49,311 nucleotides of DNA from Candidatus Bathyarchaeia archaeon (GTDB taxonomy: Archaea > Thermoproteota > Bathyarchaeia > Bathyarchaeales > Bathycorpusculaceae), in NCBI GenBank assembly GCA_038883855.1, contig JAVZLH010000007.1, forward strand, positions 1 through 49,311. Direction: 5' to 3'. The position numbers were made by a program, and so were the translations under genes. The number at the start of each line of letters is the position of its first letter. The stretch's first letter is position 1. The notes under the pieces are model-generated. The model had not been told where the DNA came from. It saw only the letters and a list, made by a program, of their open reading frames with translations, and made no database searches. This document shows positions 1 to 49,311 of the stretch, one piece after another.

Positions 1-208
1 CACGGTAAATAACCACGAGGTACTTCGGTCCAATATGGAGGTTGGCGTAAAACTTTAAAGCTTTAAACTCACCCCTCAACCCTTTAATAATTAAATCAGG
101 ATCTTGAACCGCCATAACTATTTCATGTGTGTAACGTGCAACTTCCGGATGCCTACTAACAATATGATTAAGAACTTTTCTGGATATTTTTATGCTCAAT
201 GCTTTCAT
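1..208 (-). CDS. RelE/PBECR-like small nuclease/toxin, truncated by the window edge
   Basis: Not in the ORF track. Manual translation from ATG at 208: MKALSIKISRKVLNHIVSRHPEVARYTHEIVMAVQDPDLIIKGLRGEFKALKFYANLHIGPKYLVVIYR...; the HIxxRHPE...PDLII...KYLVV pattern resembles the BECR/RelE-fold family. Confidence 0.7.
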   Translation of the reverse strand, partial: MKALSIKISRKVLNHIVSRHPEVARYTHEIVMAVQDPDLIIKGLRGEFKALKFYANLHIGPKYLVVIYR

Positions 209-305
209 CTCATATGCTACATTATTTAGGTTGCAATATTTCTAAGCTGCAAGAGGTTATCTGGCTTACGTTATTTAAAAGAGAAATATGAATTTAGCAT
301 TGACT

Positions 306-556
306 TTTGTAAAATTTAAATGGTCAAACTAATCCCGGCGTCTCGTGTTAGACCATTGACTTGAAAAAGGCAAGTTTCTTACTCTGTTTTTGCGAAGCCG
401 CTGCCTAAAAGTTGCTTTGGAGTTGCTCAAAAATGTGGGGCCGGTTAGATGAAAACTTACGTTTAAATTTTAAAATTTTAAGATGACCTATTTTCTCTTT
501 CGCGCAACATGCGCGTGATAAATGAGAACCTGTTGGGGTTGCCATTTTATCTTAAT
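306..556. repeat. Junction repeat copy A (tRNA-Trp trailer + att-like core + arm)
   Basis: Aligns by eye over ~250 bp with 1479-1730 and over its first ~140 bp with 3909-4046; contains the core AAAATGTGGGGCCGG ending at 444. Confidence 0.9.
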
Positions 557-771
557 AGAACTGTTATAGGCTTCGTTCCTTCATAGACTATTGTGTATAT
601 CTGGAAGTGGTTTGGTTTTCCGTGCTCGCTTATCCACTCGCCATATCTTACTTGTCCTTCAAGCCATTCTTTGCTTGCAAAGCTTCTATGCTCCCTTATC
701 CATCTGACTGGTTGGGAACCAAGCTTTATTGGACCGAGGTAGCATCGTTTTCTTGGCTCAAATCGGAACAT
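547..771 (-). CDS. Small hypothetical protein (possible cassette cargo)
   Basis: 74-aa ORF divergent from the wHTH gene, with its stop at the edge of repeat A; no motif recognised. Confidence 0.3.
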   Translation of the reverse strand: MFRFEPRKRCYLGPIKLGSQPVRWIREHRSFASKEWLEGQVRYGEWISEHGKPNHFQIYTIVYEGTKPITVLLR

Positions 772-895
772 AGATACTATTTAGCAAGGCTTATGGTATT
801 TTTGTTTAATGGTATAGCCTTTTGGAATATTCCAAAAACTTAAATATCCCTACAACAACATAGAGAGTGAGAGACAGAGAGACTGTGAGTAAATT

Positions 896-1474
896 ATGAT
901 TGAAATAGTGGAGATAAGAAAGAACCGAAGAGGCGAAGAGTCAGACGAAATCTTACTGGAAACTATAAAGCAGTTTCCAGGGCTTTCTCAATATGAATTG
1001 GGGAAAAAGTTGGGGTGGAAGACTGGCCGTGTTGATGGTTCAATAAGGAGGCTTTTGAACGAAGGGAAAATTGTAATTAAAGTTTTGGAAAGAAATGGTA
1101 GACGAGTAAACCTTGTTTATCCAAAGGAGGAAAAACCTAGAGGCGTAATAGAAGTATCAGCCGAACTACTAGAAGCAGCCAACCTACTACAAGCAGCCAA
1201 CCCCGCATGGAATGAATACGCTTACGTTTACGCATTAGACAGTTCAACAATAGGAATTTCTGGCAGCGAAATGCCAGAATGGAAGGAAATCTCTTGTTTT
1301 CTTGAAAAAACTCCGATACAAAAAGCTGACAACAAAATATTGCTGAAAATTCCAGAAAGGTTTTGGCGATTCTACAACATGGAAAGAAAACATAGCGTAG
1401 TATCAATAAACGGAAATAATATCTTAATAACTGTCGCAGGAAATATCATTGAAGAAAAAAGATATCCAGCCTAA
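896..1474 (+). CDS. Winged-helix DNA-binding protein with possible AbrB-like C-terminal region
   Basis: ILETIKQFPGLSQYELGKKLGW...VDGSIRRLLNEGKI is a typical wHTH; the C-terminal KILLKIPERFWRFYNM...VSINGNNILI resembles a swapped hairpin (inference). Confidence 0.75.
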   Translation: MIEIVEIRKNRRGEESDEILLETIKQFPGLSQYELGKKLGWKTGRVDGSIRRLLNEGKIVIKVLERNGRRVNLVYPKEEKPRGVIEVSAELLEAANLLQAANPAWNEYAYVYALDSSTIGISGSEMPEWKEISCFLEKTPIQKADNKILLKIPERFWRFYNMERKHSVVSINGNNILITVAGNIIEEKRYPA

Positions 1475-1478
1475 CCTG

Positions 1479-1730
1479 TTTGTAAAATTTAAACAGCCAA
1501 ACTATTTCTTGGTTCCTTGTATTGATTGCCGAATTGAAAAAGGCAAGCTTTTTGCTCCATTTTTGCGAAGCCGCTGCCTAAAAGTTGCTTTGAAATTGCT
1601 TGAAAATGTGGGGCCGGATAGATGGAAACTTACGTTTAAATCTTACAATTTTAAGATAACCTATTTTCTCTTTCGCACAACATGCGCATGATAAACGAGA
1701 ATTTGTTGGGGGTTACCATTATATCTTAAT
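1479..1730. repeat. Junction repeat copy B
   Basis: Runs TTTGTAAAATTTAAA...GCGAAGCCGCTGCCTAAAAGTTGCTTTG...AAAATGTGGGGCCGG (core ends 1617)...TATCTTAAT and is homologous to 306-556. Confidence 0.9.
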
Positions 1731-1789
1731 TAGATTTTGGAAATAATGCACCAATAAAAATTTTAACCTCAAACAGCCCAACTCTACTT

Positions 1790-2926
1790 TTATACAAATT
1801 TCCTGGCGCATGAGACTTCAATTTTTTCTAGTATTGGGTAAAGTTCTTCTATGGTCTTGGCAGCTTCTTCGATAATATTGTTAAGTATTTGTGGGAATTC
1901 TTCCGAGTTTCTATCAATGACCCTACCTATGAGAAATTTGTTTGCTGTCAAAGGCTTTCCTTCTAACAGTTTTGTTTCTCTGATGGCTTCTTCGATTTTC
2001 TGCTTTCCGGTCATGTCAATCTCAAAGTACCATTCTAGTGGCCTAGTATTCCTAATGTGATAATACCAAAATGTGTCATAGAAAATATATCTTTGGCTGC
2101 TAATCCTAAGAGACTTCAACTCCTCTTTCAGTTCCTCTTTCAAGAGCAGTTCATAATATTTTTCTCTGTGAAGGTGAGCTTTATTTCCAAAATCTAATCC
2201 TATCCTTATGTTGATTGGGGTAAAAGCAATTCCTAGGCTTGCTCTATGTATATGTGCTCTTTTGTTGGGTATTTTTTCTTTTACCCATGGCAGCCATATT
2301 CCCCCTGAATTAGGAATGAAACTTGATATTTGCTCGGGTTTCAAACCTAGTTTGCCTGTAATCAGTCTGTTTATCTCACGCTGCAATGCAGCACATTTTT
2401 TGTACAACATTATAAAATTGTCAAAATCAGAATCATAAATACCCCTAAACTCTTCAACGCTTATAGTTGAACCTTTTCCAAAAGTCGATATATCTTCAAA
2501 TGTTGTGCGTCGAAGTTGTTCATCAAAGTCTATCCCTGCTTCTTCACATAAGAACCTTAGAATCTCTTTAGTTACAAGATCTATTTGCTCTTTGCTCATT
2601 GAAGAGCGTGTATGCATTATAGCGTTACGAAAATCCCAATATCGTCTTAGCTTTTTTGCTTTTGCTTTGTCTATTTGCTCCTTTTCTTCTAAGAAATTGA
2701 TGATGTCAGAAATTTTTACATCTCTTGGGTTAATGTTCCGGAATTTTTCAAATTTCAGTCCAGTTTGAAACATTACTCTCTCGAAGGATAACGCAGCAAG
2801 ATATTTCACTAGATCCTCAAATCCACTTACGTAACCCCTGAAATTGAATAATGCAAGCGAATACATGAGCATGTTTTCTGTATCTTGGTCGAACTTAAAC
2901 AGGGGCATAACTACACACCGTTCCAT
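1790..2926 (-). CDS. HEPN-motif protein with uncharacterised C-terminal domain (putative defence RNase)
   Basis: 378 aa; helical N-terminal part with an RxxxxH motif (FRNAIMH); AT-rich, located inside the tRNA-linked island. Confidence 0.65.
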   Translation of the reverse strand: MERCVVMPLFKFDQDTENMLMYSLALFNFRGYVSGFEDLVKYLAALSFERVMFQTGLKFEKFRNINPRDVKISDIINFLEEKEQIDKAKAKKLRRYWDFRNAIMHTRSSMSKEQIDLVTKEILRFLCEEAGIDFDEQLRRTTFEDISTFGKGSTISVEEFRGIYDSDFDNFIMLYKKCAALQREINRLITGKLGLKPEQISSFIPNSGGIWLPWVKEKIPNKRAHIHRASLGIAFTPINIRIGLDFGNKAHLHREKYYELLLKEELKEELKSLRISSQRYIFYDTFWYYHIRNTRPLEWYFEIDMTGKQKIEEAIRETKLLEGKPLTANKFLIGRVIDRNSEEFPQILNNIIEEAAKTIEELYPILEKIEVSCARKFV

Positions 2927-3031
2927 ACTGCATTGTTCTCTCTAAAAATTATTCCCTTAGTTTTACTACATAAATCTTCTATTGAGCATTTTACGCATTT
3001 CTTTTTGCTACATAGCTTTGAGCCTATTGCC

Positions 3032-3072
3032 CAATTTAATACTGACTTTCGTAAAATTTAAACGACTAAGTT
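3032..3072. repeat. Partial copy of the junction repeat (distal end only)
   Basis: AATTTAATACTGACTTTCGTAAAATTTAAACG matches AATTTAGCATTGACTTTTGTAAAATTTAAATG near 291-322. Confidence 0.6.
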
Positions 3073-3126
3073 TTTCCTAATCCATAACGGAAAGTCTTAT
3101 CTTTCTGGCAAGAGAAAGAGATATTT

Positions 3127-3219
3127 TTACTTTCTTTTCCTAAAGATTTTGGCGTCGTCCATTTCTGTGACGTATTCGAACCCTGCTTCTATCAGCTGGC
3201 AAGCTTCTTCAAGATTTGT
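3127..3219 (-). pseudogene. C-terminal remnant of a tyrosine integrase
   Basis: Translates as TNLEEACQLIEAGFEYVTEMDDAKIFRKRK*, homologous to the tail of the integrase pseudogene at 39911-40279 (NLKEVCALLEAGF*YATDMEGVKIFRNRK*). It has no start and is preceded by a stop. Confidence 0.8.
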
Positions 3220-3435
3220 TTATCTTTAACGTTTTTAGGTAATATTTGATAATTTTGTTCGTATTGATTATCGTGAGACTAGCGATTAGACATGTTAGAT
3301 GAAGACTTACATTTTAGTTTTTTAAATTTCCGAGATTTCATAAGAAAGACGAATATAACTGAAAAGTGTGGCTCATAAAAATTAATGAGAGATGGATATT
3401 GTTAATTAGGATAAAAAAGACAAACTGGGAATAGT

Positions 3436-3879
3436 ATGATTATCAAATCCTTTGGAGATGAATGGGAATCACTAAAGAAAATTTATGAGAATGGCTCATT
3501 TGAATATAACGATACCTCACACACTTTCAGTTCTCGTGTTGACCTGCACTTCCGAAGTGTTAAGCGACAACAAAAATACGGAGTCTATCTTGTGCGACAA
3601 AGAGATACAGGGGAAATTCTGTATATTGGCAAGAGCGGAACCATTAATTCAAAGGGACAGTTTCTGGGACAAGATATTCCAGACAGATTGAAAAATGTTA
3701 AGGATGGTCGCATTCCAGCAAACCAATGGTTTAAGGATCTTTGCGTGGAGAAAGGACCATTAGTTATCGAATATATTTTTCTTCCCGTTTCTAACTCTCC
3801 TGCGCTGATCGAAGCGATTCTCCTGCAAGCTTACCTTAACGAATACAATCACTTGCCTTACAAGAACAAGAAACTATAA
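3436..3879 (+). CDS. GIY-YIG nuclease family protein
   Basis: YGVYLV...ILYIGKSG motif, downstream conserved R (DRL), E (LIEAILL) and terminal PYKN. Confidence 0.8.
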   Translation: MIIKSFGDEWESLKKIYENGSFEYNDTSHTFSSRVDLHFRSVKRQQKYGVYLVRQRDTGEILYIGKSGTINSKGQFLGQDIPDRLKNVKDGRIPANQWFKDLCVEKGPLVIEYIFLPVSNSPALIEAILLQAYLNEYNHLPYKNKKL

Positions 3880-3908
3880 GGCGGGCACAATAGCGCTTTC
3901 GAATACTA

Positions 3909-4046
3909 TTTGTAAAATTTAAACGGTCAAAGCATTCTCAGTCTTCTAGATCGGATAACTGAATCGAAAAGGCAAGGTTCTTGCCTATTTTTTACAAAAC
4001 TTTTGCCAAAATGTTGCTTTAGAATTGCTTAAAAATGTGGGGCCGG
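3909..4046. repeat. Junction repeat copy abutting and overlapping the tRNA-Trp 3' end
   Basis: Homologous to the first ~140 bp of copies A and B; the last 9 bp (4038-4046) are the tRNA 3' end. Confidence 0.85.
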
Positions 4047-4210
4047 CCGGATTTGAACCGACGACCTTTCCCCGAAACGGCCTTTAAAGGCTGTTTCTAC
4101 GGGTTTCTTCTTTGACCGCTCCAGAACTTCTTCATTCCGCTTTTTGCGGTCCGCAAACCCGTTTATGCGCTTCTGGAGCCCGTCGTCATACCTGCCTAGA
4201 CTACGGCCCC
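4038..4210 (-). tRNA. tRNA-Trp(CCA) with two introns (4105-4172 at 37/38; 4068-4098 at about 43/44)
   Basis: Acceptor GGGGCCG/CGGCCCC, anticodon stem ACGGG/CCCGT, loop CT-CCA-G|A, T arm GTCGG-TTCAAAT-CCGGC. Removing 68 nt and 31 nt gives a 74-nt cloverleaf with variable loop AGGTC. Confidence 0.93.
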
Positions 4211-4382
4211 TTGTCTAGAGTGTTTAAAAATAAACTGCTGTAGAAGAGATATATGCGTTATTCTCCCTTTCAACGAGAAAATTCTCTGTGGGGCTGTTAG
4301 AATAACACTTATTATTTTCTTTTTACACTAAAGAATGGGTAGAACATGGGTTAAAGTATTTATGGTAGATATCTGAGTCAGG

Positions 4383-5498
4383 TTGTGTTTGTTGGAGGTT
4401 TCGGAAACGGCAAGTGAACGTGCTGACACCCCGAAAAGGTTCGTGCTTTACAGAGACTTGGATGGAACAGCTTATGATGTCGAGCTACCCTTAACCTCGA
4501 ACGTTAACCCAGAAGAACTGCGGGAACAGCTTGGTTTGCCATCCTACATCGACTTGAATTATTTTCCGATGCGAAGTGCCATGGTTACTTTTTGGGCTTC
4601 TGCCAACGCGCCTAGACTTCACGAGTTGTATCCGAAAGCCTTTGAAAAAAGGGTTAGTAAGAACCCTATTCCAGCTTTGTTGTTTGGCGGAGCAGCGGTT
4701 AAAATCCATTGTCCAAGCGCGAATTCTAATGGTCCATTGGCTAGGGCGATAAAGGACACGGATTACATTGTTCCTAAAAAGCAGGGAATGGAATTTTACA
4801 AGCTTCTCCTAAACATGGATAAGGCTTTTGGAACGATGTATAAATCCTTTGCGACGGCGAATGATAGGCGTTTCAGCGCTTGGAGGCATGGCGAAAGATA
4901 CAGAGTTACAACAATTAATGGTGTAACAGAGGATGGATTACCTACAATAACTGTTCTAGACATTTTCTGCGACTACATAGATTTGAGGCATAAAGTGGAA
5001 GTTAAGGACGAGTTTGAGAGATACAAAGAAAACCTCTTCACCATCGGCTTGGAGCGTCTGCTTCTTTCTAAAGCACAGTTCATTTTTGACATGCCGAAGG
5101 AATGTGTGAAGGAGCTTGAGCGTTGCAAACAAGAGTATAGGATTCTCTCTTATCCCCATTATGCAAAGGACAAAATCATAATTGGAATGGAGGAAAAAGA
5201 TGTTAAGGACGTTTGCGCAGTCTTTTTAGACCACGAAATTGGAGAGGGCGCAGAAAAGATAAATGCTCGTAAAATGCGAAAGATTTTGGATAAGGATAAG
5301 AAGCTTGCCCTAACTGTTACACTTAATCTTAAAAACATTGTTGAAAAGCCGGATGCCTTCAAAAAGTGGATGACAAAAAGTCAAATCTCAACAGTGATTG
5401 ACAGGGTGGAAAGCCTCTTGAAAGAGTTGCCGGTGATTGACAAGAAATGGGATAAACCATGGTGGAATACTGCTGTGGAAACCCCCGTAATAGAGTGA
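4383..5498 (+). CDS. Uncharacterised Pol-beta-superfamily nucleotidyltransferase
   Basis: FGGAAVKIHC...KDTDY (GG + DxD) and a third Asp in LDIF; paralogous to 9246-10187. Confidence 0.7.
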   Translation: MCLLEVSETASERADTPKRFVLYRDLDGTAYDVELPLTSNVNPEELREQLGLPSYIDLNYFPMRSAMVTFWASANAPRLHELYPKAFEKRVSKNPIPALLFGGAAVKIHCPSANSNGPLARAIKDTDYIVPKKQGMEFYKLLLNMDKAFGTMYKSFATANDRRFSAWRHGERYRVTTINGVTEDGLPTITVLDIFCDYIDLRHKVEVKDEFERYKENLFTIGLERLLLSKAQFIFDMPKECVKELERCKQEYRILSYPHYAKDKIIIGMEEKDVKDVCAVFLDHEIGEGAEKINARKMRKILDKDKKLALTVTLNLKNIVEKPDAFKKWMTKSQISTVIDRVESLLKELPVIDKKWDKPWWNTAVETPVIE

Positions 5499-5502
5499 AA
5501 GC

Positions 5503-6393
5503 TTACTCTCTTTTTACCAGTTGTTTGATGGCGTTGTAAGCTTCCTTCCTTGACATGCCAACTCTTGAAGTGGGCAGGTCGAAGATTCCACATTTGGAGT
5601 GCAGTCTTAAATAAGTTTCCTGTTTGGAGGAGACGTAAATTGTCACATCTTTGTAATCGGACCATTTTCCCTCCGTCACTTTTTGTCCCTGCCGAAGTTG
5701 AAAACCTTTGCTATTCAAGGTTAGGGTTGTATGGTAGCGTGATTTATAAACTCGATGCCCCAATACAAGGGATAAAAGCGTTAAAATCAAGAGTGTTAAT
5801 GGTTGAATCGCTTGTCGCAACCCAGAAAGCGAAATTACTACTAATATTAACACGCCCAGACCAAACACTACAGTGAAGCCCTTTAAGTAGCTGGGAAGGT
5901 CGAATGCTTCAAACTTAGGTTCTGTCAACTTTAGTTGTTTTGCCAGTCCTTTTCCGAGGACATTATCAGATGAAATAGTTTCCTTTGACGAAAGACTGAA
6001 AGCAGTTATACCAATGTTTTTGTCAGTCACGCCTTCAATTGTTTTTTTCAATTCTTTTTCTAAAGGTTTGTTCTGAACCAAACCTAGAAAAACCCAATCG
6101 TCTTCTCCAAACTTGTTTTTAAATGACAAAATGATTTTTCTTAAGAACTTATAGTCAACTTCTTGAGATGCATAAAAGAAAAGGTGAATTTTGTACTTCG
6201 GAGTTACAAGTGCAGAAAATATTTTCGAAAGAAAGAAGCCTTTTTCTTGGAGACTTCCAGAAGCATATATTGGAAAGGTTACATCACCTAAGGTATAGTC
6301 CTTGTGGATCTCGTTAAAATTAGCTAACCATCTTAAATTTCCACGAATTATCTGTTCTTCCACCATGTCCGTTACGAAGCCCAGCTCATACAT
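5503..6393 (-). CDS. Hypothetical membrane protein (soluble N-domain, 2 TM, beta-rich PH-like tail)
   Basis: 296-aa ORF with two hydrophobic segments, directly downstream of the APC permease on the same strand. Confidence 0.7.
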   Translation of the reverse strand: MYELGFVTDMVEEQIIRGNLRWLANFNEIHKDYTLGDVTFPIYASGSLQEKGFFLSKIFSALVTPKYKIHLFFYASQEVDYKFLRKIILSFKNKFGEDDWVFLGLVQNKPLEKELKKTIEGVTDKNIGITAFSLSSKETISSDNVLGKGLAKQLKLTEPKFEAFDLPSYLKGFTVVFGLGVLILVVISLSGLRQAIQPLTLLILTLLSLVLGHRVYKSRYHTTLTLNSKGFQLRQGQKVTEGKWSDYKDVTIYVSSKQETYLRLHSKCGIFDLPTSRVGMSRKEAYNAIKQLVKRE

Positions 6394-6451
6394 TTGTGAA
6401 GAACCTCATTAGTTTGATGTTTGAGAAATAAAAAGAAGAGGATATTTAAGG

Positions 6452-8149
6452 CTATTCTGGGGGTATGCTCAAGTACAGTGTACGCATGTCAACGCCTCGG
6501 GTCATGTTACGGTACATGAAGCCCACGTAAAGTAGTATTCCGACAATAATGCATCCAAGGAAGCCGGATGCGCTGACTACGTCTGCCGCTTTTGCGCCTG
6601 TGGTGAACAGCGACCATATCCATGGAGACTCTTTTATGAAGATGTACAGACAGAAGGCTCCACCAAGCGTGGCTACGAACCCGAGCAGAACAACAGCTCC
6701 AATCGAATGCTTGACCGCCGCTCTGTCATAAATATCCTTTCTCTCCAACGGGAGCAACATGCATGAAACACAGAACATCGTTAGGAAGAAGGCGTCAAAA
6801 ATATCGGTTCCAACAACACCAGCAAATGCTAGGTAACTTACTGCTCCTGCAGGAAAGTCTGCCTCAGCCATGCATGCAGGAATAGCAAATACAGCAGTAA
6901 TTATTATTGACCAGACCGGCGCATGCCACCTTTCGCTAACATAAGAGAAGGCCTCAGGCATCATTCTGTCAAATGACATGGCAAAGAACGTTCTTGAAGC
7001 GACAAGCAGGAACGGTGGAATGTCATTGGCAACCCATAACATGCCGCCTAAGGCGATCAGCCAAGAAAGCCAATCAAGCCCCATGCCTCTAGCAATGATG
7101 GATGCAAGTCCTGTGCTCCAAGCAGACTGAAACCCTGGTATAGCAGCTTTTACAACATCACGATCAACTGCATAGCTTAGCCAAGAATAGTATTGGAAGA
7201 AGCTCCATTTATGTCCAGCAGGGTCTGTGTATGGCTCAAGGCTCATGGCGGCAATTGCGGAAAGCGAAGAAGCCAACAGATAAACTATCATAATTATCAA
7301 TCCCGAAACCAAGAGAACTAGGGGAAGCTTTTTATTGGCTTCTTTCACCTCGCCAGCCAAAAATGTTGTTGCATACCATCCCATGTAAGCCCAGAAAGCC
7401 CCTCCAAGAGCAAAGGAGAAGGCATCAAAGAAACCAGCAACATTTTCTGAACTGGTCATCCCCGTGGCAATTGCTAAATCCTTAAATGTCGAGGGGGGAG
7501 CACCCAAAACCTGTTCAACTCCGGTTGCAAGTGCATTTGGATTCATTGCTCCGGCTACCCACATGGCAAAGAAGAAAATGGTAATAAATGCCGGTATGTA
7601 GAATAGCACTTCCATCAGTCGCCCATACAGTTTAGTTCCCAGAAGGGCGATGATTGCGAATATCCATACTATCACTAGTCCACCCACGAAAAGCTCAAGT
7701 GCTCCAAAGGTTATTCCTCCGGGTGCCATTGCAATGTTAAAGAATATCATGATTGCCTCGAAAACAGCGACGCCGATCAGCCCATAAGAAAAGGCTTCGG
7801 CGAGGAACATTAGCCATCCTGCTGTGTAACCGATCACCGGATGGATTACTCTTGAGATCGTTACGTATCCGCCTCCCGACCTTGGCATAGCAGCTGCAAC
7901 GTAACCTGCCGCATAACCAGTAATAACCACGATTATACCGCAGACTAGAAAGGCCCAGAACATCGCTGGAAGCCCGAGAGGCATTAAGTCTGTTGGCATT
8001 GGTTTTGGTCCTGTGAATTGGAAGACTCTTTTCTGCCAGCCTAGGCCTATGACATGACTAAGGATTATGATTACACCGAGCGTAAAGCCTATTTCGCGTA
8101 CTAGTCCAGTTGCTTCTCTTGCAAATAATCTTGGTTTACTTGAAGGCAT
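6452..8149 (-). CDS. APC-family amino acid permease
   Basis: LFAREATGLVRE N-terminus, AMPRSGGGY, AGEVK and SRTFFAMSFDR motifs; many TM helices. Confidence 0.92.
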   Translation of the reverse strand: MPSSKPRLFAREATGLVREIGFTLGVIIILSHVIGLGWQKRVFQFTGPKPMPTDLMPLGLPAMFWAFLVCGIIVVITGYAAGYVAAAMPRSGGGYVTISRVIHPVIGYTAGWLMFLAEAFSYGLIGVAVFEAIMIFFNIAMAPGGITFGALELFVGGLVIVWIFAIIALLGTKLYGRLMEVLFYIPAFITIFFFAMWVAGAMNPNALATGVEQVLGAPPSTFKDLAIATGMTSSENVAGFFDAFSFALGGAFWAYMGWYATTFLAGEVKEANKKLPLVLLVSGLIIMIVYLLASSLSAIAAMSLEPYTDPAGHKWSFFQYYSWLSYAVDRDVVKAAIPGFQSAWSTGLASIIARGMGLDWLSWLIALGGMLWVANDIPPFLLVASRTFFAMSFDRMMPEAFSYVSERWHAPVWSIIITAVFAIPACMAEADFPAGAVSYLAFAGVVGTDIFDAFFLTMFCVSCMLLPLERKDIYDRAAVKHSIGAVVLLGFVATLGGAFCLYIFIKESPWIWSLFTTGAKAADVVSASGFLGCIIVGILLYVGFMYRNMTRGVDMRTLYLSIPPE

Positions 8150-8271
8150 ATGCTTTAGTCACCCAAACCTTCATTTTGTAGCTTTGTCTAAATTTAAAAC
8201 TTTCCGTAACTCTAAGCTTAAATACCATTTCTGTTATGTTAGCCATATAAAATACTAGGAAATGAGTATAA

Positions 8272-9249
8272 ATGTCGTTCCTATTCAAAAAAAAGAAGGA
8301 AGAACGCGTCACAAGGATACTGTTCGCGACAGACATGCACGGTTCGGAAGGTGTTTGGCGAAAATTCCTAAACGCCTCCGCAATGCTGAAGGTTGATGTG
8401 GCTATTTGTGGCGGAGACCTAACTGGGAAAATGATAGTGCCTGTTGTCAGACAGAAAGATGGAAAATACTCATATTATCACTTGAAAAAAATTCACACGG
8501 TCGATGCGAGCGAAATAGAGAAAGCCATGAAGGAAATAAAGGGTATAGGCTATTATCCATATGTGACCAACGAAAGCGAATATGAGGAAATGATTAAAAA
8601 CCCTAAAAAAGTTGACGAAGTCTTCCACAAAGTAATGATTTCAACAATAAAAGACTGGCTTGACCTAATTCCGCAAAAAGTTCCAAGCGAAACAAGAGTT
8701 GTTGTCTGTCCAGGAAACGATGACAGACCAGCAGTTGACGAAATAGTCAACAACCACAAACATGTGATAAATGGAGAGGGGAAAGTAATAGAAATTGATG
8801 ATTCCCACGAAATGGTAAGCTGCGGTTGGGTGAACCCAAGCCCATGGAAGACAACCAGAGAAGAGGAAGAAGACAAACTTGAGGAAAGACTGGAAAAGTA
8901 CATTTCCCAACTGAAAAATACTGAAACGGCTATATTCAACTTTCACGCGCCGCCATACCAATCAAAACTTGACGAAGCCCCACTACTGGACAAGGACCTT
9001 AACCCTGTCATCCAAAGTGGAAGCGTCGTCATGGTTCCCGTAGGCTCAAAAGCCGTGAGAAAAATGATTGAGAAATACCAACCCTTCCTCGGACTTCACG
9101 GACACATACATGAATCTTCGGGTTCAATAAAAATTGGGAAGACATACTGCGTCAACCCTGGAAGCGAGTACGCAGAGGGAATTTTGAGGGCTTTCTTAAT
9201 AGAATTCAAGGGCAATAAAATCTCCAGACTACAAAGAATAGAGGGATGA
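8272..9249 (+). CDS. Calcineurin-like metallophosphoesterase (Icc-related)
   Basis: DMHG, GGDLT, PGNDD, FHAPP and HGHIHE motifs. Confidence 0.92.
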   Translation: MSFLFKKKKEERVTRILFATDMHGSEGVWRKFLNASAMLKVDVAICGGDLTGKMIVPVVRQKDGKYSYYHLKKIHTVDASEIEKAMKEIKGIGYYPYVTNESEYEEMIKNPKKVDEVFHKVMISTIKDWLDLIPQKVPSETRVVVCPGNDDRPAVDEIVNNHKHVINGEGKVIEIDDSHEMVSCGWVNPSPWKTTREEEEDKLEERLEKYISQLKNTETAIFNFHAPPYQSKLDEAPLLDKDLNPVIQSGSVVMVPVGSKAVRKMIEKYQPFLGLHGHIHESSGSIKIGKTYCVNPGSEYAEGILRAFLIEFKGNKISRLQRIEG

Positions 9250-10187
9250 GGGATTCGAAAATGAGTTGGCTTATAGAAAAGGAGATTACTCGCGAACTGC
9301 CAAAAGAATGGAAGGGAATTGTTCCCACAGAAATTTTCATCCAAGAATCCCAGAACATTGTTAAAAAAGCCAAAGACGAGGGGATAACCCTAAGAATAAT
9401 AGGCGGATTGGGCATAGCAATACACTGCCAAGAGCACAAGGACTTTGCGAAAAAGCTGGGCAGAATAGGAACAGGTGTGGTTGAAGGGCAAGAATACAGC
9501 GATATAGATTACGTTTCTTACCGTGCGCAAAGAGAGAAAGTTAAAGGTTTATTTGATAAAATAGGCTATGCGAAAAGAAGGGCAACTCTCTCCAGCGCAG
9601 CATCTGAAAGGCAAATATATTATCATCCTAAAGGCTGGTTTTACGTGGATGTTTTCTTTGACAAGCTGCTGGTGGCAAACCACCCAATAGACTTCAAAGG
9701 AAGACTTGAACTGGATTATCCAACAATCACCGTTACAGATATGCTTTTAGAGAAAATCCAAATGTGGGAAGCCTTCAGCGTAAAAGACCTAAAAGACTGT
9801 CTACTCCTCCTAAAAGCCCACAACATCGGCGAAAAAGGCGAAAAAGAACAAATAGACGCCGCCTACATAGCCAAACTCTTAGCCCAAGACTGGGGATTCT
9901 GGTACACAGCCACAACAAACCTCAAAAAACTCAGAAAGTTCACCTCTGAAATAGACAAGCTTGGAAAAGAAGCGGAAATAGATCCCAAACAAATTGACAA
10001 AAAAGACAGAGAAGAAATAATAGAGAAAATAGACGCTCTCCTAGAAAGAATAGAGAAGGAACCAAAAACCTTCGGGTGGAAAATGCGGGCGAAAATAGGC
10101 ACAAAAAAGAAATGGTACAACCCGGTGGAAAGACCGGAAACCGTCGGCGGATTCGGAATATGGGAAGCCCTACTAAAAGAAGGCTAA
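9246..10187 (+). CDS. Uncharacterised Pol-beta-superfamily nucleotidyltransferase
   Basis: IGGLGIAIHC...SDIDY, VDVF and KDLKD motifs; ATGA overlap with the phosphoesterase gene. Confidence 0.75.
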   Translation: MRDSKMSWLIEKEITRELPKEWKGIVPTEIFIQESQNIVKKAKDEGITLRIIGGLGIAIHCQEHKDFAKKLGRIGTGVVEGQEYSDIDYVSYRAQREKVKGLFDKIGYAKRRATLSSAASERQIYYHPKGWFYVDVFFDKLLVANHPIDFKGRLELDYPTITVTDMLLEKIQMWEAFSVKDLKDCLLLLKAHNIGEKGEKEQIDAAYIAKLLAQDWGFWYTATTNLKKLRKFTSEIDKLGKEAEIDPKQIDKKDREEIIEKIDALLERIEKEPKTFGWKMRAKIGTKKKWYNPVERPETVGGFGIWEALLKEG

Positions 10188-10237
10188 CATCCATATAAAA
10201 GCGAAAAGTTAATGAGCAAAGGCTTAACGTGTATTTT

Positions 10238-10363
10238 GGGGTTTGCCGGCCATAGGGCGCGGGACCCACCCGATCCCATTCCGAACTCGGAAGTTAAACC
10301 GCGCTCCGTTCCCGGTTGTAGTGTGGTCTTCGGCCACGCGAAGCCGGGAAAGCTGGCAGCCCC
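10238..10363 (+). rRNA. rrf: 5S rRNA (stand-alone)
   Basis: GGCCATAG...ACCCGATCCCATTCCGAACTCGGAAGTTAAACC signature; terminal helix GGGGTTTGCC/GGCAGCCCC. Confidence 0.95.
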
Positions 10364-10421
10364 GCTTCAAGATTTGCTTGGGAATTTGTAGTGGAGTTAC
10401 CTAAAATTTATAACTAAGCGT

Positions 10422-11588
10422 TTGATAGTTTCTCGGAAAGGTGAGTTTGTGAACATAATAGCGGTGGCAACTGCGCAGAGCAAAATTGCCCAGCCGGACA
10501 TCTTCGGCGAATACTCATGGATATTTAACTTGCTCTTCTACATAATTTTTGTAGTTTTCATTTTTTATGGACAAAGAATCCAGATGTATGTTATGCTTAG
10601 GGAAGTTGAAGGTTCGCTTTACAAGCTGAAATTTATTAAGGATGAGGGGAGGAGGATAGCGATAGAAACTATAAAGGAGATTGGGAAGCCGCAGACAGAC
10701 CCAACATCCAGAGTTGACAGGTTTTTGGAGTATTTCACAATAGCGCCTCAAAGTTTAGACCCTGCAGGTGTGGTTTGGAAGCTTGAACATATCCTTGATG
10801 TTAGGGATACCCGATTTAAAGATGAAGTTAAATTAATGGCGCCAGCAGCGGATGAAACGCAAACAAATAATTTGGAAAATACGCTTGAGGCTGCCATGGC
10901 GTTGAACTATATTTACAAAGTGATAAGACACTATTACTTGCTGGGTAAAAAAACCCTAAGCCTCTACATAATTATGCAAATACAGATGATACTGCCCCTT
11001 GTCATGCGAGAAGCAGAAGCCTACGCCAGCGCGTTAAAGGCTTTTGCCTATGGACAGCCAATAGGCGATGGTGTAGGAGCATTGGTGGCGGCAAAACTCA
11101 TGCATGGACACGAAAAGAAGAAGATATCAAAAGACTGTGTTGTTGCAACTGTGCCAATAGAAGGGCGAATAGCGTATGTTATCAAAGCTGAAGGCCCCGG
11201 GGGAAACGTCGGCAAGCCTGGAGACGCCATTAAAACGGTTATTGAGGAGAATGAAGGTAAAATTGCGAACATAATTATGGTTGATGCTGCTTTGAAGCTT
11301 GAGGGTGAAGAGGTTGGCGAGGTTGCTGAGGGGGTTGGCGCAGCTATAGGCGGACCCGGTGTTGACCAGTTTAAGATTGAGGAGTCTATTCTAAAGTACC
11401 GTATTCCAATAAACGCGGTTATAATTAAGGAGGATATTGGCGACGCGGTTTCGCCGATGCGTAAGGAAATTTTTGACGCTGTTGACAAGGCTATAGAGAG
11501 GATAAAGCAAGTTATTTTGGAGAGGACTAAAGAGGGTGATAAAATAATCATCACTGGGGTTGGCAACACAATTGGCATTGGGCAATAG
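10422..11588 (+). CDS. DUF1512 family protein (N-terminal TM; GPR-peptidase-like C-domain)
   Basis: PIGDGVGAL, KAEGPGGNVG, VDAALKLEGE and GVGNTIGIGQ motifs; the true start may be slightly downstream. Confidence 0.8.
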   Translation: MIVSRKGEFVNIIAVATAQSKIAQPDIFGEYSWIFNLLFYIIFVVFIFYGQRIQMYVMLREVEGSLYKLKFIKDEGRRIAIETIKEIGKPQTDPTSRVDRFLEYFTIAPQSLDPAGVVWKLEHILDVRDTRFKDEVKLMAPAADETQTNNLENTLEAAMALNYIYKVIRHYYLLGKKTLSLYIIMQIQMILPLVMREAEAYASALKAFAYGQPIGDGVGALVAAKLMHGHEKKKISKDCVVATVPIEGRIAYVIKAEGPGGNVGKPGDAIKTVIEENEGKIANIIMVDAALKLEGEEVGEVAEGVGAAIGGPGVDQFKIEESILKYRIPINAVIIKEDIGDAVSPMRKEIFDAVDKAIERIKQVILERTKEGDKIIITGVGNTIGIGQ

Positions 11589-11600
11589 GGAGGGTGTGGA

Positions 11601-12011
11601 GTGAGTAAGGCTTCATCTTATGCTTCAACTAAAATTTCCTCGTTTGTTCTGGTGATAATATTCGTAACTTTGGCTTTTTCGTTTGCAGCTCTTGCCCTTG
11701 CAGTTTACGCCTATCCGGAGCATCCGGACTTTGCAACGTATTTGATAGTCATAGGATTCTTTGCCGCGTCTATGGCTGCCTATATGCTGCTTCAAATGAG
11801 AAGGCGTTTGTTACGTTTAAGGATTGAGTTGCCGCCTATAACAACAACTATTGAATGTAGGAAGTGCGGTTTCAAAAGTGTTAGGGAGTTTCAGCGGGGT
11901 GACTACATTTTTAAGGAAGTTGAACCTTGCCAAAAATGCAATGAAAAGATGCTTATAACAGCGATTTACAGAGAGATTAAGGAGAAACCAAAGGAAAGCT
12001 TCCCTTTTTAG
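11601..12011 (+). CDS. Membrane-anchored Zn-ribbon protein
   Basis: Two TM helices, then CRKC...REFQRGDY...CQKC. Confidence 0.8.
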   Translation: MSKASSYASTKISSFVLVIIFVTLAFSFAALALAVYAYPEHPDFATYLIVIGFFAASMAAYMLLQMRRRLLRLRIELPPITTTIECRKCGFKSVREFQRGDYIFKEVEPCQKCNEKMLITAIYREIKEKPKESFPF

Positions 12012-12922
12012 GTTAGGATTGTGCATCCGTTTTCGGTTACTAAAATCGTGTGTTCTACTTGGGCTACGGGTTTTCTGCTTACTTCGACGAAAACTGGATA
12101 ACCCATTATAGCCCTTGAGGATAAAAGTTCTTTGAGGGCTTCTTGACGCTGCTGTTTTGGCATTATGTTTGTTAGCCAACGCTCAGTAAAGGGCAACGTC
12201 TTAAAGTTTTTTTCTATATATTTTAAAAGCTGTTTTGCATACGGGTTTTTAGCAGGTTTAGATTTGAGACAACGGAAGATTGTGACTTCCGCGCCATCTT
12301 CAACCCTACCCACTGCTTCTGGGAGAGTTACGAATGGTTCGATGGCGTATACTTCGCCGAGTTTGATTTTGGATAGGGATATTTGTGAAACGTTTGGTAT
12401 GGATGTGCCAGCATGCACGAGATATCGCCCAACTTGGTGGCCAGTCAGGTTAGAGATTGGCTTGAAGCCTCTAGATTTTATTGTTTTTTCTATTAAGGCG
12501 CCTATTTTTGAAGTGGAAACATTTGGGCGAATGTTTTCTATAGCTGTTTTCAGGGCTTTTTCGGCTGTTTCTACTAGGCTTTCATATTCTGAGTTGAAGC
12601 TAATTGTTATGGCTGTGTCTGTAACGTAGCCGTCTACGTGAGCGCCTATGTCAACTTTCACTATGGAGTTTTCTGGTATTCTCCTACTATCGTTTGGCGT
12701 TGAAGTGTAATGTGCTGCAACCTCGTTTATTGAGACATTGCATGGGAATGCTGGTTTTCCTCCTTTTTCGCGGATTAACTCCTCGGCTCTTTCGCAGACT
12801 TCTAATATTGGCATACCTTCTTTGACGAAATGTTTTATTTCTTCACGTGTTTCTCGCAGGATTTTTCCAGAAAGCCTAAACTTTTCAATTGCCTCCGCAT
12901 CGTAATTACTCATTAGTTTCAC
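12008..12922 (-). CDS. map: Methionine aminopeptidase type II
   Basis: AFPCN...AAHY, DIGAHVDG...DTA, NLTGH, AIEPF and EHT motifs. Confidence 0.96.
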   Translation of the reverse strand: MKLMSNYDAEAIEKFRLSGKILRETREEIKHFVKEGMPILEVCERAEELIREKGGKPAFPCNVSINEVAAHYTSTPNDSRRIPENSIVKVDIGAHVDGYVTDTAITISFNSEYESLVETAEKALKTAIENIRPNVSTSKIGALIEKTIKSRGFKPISNLTGHQVGRYLVHAGTSIPNVSQISLSKIKLGEVYAIEPFVTLPEAVGRVEDGAEVTIFRCLKSKPAKNPYAKQLLKYIEKNFKTLPFTERWLTNIMPKQQRQEALKELLSSRAIMGYPVFVEVSRKPVAQVEHTILVTENGCTILT

Positions 12923-12992
12923 TCTTTATTTTTAATGTTAAACGCTAAATGTTTAATAATTTAAAAAAGTGTTGGTGAAGTGGGTGAATGGC

Positions 12993-13664
12993 ATGGCTAA
13001 GGTTACGTGGTTTGGGCATGCGGCTTTCAAAGTTGAAGTTGCTGGAAAAACGGTTTTAATTGACCCGTGGCTTGATGGAAACCCCTTGTCTCCAATTAAG
13101 GCTGCGGAAATAGCTAAAGCAGATGTTGTTTATGTTACTCACGACCACGGCGACCATTTAGGTGACGCGATTAAAATATGCAAGAAAACAAAGGCTGTTT
13201 TTGTAGCCACATTTGAACTGGGCAATTACGCGCAAGAAAAAGGTATAAGCAATGTTGTTGGCTTAAACATTGGCGGCAGCATAGAAGTGGACGGGATTAA
13301 GCTTACAGTTGTCCATGCAACCCACACAGCCTCGAAAGGCGCGCCAACGGGAGTCATAATTGAAGGCGAAGGCAAAAGGATTTATCATATGGGCGACACT
13401 GGACTTTTCAGCGATTTAAGCCTTTTCGGAGAACTTTACAAACCAGACTTAGCCATGGTTCCCATAGGAGGCTTTTACACTATGGGCGCGCGGGAGGCAG
13501 TGGAAGCTATTGCATTGCTTAAACCTAAGGTTGCTGTTCCAATGCACTTCGGAACTTTTCCAGTTCTGGCGCAGTCAGCAGACGAGTTTGTTAGGCTTGC
13601 TATGGAGAAAACGCCGAGGGTTAAGGTTGTTGTACTAAAGCCAAGCGAAAGTTACATGCTTTAG
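12993..13664 (+). CDS. MBL-fold metal-dependent hydrolase (UPF0173)
   Basis: WFGHA, THDHGDH, YHMGDT and PMHFGTF motifs; start placed at MAKVTWF. Confidence 0.9.
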   Translation: MAKVTWFGHAAFKVEVAGKTVLIDPWLDGNPLSPIKAAEIAKADVVYVTHDHGDHLGDAIKICKKTKAVFVATFELGNYAQEKGISNVVGLNIGGSIEVDGIKLTVVHATHTASKGAPTGVIIEGEGKRIYHMGDTGLFSDLSLFGELYKPDLAMVPIGGFYTMGAREAVEAIALLKPKVAVPMHFGTFPVLAQSADEFVRLAMEKTPRVKVVVLKPSESYML

Positions 13665-13890
13665 AGTTCTGTTGTGCGAACTTTTGGTTCCAGGGTTGCA
13701 AAGTTGCTTTCGCCTAGATGGAAAGTTTGCATTTATGATAAGCGCTGCATTCTTTATTATTGGCGGCTTAACCTTTTGGACAAAGGTGCTAAAGGCGGTT
13801 TACTTAAATTTTCGCGGTCTCTTCCACTTGTTCCTACCCTGTAATCTCCGAAGCATTTTATAGCATCAAGTTACGCAACTTAAAATGCGA

Positions 13891-15021
13891 TTAGCGTTTT
13901 ATGCGATATTTTTCTATTTTGTTTTTTGCTTTCTCACGTTTTCTTCTATGCTCTACAAGAAACTTATTTACCCTTTCAGCTAATTCGGTTTTGCATTCGC
14001 CACACAAGAGTTCTCCACTTCTACACCGCTGCTCTCTCTCCGCTAACCGCTTGTCATCTTCTTCAAAGAGGTAATAGTAATACTGGAAAATTGTGCATAT
14101 ACTTGGGGCTCCGCCAAGCTTCCTCTGCTCTTCAACGGTCGCCCTCCCACCCGAAAAAGCGTTCCAGATTTTACGCTTAACCACTTCAGGCGGGTCAATA
14201 GTAAATATGGAGGTTTCAGGCTCTGAAGCGCTCATTTTCCCGCCCACACCTAGTCCGGGCAAGAAGCGACAGTGCATTTGCGCTGGCTTGTAGTAGCCAA
14301 GTTTAGAGGCTATGTCGCGGGTTACACGCCAATAAGGGTCTTGGTCGATGGCGGCTGGTATAAGCGCTGGAACATTTTCGCCGGTTAATTTCGCATGAAT
14401 AAAACACGGCACAGCTTGTATTGCTGGCCAAAAAATCCACCCTATGTTTGTGCTTTCCTGAAATCCAAACGTGGCTCTTGCCGTTGAGTAGGTTATGCGC
14501 TTCGCAACTTCTAAGGCGATGTCATAAAGCAAGCCCATGTCCTGAACGTCAAAAATTATGAACGTATTTTCTGGCTCGAAGCCCAAAGCAATCAAATCCA
14601 AAGCGTTTTCGTAAGCAAACCTTTTCGTGTCCTCAAGCCCAAGCTCGTCATCAACCAAAAACTTCTCATCATCAGTCATCTGAAAATAAAGCCTCGCATC
14701 AAACTTCTCCTGAAGATACCGCGTAAAAATCCACGGAACCAAATGCCCGATATGAACCGGTCCAGACGGACCCCTACCAGTGTATAAAACAAATTTTACT
14801 CCCTTATCGTAAAGGTCAAGAACAGTGTCCAAGTCGCGGTGGGAAAAGAAAAGCCTTCTTCGGAGCTGAAGATGAAGCTCACCCGTATACTTCGCTATTC
14901 TTTTTAGTAACTCGTCCGTGATGGGTTGCGTGCCAAACTCGCGTATCAAGCGTTCATAGTCAACTTTGCCCCTAACTTCCCACGGAGTAACAACCATCTC
15001 GTTCCTTTCTTCGCCAGCCAA
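13891..15021 (-). CDS. trpS: Tryptophanyl-tRNA synthetase
   Basis: YTGRGPSGPVHIGH, AIDQDPY and KMSAS motifs. Confidence 0.97.
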   Translation of the reverse strand: MAGEERNEMVVTPWEVRGKVDYERLIREFGTQPITDELLKRIAKYTGELHLQLRRRLFFSHRDLDTVLDLYDKGVKFVLYTGRGPSGPVHIGHLVPWIFTRYLQEKFDARLYFQMTDDEKFLVDDELGLEDTKRFAYENALDLIALGFEPENTFIIFDVQDMGLLYDIALEVAKRITYSTARATFGFQESTNIGWIFWPAIQAVPCFIHAKLTGENVPALIPAAIDQDPYWRVTRDIASKLGYYKPAQMHCRFLPGLGVGGKMSASEPETSIFTIDPPEVVKRKIWNAFSGGRATVEEQRKLGGAPSICTIFQYYYYLFEEDDKRLAEREQRCRSGELLCGECKTELAERVNKFLVEHRRKREKAKNKIEKYRIKR

Positions 15022-15323
15022 ACCATTCGCCGCCCAATTCTCAATGCAGCTTCTTTATACAATTCCGCGAAAACATATTAAGTTTTATGCGAAAACCAAG
15101 CGAACAGACCGCTTTTCCTTCCGAAAAGAATAATCCATAAATATTATTTTCGCATTTCTGATTGCTGATGGTGAAGGGATGCCCCGCCAATTTACATAAT
15201 TCCAAACAAGTTTTCTCGCGGCGGAAAAGAGAATAGTTTAAAAATTTTACAAGAGCTTTTAAGTCAACAACACCAAAACATTCAGCCAAAACACACACCA
15301 AAATCTAAAGGGAGAAAAGAAAC

Positions 15324-16838
15324 ATGAGTGAACTTCGCTTACGCTCGCATGAGCAAAAAACGCTTCTAGCTCTAAAAGAGTTAGGCGGCAAAGCCCCTGT
15401 TGACGGAGTTGTGGCAAAAAGCGGCTTAGCCCACGCCGCCGTCATGCGCGCAGCCCTAACCTTATCGACAAAGAAGCTTTTAGCCATCCACGAGCAAAAG
15501 AGGACTATTGCCACCCTAAACAAAGAGGGACAACAATACGCGCGAGTTGGGCTGCCAGAAAGACGTTTGCTCCGCGCCATACTAAAACTAGGCGAAAAGG
15601 TAACTGTGGAGGAAGCAGCAAAAGAAGCAAAGCTTGAAAGCGCATTTATACCAATCGCGTTGGGATGGCTAAGCCGCAAAAACTGGGCTTCAGTAAATGG
15701 CAAAAGTTGCATCTTAAAATTGGATAAGGAGCCGCCGTTTGGAAGCGATGAAAACCTTCTAATCTTAATATCGGAAAAAGGCGCGGTTACCGTTGAAGAA
15801 CTAAGCAAGGAACAAGTAGAAGCGCTAACTATGCTGAAAAAACGCAAACTAATAAAGCTGGAGGAGAAGGCACAGCGCACGCTTGAACTCACACCAGAAG
15901 GCTGGGAAACCATCCAAAAAGGGTTAAAGGTTGTTGAGGAGATAACCCAACTAACACCCGAACTCATAATAACCAAAAAATGGCGACAAACAAAACTCGC
16001 AAAATTCGACGTAACAGCGCCAACACCAGCGATTTTTCCAGGCAAAATGCATCCCCTACAACAGATTATCCAACGCGCCCGCGAAATCTTCCTAGAAATG
16101 GGCTTCACAGAAATCCGCGGACCCTTAGTGGAGACAGCCTTCTGGAACTTTGACGCGCTTTTCCAGCCTCAAGACCACCCAGCCAGAGAAATGATGGACA
16201 CCTTCTATTTAGATAATCCAAAGACTGGGCGGTTACCAGCAAAAACAATAGTGGATGCCGTTGCCAAAACCCACGAGGACGGTTGGATAACGGGCTCTAA
16301 GGGCTGGCGTTACAAATGGAGTCCAGAGGAGGCGAAAAGGCTTGTTCTCCGAACGCACACAACGGCTGAAACCATAAAATACCTTTCAACACACAAAAAA
16401 CCGCCCATAAAAGTTTTCTCCGTCGACAGGGTTTATAGAAACGAACAAGTAACCTACAAAAACATAGCTGAATTCCACCAAATTGAAGGCATAGTCGTAG
16501 GCGAAAACGTCACCCTCAAAGACCTAATGGGAACACTGAAAACTTTCTACACAAAGTTCGGATTGGAGAAAATAGAGTTTTGGCCATGCTACTTCCCCTA
16601 CACTGAACCTTCAGCCCAAGCCATGGTCTACCACCCGAAACTTGGACGTTGGATAGAGCTCTGCGGAATGGGCTTGTTTAGACCAGAGGTTCTTGCGCCT
16701 CTGGGTATTAAATGTCCAGTTTTGGCTTGGGGCGGAGGCTTGGAGCGGCTAGCCATGATTGAGTTGGGGTTGGACGACATTAGACTTCTTTACGCCAACA
16801 ATTTAGAGTGGCTTAGGAGGACACCCTTATGCCAGTAA
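15324..16838 (+). CDS. pheS: Phenylalanyl-tRNA synthetase alpha subunit
   Basis: WNFDALFQPQDHPAR, LRTHTT, FPYTEPS and GLERL motifs. Confidence 0.97.
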   Translation: MSELRLRSHEQKTLLALKELGGKAPVDGVVAKSGLAHAAVMRAALTLSTKKLLAIHEQKRTIATLNKEGQQYARVGLPERRLLRAILKLGEKVTVEEAAKEAKLESAFIPIALGWLSRKNWASVNGKSCILKLDKEPPFGSDENLLILISEKGAVTVEELSKEQVEALTMLKKRKLIKLEEKAQRTLELTPEGWETIQKGLKVVEEITQLTPELIITKKWRQTKLAKFDVTAPTPAIFPGKMHPLQQIIQRAREIFLEMGFTEIRGPLVETAFWNFDALFQPQDHPAREMMDTFYLDNPKTGRLPAKTIVDAVAKTHEDGWITGSKGWRYKWSPEEAKRLVLRTHTTAETIKYLSTHKKPPIKVFSVDRVYRNEQVTYKNIAEFHQIEGIVVGENVTLKDLMGTLKTFYTKFGLEKIEFWPCYFPYTEPSAQAMVYHPKLGRWIELCGMGLFRPEVLAPLGIKCPVLAWGGGLERLAMIELGLDDIRLLYANNLEWLRRTPLCQ

Positions 16839-18499
16839 TCACGCTTTACGAGAAGAAATTTTCCAAGTTTTTGGGCAGAGAAATAACAGTTAAAGAACTT
16901 GTTAGGCAGCTGCCATGGATAGGCTTCGACATAGAGGAAATAGACGAAGACTACGTTAAAGTGGAATACAACCCGAATCGCATAGATTTCTGCAGCTACG
17001 CTGGAGTTGCCAGAGCTCTAAAAGGCTTTATGGGTTTGGATGAAGGACTTCCAAAATACGAGGCGAAAGAGCCTAAAATCACACTTTTTGTGGACGAGGA
17101 AGTTGCCAAAGTTAGACCTTTCATGCTTGCAGCCGCCGTCTACAATGTGGAGTTGGACGAGGATTCCATTGTTGAATTAATGGATATGCAAGAGGACCTC
17201 CACTGGGGAATAGGCAGAGATAGAAAAAAGGTTTCTATAGGAATTCATAATTTGGATGTTGTTAAGCCGCCTTTCACTTATACGGCTGTTGAGCCTACAA
17301 GCGTGAAGTTTGTTCCGCTTGGAAAAACTGAAGCAATGAATTTGAAAGAAATTTTGGAGAAACATGAGAAGGGAATAGCCTACCGCCACATAATAGACTG
17401 GTCTCCGAAATACCCGCTTCTAATAGACAAGAACGGAGCTGTCTTGTCAATGCCGCCCATAATAAACGGCGAACTAACACGCGTAAGCAGCGAAACAAGA
17501 AACCTGTTTTTGGATGTTACGGGAACAAGCTACGAGGCTGTGGAAAAAAGCCTAAACATACTGGCAACAGCCCTAGCCGACATGGGAGGCACGCTAGAAA
17601 AGGTTTATGTAAAATATCCAGACAAAATAATCGTTTCGCCAAACCTAGAACCAGAAAAAATGACTTTGAGAATTGATTATGCGAATAAGCTTTTGGGCTT
17701 GAAGCTTTCAGAGGTAGAAACCATAAAATGCTTGCGTAAATGCAGACTGGACGCGAAAAGGGCGGAGAAGGGCGTTTTGGAAGTTTCTTATCCAGCCTAC
17801 AGAATTGACATAATGCACGAGGCGGATTTGGTTGAGGAAGTCGCCATAGGCTACGGCTATTATAGGCTTAAGCCCACAATCCCAGTTGCGACAACTGTGG
17901 GAGAACAGCACCCCGCCAACAGGCTAGCGAACACTGTTCGCCAAATAATGGTGGGTTTAGGATACTTGGAGGTTATGAACTTCACCCTAACAAACGAACG
18001 TCTCCACTATGATTTCATGAGGATAAAGCCGCAGAAGCCAGTTAAATTAGCCAACCCAGTTTCAAAGGAATACACTCTAATGCGGCAGCTTCTCCTACCC
18101 AGTTTGATGAAGAACCTTGCTGAAAACAAGCACGAAAGCTTCCCCCAAAGGCTCTTTGAAGTTTCAGATGTCGCAAAAATAAACTTAAAGTTGGAAACCA
18201 TGTGTGAGAGAAGACTTCATGTGGCTGCAGTCTCATCGCATTCCACAGCAAACTTTACAGAGGCAAAATCCACGGTTGAAGCTTTACTATCAAATCTAGG
18301 CTTGAAAAACTGGCAAATCAAAGCTGCAAAACACCCAAGCTTTTTGGAAGGCAGAACGGCAACAATACACGTAAAAAACAAGCAAATAGGCTTTTTAGGT
18401 GAAATTCACCCCGAAGTCCTAAACAACTTTGAACTGGAAAACCCAACAGCAGCCTTCGAAATAGACCTAGAACTGCTTATCGCTAAAAATCGTAAGTGA
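16829..18499 (+). CDS. pheT: Phenylalanyl-tRNA synthetase beta subunit
   Basis: NPNRID, SMPPIING, YRIDIMHEADLVEEVAIGYG and GEIHP motifs; overlaps pheS. Confidence 0.97.
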   Translation: MPVITLYEKKFSKFLGREITVKELVRQLPWIGFDIEEIDEDYVKVEYNPNRIDFCSYAGVARALKGFMGLDEGLPKYEAKEPKITLFVDEEVAKVRPFMLAAAVYNVELDEDSIVELMDMQEDLHWGIGRDRKKVSIGIHNLDVVKPPFTYTAVEPTSVKFVPLGKTEAMNLKEILEKHEKGIAYRHIIDWSPKYPLLIDKNGAVLSMPPIINGELTRVSSETRNLFLDVTGTSYEAVEKSLNILATALADMGGTLEKVYVKYPDKIIVSPNLEPEKMTLRIDYANKLLGLKLSEVETIKCLRKCRLDAKRAEKGVLEVSYPAYRIDIMHEADLVEEVAIGYGYYRLKPTIPVATTVGEQHPANRLANTVRQIMVGLGYLEVMNFTLTNERLHYDFMRIKPQKPVKLANPVSKEYTLMRQLLLPSLMKNLAENKHESFPQRLFEVSDVAKINLKLETMCERRLHVAAVSSHSTANFTEAKSTVEALLSNLGLKNWQIKAAKHPSFLEGRTATIHVKNKQIGFLGEIHPEVLNNFELENPTAAFEIDLELLIAKNRK

Positions 18500-18655
18500 T
18501 CAAAATTTTAATCAAACCGCATAAGAAAACGAAAACAGCTTTATTTTATGCTTTCACATCTTCGATGACTAATTTTTGATAAATTTTTTAGTCAAATAGC
18601 CTTAAATGACGCCATAATAATAGTTATTGTTGTTGCAGATTCGGGGCTGGAATAA

Positions 18656-19384
18656 TTGGGTGTGGATTTTGGATCCCTGAGTGATGTCTTGAAGCACCCA
18701 GTTAGGCGGAAAATTATTCTTGCACTTTTTGAGCGGGAAAATTTGTCTTATGTTGATCTCATGAACTTTGTAGGTGTTTCTAACACTGGAAAGTTTAATT
18801 ATCACTTGAAAATTTTAGGCGATTTAATCGAGAAGAATCAGAACGGTCGATATGTTTTAACGGAAAAAGGGCGGATGACTGTCCAACTTCTTCAAAAGTT
18901 TCCAGAGAAGCAGCCTCAACCAACAATTTTGTCCATGGCGGACCCCGCAGTAATCGGTTTTGCAGGCGTAGTTTTAACGGTGGTTAACCCTGTTTTCTGG
19001 ATCTCTGCCATTACAGCATTATTGAAGGTAGAATTAGATGTGCCATTCTTCTTTTTAATTGTATTTTCAAGCGTTGCATACACCTTAATAGTTCCTGGCG
19101 CGGTGATGTGGCTGCTAACTACTAGTCGCACACATTCCCATGACATGTATGACTTGATGAAGCCGCCTCTGATAACGTTCGTTCTCCTGCTTGTTCTTTT
19201 GGCAATTATGCTTCTCCTGAACGTAAATTTAGTGATAGTACTTAAAAGCCTAACCATCCAAGGGCGGTATTCCCTCATGCAAACAAGTCTACAAACACTA
19301 CTATTCCAAGGCCTAATACTATCCTTCTTGGGAGTCCTCATTGCAGAACTGGCAAGCAAACTAAGAAAAAGAATGACACTTTAG
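18656..19384 (+). CDS. ArsR-like wHTH fused to a multi-TM domain
   Basis: LKHPVRRKII...TGKFNYHLKILGDLI...YVLTEKG followed by about four hydrophobic helices. Confidence 0.82.
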   Translation: MGVDFGSLSDVLKHPVRRKIILALFERENLSYVDLMNFVGVSNTGKFNYHLKILGDLIEKNQNGRYVLTEKGRMTVQLLQKFPEKQPQPTILSMADPAVIGFAGVVLTVVNPVFWISAITALLKVELDVPFFFLIVFSSVAYTLIVPGAVMWLLTTSRTHSHDMYDLMKPPLITFVLLLVLLAIMLLLNVNLVIVLKSLTIQGRYSLMQTSLQTLLFQGLILSFLGVLIAELASKLRKRMTL

Positions 19385-19578
19385 CCGCCAACAAACCTCT
19401 TCTATTAATCACCGTTAAAAGGAAGCATGGAAACCTATACCTACAAAGCTTTTAGATGACACTGCGTTTGTGACTGAAAACCGCCCACAAACATGCCACG
19501 CTTTAACAGCAACATTTAATTTTCCATAAGGGCTTTAGAATGTTTTGGCAATGAACAGCCACTGCGAGCCTTCCTAAT

Positions 19579-19767
19579 CCCACCGGCTAAATCCATGCAG
19601 ACGGACCCAACAGAGGCGAAAAGCCTATGAAGACGGGTTTACCCAAGCATGGGACACGGTGGGCGCGGGCGCAAAACCCTCCCACGCCGGAGAGAGCTTA
19701 ACCAAGAGGAGCGCATGGCTCCACAATGAAGTTAAGTGATAGGTATCGTGGGAAACAAACGCCCGCG
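19579..19767 (+). ncRNA. Putative two-hairpin guide sRNA (H/ACA-like with K-turns)
   Basis: Two nested stem-internal loop-stem-GA/ATGA-apical hairpin units, each followed by ACA (19654-19656; 19755-19757); GC-rich intergenic segment without a convincing ORF. Confidence 0.55.
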
Positions 19768-19819
19768 AAACAACTTTTAAGTTTGGCTTTTGCATAAGTG
19801 TTGAAAGGCTTGATGCATC

Positions 19820-20896
19820 TTGGATATAGAAACAAAGATTGATTTGATTAAGAAACCACCAACCGAAGAAGTGCTCGTTGAAAGCGAGCTACGGGAACTT
19901 TTAGAAACTAACGAGCATCCTGGACATTACATAGGTTTCGAAATTTCGGGCTTACTGCATTTGGGAAACCTCGTAATTTCAGGATTCAAAATAAACGATT
20001 TCCTAAAGGCTGGAATAAAATGCCAAGTTTATTTGGCGGACTGGCACAGCTTCATAAACGATAAGCTCGGCGGAGACTGGAACAAAATTTTGATGGCGGC
20101 AAAATATTATGAAAAGGCGTTTAAATTTTTCTGTCCAGGAGTGAAAATTGTTCTAGGTTCGGAATTATACCGCAACAACGACGAGTACTGGCGGAACCTC
20201 ATCCGCTTTGCTAAACACATGACGATTGCAAGAAGCAGACGGTGCATGACAATAATGGGAAGAAGCGAATTTGAAAAACTCGACCTATCCCAGTACTTTT
20301 ACGCGCCAATGCAAGCAGTCGACATAAAAACCATAGGCGCCGACATTCCCCATGGCGGAATGGACCAGCGCAAAGCGCATGTTTTGGCGAGGGAAATCTT
20401 TCCGAAAATGGGATGGAAAAAGCCTGTGGCGGTCCACCATCACCTTCTTATGGGAATAGCCAAACCAGTCACGCTTAAGGCGAGAACAAAGCTTGAGCAG
20501 GTTGAGGCAAGCAAGATGAGCAAATCAAAGCCTTGGACAGCCATATTCATCCACGACAGTGAAGAGGAGATAATGACGAAGTTGCAAAAGGCATGGTGTC
20601 CAGAAAGACAAGTGGAATTTAATCCAATACTGGAAATAGTGAAGTACGTGATATTTCATGAAATGGAAACTTTCGAAGTTGAAAGACCAGCGAAGTTCGG
20701 CGGCACCCTACGGTTCCAAAATTATGAAGAGTTGGAGAAAGAATACAGTCAAGGGAAAGTTCATCCTCAAGACTTGAAGAATGCTGTGGCAAAAGAATTA
20801 GCCAAAATCCTTGAGCCAGTCAGAAAATATTTTGAAGCAGACAAAGAAGCAAGAGAATGCTTAAAAGTTGTAAAAAGCTTTGAAGTTTCAAGGTAA
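19820..20896 (+). CDS. tyrS: Tyrosyl-tRNA synthetase
   Basis: YIGFEISGLLHLG, YAPMQAVD, GGMDQRKAH and KMSKS motifs. Confidence 0.96.
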   Translation: MDIETKIDLIKKPPTEEVLVESELRELLETNEHPGHYIGFEISGLLHLGNLVISGFKINDFLKAGIKCQVYLADWHSFINDKLGGDWNKILMAAKYYEKAFKFFCPGVKIVLGSELYRNNDEYWRNLIRFAKHMTIARSRRCMTIMGRSEFEKLDLSQYFYAPMQAVDIKTIGADIPHGGMDQRKAHVLAREIFPKMGWKKPVAVHHHLLMGIAKPVTLKARTKLEQVEASKMSKSKPWTAIFIHDSEEEIMTKLQKAWCPERQVEFNPILEIVKYVIFHEMETFEVERPAKFGGTLRFQNYEELEKEYSQGKVHPQDLKNAVAKELAKILEPVRKYFEADKEARECLKVVKSFEVSR

Positions 20897-20900
20897 AAAC

Positions 20901-21317
20901 TTGTCGATTCATCTTAAAGAGAAAGAGGAAAAAATTCTCAAAGTCTTAGAGCAGTTAGCCGAGGAATCCGCGAAAGGGACGCCAATAATTGTGGAAGGAA
21001 AAAATGACATAACCACGTTAAGGGCTTTAGGCGTTAAGGGAAAAGTCCTATCAGCGAAAACCGGCGGAAAATCCTTGTTAGAAACAGTCTCTCAACTAGA
21101 AAAACAAGAGTCAAGAGAGGTTATTCTTCTACTGGATTTTGACAGACGAGGAAGAGAGTTGACTGAAAGGCTAAAACAGCAACTGGAAAAGGTTGGAGTA
21201 AACCCGAACCTCTCGTTTTGGCGTGAACTTTTGCTGCTTGTCCGTAGAGAAGTTAAGGACATTGAAGGCTTAGCCTCTTATATGGAAAACTTAAAGAGGA
21301 AGATTTGTAATTCATAA
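20901..21317 (+). CDS. Small Toprim-domain protein
   Basis: IIVEGKND and LDFDRRG motifs; start placed at the in-frame TTG at 20901, after the tyrS stop. Confidence 0.88.
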   Translation: MSIHLKEKEEKILKVLEQLAEESAKGTPIIVEGKNDITTLRALGVKGKVLSAKTGGKSLLETVSQLEKQESREVILLLDFDRRGRELTERLKQQLEKVGVNPNLSFWRELLLLVRREVKDIEGLASYMENLKRKICNS

Positions 21318-21422
21318 AAGTAATATAAAGCAACAGTCAACTGTAAAAGTTAGTGGTGTTGAGAGCAATTCTCTCATCACACAATTGAAACTAACCAGTA
21401 TAACAGTAGGAGGTGCACGCTT

Positions 21423-22565
21423 ACGGGTTCATCACAAGCGTTTACCGTAAAGTATGTCATACACGCAAAATTCGAAATAGAAGGAGTAGTTGAAAAACCA
21501 GACGTTATAGGAGCAGTCTTCGGACAAACAGAAGGACTTTTCGGCCCAGAACTCGATCTAAGAGAACTGCAAAAATCTGGAAGAATCGGAAGAATAGAAA
21601 TCGAACTTCACTCAAAAAACGACAGAACAACAGGCACAATAACAATTCCAACAAGCATGGACAGGGTCTCCACAGCATTAATCGCAGCAAGCATAGAAAG
21701 CATAAACCGAGTTGGACCATGCGCCGCGAAAGTGACCCTAGAAAAAATTGAGGATGTAAGGGAAGCCAGAAGAAAAGCAATAATTGATAGAGCCAAGGAG
21801 ATTCTGCACAAGTGGACAATTGAGGCAATGCCATCCGTTGACGAGGTCTTCAGAGAAGTCGCGGAAACCCTCAAAGTAGCAAAAGTTGAAAAATACGGGC
21901 CGGAAGAGTTGTCTGCGGGACCAGAAGTCGACAGTTCAAAGGAAATCATAATAGTTGAGGGAAGAGCAGACGTAATAAATCTCATGCGGTGCGGGCTGCT
22001 AAATGTAATAGCTATGGAAGGAGCTAAGGTTCCGGAAACAATAAAAAGACTTTGCAAAGAGAAGGAGGCAACAGCTTTCCTCGACGGCGACAGAGGCGGA
22101 GACCTAATCCTGAAAGAACTTTTGCAAGTTACGAATGTAAAGTATGTTGCAAGGGCGCCAAGGGGAAGCGAAGTTGAAGACTTAAATTGCAAGGAAATTT
22201 TTGAATCCCTCGCAGCAAAGGTTCCAGTTGAAGAACTGTTTAAGCCAAAAAGGGAAAAGCCCAAACTGGAATTTCCAAAAGAGGTTGTTCAAACAGTAAA
22301 GGAACTTGAGGGAACATTAGAGGCTGTTCTTCTGAACGATAAGTTAGAGCGGATAGAGCGACTGCCTGTAAGTCAACTAGCCGAGAAACTTCAGCAAGTG
22401 GAGGATGTTGACACGGTTATTTTTGATGGTATAATAACGCAGAGAATTGTTGACATAGCAAGCGAGAAAAACATAAAGACAATCATTGCATCTCGCATTT
22501 CAGAAGCTGTAAAATCGCCATTAAACGTTCAACTGATAACGTTCTCAGAGGTCGCTGAAAGCTAA
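21423..22565 (+). CDS. dnaG: Archaeal DnaG (primase/exosome subunit); apparent ACG start
   Basis: VEGRADV and DGDRGG motifs. The conserved N-domain (VVEKPDVIGAVFGQTEGL...LRELQKSGRIGRI) lies in frame upstream of the ORF-track ATG at 21657; SD GGAGGTG at 21409-21415. Confidence 0.93.
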   Translation, partial: TGSSQAFTVKYVIHAKFEIEGVVEKPDVIGAVFGQTEGLFGPELDLRELQKSGRIGRIEIELHSKNDRTTGTITIPTSMDRVSTALIAASIESINRVGPCAAKVTLEKIEDVREARRKAIIDRAKEILHKWTIEAMPSVDEVFREVAETLKVAKVEKYGPEELSAGPEVDSSKEIIIVEGRADVINLMRCGLLNVIAMEGAKVPETIKRLCKEKEATAFLDGDRGGDLILKELLQVTNVKYVARAPRGSEVEDLNCKEIFESLAAKVPVEELFKPKREKPKLEFPKEVVQTVKELEGTLEAVLLNDKLERIERLPVSQLAEKLQQVEDVDTVIFDGIITQRIVDIASEKNIKTIIASRISEAVKSPLNVQLITFSEVAES

Positions 22566-24964
22566 GCTGCGAAAAAGTCTGTAAGCTTTCTAACTTCCTT
22601 CTCCTCGACAGTTGGGGTTAGCAATTGCTCTTCGGTTATGCCGAAACATTCGAGAATTCTGGCTGCGGCTGGCACAACTTGCTTAGTCACGTAATATTCT
22701 ATGTCGACTTCGTCATAGGAAGCGAACATGTAGGGTTTAACCCTCTCATATAAGCGTCCACCGCCCGCAACAACAACATATCCTACTTTGTCGCCAACCG
22801 TAAGTTTCCAGCCCTTCTCCGCCAACATCTTCGCAGCCTCAACATGTGAAGCCCTGACCTCATATTCTTCCGGAGGCTTTGTCAATGTTTTCCAGATTAT
22901 TAAATTACGGTAGGGAACGCGTTTCTGCCTAAGTTCATAAACGAATTGCTGCACAAACTTTGCGGCTTTCTTCGGCGACTGCTCCTTTAAAACAATTTCA
23001 AGAACTTTTTCCTGAACATTTTTCGCTACAACAGCCCAGTCTCCCCTTATAACCTCTAAACCAACAATATCAAGTCTTCCATCGGGTAAAAGTCCAGCAT
23101 AACGCTTTTTGGCTTCAGTGAAGAAAATGCGGGTGTAAACCTTGTCGGGCTTAATTTCTAATCCAAGTTTCTCTTCAATTTCCCTCGAGAATTTTTCAAC
23201 CTTGTCGGGTTCATGCTTTATGAATATGCTATCCGTGTCGCCGTAAACAACCTTCAACCCCAGCTTTTTGGCAATTTCAATAGTCGTTAGAATAGTGTGT
23301 CGCCCCCACGCTGTTGCGGCTTCAGCAACAGGCTTAATGTACCAACGTGCCCCGACCCATCCAGCATAACCATAAGAGGCGTTAGTTATCACTTTAACAG
23401 CCTTTTGGCGAGCATCCAAAACACGATATTCAACACTTCCCACAGAAAGAGCCTTCATCCTTGAGCGAATTTCGTTCCGAACATTGATGAGGTAGGATAA
23501 AACCTCCTTGTAGAAGCCGGCGGGCTCCTTCCGGAACTTATGCTTAACCTCTGGAGCTTCATAGACTCCGCATGGTGGGATGGGCTCTTTTGGCGAAACA
23601 TAAGTGTCTGGGGATAGGTTGTAGGTTATCATTATATTTGGGTACATTGCCGCAAAATCCAGAACAGCAATATTCTCATGGAGTCCGGGTTCTGGGCTTA
23701 GCACTATGGCTCCAGCGTAGGGGCGGTAAGGTTGCTCTATCCTTTTCGGTATTAGTTCACCTATTTTTTGGGCGTGTTTTATAAGGAACCATTCAACCCT
23801 AAAGCCTACAGCAGCTGTTCCAACATGGTCTAGAGGCAGCCCAACAAGGTTTGAAAGTTGCATGGCAAAATCCATTATGGACTCGGCTATTCCCATGATG
23901 CAACGGACGTTTTCCATCGAAAACTTTTTCAGAATTTCCCTTTTCTCCAGGTTATCCCAGTAATCCGCGAAATCTACATCATCAATTATTGTGCGTTCCT
24001 CGATTTTCATAACGCCCAAGTAATCTGCCAAATTCTCAAGAGTTTTAACCTTAACCTCTGGGAACTCGTCTGCAAAATCAAATATGTCAATGTTGGCGCG
24101 TCCAGTCAGCGAAACATGTCCGTAAACGCTTGTATGGAGTTCGGTTTTTGCTCTGTCAACCGTTAAGCGTAACCCAAGTTTTTTGCACCTCTCTTTTAAG
24201 TACTGCCAGTCTTGTCTATTGACGCCGTACCCGACAATTATGTCTGGGTCGAAGTTTTGAACATAACTTATGAAAGATTCTAGGAGTTGCTTGTCATTTT
24301 TGTTTTCATCTGCCAGAAACTGCCTCTGTTCGCCAGTGTTCGTCGCCGCAGAGATTATAACAACAGGGTTTCTGTCTGGTTTGGGAGAGCCTTCACGGCT
24401 GTAACAGATTGTTGAGAACCCTAAAATTCTCAACTGTGGAGTTTTGGCTTCTTCAACAAATTTTGGGAATGCTTTCGCCGTGTAAACCTTGTCTACTTGA
24501 GCATTTATTTTTGTTGTTTCCTCAGCAACTTCAAATTCGTGCCATCCGCATGGAACAATGTTGTTGTCGATTAAATAACGCATGGAATATCGAATGTCGT
24601 CTTCGAGGCATTCTTTAACTCCTTCGAGTTTTCGAAAGGCTTTAGCGTATTTCGGTATCAAATCTGGATTTTGGCAGTAAACCTTCACGGCTTTCACAGG
24701 CTTTCCAAAGAATTTTTTATCCACAACCTCAAGTTTTACAATAAAAGGATTATGCCCCTTTTCAATTTCCCTTACAACTTTTGCTGGGTCAAAACCCTCT
24801 TCGACAACAACATAAAAGTAGGCAAGAAAACTTCTATCAACAACAAGCACTCTTTCGCCGGAGTCCTTGATTCCCCAAAGCCAAATCTCGGACACTCCAT
24901 TTTTAACTTCGTAGTTCACGTCTAAAAGCCAAAACTTAACCTTCATGAGCGCTTCCGTTCCCAA
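22562..24964 (-). CDS. polB: Family B DNA polymerase (PolB3-like)
   Basis: DFAAMYP, KVITNASYGY, YGDTDS and KKRYAG motifs; exonuclease motifs look degenerate. Confidence 0.95.
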   Translation of the reverse strand: MGTEALMKVKFWLLDVNYEVKNGVSEIWLWGIKDSGERVLVVDRSFLAYFYVVVEEGFDPAKVVREIEKGHNPFIVKLEVVDKKFFGKPVKAVKVYCQNPDLIPKYAKAFRKLEGVKECLEDDIRYSMRYLIDNNIVPCGWHEFEVAEETTKINAQVDKVYTAKAFPKFVEEAKTPQLRILGFSTICYSREGSPKPDRNPVVIISAATNTGEQRQFLADENKNDKQLLESFISYVQNFDPDIIVGYGVNRQDWQYLKERCKKLGLRLTVDRAKTELHTSVYGHVSLTGRANIDIFDFADEFPEVKVKTLENLADYLGVMKIEERTIIDDVDFADYWDNLEKREILKKFSMENVRCIMGIAESIMDFAMQLSNLVGLPLDHVGTAAVGFRVEWFLIKHAQKIGELIPKRIEQPYRPYAGAIVLSPEPGLHENIAVLDFAAMYPNIMITYNLSPDTYVSPKEPIPPCGVYEAPEVKHKFRKEPAGFYKEVLSYLINVRNEIRSRMKALSVGSVEYRVLDARQKAVKVITNASYGYAGWVGARWYIKPVAEAATAWGRHTILTTIEIAKKLGLKVVYGDTDSIFIKHEPDKVEKFSREIEEKLGLEIKPDKVYTRIFFTEAKKRYAGLLPDGRLDIVGLEVIRGDWAVVAKNVQEKVLEIVLKEQSPKKAAKFVQQFVYELRQKRVPYRNLIIWKTLTKPPEEYEVRASHVEAAKMLAEKGWKLTVGDKVGYVVVAGGGRLYERVKPYMFASYDEVDIEYYVTKQVVPAAARILECFGITEEQLLTPTVEEKEVRKLTDFFAA

Positions 24965-25098
24965 CTATCTAATGTTGTTAAACAAAGTTTTTGAATTCTT
25001 CCTAAAATCACCGCTCGTTTTGTCTGCGCCCCCTAAATAGGTGCAAATGAACTCGTGATAAATAAGGTTTAAGTAACTTTTGCCGCTCACCACAGCAT

Positions 25099-25695
25099 AT
25101 GGAAGAAAAAGTAAAGACAAAACCCAACCTCTCAATACTCGCTTTGGCTTCCTTCATAGCTTCTTTCATAATAGCTAGAACATTCACAAGTTCATATCCA
25201 AAAATAGTTTGGGAAGTCAGCGGCTACCACATTCACCATTTCTGGTATGGACTGGCAATGCTCGCCATAGGTGGATGGCTTGGGATTAGCATCGAAAACG
25301 AGCGGCTTAACAGAATTGCAGCAATTCTTTTCGGTGCTGGTGGCGGATTAATAGGGGATGAAGTTGGGCTTTTGCTCACTTTTGAAAGCGAAGGCTATTG
25401 GGCTGAAATCACCTACACACTCGTGATAATGTTTTTAGCATTAGTTTCAGCAACAGCCTTAGCGATTAGATACTCAAAAACTATACGTGCAGAGTTTGCA
25501 CAGTTTTTCGGAAGCAACATAAGCCTCTACCTCGGAGTTTTTCTAGTCGCAGTTTCAATAGCTTTCATTTTAGAAGCCGAGGACATAACAATAATTGTCA
25601 TTTCAAGCGCCGTAGTTTTGGCAGCATCCGTCATGATTTTAGTTTATTTTGCCAAAAGAACAATGTTCAGGCTTCGAAAACGCAATTCACGGTAA
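25099..25695 (+). CDS. Integral membrane protein with HIHH motif
   Basis: Multi-TM protein with GYHIHHFWYG and GLIGDEVG. Confidence 0.8.
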   Translation: MEEKVKTKPNLSILALASFIASFIIARTFTSSYPKIVWEVSGYHIHHFWYGLAMLAIGGWLGISIENERLNRIAAILFGAGGGLIGDEVGLLLTFESEGYWAEITYTLVIMFLALVSATALAIRYSKTIRAEFAQFFGSNISLYLGVFLVAVSIAFILEAEDITIIVISSAVVLAASVMILVYFAKRTMFRLRKRNSR

Positions 25696-25718
25696 AGTTG
25701 AAGCCGAGCCTTCCCGCT

Positions 25719-26561
25719 TTAAATGGAACCTCCCAAGATTAAAGAAGCCAAAACTGCGATTATGACGATTGCCAGGGTTTCAAACAACGTTATTTTCCAA
25801 TGCACCCGAGTTCTTTTTGAGCGGTAGCGGACGAGGAAAATACCTACAACTGCGCCGACAATTGACAATGACAGGATTATGTTGTAGGGCCTGGTTAAAG
25901 CCAGATAGGCAATTATGGGGATGCTGCCTGCAAGGAAGGTCGTTGTGCCACAGATTGTCGCCGCGTAAATGTTAGATTTATTTATTTCACTATGCAACAA
26001 AGTAAACAACTGTTTAAGCAAAAGGAGAGATTTGTCTCGCTCTTTTTTGTCAGGTATGTCGCTTAGGCTGTAATCCATCAAAGTTTGAAGGGTCATTATG
26101 TCAGCTAAATCCTCTGTTATGCCGCCGAGTAGAAAGCTAGAGAAATTCGTTATCGCCACAGATGCCAAAGTTAGAAAAGCCGCAAAAGTCGCCGCTGCGG
26201 TTGAAAGCCCGGCAACAAACTCTGAGATGACAACAACGAGGCTTGTCACTGAACCGTCGACAAGCCCAGCAACAACTTCAAATATCGGTTCCTTCTTTAA
26301 AAGCAAGCTTTCCCATTCTTTGCCTAACTTAATACCTTGCTCTGTCAGTTGAACCATTCCATCTTTCTCGAGAATTAGACCCTCGGAAGCCATCTCTTTT
26401 AAAGCTTTTTCAATGTCGCTTGTTTCAATACAGACATGCCCGCCGCAAATTTTGTCCACTCGGTTTTTGAGAACATTCTTTTGCAATTTTATTCTGTTGC
26501 TGAGGCTTAAAAGCACAATTATCCTTATAACGTCTGGGAGTTCTTGTATTTCAAAGGACAC
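25719..26561 (-). CDS. wHTH fused to a VIT1/CCC1-like membrane domain
   Basis: N-terminal wHTH wing (VQLTEQG); GLVDGSVTSL and FLAGSIPII resemble VIT1 helices. Confidence 0.65.
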   Translation of the reverse strand: MSFEIQELPDVIRIIVLLSLSNRIKLQKNVLKNRVDKICGGHVCIETSDIEKALKEMASEGLILEKDGMVQLTEQGIKLGKEWESLLLKKEPIFEVVAGLVDGSVTSLVVVISEFVAGLSTAAATFAAFLTLASVAITNFSSFLLGGITEDLADIMTLQTLMDYSLSDIPDKKERDKSLLLLKQLFTLLHSEINKSNIYAATICGTTTFLAGSIPIIAYLALTRPYNIILSLSIVGAVVGIFLVRYRSKRTRVHWKITLFETLAIVIIAVLASLILGGSI

Positions 26562-26674
26562 GCTAAACGGTCACCGTTTGCGATTAAAAAGAAAAGCCCA
26601 ACTAATAACTTTTATGCGCATTAATCAAAATTGGAAAAGCTTTTATCATAATCAGCAAACATAATTTTGGAGGA

Positions 26675-26830
26675 ATGTTGTTGAATGTTAAACTTCTTGT
26701 AGATGGCGAGGAAATAGCCTTAAACGAATTTGTTGTTAAAATCCTAAGTGGCGTGATCGTTGGCGCCGTAACCTCTCTGCGGGGAATAAAAAAGGACTGG
26801 AAGAAAATCGAAATAGAAGTAACGAAATGA
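26675..26830 (+). CDS. Small protein resembling the MobB C-terminal module
   Basis: Not in the ORF track: MLLNVKLLVDGEEIALNEFVVKILSGVIVGAVTSLRGIKKDWKKIEIEVTK*; GGAGG lies just upstream, so the start may be TTG at 26678 or 26681. Confidence 0.7.
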   Translation: MLLNVKLLVDGEEIALNEFVVKILSGVIVGAVTSLRGIKKDWKKIEIEVTK

Positions 26831-26858
26831 AGCTCTATGGGAAAAACTAATATCCTAA

Positions 26859-27203
<345 letters not shown>

Positions 27204-27322
27204 CAGAGCAACACGCGTATCTTTCTCCTGATTTTCACCATTCAACAACCACTCCGGTTCTTAGACATATTTTAAATACTGCCGTGGATAATAATTAGCT
27301 CTAAGCTATGGGAGGTGAAATT

Positions 27323-27484
27323 TTGGAAAAGTGGGAATGCAAAGTATGCGGTTACATCTACGACCCACAAGTAGGCGACGCAGAACATGGCGTGAAACCC
27401 GGAACACCTTTTGAAGAACTTCCTGAAGACTGGGTTTGTCCAGTTTGCGGTGCACCGAAAGACCAGTTTGTTAGAAAAAAGTAA
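27323..27484 (+). CDS. Rubredoxin
   Basis: Not in the ORF track: [15 protein letters not shown]...[20 protein letters not shown]; SD GGAGGTG upstream of the TTG. Confidence 0.95.
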
Positions 27485-27557
27485 CTATCCAGCCTTTCTT
27501 GGAAACGTGGTTTTTAAAACTTTATTTACTATGATTAGGTAATTTGATTGACCAGCT

Positions 27558-29648
27558 ATGGTTTTAACTAAAATAAGGAAAAGAGACGGGCGAATAGCTG
27601 ATTTTGATTTAAACAGAATAAAAAACGCCATTCACAAGGCTTTTGTCGCCGTTGATTTAAAAAATGGAGAAAGAGCCGAAGCAATAACCCGCGAGGTTGT
27701 TAAACGCTTAGAGAAAAGATTCGTTGAAGAAATTCCTTCAGTTGAGGATGTTCAAGATGCTGTTATAGAGGTTTTAAGGGAATTTGGCTACGAAAAGGTT
27801 GCAGCAGAGTATCAAGCCTACAGGAAGAAGAAGGATGAGATAAGAGCATTAAGGGAAAAGCTTGGAATAGTGGAGCCAAAATTAACAGTGAACGCCCTAG
27901 AAGTTCTACGGAGAAGATACTTGCTAAGGGATGAAACAGAGAAAATAATAGAGACTCCAGCTCAAATGTTTAGGAGAGTTGCCAAAGCCATAGCAAAAGT
28001 TGACAAAAGATATAATGAAGACCCGAAAAAAAGCGAAGAAACCTTCTATGAAATGATGACGCGCCTCGAGTTCATTCCCAATTCCCCAACCCTTTTCAAC
28101 GCTGGAACAAAACTTGGTCAACTAGCAGCATGTTTCGTCCTTCCAGTCGAAGACTCTTTAGAGGGCATATTCACCTCCGTGAAAAACATGGCGATAATAG
28201 AGAAAAGCGGAGGCGGTGTGGGCTTCGACTTTTCAAGGTTAAGGCCTAAAGGCGACATAGTTATGTCAACAAAAGGCGTGGCATCTGGACCGGTAAGTTT
28301 CATGCGTGTCTTTGATGTAGCCACAGAAGTCATTAAAGCAGGCGGAAAAAGGAGAGGTGCCATGATGGGAATTTTACGCGTGGACCACCCCGACATCTTA
28401 GAGTTCATAACTTCCAAGCAAAAGCCGGGTTTTCTCTCAAACTTCAATATTTCAGTTGCTGTTACTGACGAGTTTATGGAAAACCTTGAGAAAAACAGCG
28501 AATACTGGCTGGTTAACCCAAGAAACAAAGAAAAAACTGGAAAACTAAAAGCAAGCGAAGTTTGGAATCTCATAGCTCAGTCCGCTTGGGCAACCGGAGA
28601 CCCAGGAGTCGTCTTCATCGACGAAGTTAATAGGCATAACCCCACACCAGAAGTTGGAAAAATAGAGTCAACTAACCCTTGTGGTGAGCAGCCGCTGCTT
28701 CCTTATGAGTCTTGTAATTTGGGCTCCATAAACCTTTCAAGGATGGTTGAAGATGGAAGGGTAAACTGGGAAAAACTTAGGGAAACTGTTAGGAACGCGG
28801 TTCATTTTCTTGACAATGTTATAGACGCGAACAGGTTTCCGTTAAAAGAGATTGAGAGGATGACTAAGGCTAACAGAAAGATTGGTTTAGGCGTTATGGG
28901 TTTTGCAGACATGTTAATAAAGCTTGGAATTCCCTACAATTCTAACGAAGCGTTGGAGCTTGCCGAGAAACTGATGAAGTTTGTAACAGAAGAAGCGCGG
29001 AAAAAATCCGTGGAAATCGGCGAAAAAAGAGGGTCGTTCCCAAACTTTGATAAGAGCATTTGGAAGGACAAGTATTCGGCGATGAGGAATGCTACTGTAA
29101 CGACTGTTGCGCCGACAGGAAGCATAAGTATCATAGCTGGATGCTCTTCGGGAATAGAACCTATTTTCGCAGTTTCCTTCATGCGTAATGTTCTTGATGG
29201 AACAAGACTTTTCGAGACAAACCCGTTGTTCGAGTTAATTGCAAAAGAAAGAGGATTTTACAGTGCCAAACTCTTAGAGGAAATTGCGAGGACTGGTTCG
29301 TTGCAGAATGTTGACGGTGTTCCAGAAGATGTTAAGAAAGTTTTTGTTACGGCGTTGGACATAGCGCCTGAATGGCATGTGAAGATGCAGGCAGCCTTCC
29401 AAAAATACACTGATAACGCCGTTTCCAAAACAGTGAACATGCCAAACAACGCAACAGTTGAAGATGTTAGGAAAGTTTACGAGTTGGCTTGGAAACTAAA
29501 ATGCAAGGGAGTAACAGTTTTCAGATATGGCAGCAAGCCAGAACAGGTTCTATACATAGGCGGAATAGAAACACCCGAAGGAAAGTTCATCTCAGCAGAG
29601 TCTGAGTATGCTGGCGGCTGCCCAACAAAAACATGTCCATTCCCATGA
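27558..29648 (+). CDS. nrdJ: Class II (B12-dependent) ribonucleotide reductase with ATP cone
   Basis: KRDGR ATP cone; [19 protein letters not shown] and APTGSIS motifs. Confidence 0.95.
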
Positions 29649-29659
29649 TAAACAGAATC

Positions 29660-29830
29660 TTTTACTGGCTTTTCTATCGCCTGCTTCTTTAAAAGACAGT
29701 TTTTCTATGTCTATAAGCTTTAATGCTTCAGCTTTGGCTGGTTCTAAATAAACTGGTTCCAAACATTTTTTGGGTGTAGTTTCTGTGGCATGGATTGAAG
29801 TTACAGTTATGGGCAATTTTTCCTTCCATT
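29660..29830 (-). pseudogene. DUF134 (UPF0251)-like fragment
   Basis: PVYLEPAKAEALKLIDIEKLSFKEAGDR resembles the DUF134 EALRLxDxExL...EAG motif, but the HTH tail is missing; boundaries approximate. Confidence 0.5.
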
Positions 29831-30048
29831 TTTAACACTTTATTCAGGTTTTAAAACACAAAACGTTATTGTTAGGACTTTTTATATTTTCGTATAAAAA
29901 TATCTAAAACTAGGATAGAATTTTGCGAAAACATTGGTAAGACGGCTAAGGCATCAAAAAGTCAACAATATTAATATTCTGAGAAAACATAAAATGTAAA
30001 TAAGCGCGAAACAATCCAACTATTATTCTGGAAGAAAAGTTAAGGTAA

Positions 30049-30705
30049 GTGATGGTAATGGGCTTAATACCAGAAGATCATAAGGATCGTGTGAAAAACG
30101 AGTTCGCCCGAAACCTAGAGAAACCAGTAGAAATTCTTGTGTTCACTCAAGAAGTGGAGTGCAAGTTCTGCGCAGAAACAAGACAGTTAGTGCATGAAGT
30201 GGCAGCCCTAAGCGACAAGATTAGCGTTGGAGTCTATGATTTTGTGGCAAACGCAGACAAAGCCAAACAATACGGGGTTGACAAGGTTCCAGCAATCGTT
30301 ATACTCGGAGAAAAAGATTACGGCGTTAGATTTTATGGAATGCCTTACGGGTACGAGTTTCAAACACTCACGGAAGGAATAGTTAACGTATCGCGGGGCA
30401 GAACAGACCTTTCAGAAAAAACTAAGGAAATGCTAAAGAAGGTTAAAACGCCAGTTCACATACAAGTTTTTGTAACCCTCACATGCCCCTACTGCCTAAC
30501 ACCCGCGAGCACAGCCTACAAATTCGCAATAGAAAGCGACTTGATAAAGGCAGATGTCGTTGACGCCGGCGAGTTCCCACATTTAGCGCTTAAATATGGC
30601 GTTACGGGTGTCCCTAAAACTGTTATAAATGAGAAGATAGAGTTTGTTGGCGCTCTTCTTGAGGATTTGTTTTTGGAACACATTTTACTTGCAACTACAC
30701 AATAG
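30049..30705 (+). CDS. Protein disulfide oxidoreductase (two thioredoxin folds)
   Basis: CKFC and TCPYC motifs, GVPKTVIN. Confidence 0.92.
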   Translation: MMVMGLIPEDHKDRVKNEFARNLEKPVEILVFTQEVECKFCAETRQLVHEVAALSDKISVGVYDFVANADKAKQYGVDKVPAIVILGEKDYGVRFYGMPYGYEFQTLTEGIVNVSRGRTDLSEKTKEMLKKVKTPVHIQVFVTLTCPYCLTPASTAYKFAIESDLIKADVVDAGEFPHLALKYGVTGVPKTVINEKIEFVGALLEDLFLEHILLATTQ

Positions 30706-30728
30706 CACTAAAAGTTGAGCTGCTAAGC

Positions 30729-31520
30729 TTGTATAAAGAAACTTTAACCTTAATTTTCATTTACAGCGGGGAATTTGCTGAACGCGTTGTAAGAAACTTG
30801 ATAAACGACCCGAGTTTCTGCAAGTCATGCGGGCTATACTGCGACTCATGCAAATACAATGTCTACAGCTTTGTCCGCAATGTTCGAGCAGCAATCGAGT
30901 TACCAAGCCCATCTGACCTTCCAGCATTTGTTGACAATCCAGAAAATTACATGCCTAAAAAGATTCCAAACGCTGATTTATGCGTGACCTCTGGGCTGCA
31001 TAAAGACCTTCTGTTAGAACTGCCGCATCATTTGCAAAAAGCTGGCGTTAAAGGATTAATCGTGCCAATAGAAGATTTCAACGAGGTTCCTTCTGGTCTC
31101 AGAAAGCAAGCAAAGGAAAAATGCGAGGAATTGAGTTTGGAAAGTGCGTTTCCAAAACCTTTCTGTTCCCTTAAACCGTCGAAAGATAAGCCTACAATCG
31201 CTAGGTTCGTGGATGAGTTAATGGTGGGGTGTCCCTCATTAGAAATTTCAGTTGCAAAAATGGGAAAAAAAGAAGTTATAGAGGCTGCTGTCGTGCGGCG
31301 AAGCGCTCCATGCGGGTCTACATGGTATGTGGCGAGAAAACTGTTGGGTGTCGAAACGAAAAAGGAAATCCTATATGACGCCATAGCCAAAGCCCACCAC
31401 AGTTATCCATGCACAGCGACAATGAACGTTGACCCAGAGGAGAAAGAGCCAATCCTCCACTTAGGCGGTTATATAATAAGAGAGGCTGTTGAAGAGGCAC
31501 TCAAAAAGGCTAAAATTTAA
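30729..31520 (+). CDS. DUF166 family protein
   Basis: FPKPFCSL, RSAPCGSTWYVA and HHSYPCTA motifs; N-terminal CxxCxxxCxxC. Confidence 0.8.
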   Translation: MYKETLTLIFIYSGEFAERVVRNLINDPSFCKSCGLYCDSCKYNVYSFVRNVRAAIELPSPSDLPAFVDNPENYMPKKIPNADLCVTSGLHKDLLLELPHHLQKAGVKGLIVPIEDFNEVPSGLRKQAKEKCEELSLESAFPKPFCSLKPSKDKPTIARFVDELMVGCPSLEISVAKMGKKEVIEAAVVRRSAPCGSTWYVARKLLGVETKKEILYDAIAKAHHSYPCTATMNVDPEEKEPILHLGGYIIREAVEEALKKAKI

Positions 31521-31660
31521 GAAGCGTATCTCGCTGGGTTTTTGTCAAAAGCTGCTTTGCAAGTTTGGCTGCAGAAGTAGTAGGTTTTGCCTTTGTGTTC
31601 TGATTTAAACTTTGCAGTTTTTTCATTCACGTTCATGCCGCAAACAGGGTCTTTCGCCAT
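31517..31660 (-). CDS. YHS/TRASH-domain metallochaperone
   Basis: Not in the ORF track: MAKDPVCGMNV...YYFCSQTCKAAFDKNPARY; SD GGAGGTG upstream. Confidence 0.92.
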   Translation of the reverse strand: MAKDPVCGMNVNEKTAKFKSEHKGKTYYFCSQTCKAAFDKNPARYAS

Positions 31661-31688
31661 GTGTAGTTTCACCTCCCTTCTGCTTTTG

Positions 31689-33776
31689 TTATAGTTTTAG
31701 AAATTTTAGGGTTGCCGAGTTGCTTACTACAAAGAGTGAGCTGAAAGCCATGGCTCCAGCAGCTATAATTGGATTGAGCAGCCCAACGGCGGCTATCGGA
31801 ATTGCAACCACATTGTATATGAAAGCCCAGAACAAGTTCTGCTTTATCTTCCTCATCGTCGCCTTGCTCAGCTTTATTCCCCGCGCAACATCACGCAAAT
31901 CATCCTTAATGAGCACTATTCCACCCGTTTCCTTAGCAATGTCTGTTCCGCTGCCTATGGCTATACCTATGTCTGCCTGAGCCAAGGCTGGCGCGTCATT
32001 AACTCCATCCCCAACCATGGCAACAACTTTGCCCTCACTTTGCAGTTTCTTGATTACGTCGGCTTTCTGCCACGGCAAAACATTAGCAATAACCATGTCG
32101 ATGCCAAGCTGTTTGGCTATAGCTTTGGCTGTTGTTTCATTGTCGCCCGTGAGCATGGCGATTTCAAGCCCCATATCTTTAAGCTCTTTTATGGCTTCTG
32201 CCGCACTTGCCTTCGGCGTGTCCATAACCGCAACAACTCCAACTATTTTTCCATCCACAGCGAGAATCATGGCGGTCTTGCCTTCCTCCTCGAACCTCGC
32301 GATTTCTTCCTCTACTTGTCTCGGAATAGTCATGCCATTAACGCTCATCAATCGTCTGTTTCCGAATAGAATTTGCTTGCCTTTGTAGGAGGCTTTGACT
32401 CCATGCCCGGGAACCGCTTCAAAAGAGTCGGCGTCTGGGACTTTTAATTTTGCTTCGTTGGCGGCTTTCATTATCGCTTCGGCTAGCGGATGTTCCGAGC
32501 CCTTCTCTGAAATTGCCGCCAACATTAAAACATCGTTTTCCTTGTAGCCAGCAAAGGCTTTTATGTCTGTTACTGAAGGCTCGCCCTTCGTTAATGTGCC
32601 AGTTTTATCAAAGATGACAGTTGTTAGTTTTCTTACGTTTTCAACGTATTCTCCGCCTCGAAGCAATACTCCAAACTCGGCACCTTTGCCCACGCCAGCT
32701 AGAATGGCTGTTGGTGTAGCTATTCCCAAGGCGCACGGACAAGCGATAAGCAGTATAGCCAATAAAACCAGAAAAGCCTTGGTAAAACCGTCAACGAAAA
32801 ACCAGTATGAGAAAGCTATGGCTGCTGTTGCGAAGACTGCGGGAACAAAGTAGCCTACAACACGGTCTGCAAGCCTTTGCACTGGAGCGTTTGAGGCCTG
32901 GGCTTCCTCAACCAAATGAACTATCTGCATAAGAGCCGTATCTTCACCAACTTTTGTTGCCTTAACTTTTAATACACCTGTCTTGTTTATTGTTGCGCCT
33001 ATTACCTCGCTGCCAACCGTTTTCTCAACCGGGATGCTTTCGCCAGTAATTATCTTCTCATCTACAGAGGAGTAGCCAGCCACAACAACGCCGTCTGTCG
33101 GGATTTTTTCGCCTGGCTTAACAACGAGCACATCGCCAACTTGAACTTCATCTATTGAAACTTCAACTTCTCGCCCATCCTTTAATATTCTGGCAACTGT
33201 CGGCTGAAGCTCAAGCAGTTTTCGGATTGCCGCTGCCGACTTTCGCCTTATGGTTTCCTCTATAAACTTGCCAAGCAAAACAAAAGCCAAAATTCCTATT
33301 GCAACTTCCATGTAACCGAATCCTTCTGTTCCAAACCATGGGAAAAATGTTCCTATTACACCGTATCCCCAGCCTGCCAAAACACCAGTTGTTATCAGTA
33401 CATCCATGTTTATTGAACGGTTTTTAAGGGCTTCATATGCTCCCTTATGTATGCTCCACCCAGCAACCCAAACAATAGGCGTTGACAAAACAAAGAAGGC
33501 CAAGTCCCATGCGGATATTCCAACTATTCGAAAAGTCATTATCGCTACAGCCAAGCCGAACATCGCTATGACGCGGAGGGCGGCGACGCTTATGAAGCCG
33601 GCAAGCGCTAAGGCTACTCGTCGTTTCATTGCCTTCAACTCTTGTTCTGGCTGCTCGTAGGTTCTGGCGCATGTTTCACTGCAGAAATAGTATGTTCTAT
33701 CGCCAATCTTTCTTTTGATGGCTTTTTCCTTGTCTACTTCCATGCCGCAGACGGGGTCTCTAGGCAAACATATCAA
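31689..33776 (-). CDS. copA: P1B-type copper-exporting ATPase with N-terminal YHS domain
   Basis: DPVCGM...[35 protein letters not shown] and MAFSS motifs. Confidence 0.95.
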
Positions 33777-33803
33777 CTCTTTTTGGCATGTTCAGAATTG
33801 CAG

Positions 33804-33876
33804 GACCGCTACAGAAGACTTTTTCTTGGGGAGAAAGGAGAGAAGTTGGAAAAATCATGACTTTTCTGTAGCGGTC
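33804..33876. promoter_or_regulatory. 13-bp inverted repeat in the copA leader
   Basis: GACCGCTACAGAA (33804-33816) and TTCTGTAGCGGTC (33864-33876), between divergent copA and regulator genes. Confidence 0.5.
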
Positions 33877-33969
33877 TTTCTGCTCTCGGCAAAGCATTTT
33901 TATACCTTTACGTATACTCTATTTTGTGTAGGATATAAATATATCGTTAAAAGATATATCGGAATAACT

Positions 33970-34416
33970 ATGAAAAAAGGAGAAATAGAAAACATAATTT
34001 CAGACTTCTCCCGATTCTACATACTCACCATCCTCTACGAGGGGCCATGCCACGGCTACAGCATAATCGAGAAATTCAAGAAAAGAGTTGGGAAAGAGGT
34101 CAGCCCAAGCCTAGTCTACCCTTTTCTTCGGCAACTTGAAAAAAGAAAGTTTGTAAAACACTACACAAAACCAGTTGGAGCAAAGAAAAGGAAAGTTTTC
34201 GAGTTAACTCCGGAAGGAAGGAAGCTTTGCAAGCAGCTTTTTAAGCGTTTTTCAGCTTTGGTCTCCGTTGCCATCGAGCCTAGCTTAGAGGTTTGCGCTA
34301 ACTGCGGCTGCAAAGTTTTTGAAGGAGGCTATAAAGAGGTGGTAGATGGAAAAGAGTTGACTTTTTGCTGCGTGCACTGCGCCCAATCATACAAAAAGAA
34401 TATGGGAGAAGGCTAA
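33970..34416 (+). CDS. PadR-family regulator with C-terminal TRASH/YHS metal-binding domain
   Basis: HGYSII...VYPFL...FELTPEG PadR pattern, then CANCG...FCCVHCA; start placed at the ATG at 33970. Confidence 0.88.
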   Translation: MKKGEIENIISDFSRFYILTILYEGPCHGYSIIEKFKKRVGKEVSPSLVYPFLRQLEKRKFVKHYTKPVGAKKRKVFELTPEGRKLCKQLFKRFSALVSVAIEPSLEVCANCGCKVFEGGYKEVVDGKELTFCCVHCAQSYKKNMGEG

Positions 34417-37214
34417 GTCCATTTCCAGATTTTCTTGCCCATCGTGAGTTCTGGAAAGACAAACAAGCCCCAGCTGGCTACGGCTATCACGTACGCGAGG
34501 TCTGTTAGGCTCAAGGCTGTTAAGTGGAACAATTGCTGTGTTACTGGTATGTAAGTTATTCCAATGGTCAAGGCGATAGAGGCTAAATCAGCTATGACGA
34601 AGAACTTGTTTTCAAAGGCTTTTTTACCCATTCTCCACACGCTGCGCTTTTCTGAACGACAGTTCCAAACAACAAACAGTTCAAACATCGCTGCTTGCAC
34701 AAAGGCTGTAGTCACTGCTTCTCGGTAGGTTTCCTCTGTGCCAAAACCATGCGCGGGCCACACATAATACTCTAGACAGAACACTAGAATTGTTCCAGCT
34801 GCCTGTAATAGGAAAGAGGTTATAATGAAGGCTCCCATTCCATGAAGGATCCCTTCATCTGGTTTGCGCGGTGGTCTTTCCATAACATCTGTGTCTGGAG
34901 GGTCTGTAGCCAACGCCACCGCCGGAGCACCGTCTGTCACCAAGTTTATCCATAGTATCATGGCTGGCAAAAGCGGCAGTGGAAACAGTTCTGTCCCATA
35001 TATTCCGCCCAAAATGGCGAATGTTCCTATGACCAATAGTTCGTCGAAGTTGCAGGCTAGCAAGAAACGTGCATACTTGCGAATGTTGTCGTATATGACT
35101 CTTCCCTGCTCAACTGCCTTAACGATTGTCGCGAAGTTGTCATCTGCCAAAACAAGGTCTGACGCTTCTCTCGTAACGTCTGTCCCGCTTATGCCCATCG
35201 CAACTCCAACGTCCGCTGCCTTCACTGCTGGGGCGTCGTTCACTCCGTCACCCGTCATTGCCACGATGTGGCCCTTCTTTTTCCAAGCATTAACAATCTT
35301 TAGTTTGTGTTCAGGCGAAACTCTCGCGTAAACCGTTACTTTCTCAACAATTTTCTCAAATTCTTCATCGCTCAGCTCATCCATTTCGACCCCGGTCAGA
35401 ACCATGTCTCCTTCCTTGAATATTCCAACATCTTTGGCTACTGCAACCGCTGTTAGCTTGTGGTCACCAGTTATCATGACCGTTTTTATTCCTGCTTTTT
35501 GGCAGAGCTTGTTAGCTTCAATCGCCTCTTCTCTCGGAGGATCTATCATCCCTTGCAATCCAACAAAAACCATTCCATTTTCAACTTTTTCATCGTATTT
35601 CGTCAAGTCTGTCGGTAACCTCTTATATGCCATGGCGAGAACCCGCAGAGCGTTTCCAGCCAATTTTTCGTTAATCTCTAAGATCTTTGCGCGTTTTTCT
35701 TTTGTCAGTTTTTTCTCTTCTTCATCTTCAATTACATGGCTACATCTTTCTAAAACTACTTCCGGTGCTCCCTTCATGAAGGCGTAGACTTCGCCATTGG
35801 GTGCTTTGTGGATTGTGGTCATGCGTTTTCTTTCGGATGTGAACGGTATTTCGTGAACTCGCGGATAGCTTTTCTCTAACGCTTCTTTTTCGAACCCAGC
35901 CTTTGCTGCCGCAACTATCAAAGCGCCCTCTGTTGGGTCGCCAAAAATTTCCCAAGTGTTGTTTTGGTCATTTTTTCTTAAGCTTGCGTTGTTGCAGAGA
36001 GCGCCTATCTTAAGCAGATATTCAAGGCTTCCTTCAGGCTTCACGGTGTCTTCGCCCAGGCGAAATTCGCCTTTAGGCTCATAGCCTACTCCCGTTACTT
36101 CAATTAGTTTTCCGTCAACGTAAATTTGACGTACTGTCATTTCTCCCTTTGTTATGGTTCCAGTTTTGTCCGAGCAAATTACGGTTACTGCTCCTAGGCT
36201 TTCTGCAGAAGATAACTTTCGCACTATTGCATTGCGTTTCGCGAATTCTCTTGCGCCTAAGGCTAGTGCTATAGTAACTATTGCTGGAAGTCCCTCAGGA
36301 ACGGCTGAAATGGCTAAGGCTATTGAAGACATGAAGGCTTGTATGAAACCCTCCGCTTCAAAATGCATTTGCATAACAACTTCGAAAACTTCGAGAGCGA
36401 AAATCAGTACACAAACAGCTATAACGACTTTGGCTATTTTGCTTGCAAACTTGTCCAGCTTTTTCTGTAAAGGTGTCTCTTCCTCTTCAGCTGTTTGCAC
36501 CATCTCCGCAATTTTTCCAAACTCTGTCTTCATGCCAGTGGCGGTTACAACAGCTTTTCCTCTTCCATAAACTATATGAGTTGCAGAAAAGACCATGTTA
36601 CGCCTTTCAGAAATAGGCGTGTCCTCTTTTAAGACTGCTAGTTCCTTATTAACTGGCGTGGATTCACCAGTCAAAACCGCCTCATTTGCCTTAAGCTCAA
36701 CAACCTCTATAAGACGCGCATCAGCAGGAACCTGGTCACCCTCTTCTAGGACAAGTATATCGCCAGGAACAACTTCCCTTGCTGGAATAATAACTTCTTT
36801 ACCATCACGTATTACACGAGCTTTTGGCGCCGCCAACTTTTTCAGAGCTTCTACCGCTTTTTCCGCCCTATATTCTTGGACGAAACCCGTGACTGCACAT
36901 AAAAAGACTATTGCACTTATGGTAATTGCGTCTGCGTAAGCTTCCATAAATTCTCCGCCTTGCACCATCTCGTAATAGCCTATAATTGCAGAGAATATCG
37001 TGGCGACAATCAGAAGTATGATAAATACATCTTTAAATTCGTCTAGGAACATGTTAAGCGCAGTTCTGCGCTTAACTTTCATAATCTCATTATACCCATG
37101 TTTAACAAGTCTTTCGCGAGCCTCCTGTGAGGATAGACCTTCGCGGTTGACACCTAATTCTTGGAAAACATCTTCTGTTTTCATCGCGTGCCAAGGCTTC
37201 GACGTCTGCTGCAC
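34413..37214 (-). CDS. P2A-type (Ca2+) cation-transporting ATPase
   Basis: TGES, PEGLP, DKTGT, KGAPE, TGDGVND and INLVTDG motifs. Confidence 0.94.
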   Translation of the reverse strand: MQQTSKPWHAMKTEDVFQELGVNREGLSSQEARERLVKHGYNEIMKVKRRTALNMFLDEFKDVFIILLIVATIFSAIIGYYEMVQGGEFMEAYADAITISAIVFLCAVTGFVQEYRAEKAVEALKKLAAPKARVIRDGKEVIIPAREVVPGDILVLEEGDQVPADARLIEVVELKANEAVLTGESTPVNKELAVLKEDTPISERRNMVFSATHIVYGRGKAVVTATGMKTEFGKIAEMVQTAEEEETPLQKKLDKFASKIAKVVIAVCVLIFALEVFEVVMQMHFEAEGFIQAFMSSIALAISAVPEGLPAIVTIALALGAREFAKRNAIVRKLSSAESLGAVTVICSDKTGTITKGEMTVRQIYVDGKLIEVTGVGYEPKGEFRLGEDTVKPEGSLEYLLKIGALCNNASLRKNDQNNTWEIFGDPTEGALIVAAAKAGFEKEALEKSYPRVHEIPFTSERKRMTTIHKAPNGEVYAFMKGAPEVVLERCSHVIEDEEEKKLTKEKRAKILEINEKLAGNALRVLAMAYKRLPTDLTKYDEKVENGMVFVGLQGMIDPPREEAIEANKLCQKAGIKTVMITGDHKLTAVAVAKDVGIFKEGDMVLTGVEMDELSDEEFEKIVEKVTVYARVSPEHKLKIVNAWKKKGHIVAMTGDGVNDAPAVKAADVGVAMGISGTDVTREASDLVLADDNFATIVKAVEQGRVIYDNIRKYARFLLACNFDELLVIGTFAILGGIYGTELFPLPLLPAMILWINLVTDGAPAVALATDPPDTDVMERPPRKPDEGILHGMGAFIITSFLLQAAGTILVFCLEYYVWPAHGFGTEETYREAVTTAFVQAAMFELFVVWNCRSEKRSVWRMGKKAFENKFFVIADLASIALTIGITYIPVTQQLFHLTALSLTDLAYVIAVASWGLFVFPELTMGKKIWKWT

Positions 37215-37314
37215 CTCTCATTTTTTAAATATTAGAGTAGACATGTGGCAACTTGTTTATAAAATTCTCTGTTTCCAAAATGTTTACCTTAAAAATCATA
37301 AAGAGAAAAGCGGT

Positions 37315-39351
37315 CTAGGAAATTAGCAGGATTATCAGTGGAGCAAACACTTCGGCAACCAATGACATTACAGTAATCATAGTGTTCAAAGACGGGCCAG
37401 CTGTATCCTTAAAAGGATCACCAACCGTGTCACCTGTAACAGCAGCCTTATGAGCTTCTGAACCTTTGCCGCCATGTGCCCCGGATTCTATGTATTTTTT
37501 AGCGTTGTCCCAAAGTCCACCAGAGTTAGCCATCAACAAAGCAAAGATGATGCCTGTAACAATGCTTCCAGCTAGGAAACCAGCCAACGCCTCCTTGCCC
37601 AACACTATCATAGTCAAAACTGGAACAATTATCGCCAACGAACAGGGTAGCATAAGCTCTTTAATGGCGCCTCTAGTTGCAATGTCAACGCATTTAGCGT
37701 AATCTGGTTTTGCTTTCCCCTCAATAAGCCCCGGAATTTCTTTGAACTGGCGCCTCACTTCTTCAACCATTCTTTCAGCATTCCTTCCAACAGCCAGTAT
37801 AAGAAGGGCTGAAAGCAGCGGAGGCATCATACCGCCTAGAAAGACTCCTGCTACAACTTCCGGCTTCATTAAATCCAACGTTTCAATGTTGGCTATGTGG
37901 GCGTAGGCGGCGAAAAGCGCAAGAACGGTTAAGGCTGCAGCACCTATAGCGAAGCCCTTCGTAATAGCCTTTGTAGTATTGCCCGCAGCATCCAACCTAT
38001 CTGCAACTTCAATAACCTCCTCGCCTAAACCAGATTGTTCAGCTATGCCCTTTGCATTGTCGGATACAGGTCCATAAGCATCTGCCGATATAGTCATTCC
38101 AACCGTTGCAAGCATGCCCACCGCTGAAATGGCAATCCCATAGAAGGGATCAACACCGAAAGTGGTGGCTAGGTTCCAAGCGGCTATAGTAGCAGCACAT
38201 ATGCCGATAATAGGCGGGACTATACTGACTATTCCATAGGAAAAGCCTGTCAGTATATTTATTGCCGCTCCGGTTGTCGAAGCTTGAGCTACCTTCTGCG
38301 CTGGCGCCCTATCTATAGATGTGAAATAGTCAGATGTAAGTCCAATGACCACGCCAGCAGCTAACCCTGCAACTGTCGGCAAAAAGACACCTAACCATTT
38401 ATCTCCTTCTAACCCTGAAAAATATGTAACAGCGAATAGGAATACAGCAAATAGAATCCATGTAGAAAATGAGCCTCTATTAAGCGCTGCACCAGGATTG
38501 CCCTTAATGCTCATTTTAACGACTAGAGCACCTATTATTGAGGCAAAAAGCCCCAGGGCAGCTATTATAAGCGGTAACGCCGTTAGCGTGCTTTCACCTA
38601 TTTCCGCGCCTATAATCATAGCAGCTACAATACTCGCGATGTAAGAGTCAACTAAGTCAGCGCCCATTCCCGCAACATCACCTACGTTATCGCCTACGTT
38701 GTCGGCGATCACTGCTGGATTGCGCGGGTCGTCTTCTGGAATGCCCAGCTCTACTTTCCCAACAAGGTCTGCGCTGATGTCAGCTGTTTTTGTATATATG
38801 CCTCCGCCAGCCTTCGCGAAAAGTGCTAAGGCGCTAGCTCCAAAACTGAAGCCTAACACTACGGTTGCATCATTGAAAATGTAATAGAGCAAGCTTATGC
38901 CTAACAGAGCTAAACCAACAATAAACAAGCCCATAACTGCCCCGCCGTAAAAAGCCACCGGAAAAGCCTTTTTCAAACCTTGTTTAGCTGCATTAGCCGT
39001 TCTAACATTCGCCTCAACAGCAGCCATCATCCCAACGTAAGCTGCAACCGTTGCGCACAACGAACCAAAAATGTAAGCCACAGCCATGCTCACTCCATAA
39101 TAAACATTGCTTTGAAGAAATGAGTAAAGCACTCCGAGAACCACGGCCATTACAGCAACAAAGATGGCCAATGTTATGTTCTGCCTTTTCAGATAGGCTT
39201 TTGCGCCTTCCTTTATTGCACCAGCTATATCCTTCATTCTTTCAGTGCCACTTTCCTGACTTACCACATAACGATACAAGTATCCAGCTAAAACAACAGA
39301 AGCCAAACCAGCCACAGGCGTGATCAAGAACCATTCCATACAGTTTCTCAT
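37315..39351 (-). CDS. hppA: Membrane ion-translocating pyrophosphatase (K+-independent signature)
   Basis: [16 protein letters not shown] and [10 protein letters not shown] motifs; GNTTKA carries the Lys typical of K+-independent H+-PPases. Confidence 0.95.
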
Positions 39352-39464
39352 CTCTTAAGTTTAATTTAAATTATTTCAGATTTACAAAATCACTTATAAA
39401 TATTTAACGTACTCCACAGCAAACACTTTCAACTCCATAAAAAGACTTTAAAATACCTCACAAG

Positions 39465-39549
39465 CGCCGGGAGTGGGATTTGAACCCACGCGACCCCGAA
39501 GGGCCACAGGCTCTCAAGGCCTGCGCGTTATCCACTCCGCCATCCCGGC
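39465..39549 (-). tRNA. tRNA-Ser(TGA)
   Basis: Acceptor GCCGGGA/TCCCGGC, anticodon arm CAGGC-CT-TGA-GA-GCCTG, long variable arm, G discriminator. Confidence 0.96.
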
Positions 39550-39910
39550 CGTTTTCTTTCAGAAATAGGAAGTATTGCTTCTAAAACCTTTTCTTTCAAA
39601 AGGCTTAATTAATTTTAGACAACAAGACCTTTTGCAATTTGAAGAGGAGAGTTTGTTGCTGAAGGAAATTTACAAGAAAATACTTTGATTCCGAATTTTC
39701 AATAGTGACAAGCTTCTTTCGAAGGAAAATTAAGAGTCAAAGCTTGAAACAGAGAAATTGGCGATTTTCACTCCTGTTTAACCAGTTAAAAATGTGGAAA
39801 AATATACCTCTAGCTGCCGAGTTGTAGAGCACCATTTAAGGCTGATTTAGGCTACTCAGCTGAAAAATTTGAGCTTTGCGGTAATTTTGCCGTCGAGTAT
39901 ATAGTTAAAG

Positions 39911-40279
39911 ATGTTAAACAACTTGCCAAAGAACAGCGAATATGTGTCCAATCCACATATCAAAGCATTAAGGACAGCGTTTAGCAAACAAAGGAGAGAA
40001 GCTGCTATAAAAATCAATAACCTAAGGTTGCGAAAAATAACATTTCATACACTCCGTCACTGGAAAGAAGCATGGGACGTCAAAAAAGTTTTAGGACATA
40101 AATCGCTTCAAAGCACAGAGGTGTACATAAACATTGAGCAAGCGACATTCCAAGTCACAAACGACAAATATCATGTCAAAGCTGCTCACAACCTAAAAGA
40201 GGTCTGTGCTCTACTGGAGGCTGGCTTTTAATACGCCACTGACATGGAAGGCGTTAAAATTTTTAGAAATAGGAAGTAG
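39911..40279 (+). pseudogene. Tyrosine integrase pseudogene (C-terminal part)
   Basis: FHTLRH, LGHKS and catalytic Y (TEVY). N-terminus missing, shortened HxxR-LGH spacing, and an internal TAA at 40229-40231 followed by YATDMEGVKIFRNRK*. Confidence 0.85.
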
Positions 40280-40300
40280 GGGGCTGGTGTGTTATTTATT

Positions 40301-40617
40301 GGGCTGGCGTGTTGGCTGTAACCCGCCTTTTGTTCTATGTGGCATTTGGCTAATCGGGCTACCCGCGCCTCGGGTAGATTCCTCACAGGCGTCTGTTTGC
40401 CCTTTCCACTTGCAGGACGGCCGTTTCACCGTTTCGCATCCAGCATTCTCGACAACTTAGCATGCCTCATTGGCAATTGCTGGATGGACGTTTCGTTTCT
40501 GTTCCGTTGCCAAGGCTCTCGCCTTACGTCCTTGCGGACGTTGCAATTCTACATGTGGGCGGAGTTTCCTCAAGCCTCTCATGGAGGCTCGAAAGCCACA
40601 CGCCAACTCGCCAGCCC
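40301..40617 (-). ncRNA. rnpB: RNase P RNA
   Basis: Minus strand has GAGGAAACTCC and AACAAAAGGCGGGTTAC (P4) with terminal P1 GGGCTGGCG/CGCCAGCCC. Confidence 0.93.
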
Positions 40618-40702
40618 AAAACAAAGTTGCAAGGGGTGGGCAATAAGAGTTTTGGAAGGTTTATTTGCCGCTTCTGCCTATGGATGGTTGATGGGTGCCT
40701 TC

Positions 40703-41287
40703 ATGTCTAGGCGTGTGATTTTGATTACTGGCTCTCCTTGTGTTGGAAAGACTTCTGTGGCGCGTTTGCTCTCTTCAAGGTTGGGAGCATGTTATGTGGA
40801 TTTGACTGATTTAGCCCTAAAAGAGAATATGGTTTTAGGTAAAGATGAAGAGCGAGACTCGGTTATTGTTGATGAGGTCCAAATAAGAAGGAAAATCCGC
40901 GAAATCATTAGTAACCAAGAAAAAGACATAATCATAGATGGGCATTACGCTGCCGCTGTAGCTCCAAAAAAACTTGTGACAAACGTTTTTGTTTTAAGGC
41001 GTAACCCAATTGAACTGCGGAAGCTCATGGAAAACCGCGGTTTTTCTGGGCGCAAACTGTGGGAAAACTTGGCTTCTGAAATTTTGGATGTATGCCTGGT
41101 TGAGGCCTTGAGAGTTTATGGAAAAAGTGGAACTTGCGAGTTGGATGTTTCAGGAAAAAGTGTGGAGGCGGTTGTTGACGAGATTCTTGAAATTTTGCAT
41201 GGACAACGAAAATGTCGTGTAGGTGTTGTGGACTGGTTGAGATTTTTAGAGGTCGAAGGCTTGCTGGATGAGTACTTGAAAATTTAA
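40703..41287 (+). CDS. AK6/Fap7-type adenylate kinase
   Basis: ITGSPCVGKT P-loop, DGH, VLR and ENLASE motifs; start placed at MSRRVIL because the ORF-track extension overlaps rnpB. Confidence 0.9.
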   Translation: MSRRVILITGSPCVGKTSVARLLSSRLGACYVDLTDLALKENMVLGKDEERDSVIVDEVQIRRKIREIISNQEKDIIIDGHYAAAVAPKKLVTNVFVLRRNPIELRKLMENRGFSGRKLWENLASEILDVCLVEALRVYGKSGTCELDVSGKSVEAVVDEILEILHGQRKCRVGVVDWLRFLEVEGLLDEYLKI

Positions 41288-41293
41288 GGGGTT

Positions 41294-41662
41294 TCACCTT
41301 AAACTTGTGAGTATCTGTTGCTTTGTTAACAATATGATTTTTCTGCGGTTTGCATAGGATTTTGCGTGGTCGCTGAACTTCTCACCTATAATAATGGGAT
41401 TTGCCAAGCCCGCATCTTCAGAAGCTTTGTCAAGGCTTATCACTACATTAATGCCTATCGTCCTCTTCCAGTCCCTCACCCAAACTCCATGAGACGCATT
41501 TCCCTTCTGAACTATCAAGTCGAACTTTCTTGAAACTCCGCAAAAGCCTTCAAGAGTAGTTGCTTTGTGTTCTATTTTGTAACCTGCCTTTTTAAAGTAA
41601 CATATTGCTTGCTCCAAAAGCTCGGATGTAGGGCTTTTTTCGGTTTTCTCTTCACTGCTCAT
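41294..41662 (-). CDS. Stand-alone Mrr-like restriction-endonuclease-fold protein
   Basis: LEQAICYFKKAGY...FDLIV...FSDHAKSYA pattern. Confidence 0.65.
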   Translation of the reverse strand: MSSEEKTEKSPTSELLEQAICYFKKAGYKIEHKATTLEGFCGVSRKFDLIVQKGNASHGVWVRDWKRTIGINVVISLDKASEDAGLANPIIIGEKFSDHAKSYANRRKIILLTKQQILTSLR

Positions 41663-41726
41663 TTGCCCCTCATCTAGGTTAAACGTTATTTAGCTGGGTG
41701 TGGAAAAGGTTTTCGGAGACGAAAAC

Positions 41727-41927
41727 ATGAAGCCGATCGTGATAGTTGCTTGCAACAAGTGCGGCGGGCTTCTTCTGGCAAATACGAAGCATAAAACTAG
41801 AGCATGTCCGTACTGCGGCTCAAAAATCACCATTGAAAAGGCTGAAAGAGTGGCTTCAGCCGAAAACACCCAAAAAGCATTCATAATGCTACAAGAGTTG
41901 AAGAGGAAAAGGAAAGTGAAAGAATAG
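41727..41927 (+). CDS. Zn-ribbon protein (DUF1922-like)
   Basis: CNKCG...KTRACPYCG. Confidence 0.75.
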   Translation: MKPIVIVACNKCGGLLLANTKHKTRACPYCGSKITIEKAERVASAENTQKAFIMLQELKRKRKVKE

Positions 41928-41932
41928 AGATC

Positions 41933-42689
41933 TTAAGCGCCCAAGGCTATTTTGAGTTGCGCCATTAATCCTATACCCATCACAATTGTTAAAAACTGAA
42001 CAAGCGACTCTCCAGCATGAACGCGTTTATGGAGTTCTGGCATGAGGTCTGTTGCGGCAATGTAAATGAAGCCTCCAGCCGCAAAAGGAACTAGAATAAC
42101 TCCTATGCTTTGCAAATATGTCAAGTAATAGGTAGTTACTGCACCCACGACTCCTGTTATGGCTGATAAAAAGTTGTAGGTTAAGGCTTTTTTCTTGCTT
42201 AAGCCTCCGTAAATTAGAACCGCAAAATCGCCTATTTCTTGCGGTATTTCGTGGGATATTACTGCAAGCGTTGTGGCAAAGCCAATTGTATAGTTGCCGC
42301 TTTCAAAAGCAATCATGTATGTGGATGCAATTATCATACCGTCAATGAAATTGTGGAGTCCATCCCCTATCAAGTTTAAGTAAACAAAGGTGTGAACTGG
42401 ACATTCTTCCTCGTGGTAGTGACGCCAATAAAAGAATTTTTCTAATGTAAAAAACGACGATACCGAGAATAACATAATAGAACGTAACTATTTGCGTCGT
42501 ATCTTCGCGTATGGCTTCTGGGAGCAGATGGAGAAATGCGCCGCCGAGAAGAGTCCCGGAAGAAAACCCAACTAAAGCCCTTAATACACGTTTCAACAAG
42601 CTCTCTTTTAAGCCTATAAAGATTACCCCTATGAAAGCTATGAGGCTCACTGCCACTACCGACGCCAAAATCGCAGTTAAAACATCCAT
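41933..42689 (-). pseudogene. ZIP-family metal transporter, frameshifted
   Basis: N-part (GTLLGGAFLHLLPEA) is in ORF 42342-42689 and C-part (DGLHNFIDG, HEIPQEIGD) in ORF 41933-42475; the shift is at a 6-A run, 42449-42454. Confidence 0.85.
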
Positions 42690-42731
42690 AGATGTTTCGT
42701 CAACCCTTCTCGCTTATTAGAGTATCGGTTT

Positions 42732-43682
42732 TTACGTGATTTGCTTAAGCATCTGGCAACTTCTACAAATTTTTTCCGCAGAAGGCTCCCCACATTCAGC
42801 ACATTCTCTAAACCCTTCTCGCTTAGCCATCTTTTCCAAGACTGGTCTCATTTTTTCCACAGACTTAAAAATTGTAAATTTTATTCCTGCGTGTTTTTCC
42901 TCCATTCTGTTAAGCATCATGCGGATGTCGTTTCTTAATGCTTCTGAAGCGTAGGGACAAGGCATGCTTTGAAACTTTATTTTTTTAATGTACGCGTAAA
43001 GAGCTGTTTCTTTTTCCGGTATTTCACAGAAAGGTCTAACCTTCTGCACGAGTTTCGGATGGTTTTCGTCTGTTACAGGTTTTTCTCTTGCTATGCGCAT
43101 GATGTCGCCGTGAAAAATGTTGAGAAGGAATGTTTGCACCTCATCATCGAGGGTATGGGCCGTTGCAATCTTGTCTGCTCCAAGTTTTCTGGCGGTTATG
43201 TTTAATGCTTTTCTCCGCAATACGCCGCAATATGCACAAGGCGTCAAACCCTCATCTTTCTTCTCTTTCAAACGCTTTACGATTTCATCCAGCGTGCAGC
43301 CATAAAGTTCCTTGAAGGACGTCACATGATGTTCTACGCCGAGTTTTTTGCAGTTTTCCGCAGCTATGTGGAGGGCTTCGTCTCTATAGCCTTTTATTCC
43401 CTCATCAACTGTAATTGCCGCCAAGGATGCTTTCGGGTAATCCCGCTCTATTTTTGCCAGCACATGGAGTAGGCTGACGCTGTCTTTTCCGCCTGAAACT
43501 GCAACGGCTATTTTATCATCAAACTTAAACATTTGGTATTTTGCTATTGTTGCCCTCACCTTTTCTTCGATGGATTTGGTGAAGCATCCTCTGCAAAGTT
43601 TTTCGCCAGAGTACCGCCTAAAAAAGAAGGCCTCGGCACGTTTGCAAACTGTGCAAACATCAGCGTTCATTTTCTCGTTCAC
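42732..43682 (-). CDS. tRNA 2-thiolation protein (TtuA/Ncs6, TIGR00269)
   Basis: SGGKDS PP-loop, CAYCGVLRR and AHTLDD motifs, terminal Zn fingers. Confidence 0.93.
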   Translation of the reverse strand: MNEKMNADVCTVCKRAEAFFFRRYSGEKLCRGCFTKSIEEKVRATIAKYQMFKFDDKIAVAVSGGKDSVSLLHVLAKIERDYPKASLAAITVDEGIKGYRDEALHIAAENCKKLGVEHHVTSFKELYGCTLDEIVKRLKEKKDEGLTPCAYCGVLRRKALNITARKLGADKIATAHTLDDEVQTFLLNIFHGDIMRIAREKPVTDENHPKLVQKVRPFCEIPEKETALYAYIKKIKFQSMPCPYASEALRNDIRMMLNRMEEKHAGIKFTIFKSVEKMRPVLEKMAKREGFRECAECGEPSAEKICRSCQMLKQIT

Positions 43683-43744
43683 TCAGCATTTCAGAATTAC
43701 TAAAATAAACCCAGCTACAATAGCTTTTTGAAAGAGGCAAGGCG

Positions 43745-44451
43745 ATGGCGAAAAAACCACTAAGAAGCACGGATTTAAAAGAGGTTACTTATGACGCTGA
43801 GCACTGGGCTTTACTTAAAAAGTTTAGAGAAAAAGCATCTTGGATAATGGAAGCTTTAGAGAAAAACAGCGTTTACAGCATAATCCACGGAAGCATAGCT
43901 AGAGGCGACGTAAACGCCAAAAGCGACATAGATGTTTTCATTCCCTTTCAAGTTTCTTCTTTTATGGTGAAACAGCCTTAGGAAAAGCTGGAATGCCAAT
44001 CGTTAGAAGAACTGTTGTGCAAGCTACGCCAACCTACGCCATGAAAGCATATATAGAGATAGATGAAAACACCAGGGTCTCCTTCCCGCTGATGAAGATG
44101 CGCAAAGTGGAAATGGAATTTTACAAGTTTGGCGGCGAAGCCACATTAAAGGATTTGAAGAATGGCGTGAGGGTATGCGGAGTTGATAAACGTTTACTCC
44201 TAATTGAGCCAACAGAGAAAGGGCATAGAGAAAGCACTATCGTTGGACGCGAAGAACATGTTGCAAAACTTCTCGGAATATCTGTGGAAACAGTTTTGGA
44301 CCGCGTCCACACCCTATTAAGAAGAGACGAAGTGGGGAGAACAGGCGTTTTCATAGAGAGGGAACTTTTGGAAGGTGAAACCTTTGAAATGGTTTTGAAG
44401 AGACTCGCCGATAAAAATCCAGCGGTTCGAAGGAGATTAAAAGCAGTCTAA
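43745..44451 (+). pseudogene. Minimal nucleotidyltransferase-domain protein (COG2413-like), frameshifted
   Basis: HGSIARGDV..SDID in the first ORF; QATP, FYKFGG, GVDKRL and GRTGVF in the second. One extra base near 43968 would restore MVETALGKAGMP. Confidence 0.82.
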
Positions 44452-44458
44452 GCAAGCG

Positions 44459-45535
44459 CTAGTGCAATGAAAACCTTAGAAGGGCGGCTATTCCACCTAA
44501 AGAGACAAGTTTCGCACCAGCTTCATGCTCCGTGCTGACAACAATTATTTTTCCGCCCTTTTCCTCAACTTTCTTCATCAAATCCTCTATGAGAAGTCGC
44601 TTTTCATCTGAAGCTTCACGCAACACTATGTCAGCTAAAACAAGCCTTTCCACAGCGCCCAACTCCACAGCCCTCTCAACATCTTCAAACCCATAAGTTA
44701 TGGTTGGTTCGCCTTTGCCGAGCCTTTTCAAAATCTCTTCCATAACCTCTGTTTCTTCGATTACTCGAAGTTTTTTGGCGGTTTTCAAAAGCACTCCTGA
44801 GCGCATTGCCTCGTGAATTCCAGCTACTCCGCTGTTGTTGACGCTTTTCACATCCACAACGGATTTGGCGATGTCTCCAGCTTCGTTTTCAACGAACTTT
44901 GCGAAGTCGTTTTTCACAAAACCCACACCTATGATTACTATTGGGTAATGCGCTGCATCCCAAACTTGTCGTAGGCTTTGCAACGCCTTGTTGAAGAACT
45001 CTTTCATTGCAGAGCTTCTTTTTTCAGTTTCAAGTTTTCCCGGAAGCCTTATGTTTTCTTCCGCTTTCACGTCAACGCCGTACTGGGCTGTTGTCGCTAT
45101 AGCGTAGCCGTCATCATCGATGGCAACTATTATTATTGGTTTTTCGGTTGTTTTGCTTGCCTCTTTCAAGCGCTCAATGTGATGTTTAGCCCACTCCTTT
45201 TTCACGATTGTGGCGGGAGTGTTTAGGGCTATATTAAGAGTGTGATGCGCCCCTTTTGGAACTATTTCTGGCGCCTCGCAGATGGTTCCGTGAACCCTCA
45301 GTTTTCCAAGAATCTTGTCCCATGAAACCTTCTCAACCCTAACCCCTAGAAAAACGGAAACTCTTTCTTCCCGTCCTGGTCTCGCATATTTCTCGTTTGG
45401 TTTTAGTTCCCGTGTTGTGTAGGCGTAAACCTCGTCGCCTTTGTAAATGATGTTGTATAAGTGCCAAAGGTCATCGAAAGTTTCGGGGATAACCTTAACA
45501 AAGCCCTTTTTCAAGTTCATTTCCAAAATTTTCAA
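44459..45535 (-). CDS. pelA: Pelota (mRNA surveillance / ribosome rescue)
   Basis: PETFDDLWHLYNII, GAHHTLNI and LGGIAALLRF motifs. Confidence 0.95.
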   Translation of the reverse strand: MKILEMNLKKGFVKVIPETFDDLWHLYNIIYKGDEVYAYTTRELKPNEKYARPGREERVSVFLGVRVEKVSWDKILGKLRVHGTICEAPEIVPKGAHHTLNIALNTPATIVKKEWAKHHIERLKEASKTTEKPIIIVAIDDDGYAIATTAQYGVDVKAEENIRLPGKLETEKRSSAMKEFFNKALQSLRQVWDAAHYPIVIIGVGFVKNDFAKFVENEAGDIAKSVVDVKSVNNSGVAGIHEAMRSGVLLKTAKKLRVIEETEVMEEILKRLGKGEPTITYGFEDVERAVELGAVERLVLADIVLREASDEKRLLIEDLMKKVEEKGGKIIVVSTEHEAGAKLVSLGGIAALLRFSLH

Positions 45536-45565
45536 AGCGCTATCTCTTCCGTATACGCCGTTTTA

Positions 45566-46501
45566 CTAGGGCATCCTGCTCAATGTTACTTCAAAGAAGT
45601 GCTCTCTGCCTTGACGTAAGATGAAAATCTTCACTTTATCCCCAATTTGCCTTTTATGAATCTCTTTCACAAAGTCTTCAATGCTGTCAATCGTGACATT
45701 ATCCATTCCGAAGATTATGTCTCCGGCAACTATTCCCGCATCTTCTGCGGGGCTTCCCTCGGCAATTTTTGTGACGAGAACCCCTCTATTAACTGGCAAT
45801 CCGTAGTAACGAGACAACTCCTCCGTTATAGTCAGCCCTATTATCCCAAGCCAAGGTCTAGCGGAAATCTTCTTAGTTATTATCTCGTTCGTGCAGTTCT
45901 TCGCCAAGTTTATTGGAATCGCAAAGCCTATCCCATGCGCAAATGGAATTATGGCAGTATTTATAGCAACAACCCGTCCATCAACATCCACAAGTGGACC
46001 GCCACTATTTCCAGGGTTTATAGCCGCGTCAGTCTGCACAAGGTTTTCCAAGAGACCCTTAGGCGATTCTATGGTTCTTTTTACAGCACTTATTACCCCC
46101 GAAGTTACTGTTGGTCCGCCAGCCAGCCCGAACGGATTTCCTATGGCGTAAACTCGTTGTCCGACTCTTAGCTTGCTTGAGTCCCCTAATTCTGCTGCCA
46201 CAAGGTTTTTTCCGTCGACTTTTACAACAGCTATGTCATGTAGAGCGCAGACGCCGACGATTTTTCCATCTAAGACTTCGCCATTCCATAACGTAACAGC
46301 AATTTTTTCAGCTCCCCGCACCACATGATTATTTGTTAATATGTAACCCTTAGCATCGATTATTGTGCCTGAACCCATTCCTTCAACGGGCACTACTTGA
46401 TAAAACATTGTTTGAACAAGCCTCACAGTGCTTATGTTAACAACACTTTTGCTTACCTTTTCAAGAATGTCGAGAATACGGCTTTCATCAGTTGAAGACA
46501 A
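45566..46501 (-). CDS. HtrA/DegP-like serine protease with PDZ domain
   Basis: TNNHVV, DIAVV and QTDAAINPGNSGGPL motifs; C-terminal PDZ. Confidence 0.94.
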   Translation of the reverse strand: MSSTDESRILDILEKVSKSVVNISTVRLVQTMFYQVVPVEGMGSGTIIDAKGYILTNNHVVRGAEKIAVTLWNGEVLDGKIVGVCALHDIAVVKVDGKNLVAAELGDSSKLRVGQRVYAIGNPFGLAGGPTVTSGVISAVKRTIESPKGLLENLVQTDAAINPGNSGGPLVDVDGRVVAINTAIIPFAHGIGFAIPINLAKNCTNEIITKKISARPWLGIIGLTITEELSRYYGLPVNRGVLVTKIAEGSPAEDAGIVAGDIIFGMDNVTIDSIEDFVKEIHKRQIGDKVKIFILRQGREHFFEVTLSRMP

Positions 46502-46594
46502 ACTTTATCCCCGAAAACGTTTAAGAAAGGTTATACTTCTTCCTTGTTTAAAGCTTTTCTTCGAAAACCTCCAACAACCAAAAGCTTACGCACT

Positions 46595-47089
46595 TTAACC
46601 TCCGGGGGCTCCGTGGAACGGGACATTTTTCCAAAGAAGTTCCCACCAGTCTTCTTCTGTTATTGTTTCACCCTTGACAATTATGTTTAAGACCACTCTT
46701 AGCAGTTCATGATGTCTCTTCTCGTCCTCTAAAATCGCGCTTAAGAGAAGTTTAACCTTGTTATTTTCAATTGTGGGTATCACTTTATCCAGCTTCTTAA
46801 TTAACTCCGCCTCAATTTCTATATGTTTTTCCACAAGCTTCCTTTGCCTATCTAAATTCTCTTGCGTCAATGCTTGAGAAACACCTGTCATTAAGGTTAT
46901 TGCTGCATTGTAAAGCTCCGCGTGTTTTATAGAGTCAAGGGATATCCCCTTCAAAACCCCCTTTACTGGAGGGTTTTTTACATCCACTAAGCCGTTGTTT
47001 AAGGAATCGACAATTTCATTTTCGACAACAATTTGCTTTTTGAGAAAATCAACCAATTTCTTATCTGAGCCCAAAACTTTTGCCTCCAT
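46595..47089 (-). CDS. Ferritin-like di-iron protein
   Basis: Two helix pairs with DSIKH and EDEKRH. Confidence 0.82.
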   Translation of the reverse strand: MEAKVLGSDKKLVDFLKKQIVVENEIVDSLNNGLVDVKNPPVKGVLKGISLDSIKHAELYNAAITLMTGVSQALTQENLDRQRKLVEKHIEIEAELIKKLDKVIPTIENNKVKLLLSAILEDEKRHHELLRVVLNIIVKGETITEEDWWELLWKNVPFHGAPGG

Positions 47090-47092
47090 CCT

Positions 47093-47545
47093 TTAAATAT
47101 GACGAAGAGCGTGCATAAGTCTTTCGGAAATCTTCCTTCCAAACGTCCTGCACTTTTCTAGACCAGTAATGTCTGGCGTATACCTAATTAATAGTGGAGG
47201 TCCAGGCACTTCCATGCCAAACTTGTTCTTCATAATCTCAATCACAAGCTTTGGTGCCTCTCCGCTCCAACCGTAAGAGCCGAAGGCAGCGCCAAGCTTG
47301 CCCCTCAAGTCAACGCCTTTAACGGCGGCTTCTTCAAAGAGCATTTTCATGTCTAAGGGCATTTCATGATGGTATGTTGGAGCTCCTACAATTATTGCAT
47401 CAAAGCTGCTTAACATCTCAGGCTCAACATGATAGTCTAGCTCTACGTCAACATCGCTAACTGTTTTGACTCCTTCCGCCACTGCTTGAGCCATCTTCTC
47501 AGTGTTTCCAGTGCGGCTATAGTAGAGAACGAGAATTTTAGGCAT
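47093..47545 (-). CDS. Flavodoxin-domain protein
   Basis: YYSRTGNTEKMA and FGSYGWSGEA motifs. Confidence 0.92.
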   Translation of the reverse strand: MPKILVLYYSRTGNTEKMAQAVAEGVKTVSDVDVELDYHVEPEMLSSFDAIIVGAPTYHHEMPLDMKMLFEEAAVKGVDLRGKLGAAFGSYGWSGEAPKLVIEIMKNKFGMEVPGPPLLIRYTPDITGLEKCRTFGRKISERLMHALRHI

Positions 47546-47652
47546 AAATCGTCACCATCAATCATGGATAACGCATAAGTAAGGATATGAAACTTACCAT
47601 ATTTTACTAAAACTCCGGGACATCTAAAGGCAAATTATGATTCATTTTGGAT

Positions 47653-48279
47653 TTACCTTTTTACTGCGATTAGCCTCCAAAGGCTTGCCAAAAATCTTCT
47701 GATGTCTATCAGGAATGACGCCGAGAAAAGCACTAGAAACAGAATGTGCGGTGGCACTAATGCTAGTGGGACATCCATTGGAAATGCCAAAAAGGTGGGT
47801 AAAAGCACAGTGCATATAGGTATTGAGAGAAGTAAATTTGAATTGTTGGGTTGAAGTAAAATTTGTAAGTCCTTGCTCCTTATGAGAACAATTGCCGCAG
47901 TTAGGAATAAAATCCATTCGAAAATTATGTTTGTGAAGCTTTTAATGCTGATTTCGATACCATAAAGTTGTGATGTAAGCGGCCAAAAAAGCTGTGTTCT
48001 CCCGCCTGCAATAAAATCGCTAATCAAAGAATGTTGAATATAAGCTACGAAATATGGAAGAGCGTTTTTGCTCCATATTGCAAATAACGGTATAAAAATT
48101 ATAGTCGCCGCAATAATTGAGTGGGTGGGTCCACGATGTTCTAAAGGCGTGATTAATATGTCAATGTCCGGAAGGACGGAAAGCGTAAAAACTAGTGGAA
48201 TATTTAATTTTGTTTTCGTAAATTTTGCAGTTAGCTTGCCGAATATGTACCCGAGGGCAAAGTGTCCAACTGCAAACGA
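47653..48279 (-). CDS. YdjM-like membrane metal-dependent hydrolase; apparent TCG start
   Basis: The frame stays open 84 codons upstream of the ORF-track start: (S)FAVGHFALGY...LPDID...HRGPTHS...QHSLISD...LFWP; GGAGG 8 nt before the TCG. Confidence 0.85.
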   Translation of the reverse strand, partial: SFAVGHFALGYIFGKLTAKFTKTKLNIPLVFTLSVLPDIDILITPLEHRGPTHSIIAATIIFIPLFAIWSKNALPYFVAYIQHSLISDFIAGGRTQLFWPLTSQLYGIEISIKSFTNIIFEWILFLTAAIVLIRSKDLQILLQPNNSNLLLSIPICTVLLPTFLAFPMDVPLALVPPHILFLVLFSASFLIDIRRFLASLWRLIAVKR

Positions 48280-48603
48280 TTTGTTCTCCTCCCTTTTTCG
48301 CTTAATGACACCAGCTGGGTTAATAAGTTTATAGTGTCATTTGAAGTGTTTAGCAGCCGCCAGACTTCTGCTGGACAGAATAGCTGCCAACACCGTCAAA
48401 ATATTCATAAACAGATTTTGCTAGTTTAGTTCTGGCCTTTTTCTTCGTTTTCCTCTCCACTTTGCTTATTATTTTTGTTGTTTTGTGGACGATTCATGAG
48501 GAGTTAGAGTGTGTATGGAAAGTTTTGTGTTGTGTATTTGTGTTGATAAAGTCTACAACAATGTTTATTAAGACGCACGATTTACGATTAAGGTGGTGAG
48601 AAA

Positions 48604-49050
48604 ATGGCCATGCAAAGAATCAGTTTAGGGGCTTTGTTGGCGATAGCCGCAGTAGGCGTCATAGCAAGCGCTTTAGGCGCGCTCATGGCATCTTACACCT
48701 TCAATAATACTGCAACTGTTAGGGCTGCTGGAGTAAGCGTTTATTGGTATAGTAACCGCACAAGCCCCGTCACAGCCATAGATTGGGGAAACATAGCCCC
48801 CGGAGAAACTGCCACAAAGACAATTTATCTATACAACAACGGCACTATAGCCGTCAAATTAAGCATGACAACAGGACAGTGGTCTCCTGCAACCGCTGCA
48901 AACTATATTACAGTGAATTGGAACTGCACAGGCCAAATATTAAGCCCCGGCGCTGTTGTCTGTGCAGCTTTAACCTTAAACGTGTCTCAAAACATCAGCG
49001 GAATTACAAGCTTCTCATTTAACATAGTTATAACAGGAACAGAACAATAA
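48604..49050 (+). CDS. Secreted/surface beta-rich protein
   Basis: Hydrophobic N-terminal signal; IDWGNIAPGE...IYLYNNG; several NxS/T sequons. Confidence 0.75.
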   Translation: MAMQRISLGALLAIAAVGVIASALGALMASYTFNNTATVRAAGVSVYWYSNRTSPVTAIDWGNIAPGETATKTIYLYNNGTIAVKLSMTTGQWSPATAANYITVNWNCTGQILSPGAVVCAALTLNVSQNISGITSFSFNIVITGTEQ

Positions 49051-49096
49051 CGCTCTTTTTCTTTAATGACAATATTTATCAGCGTTCTGGCGTGAT

Positions 49097-49303
49097 TCAG
49101 AAAGGTTGGAATATGCGCATGATCACTGTAGCCATAAACCCTATTCCTAAAGCTAACGCCACTAGTCTAAGACGATTTTTTTCAATTACAATGTTACGCG
49201 AATATTCTGTTGCTGAAGATATAAGCTCAGAAGTTATCAAAAGAATAATTGCCATAACAGCCAGCCAAAGGCTTATGTCTGACATAGACATTGGAAAATT
49301 CAT
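49097..49303 (-). CDS. Small two-TM membrane protein
   Basis: DISLWLAVMAIILLITSEL...RLRLVALALG. Confidence 0.65.
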   Translation of the reverse strand: MNFPMSMSDISLWLAVMAIILLITSELISSATEYSRNIVIEKNRLRLVALALGIGFMATVIMRIFQPF

Positions 49304-49311
49304 GTCTTAGC

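Follow-up and report, generated by a model that had tools for sequence, protein, structure and literature searches.

Att-only elements stacked at the tRNA-Trp gene of a Bathyarchaeia archaeon and their probable mobilization in trans

Organization of the tRNA-Trp locus

The window, that is, the whole stretch of DNA that was analysed (49,311 nucleotides; positions 1–49,311 of contig JAVZLH010000007.1), belongs to assembly GCA_038883855.1 of a Candidatus Bathyarchaeia archaeon, a genome of 1.11 Mb that is 85% complete. Near its start lies a tRNA-Trp gene (Table 1), which ARAGORN reports as tRNA-Trp(cca) c[4037,4210] when introns are allowed and overlooks without that option. The gene lacks an encoded CCA, and its last 9 nt, TGGGGCCGG (4038–4046), are the tRNA-derived part of a 15-bp core, AAAATGTGGGGCCGG, whose remaining AAAATG is left-arm sequence. 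As originally noted, the core recurs in three exact copies (430–444, 1603–1617 and 4032–4046), spaced 1173 and 2429 nt apart. A search allowing up to two mismatches returned no further copy, and none of 100 shuffles reached three or more matches. The two ORFs on the 5′ side of the tRNA are shared with seven relatives (clusters 14 and 15), and a Pfam search of the genes adjoining tRNA-Trp identified no recombinase domain.

Each core is embedded in conserved arms, which agree well with the ∼130-bp flank and ∼110-bp second arm described beforehand: the left arm measures ∼125–130 nt, and the right arm measures 112 nt in the two copies distal to the tRNA. Positions 358–538 and 1531–1711 align with 89% identity over 181 nt, a three-copy block (365–461, 1538–1634 and 3967–4063) is preserved at 89% and 74%, and with 300–560 as reference, 1479–1730 is 84% and 3909–4046 is 74% identical. 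The arm module is bounded by a 15–16-nt inverted word, the first ∼35 nt of the right arm containing an inverted copy of the terminal word of the left arm. Both arms carry a BRE/TATA-like word directed toward the core, as read from the sequence, and the left arm also contains a hairpin followed by a T-run. The right arm bears a weak likeness to a tRNA T-arm (9 of 18 positions in a fixed register). At both internal junctions, the ATG that ends the left arm opens a vestigial ORF that runs through the core and closes after 17 codons. The order at the internal junctions is left arm–core–right arm, as an attP site would have it.

The units defined in this way each contain different cargo. The first base of the window is also the first base of the contig; thus the unit correctly described as running off the window is cut by the assembly. 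Complete units of this toxin–antitoxin (TA) type in relatives comprise a PBECR2-like gene and a DUF2283 gene. The next unit, of the winged-helix (wHTH) type, carries two ORFs, of 74 aa (cluster 18, window and six relatives) and 192 aa (cluster 13, window and seven relatives). Homologues of the 378-aa ORF (41–49% identity) occur in 38 of the 331 other genomes of the family, and none of the nine loci inspected has a tRNA or arm motif nearby; the ORF has no match in PADLOC. The 147-aa ORF has no hit in Pfam or PADLOC and no meaningful sequence match in the PDB. By eye, it contains a GIY-YIG-like motif.

Table 1. Features of the tRNA-Trp locus, numbered from the first base of the window.
Feature	Position	Strand	Remarks
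Unit 1, TA type, truncated by contig start	1–444		Includes left arm J1 and core
PBECR2-like toxin gene, 5′ part, in unit 1	2–208	−	Pfam PBECR2 E 7.7e-4, below cut-off
Left arm J1 (P′ arm)	300–432	+	Opens with BRE/TATA-like word TTGTAAAATTTAAA; last 75 nt conserved
Vestigial ORF, junction 1	433–486	+	ATG at arm end, core 436–444, 13 more codons, stop
Right arm J1 (P arm, long form)	445–556	+	First ∼35 nt conserved across Bathyarchaeia
Cargo ORF, 74 aa, no family match	547–771	−	Conserved in wHTH-type unit of relatives
Cargo ORF, 192 aa, winged-helix N-terminus	896–1474	+	Pfam HTH_24 E 1e-3, below cut-off
Left arm J2	1474–1605	+	Arm alignment
Vestigial ORF, junction 2	1606–1659	+	ATG, core 1609–1617, 13 more codons, stop
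Right arm J2 (long form)	1618–1730	+	Arm alignment
Cargo ORF, 378 aa, weak HepT-like match	1790–2926	−	Pfam E 4.5e-4, below cut-off
Inverted right-arm copy, degenerate core-like stretch adjoining	∼3050–3085	−	3052–3074, minus strand, 91%
Tyrosine-integrase remnant, last 29 codons	3130–3216	−	Stop codon at 3127–3129
Right-arm-like start of tRNA-proximal unit, no core beside it	3294–3329	+	81% identity over 36 nt to 444–479
Cargo ORF, 147 aa, no family match	3436–3879	+	Pfam, PADLOC and PDB sequence search
Left arm J4, abuts tRNA-Trp	3903–4034	+	74% identical to J1
tRNA-Trp(CCA) gene, 81-nt intron	4038–4210	−	Rfam RF00005, 38.7 bits; ARAGORN
Chromosomal flank on tRNA 5′ side, ORFs of 371 aa (+) and 296 aa (−)	4383–6393		Syntenic in relatives, clusters 14 and 15

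Of the two units originally delimited, the spacings are confirmed, but the 2429-bp segment (1618–4046) is not a single unit. It is composite, because the C-terminal remnant of a tyrosine integrase adjoins an inverted right arm within a decayed junction region (3045–3330), where a right-arm-like start also lies at 3294–3329. The remnant matches residues 387–415 of a 415-aa integrase (G002:C29) with 72% identity (E 4e-8, tblastn against the window). As noted beforehand, no intact recombinase lies in the units by Pfam and tblastn, and these 29 residues are the only integrase sequence in the window.

Empty and occupied sites in relatives

The locus was compared with 332 genomes of the same family and with metagenome contigs. 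The tRNA-Trp gene was found in four of five arm-negative family genomes probed (G280, G010, G072 and G018). In these empty sites, CCA is encoded after the same tRNA end, and unrelated DNA follows directly. On the element side of the gene in the window, the left arm stands in for this CCA and native flank, and a left arm abutting tRNA-Trp is also found in relatives. A comparison of the empty site in G280 with the occupied sites of G274 and G286, which are of the same genus, aligns both flanks around a 709-bp insertion, with ∼10 bp common to both flanks. The displaced tRNA 3′ end persists as a direct repeat. The window contains the internal copies at 430–444 and 1603–1617, the outermost end of its array falling outside the contig, and relatives have a distal copy that bears the CCA and the native flank. 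These comparisons show that each element entered through site-specific recombination within ∼10 bp matching the tRNA 3′ end. The original end, CCA included, now lies beyond the insertion, and the tRNA gene, which still scores as a full tRNA, keeps working with an element-supplied tail (CAT and a T-run) in place of the encoded CCA. The proposal that the repeats are att junctions of insertions stacked at the tRNA-Trp 3′ end is borne out by the empty sites and the clean 709-bp insertion.

Equivalent arms flank variable cargo at tRNA-Trp and also at tRNA-Tyr, tRNA-Met and tRNA-Pro. At the tRNA-Tyr sites (G247, G002:C6 and G027), both repeats have the Tyr-type core; at tRNA-Met, a Met-type proximal repeat is paired with a Trp-type distal one; at tRNA-Pro, a left arm abuts the gene. 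Distal repeats have the complement of CCA in front of them in nearly all cases, and proximal repeats have the ATG of the arm. Among 20 loci of the family and the metagenome contigs surveyed, cargo varies between the same arms and its order is not fixed. It includes TA-like pairs, wHTH regulators, PIN, HicAB and a PLD-like nuclease, as well as pyruvate formate-lyase (PFL) with its activase, an aldehyde ferredoxin oxidoreductase (AOR) and an ABC transporter. Arrays are present in G305, G309 and G289, and at least two right arms occur in 6 of 26 metagenome loci. Units that are decayed or partly deleted (G034, G274/G286 and window positions 3045–3330) are compatible with fossils as well as with active elements.

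The units also bear signs of horizontal transfer. The wHTH unit is 89.0–91.4% identical among the window, G002 and G354, versus 70.6–72.1% for adjacent chromosomal genes; the TA unit is 96.4% identical between G283 and G034, versus 76.0% for adjacent genes; and positions 1–444 are 94.1% identical to the complete G283 unit, versus 70.4% for the flank. Thus, units are 89–96% identical across genera where their chromosomal neighbors are 70–76% identical. The G+C content is 35–38% in the units and 43% in the flank.

A probable link to SSV-type integrases

Pfam analysis of the larger unit ORFs returned no integrase domain in any unit, and a tblastn search with two integrases against loci L009–L110 matched only L014. 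A PF00589 search of the genome itself yielded a single tyrosine-recombinase gene (contig C3, 28.7 bits), which may be mis-binned because its contig matches a genome from a different genus at 98.9% identity. Neither a helper integrase with tRNA-Trp specificity nor an integrase linked to a right arm was found, and no excised circle was observed. The public runs are in contig form, in which the junction of a circle is indistinguishable from a tandem junction.

A left arm is linked to an integrase at one locus, G021, which has a tRNA-Pro-like att site. There, a homologue of the left arm (E 4.2e-8; the region upstream of the integrase ORF aligns to J1) ends in the ATG of a 288-aa tyrosine-integrase ORF whose first ∼25 codons are tRNA antisense, and many of 29 homologous loci likewise start in or beside tRNA antisense. 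This arrangement appears to follow the SSV type, in which the att site lies within int. The arms in the window resemble the 5′ part of an integrase gene that contains its att site, which would connect the array with SSV-type elements and 'gene capture' rather than with integrons. In SSV-type (class I, 'suicidal') integrases, as outlined in PMC7253208, att lies within the ORF, and integration cuts off the beginning of the gene from the rest. Whereas the G021 ATG opens such an ORF, the window retains only the 17-codon vestiges; in addition, tRNA identity here spans 9–15 nt rather than ∼40–70 nt, and the elements have no integrase body yet look recently transferred.

Comparison with known systems

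The array shares with tRNA-targeting integrative elements an intact tRNA at one end, a displaced 3′ end and empty sites, but not an internal integrase. It also has counterparts in cis-mobilizable elements (CIMEs), which according to passages of PMC5704250 have lost integration and transfer genes and kept attL and attR; the units here likewise keep attL/attR arms and cores at their ends and have no recombinase. As described there for ICESt1/ICESt3-type islands of Streptococcus, a regenerated site takes further elements to give tandems (PMC5704250). CIMEs differ in being bacterial, in deriving from conjugative elements and in consisting usually of one decayed element beside one functional element, whereas here the host is archaeal, the units span 0.5–3.5 kb with one to three genes, and one ∼180-bp arm module is common to many cargo types across genera. 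No functional partner element was seen in any array examined.

The units resemble integron cassettes in containing one to a few genes, in each having a recombination site, in being stacked at one chromosomal site and in being rich in TA pairs. Integrons with gene cassettes do exist in archaea. The likeness drawn to an integron-type array nevertheless breaks down, and the array is not an integron, as no intI adjoins it (PF00589 search of the whole genome; Pfam on adjoining genes), and single-stranded folds of both junctions on both strands are not attC-like (z = −0.16, −0.22, +0.64 and +1.06). Unlike integron cassettes, the units are inserted at a tRNA 3′ end, and their arms are double-strand attP-like sites of ∼180 bp. 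A MITE or other non-autonomous transposon can likewise be set aside: in the 1.11-Mb genome itself, the arm motifs occur at this locus only, and across the genomes searched, every copy of the junction seen adjoins a tRNA 3′ end or a tRNA-like core.

Tycheposons of Prochlorococcus are tandem island arrays anchored at tRNA or tmRNA genes, with variable cargo between 3′-end repeats. Like the ssrA islands of Dehalococcoides, they mostly have their own recombinase and are much larger than the units here. The array resembles those ssrA islands in that RNA-gene 3′-end fragments separate stacked islands of variable cargo. Cryptic integrated elements of Thaumarchaeota are also small, located at tRNA genes, bounded by att sites of 8–26 bp and endowed with wHTH genes, and their tandem integration is known (PMC6563490). 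By way of comparison, the smallest one described in PMC6563490 is 2.6 kb and has an integrase, and the relevant passages of that paper describe no family of integrase-less, arm-sharing cassettes.

Origin of the array

Positions 1–4046 are probably a tandem array of att-only elements at tRNA-Trp that derive from att-in-int elements and are moved in trans; on the best reading, an element is reduced to its attachment-site arms and between one and three cargo genes. The source of the arms would be the 5′ part of an SSV-type integrase gene that contained its att site: the left arm would represent the upstream region together with the start codon, the core the earliest codons of the gene, and the right arm whatever remains of its continuation. 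With the integrase body lost from the ancestral element, the elements would be att-only cassettes like the CIMEs of bacteria. A related integrase from elsewhere (a resident element, plasmid or virus) could move them in trans, singly or in blocks, and the stack would grow by repeated integration into the regenerated site. Homologous recombination between arms, together with decay, may remodel the stack, the composite 1618–4046 segment being one such product.

A possible but rather unlikely alternative is a fossil array left by 'gene capture', in which successive integrase-bearing elements had their integrases split or lost and the debris, now immobile, only decays and recombines. The integrase remnant and decayed junction in the window, the deleted variants in G034, G274 and G286, and integrase C-terminal remnants beside four other tRNAs of the same genome all fit this history. 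SSV-type integrases disrupt their own gene when integrating (PMC7253208), and integrase-less integrated archaeal elements are usually attributed to loss in the relevant passages of PMC8371274. However, units with unrelated cargo have the same arm boundaries (∼35 nt on the right and ∼125 nt on the left), and independent deletions are not expected to stop at the same bases. The cross-genus identity of the units relative to flanking genes and the occurrence of the same unit types at different tRNAs, with the tRNA-Tyr core at both ends at its own sites, also argue against debris.

It is very unlikely that one ancestral insertion was followed only by arm–arm homologous recombination within and between genomes after DNA uptake, with no more site-specific recombination. 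The arms do share long near-identical stretches, the G034 deletion joins the first word of the left arm to a similar word within the toxin gene, and module exchange between tandem elements by homologous recombination has been proposed for archaea (PMC8371274). Such exchange leaves unexplained the insertions at three other tRNAs, including tRNA-Tyr with its own core in both repeats, the clean occupied/empty junction, and the first arrival of new cargo between the arms.

Also disfavored, and highly improbable, is the view that the repeat is no mobile-element site and instead represents a regulatory or small-RNA module of the host (promoter, terminator or sRNA) duplicated beside tRNA-Trp. The BRE/TATA-like words and the hairpin with its T-run are what such a module would offer, but relatives have empty sites, the arms have no Rfam hit, and folds of single strands do not surpass those of shuffled sequences. 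For 18 left arms (plus strand), RNAalifold gave −6.36 kcal/mol, of which the covariation term is −0.62, and a compensatory change in any sequence at 3 of 14 pairs; a structured small RNA gene, for which conserved structure with covariation is expected, was rejected on these results and Rfam. An assembly artefact is scarcely credible: the unit order could in principle be a strain chimera because the arms share ∼33-nt exact runs (sequence count), and unitigs in public runs do end at junctions with alternative neighbors, the loose end at 1648 running on as a TA-type unit in runs X1 and X4, but the junction copies differ by 11–26%, run X1 has exact wHTH-unit, 1612–4051 and right-flank pieces at similar depth (9–14), and the same array architecture recurs in independent MAGs and contigs.

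Implications for gene exchange in Bathyarchaeia

Starting from the preferred reading of att-only cassettes moved in trans, a further and improbable step is that the cassettes actively cooperate with 'suicidal' integrases, a complete integrase gene being rebuilt at array junctions. The left arm of a cassette would bring the promoter of an att-in-int integrase along with its start codon and the first few codons after it, and an integrated helper element would have lost the start of its gene through its own integration. A cassette beside such a headless body could restore a complete, expressed integrase gene, whose product would excise and move neighboring cassettes; the G021 junction may be an example. 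If this were true, tRNA 3′ ends in Bathyarchaeia would be integron-like platforms at which single genes, including metabolic genes such as PFL and AOR, are exchanged across genera by a recombinase that becomes complete only at array junctions. The cassette stack may be a little-known route by which archaea exchange single genes.

A stack of units at tRNA-Trp

The core, AAAATGTGGGGCCGG, is present in three exact copies spaced 1173 and 2429 nt apart, with no additional copy at two or fewer mismatches in the window; at least three matches arose in 0 of 100 shuffles. Rfam scores the tRNA gene at 38.7 bits, and ARAGORN, which misses it unless introns are allowed, identifies a tRNA-Trp(cca) with an 81-nt intron. 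The 3' end of this tRNA is formed by the last 9 nt of the core, so that AAAATG lies outside the gene. The left arm was defined as the ~125–130 nt to the left of the core and the right arm as the 35–112 nt to its right. Positions 358-538 align with 1531-1711 over 181 nt at 89% identity, and the flank block found in three copies is 89% and 74% identical between copies. These exact matches and alignments, together with the intron-aware tRNA call, bear out the original prediction of a 15-bp core that recurs thrice, overlaps the last 9 nt of tRNA-Trp and carries shared flanks at 1173- and 2429-nt spacing. The third unit, predicted to run off the window, is indeed incomplete; the window starts at the first base of the contig, so the cut is due to assembly. 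A search for further copies found no arm motif elsewhere in the window's own genome (1.11 Mb, 85% complete).

The predicted 2429-bp unit keeps its spacing but is not a single unit. On its minus strand, 29 residues match the extreme C-terminus of ~415-aa integrases (72% identity, E = 4e-8 against the window, tblastn), an inverted right arm lies just downstream of this remnant on the remnant's own strand, and a right-arm-like start has no core beside it. The segment is therefore composite: a part with a 378-aa ORF between two opposed right arms, together with the integrase remnant, and then a small unit that carries a 147-aa ORF. The stretch 3045-3075, considered as a decayed left-arm start, is in fact the inverted right arm. 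The claim that the units have no intact recombinase also held: a Pfam scan of the unit ORFs returned no recombinase domain, and tblastn with two integrases of a same-genus relative matched only L014 among loci L009-L110. The observation as a whole is confirmed, with two corrections, and the interpretation first placed on it is partly supported.

Public runs were examined as contigs, in which the junction of a circle looks like a tandem junction. In run X1, 1612-4051 forms one unitig with 0 differences, and unit and flank pieces that match exactly have similar depths (9–14); in X3, from another study, 1656-4044 forms one unitig with 1 difference in 2389 nt. Unitigs of the public runs break at junctions, with alternative neighbours. 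Joints of 1711 to 560, 217 to 1479, 1650 to 4037 and 2698 to 4032 were rejected as evidence of circles or excision, since they have short sides or can be attributed to variant arms in related units. No weight was given to differences in depth among contigs. In X3 the unitig with the 378-aa and 147-aa cargo has a depth of 22.4, and positions 5078-5368 of the chromosomal flank, recovered exactly, one of 3.2. As contig depths are not comparable measures, this contrast is only a hint that a second, more abundant genome in X3 may carry the 1656-4044 segment too.

Box C/D guides occur in archaeal pre-tRNA-Trp introns. Inspected by eye, the intron of this tRNA-Trp holds a C-box-like word and an 8-nt stretch, TCTGGAGC (RNA sense), whose complement is the anticodon region GCTCCAGA; together they recall such a guide. 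Adjoining the tRNA, in the window and 7 relatives, is a gene for a 371-aa protein without a Pfam match, in which a nucleotidyltransferase-like G-G…D-x-D pattern is visible by eye. In L012, a locus of a relative, tRNA-Trp has a 5S rRNA gene ~130 nt away on its 5' side; the small clusters of spurious ORFs beside the tRNA in several relatives may reflect this gene.

Coordinates of the features discussed (window positions unless a contig is named; G000, the window's own genome; other G numbers, family genomes; C, contigs)
Feature	Location	Strand
TA-type unit, cut	1-444	
wHTH-type unit	445-1617	
Composite 2429-bp segment	1618-4046	
Core copies	430-444; 1603-1617; 4032-4046	
17-codon vestigial ORFs	433-486; 1606-1659	
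Inverted right arm	~3085-3050	minus
Integrase C-terminal remnant	3216-3130	minus
Right-arm-like start without core	3294-3329	
tRNA (Rfam)	4038-4210	minus
tRNA-Trp(cca) (ARAGORN)	c[4037,4210]	minus
tRNA-Trp intron	4080-4170	minus
371-aa protein	4383-5498	plus
tRNA-Ser	39464-39549	minus
Integrase pseudogene	39893-40276	plus
Integrase C-terminal fragments	G000:C19:5801-6078; G000:C12:29383-29568; G000:C12:15143-15241; G000:C22:8336-8509	
5S rRNA gene	L012 (G031:C39) 1093-1212	
Paired tyrosine-recombinase genes	G232:C1:419.5-420.9 kb; G305:C63:5.2-6.6 kb; G283:C1:4.7-6.4 kb; G232:C8:197.3-198.6 kb	

Empty and occupied sites

Arms, tRNAs and ORFs were mapped on 20 fetched family loci. The usual order of a single unit in relatives is native flank, CCA complement, core, right arm, cargo, left arm and a core that is the tRNA-Trp 3' end. 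Four of the five arm-less family genomes probed gave empty sites, with the tRNA-Trp gene followed directly by CCA and unrelated DNA. The occupied site of G274 differs from the empty site of G280, in the same genus, by an insertion of 709 bp whose two flanks align (G280 1-1509 with G274 4272-5738; G280 1500-3171 with G274 6448-8114); the alignment ends overlap in G280, and ~10 bp are therefore common to both flanks. Comparison of G286 with G280 gave the same result. This clean pattern is the hallmark of site-specific insertion at the 3' end of a tRNA, in which the new tRNA tail (CAT and a T-run) comes from the element and the original CCA end is displaced.

Arms also lie at other tRNA genes: tRNA-Tyr(gta) in G247, G002:C6 and G027, with Tyr-type cores at both ends; tRNA-Met(cat) in G279, with a Met-type proximal and a Trp-type distal core; and tRNA-Pro(ggg) in G306:C17, where the gene is abutted by the left arm. 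The mixed cores of G279 are what would be left by a crossover at the core's outer edge. A search of the 332 genomes for the left-arm-end motif gave 25 places, spread over 21 genomes; the reversed control gave 2. Internal junctions have the form of an attP (left arm, core, right arm).

Distribution, cargo and transfer between genera

Junction matches place the arms in 36 of 332 family genomes and 23 of 70 genera, the window's genome counted; in a first sample the junction was matched in 9 of 60 relatives. When one genome per prokaryote species was searched with the right-arm pattern, 16 loci matched, 14 titled Bathyarchaeia or Bathyarchaeota, one "uncultured archaeon" and one bacterial; the last, with no core, is a chance match. 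This outcome agrees with the lineage first suggested for the window. The same pattern found 26 metagenome loci: the core lies directly beside the arm in 21, one is ambiguous, and four were discarded as coreless chance matches. A single viral-contig locus was discarded as well, because it has neither core nor arms. More distant lineages have a shorter, diverged left arm with CCA included at its end. Complete internal junctions also occur in three family genomes (G305, G309 and G289), and at least two right arms in 6 of the 26 metagenome loci; arrays occur beyond the window.

As predicted, each unit carries different cargo, in the window and in relatives, and the junction flanks variable cargo across family genomes and metagenome loci. 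The conserved part has the same ends for every cargo: it starts on the left at TTGTAAAATTTAAACG, the inverted copy of CGTTTAAATTTTACAA, and ends on the right just past CGTTTAAATTTTACAA itself. A GIY-YIG identity for the window's 147-aa ORF found no tool support. Compared with L012, the toxin gene of the TA unit of L009 (G034:C2) has a deletion at ~1480-1520 that runs from the first word of the left arm to a word like it inside the gene (…GGCGTAAAA(C/T)TTTAAA…) and looks like recombination between short repeats.

Cargo of the units (G, family genomes; L, fetched loci)
Cargo	Found in
wHTH protein (186-192 aa) and 74-100-aa ORF	window 445-1617 and 7 relatives
PBECR2-like and DUF2283 pair	window 1-444 (cut) and ~8 relatives, part of them partly deleted
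378-aa ORF, weak HepT-like match	window
147-aa ORF without family	window
144-aa ORF, 94-aa ORF, PIN protein	G305
PLD-like nuclease, HicB-like, HicA, 152-aa ORF	G247
DUF7347/ArsR-type wHTH protein (~320 aa)	G289, L090, L094
549-aa ORF without family	G279
Pyruvate-formate-lyase-like enzyme and radical-SAM activase (3.4-kb unit adjoining tRNA-Trp)	L085, L102, L078
Aldehyde:ferredoxin oxidoreductase and 4Fe-4S protein	L088
ABC-2 transporter and regulator	L106
PLD-like protein	L096
NosD-like protein	L099

The similarity of units across genera clearly exceeds that of their flanks. The wHTH units of the window, G002 and G354 share 89.0-91.4% identity and the adjacent chromosomal genes 70.6-72.1%; the corresponding values are 96.4% and 76.0% for the TA units of G283 and G034, and 94.1% and 70.4% for window 1-444 and G283. 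The G+C content is 35-38% in the window's units and 43% in the flank. The closest relatives of the 378-aa cargo protein (41-49% identity) come mostly from a genus without arms, and neither a tRNA nor an arm motif lies near its homologues at the 9 loci inspected.

Origin of the arms

The conserved 75 nt of the left arm have a homologue in the relative G021 (E = 4.2e-8 within that genome), with a near-perfect 30-nt block up to and including ATG TGGGG. This homologue ends in the start ATG of a 288-aa ORF, a tyrosine integrase with 31% identity to residues 137-367 of the G002 enzyme; the first ~25 codons of the ORF lie antisense to the 3' part of a tRNA. Such a start would correspond to the known layout of SSV-type integrases, which have the att site within their own ORF, according to the available portion of PMC7253208. 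Relatives of the G021 integrase are present in 277 of 332 family genomes, and among the best 29 loci many ORFs start in or just beside tRNA antisense, some directly preceded by the C-terminus of another integrase.

By this comparison, the window's left arm would be the upstream region and start codon of an integrase and the core its first codons, the right arm standing in place of the integrase body. The word ATG TGG GGC CGG opens two vestigial ORFs in the window. Of the first 18 nt of the right arm, 9 agree with the tRNA T-arm in a fixed register, a likeness that is suggestive at most. A single locus, that of G021, links the left arm to an integrase; in four more left-arm copies, of tRNA-Pro type, a short degenerate core and a right-arm-like variant come next instead of an integrase. 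The cassettes probably derive from integrase elements of this att-in-int kind. A proposed homology between the left arm's end and an integrase 3' end was rejected at a local alignment score of only 21.

Other integrase relics were seen in the same genome. The pseudogene near tRNA-Ser aligns at 49% identity with 139 residues from the C-terminal part of the 415-aa integrase of G002, is interrupted by in-frame stops and a gap, and is probably a relic of another integrated element. Integrase C-terminal fragments elsewhere in the genome stop 30-45 nt short of the 3' ends of tRNA-Ala, tRNA-Arg, tRNA-Gly and tRNA-Pro, and relics of integrated elements seem to lie at many of the tRNAs in this small genome. 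Among relatives, paired adjacent tyrosine-recombinase genes often lie beside tRNAs, and in L163 and L167 a tRNA-like att and the beginning of a further integrase come after an integrase C-terminus, at a distance of ~40 nt or less.

Proposed mechanism and candidate helper integrases

We propose that a related att-in-int integrase would act in trans on the arms, that units would stack by successive integrations, and that recombination between arms and decay would remodel the stack. Candidate helpers are plentiful, with 2 to 26 PF00589 matches in five arm-positive genomes, many adjoining other tRNAs; none of these integrases could be tied to the arms. Those of the five arm-positive relatives were set aside since they adjoin other tRNAs, and no arm motif was found in the 12 loci fetched, which extend up to 1.5 kb to each side of the match. 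A 250-aa protein on G000:C3, the sole scoring tyrosine recombinase of the window's genome, was also rejected: no arm motif is nearby, its contig is shared with another genus, and its distribution overlaps little with that of the arms (27 of 332 family genomes, most outside the 36 arm-bearing ones, with G000, G289, G021 and G321 on both lists). The shared stretch, G000:C3:2-13643 against G289:C1 (L123) of a different genus, covers 13.6 kb at 98.9% identity with an identical recombinase and reflects either mis-binning of the contig or a mobile element that the two genomes came to share very recently.

Comparison with known systems

The predicted likeness to an integron-type cassette array was not borne out. 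In integrons intI lies beside the array and the sites have an attC-like fold, whereas here no intI is adjacent and the junctions fold no better than shuffles. A reading of the left arm as a small RNA was likewise dropped, with weak RNAalifold support, no Rfam match and no convincing conserved RNA structure. The units match in function the definition of bacterial CIMEs, which in the available part of PMC5704250 have lost their integration genes, kept their att sites and formed tandems by accretion; they match archaeal "gene capture" by SSV-type integrases too. As described in the accessible portions of PMC8371274 and PMC6563490, tandem integration is known in archaea and integrase-less integrated elements are usually ascribed to loss; the smallest thaumarchaeal cryptic element described there, of 2.6 kb, has an integrase (PMC6563490). 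No description of such cassettes was found in the portions of the literature available, Bathyarchaeia papers included; supplementary tables may list similar integrase-less elements.

We rate the locus as an archaeal family of att-only mini-cassettes with a common arm module of ~180 bp. Bathyarchaeia are abundant and largely uncultured, and their gene exchange is poorly known. The locus points to a family of tiny cassettes that is widespread in Bathyarchaeia, with other lineages represented in metagenomes, and that carries defence-type and metabolic genes; the cassettes appear to travel from genus to genus without encoding a recombinase themselves. If mobile, they would represent an archaeal equivalent of CIMEs and integron cassettes, built around a recombination site that is compact and well defined, and would account for small "orphan" gene islands adjoining tRNAs in MAGs. 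The arm, core and tRNA-end sequences would then offer a ready substrate for in vitro work on Bathyarchaeia integrases.

Follow-up and report, generated by a model that had tools for sequence, protein, structure and literature searches.

A conserved weak start codon is known from bacterial infC (IF3), which begins with AUU, and UCG is absent from the start codons of NCBI translation table 11. The locus described in this study, a TCG codon at the start-codon position of a YdjM-family hydrolase gene in an archaeon of the Bathyarchaeia, is comparable with infC in that a non-canonical codon stands at a start defined by a Shine-Dalgarno (SD) site, is conserved among relatives, and presumably persists because it sets or regulates expression. 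Nevertheless, the AUU of infC is one base from AUG whereas the UCG found here is two, and infC belongs to a bacterial host, whereas the present gene belongs to an archaeon with eukaryotic-type initiation factors. In plant organelles, C-to-U editing of ACG creates start codons, and the likeness to the present case lies in genomic NCG codons where relatives have NTG; here, however, no cis motif is shared, and ATT, ATC and CTG starts are also present in the clade. In mRNAs of eukaryotes and viruses, ACG is described as a near-cognate start codon (PMC4705826). Those starts show the same single middle-base mismatch as the ACG codons of dnaG, hflX, SRP19 and an HMG-CoA synthase gene (HMGCS) in the genome studied here, but here essential genes would have no start other than ACG, which is retained in over 30 genera, whereas the known ACG cases give minor isoforms or background expression. 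No precedent for a TCG start was found in the literature.

The window, meaning the whole stretch of 49,311 nucleotides that was analysed, is contig C7 of a metagenome-assembled genome (MAG) of 1.11 Mb in 24 contigs, with 85% completeness and 42.6% G+C. The public runs in which the sequence occurs are hot-spring metagenomes from three studies, and runs X7 and X8, which are labelled metatranscriptomic, are represented by contigs of relatives that are about 93-94% similar. As a separate observation, the window carries an archaeal RNase P RNA (Rfam RF00373, 196 bits; 40307-40611, minus strand) adjoining tRNA-Ser(UGA) (39465-39549, minus strand). The contig depth at the RNase P RNA in two metatranscriptomic-labelled runs was 378-991, as against about 0-20 in bins outside the RNA-gene cluster, and because depth rises at this cluster, these runs do contain RNA.

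The ydjM gene and its reading frame

The YdjM-family membrane hydrolase gene occupies 47653-48279 of the minus strand, with 208 codons and a TAA stop when counted from TCG. Upstream, the frame is closed by an in-frame TGA (48337-48339, minus strand) 19 codons 5' of TCG, after which the translation reads HYKLINPAGVIKRKREENK-S-FAVGH, and the predicted YdjM-like N-terminal peptide after the start residue (M or S) is FAVGHFALGYIFGK. The first canonical in-frame start is TTG at codon 85 (48025-48027, minus strand), which lies 3' of the conserved, presumably metal-binding motifs. In the table of open reading frames, the frame is entered from TTG 48027 only, giving 124 amino acids, and codons 1-84 are without ATG, GTG or TTG, while H6, LPDID, HRGPTHS and the H of IQHS in the translation are all 5' of this TTG. 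The sequence-only reading had described exactly such a gene, a YdjM-like hydrolase with no canonical start before TTG 48027 and with its motifs 5' of it, and the translation, the reading-frame table and the family profile all agree with that description.

The Pfam YdjM profile (PF04307) was matched by residues 4-141 at profile positions 4-146 of 176 (E = 3.4e-13), and the score of 49.9 bits, compared with a cut-off of 29, places the protein in the YdjM family. Ten residues (H5, D37, D39, H47, R48, H52, S53, H82, D87 and E120) were invariant in 15 aligned YdjM orthologues, and we take the invariant histidine and aspartate residues to be metal-binding. In comparison with this family of inner-membrane metal-dependent hydrolase-like proteins, the H, PDxD, HRGxTHS and H pattern is the same and the protein is ordinary, its start codon being the sole oddity here. 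The dN/dS ratio was 0.167 against the same-genus orthologue, and synonymous sites were saturated against other genera (pS 0.74-0.80), so that the conservation of TCG is not due to recent ancestry. With 208 open codons, this low ratio and a frame that is intact in 12 genomes, the gene does not look like a pseudogene and, judged from codon substitution, is functional and under purifying selection.

TCG and the Shine-Dalgarno site of ydjM

On the minus strand, GGGAGG (48293-48288) is followed by AGAACAAA (48287-48280), TCG (48279-48277) and then TTT GCA GTT GGA CAC. This is the string that had been claimed for the locus, although it extends over 48293-48262, so that the lower bound of 48270 first given for it was too short. 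The TCG at the start-codon position (48277-48279, minus strand) was compared among 29 orthologous ydjM loci, 17 from 40 close relatives and 12 from a 120-genome sample of the class Bathyarchaeia, and the codon directly 5' of F/Y-A-V/I-G-H was scored. We observed TCG in 12 loci, TCG with an extra T in 1, ATG in 10, TTG in 3, ACG in 2 and CTG in 1, and a single-protein scan for further ydjM loci gave 2 loci. The 12 TCG loci belong to 12 genomes and 11 genera of families f1 and f3. Conservation of TCG in relatives, which had been put forward as a check, is thus borne out by 11 other genomes, with ATG or TTG at the same position in others. Since the orthologues with a canonical start have ATG (10/29) or TTG (3/29) exactly there, the codon is taken to be the start codon.

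The closest upstream stop among the ydjM relatives lies only four codons before TCG (L013), and the in-frame peptides upstream of TCG are unconserved, save for the Glu and Gly codons that the SD itself spells. The number of other serine codons at the TCG position is 0 among the 12 TCG loci, in which codon 2 is TTT (4), TTC (5), TAT (1) or TAC (2), codon 3 is GCA (6) or GCT (6), codons 4 and 5 are represented by four valine codons and four glycine codons, and codon 6 is CAC (9) or CAT (3). Moreover, TCG is the rarest TCN codon in the long open reading frames of the genome, with 706 of 4798 (15%). On these codon counts, TCG is held at the nucleotide level, beyond any amino-acid need.

The SD site GGGAGGAG (48286-48293, minus strand) has its GGAGG core at 48292-48288, 8 nt 5' of TCG, and the ydjM leader upstream of the start codon is GGGAGGAGAACAAA. 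All but one of the 12 TCG loci carry GGAGG 8 nt 5' of TCG, and the exception (L012) has GGGGG there, while an SD match of at least 5 nt was found in only 1 of the 10 ATG loci; three TTG loci have matches of 5-6 nt. The coupling of SD and TCG relative to the ATG loci gave a Fisher p of 2.9e-4, a value that overstates the support, as the genomes are kin and not independent. Within one genus, G018 has TCG with GGAGG, and G128 and G136 have ATG without an SD. The ATG starts of this genome show a peak of SD spacing at 6-10 nt, indicating that 8 nt is a working distance. By this comparison, TCG 48279-48277 is the predicted start position of ydjM, conserved and travelling with a strong SD.

Further upstream, a promoter-like BRE/TATA element, ctataaacttatta (48321-48334, minus strand), begins about 54 nt 5' of TCG, and ataaacttatta, ataagcttatta, atagatttatta and similar strings stand at an equal distance in most orthologous ydjM loci. 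Archaeal promoter geometry, which we take to assign the BRE/TATA role to ctataaacttatta, makes it a putative promoter.

Two other explanations of the TCG codon were tried and rejected. An ATG with an inserted C (ATCG) would place an A before TCG, and only eight of the 12 TCG loci have one; an out-of-frame TTG just 3' of TCG requires a TTT-G or GTT-G junction, which is absent from many orthologues. It was also observed that in one YdjM orthologue (L007, from G023) the T-run after TCG contains an additional T (TCGTTTCGCT), so that TCG and the gene are in different frames; the extra T is either an assembly error or the sign of a broken copy, and the contamination of G023 is 9%.

Other genes with non-canonical starts

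The sequence-only reading had stated that dnaG likewise carries ACG behind an SD, and this was confirmed. The start region (21409-21425, plus strand) consists of the SD GGAGGTG (21409-21415), a 7-nt spacer and ACG (21423-21425), and ATG stands at the same place in five relatives. The coding frame from ACG (21423-22565, plus strand) has 380 codons and a stop, the first canonical start lies 78 codons into the frame, and the NCBIfam DnaG profile NF003108 matches from residue 10 of the ACG-started frame. Of 30 dnaG loci, 25 carry ACG at the start position and the other 5 carry ATG there. A class-wide sample of 60 further loci, of which 51 were readable, gave ACG in 6/6 loci of family f1 and 2/2 of family f7, bringing the total to 33 dnaG loci with ACG; the remaining 43 loci, scored by eye, have ATG, TTG or GTG and, in one case, CTG. 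Additionally, in five dnaG loci (L031, L035, L036, L041 and L197) the spacer is one base shorter, and the GTG within the SD GGAGGTG of these loci shares the frame of ACG, three codons upstream of it; this GTG lacks a separate SD and was not taken as the start.

The whole MAG was scanned for frames of 100 or more open codons that lack a nearby in-frame canonical start and whose first codon follows an SD at 5-11 nt. The scan gave ACG in front of five genes of recognisable family and TCG in front of ydjM and leuA, and NCBIfam profiles begin at the codons so found. A long frame without a canonical start, preceded by ACG 6-10 nt after GGAGG, occurred four times, and the control motifs CCTCC, GCAGG, GGACG and CCACC gave 0 cases each. 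ATT, ATC and ATA after GGAGG showed no excess over the control motifs, so that every such start has to be judged by a comparison of its own. The flanks of the relatives' loci (516 kb) held no genes with NCG starts beyond the targets. Such a genome-wide scan for SD plus NCG had been suggested earlier, and its outcome is divided: ACG in dnaG, SRP19 and HMGCS and TCG in ydjM stand where homologues start, but the TCG of leuA is not a conserved start.

Of the 41 hflX loci in the order, 35 have ACG and the remaining six have ACA (2), ACC (1), ACT (1), GAC (1) and ATA (1); ATA, CTG or AGG adjoins the codon in several exceptions. In L107 a TGA lies immediately 5' of ACG, and outside the order ATG, TTG, GTG, CTG or ATC is found near the same place. 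As four of the six exceptions are other Thr codons, the hflX codon could be decoded as Thr without being the start, or another start could be in use. With regard to the surroundings of this gene, the start of hflX on contig C2 of G000 (about 72180-72260, minus strand; L020, L089) overlaps the 3' end of the upstream gene in another frame, the stop of that gene lying about 17 nt inside hflX and the SD of hflX lying within that gene. In G001, GGA replaces the in-frame TGA seven codons before ACG, and the hflX frame is open further upstream.

SRP19 has ACG in this genome alone, its relatives having ATG (27), TTG (1) and GTG (1), with both same-genus genomes among them. ACG is likewise confined to this genome in the DUF35-HMG-CoA synthase fusion, in which the relatives have ATG (26), TTG (2) and GTG (1). 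Because these two are recent T-to-C changes in genes that are expected to be important, they suggest that ACG is functional as a start in this organism. The fusion gene (L023; G000 contig C6, 39831-41336, minus strand) was also seen to begin with a region of about 140-180 residues that contains CxxC pairs and that we presume to be DUF35-like, and it has open frames of 502-541 codons in 36 matching genomes of 41 searched.

Starts other than NCG were also detected. A small gene on contig C8 has ATT in its own genome and in G001, ATG in G008, ATC in G021, ACG in G014 and ACT then ACG in G010; GGAGG or GGGAGG precedes it in five, and the ATG of G008 stands behind GGGG only. A family-2 glycosyltransferase gene has an ATT start in both genomes of the genus, and in a glutamate-synthase-like gene ATC lies 10 codons before the first 4Fe-4S domain match. 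The earlier suggestion of a shared tolerance for NCG initiation therefore holds in so far as the lineage uses NCG starts repeatedly (dnaG, hflX, SRP19 and HMGCS); it does not hold as something specific to NCG, given ATT, ATC and CTG at SD-defined starts.

The second TCG candidate, that of leuA (contig C4, 12429), was rejected, since TCG is not conserved there as a start and the upstream sequence is conserved. The codons of relatives at this position are TCG, TTG, TCT, TCC, TTT, TTC, TTA, ATT and AGT. TCG as a start consequently rests on one gene family, ydjM. The region 5' of leuA, a gene of the isopropylmalate/citramalate synthase family, is notable in its own way (G000 contig C4, about 12385-12440; L022, L057; relatives L058-L074), as it contains a TATA-like box, an SD (GAGG) and an ATG that are conserved, and from this ATG an upstream open reading frame of 6-11 codons, with the peptide M-G-[Y/C/N]-[R/C/S]-F-I and onwards to a stop, overlaps the 5' end of leuA in another frame. 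Most relatives have no canonical start near the N-terminus of the leuA frame, and this genus has TGA in comparison with a conserved TGG in relatives. The upstream reading frame could be a leader peptide, a coupling site or a frameshift site.

Among the weaker candidates, a hisZ-like gene has ACG as a candidate start, with too few orthologues for comparison. An upstream string, tatgggtt..(c)acccacaaattacccac, is common to the hisZ/hisS-like loci on G000 contig C22 (about 1620-1650; L021, L209) and to L210 (G040), and as the proteins behind it are only 54% identical, the string may be a regulatory site. The ATA (contig C12, 8013) and CTG (contig C1, 179132) candidates gave no useful family match at the N-terminus.

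Proposed decoding of the weak codons

The reading that we prefer, at a probability of about 0.58, is direct and inefficient decoding of weak codons that are positioned by a strong SD. The ydjM mRNA would probably start about 25-30 nt upstream of TCG, behind the TATA-like box; GGAGG would pair with the 16S 3' end and so place TCG, 8 nt downstream, in the P site, and initiation would proceed at low efficiency though UCG matches the initiator anticodon CAU at the third base only. The same order-level clade of Bathyarchaeia would use ACG for dnaG and hflX, and ATT, ATC or CTG for a few others, so that start-codon choice behind a strong SD appears relaxed in the clade. The weak codons appear to be kept by selection, most likely for low expression or for a tie to initiation fidelity. 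A general tolerance of weak starts is favoured because the ATT, ATC and CTG starts cannot come from C-to-U editing. That decoding is direct and without editing, which amino acid comes first and why the weak codon is kept are points that we infer.

UCG does not qualify as a near-cognate codon, as it mismatches CAU at two positions; a single base change separates it from UUG. The genome has one initiator-type tRNA gene, an ordinary one with a CAT anticodon, A1:U72 and the GGG/CCC stem. The anticodon stem-loop of this gene does not vary within the order, and relatives with a canonical dnaG start (ATG or TTG) have a gene that differs from it by one D-loop base or gap. A special initiator tRNA was rejected on these grounds, and the inspection of this gene, which had been proposed earlier as a check, brought out only this slight difference from canonical-start relatives. 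In E. coli reporters (Hecht et al., preprint 10.1101/063800), codons outside AUG, GUG, UUG, AUA, AUC, AUU and CUG, with ACG among them, initiated at only 0.1-1% of AUG. The two anticodon mismatches, together with this low efficiency, weaken direct decoding of UCG. Direct UCG initiation would itself represent something new, namely a conserved natural start codon with two mismatches to the initiator anticodon.

The same double mismatch, which makes UCG hard to decode directly, speaks for site-specific C-to-U editing of the mRNA, in which UCG would become UUG and ACG would become AUG as in plant organelles, and the ribosome would see canonical starts; on balance we regard this as rather unlikely. 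Every non-canonical start conserved over many genera has a middle C, from which one deamination gives a canonical codon, and orthologues carry the exact T forms, with TTG in L293 and L294 of ydjM and ATG in dnaG, SRP19 and HMGCS, while within one genus the hflX codon is ACA in G132 and ATA in G040. One ORF with a CDA fold was found in each of five relatives, but these deaminases are single small ORFs of 137-203 codons among the standalone ORFs examined, which we take to be of housekeeping size, and no PF00383 deaminase was found in this 85%-complete MAG. The sequences before the NCG codons share no motif between genes, and the ATT, ATC and CTG starts of the clade would need a separate explanation. 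It is accordingly improbable that this order-level clade of Bathyarchaeia creates starts by C-to-U editing, perhaps including ACA to AUA, which would be the first case of its kind in archaea; no paper on mRNA editing or on ACG or UCG starts in archaea was found in a full-text literature search.

It is very unlikely that elongator tRNAs, Ser-tRNA(CGA) and Thr-tRNA(CGU), initiate through two G-C pairs with NCG, so that the proteins begin with Ser or Thr. To our knowledge, no natural initiation by an elongator tRNA on SD-led mRNAs has been described. Both conserved codons do end in CG, a tRNA-Ser(CGA) gene is present, and four of the six hflX exceptions (ACA, ACA, ACC and ACT) keep Thr, but the ydjM and dnaG orthologues exchange the codon for ATG or TTG and not for other Ser or Thr codons, and tRNA-Ser(CGA) resembles, by eye, an ordinary elongator close to tRNA-Ser(UGA). 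An N-terminal Thr was found in one ACG culture of E. coli, according to the same preprint (10.1101/063800), which would fit initiation by Thr-tRNA. With regard to the tRNA annotation, ARAGORN calls an intron-containing tRNA 'Thr(cgt)' on G000 contig C1 (20334-20448, minus strand), but the long variable arm of this tRNA and its resemblance to tRNA-Ser(UGA) make tRNA-Ser(CGA) the likelier identity.

That the region is untranslated, either as a pseudogene or with only the C-terminal 124 residues made from TTG 48027, is highly improbable. The lack of a canonical start before codon 85 and the one-base insertion after TCG that breaks the frame in L007 would agree with it; against it, the N-terminal 84 codons hold eight of the invariant residues (H5, D37, D39, H47, R48, H52, S53 and H82) and are open in the 12 in-frame TCG loci, dN/dS is low, and conservation extends to the SD and the promoter-like box. 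Finally, the chance that a sequencing or assembly error made TCG from TTG or ATG, a caveat of the sequence-only reading to which the 24-contig MAG and the frameshifts reported elsewhere in the window might point, is practically nil, being refuted by TCG in 11 other genomes and by a contig from a different study (run X3) that spans 47966-48411 with 0 differences and 0 gaps, and because this independent contig is identical, the C at 48278 is real in the DNA.

Should TCG and ACG serve as starts here, the set of start codons on which archaeal annotation relies would be incomplete, and in a large uncultured group standard gene callers would shorten or miss genes such as dnaG, hflX and that of this hydrolase. 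A strong SD would then drive archaeal initiation, with its eukaryote-type factors, to accept a codon with one matching base, and start-codon fidelity in archaea would become directly testable. As a matter of speculation, DnaG, the GTPase HflX and a YdjM-family member together hint at a regulon that is tuned by the stringency of initiation.
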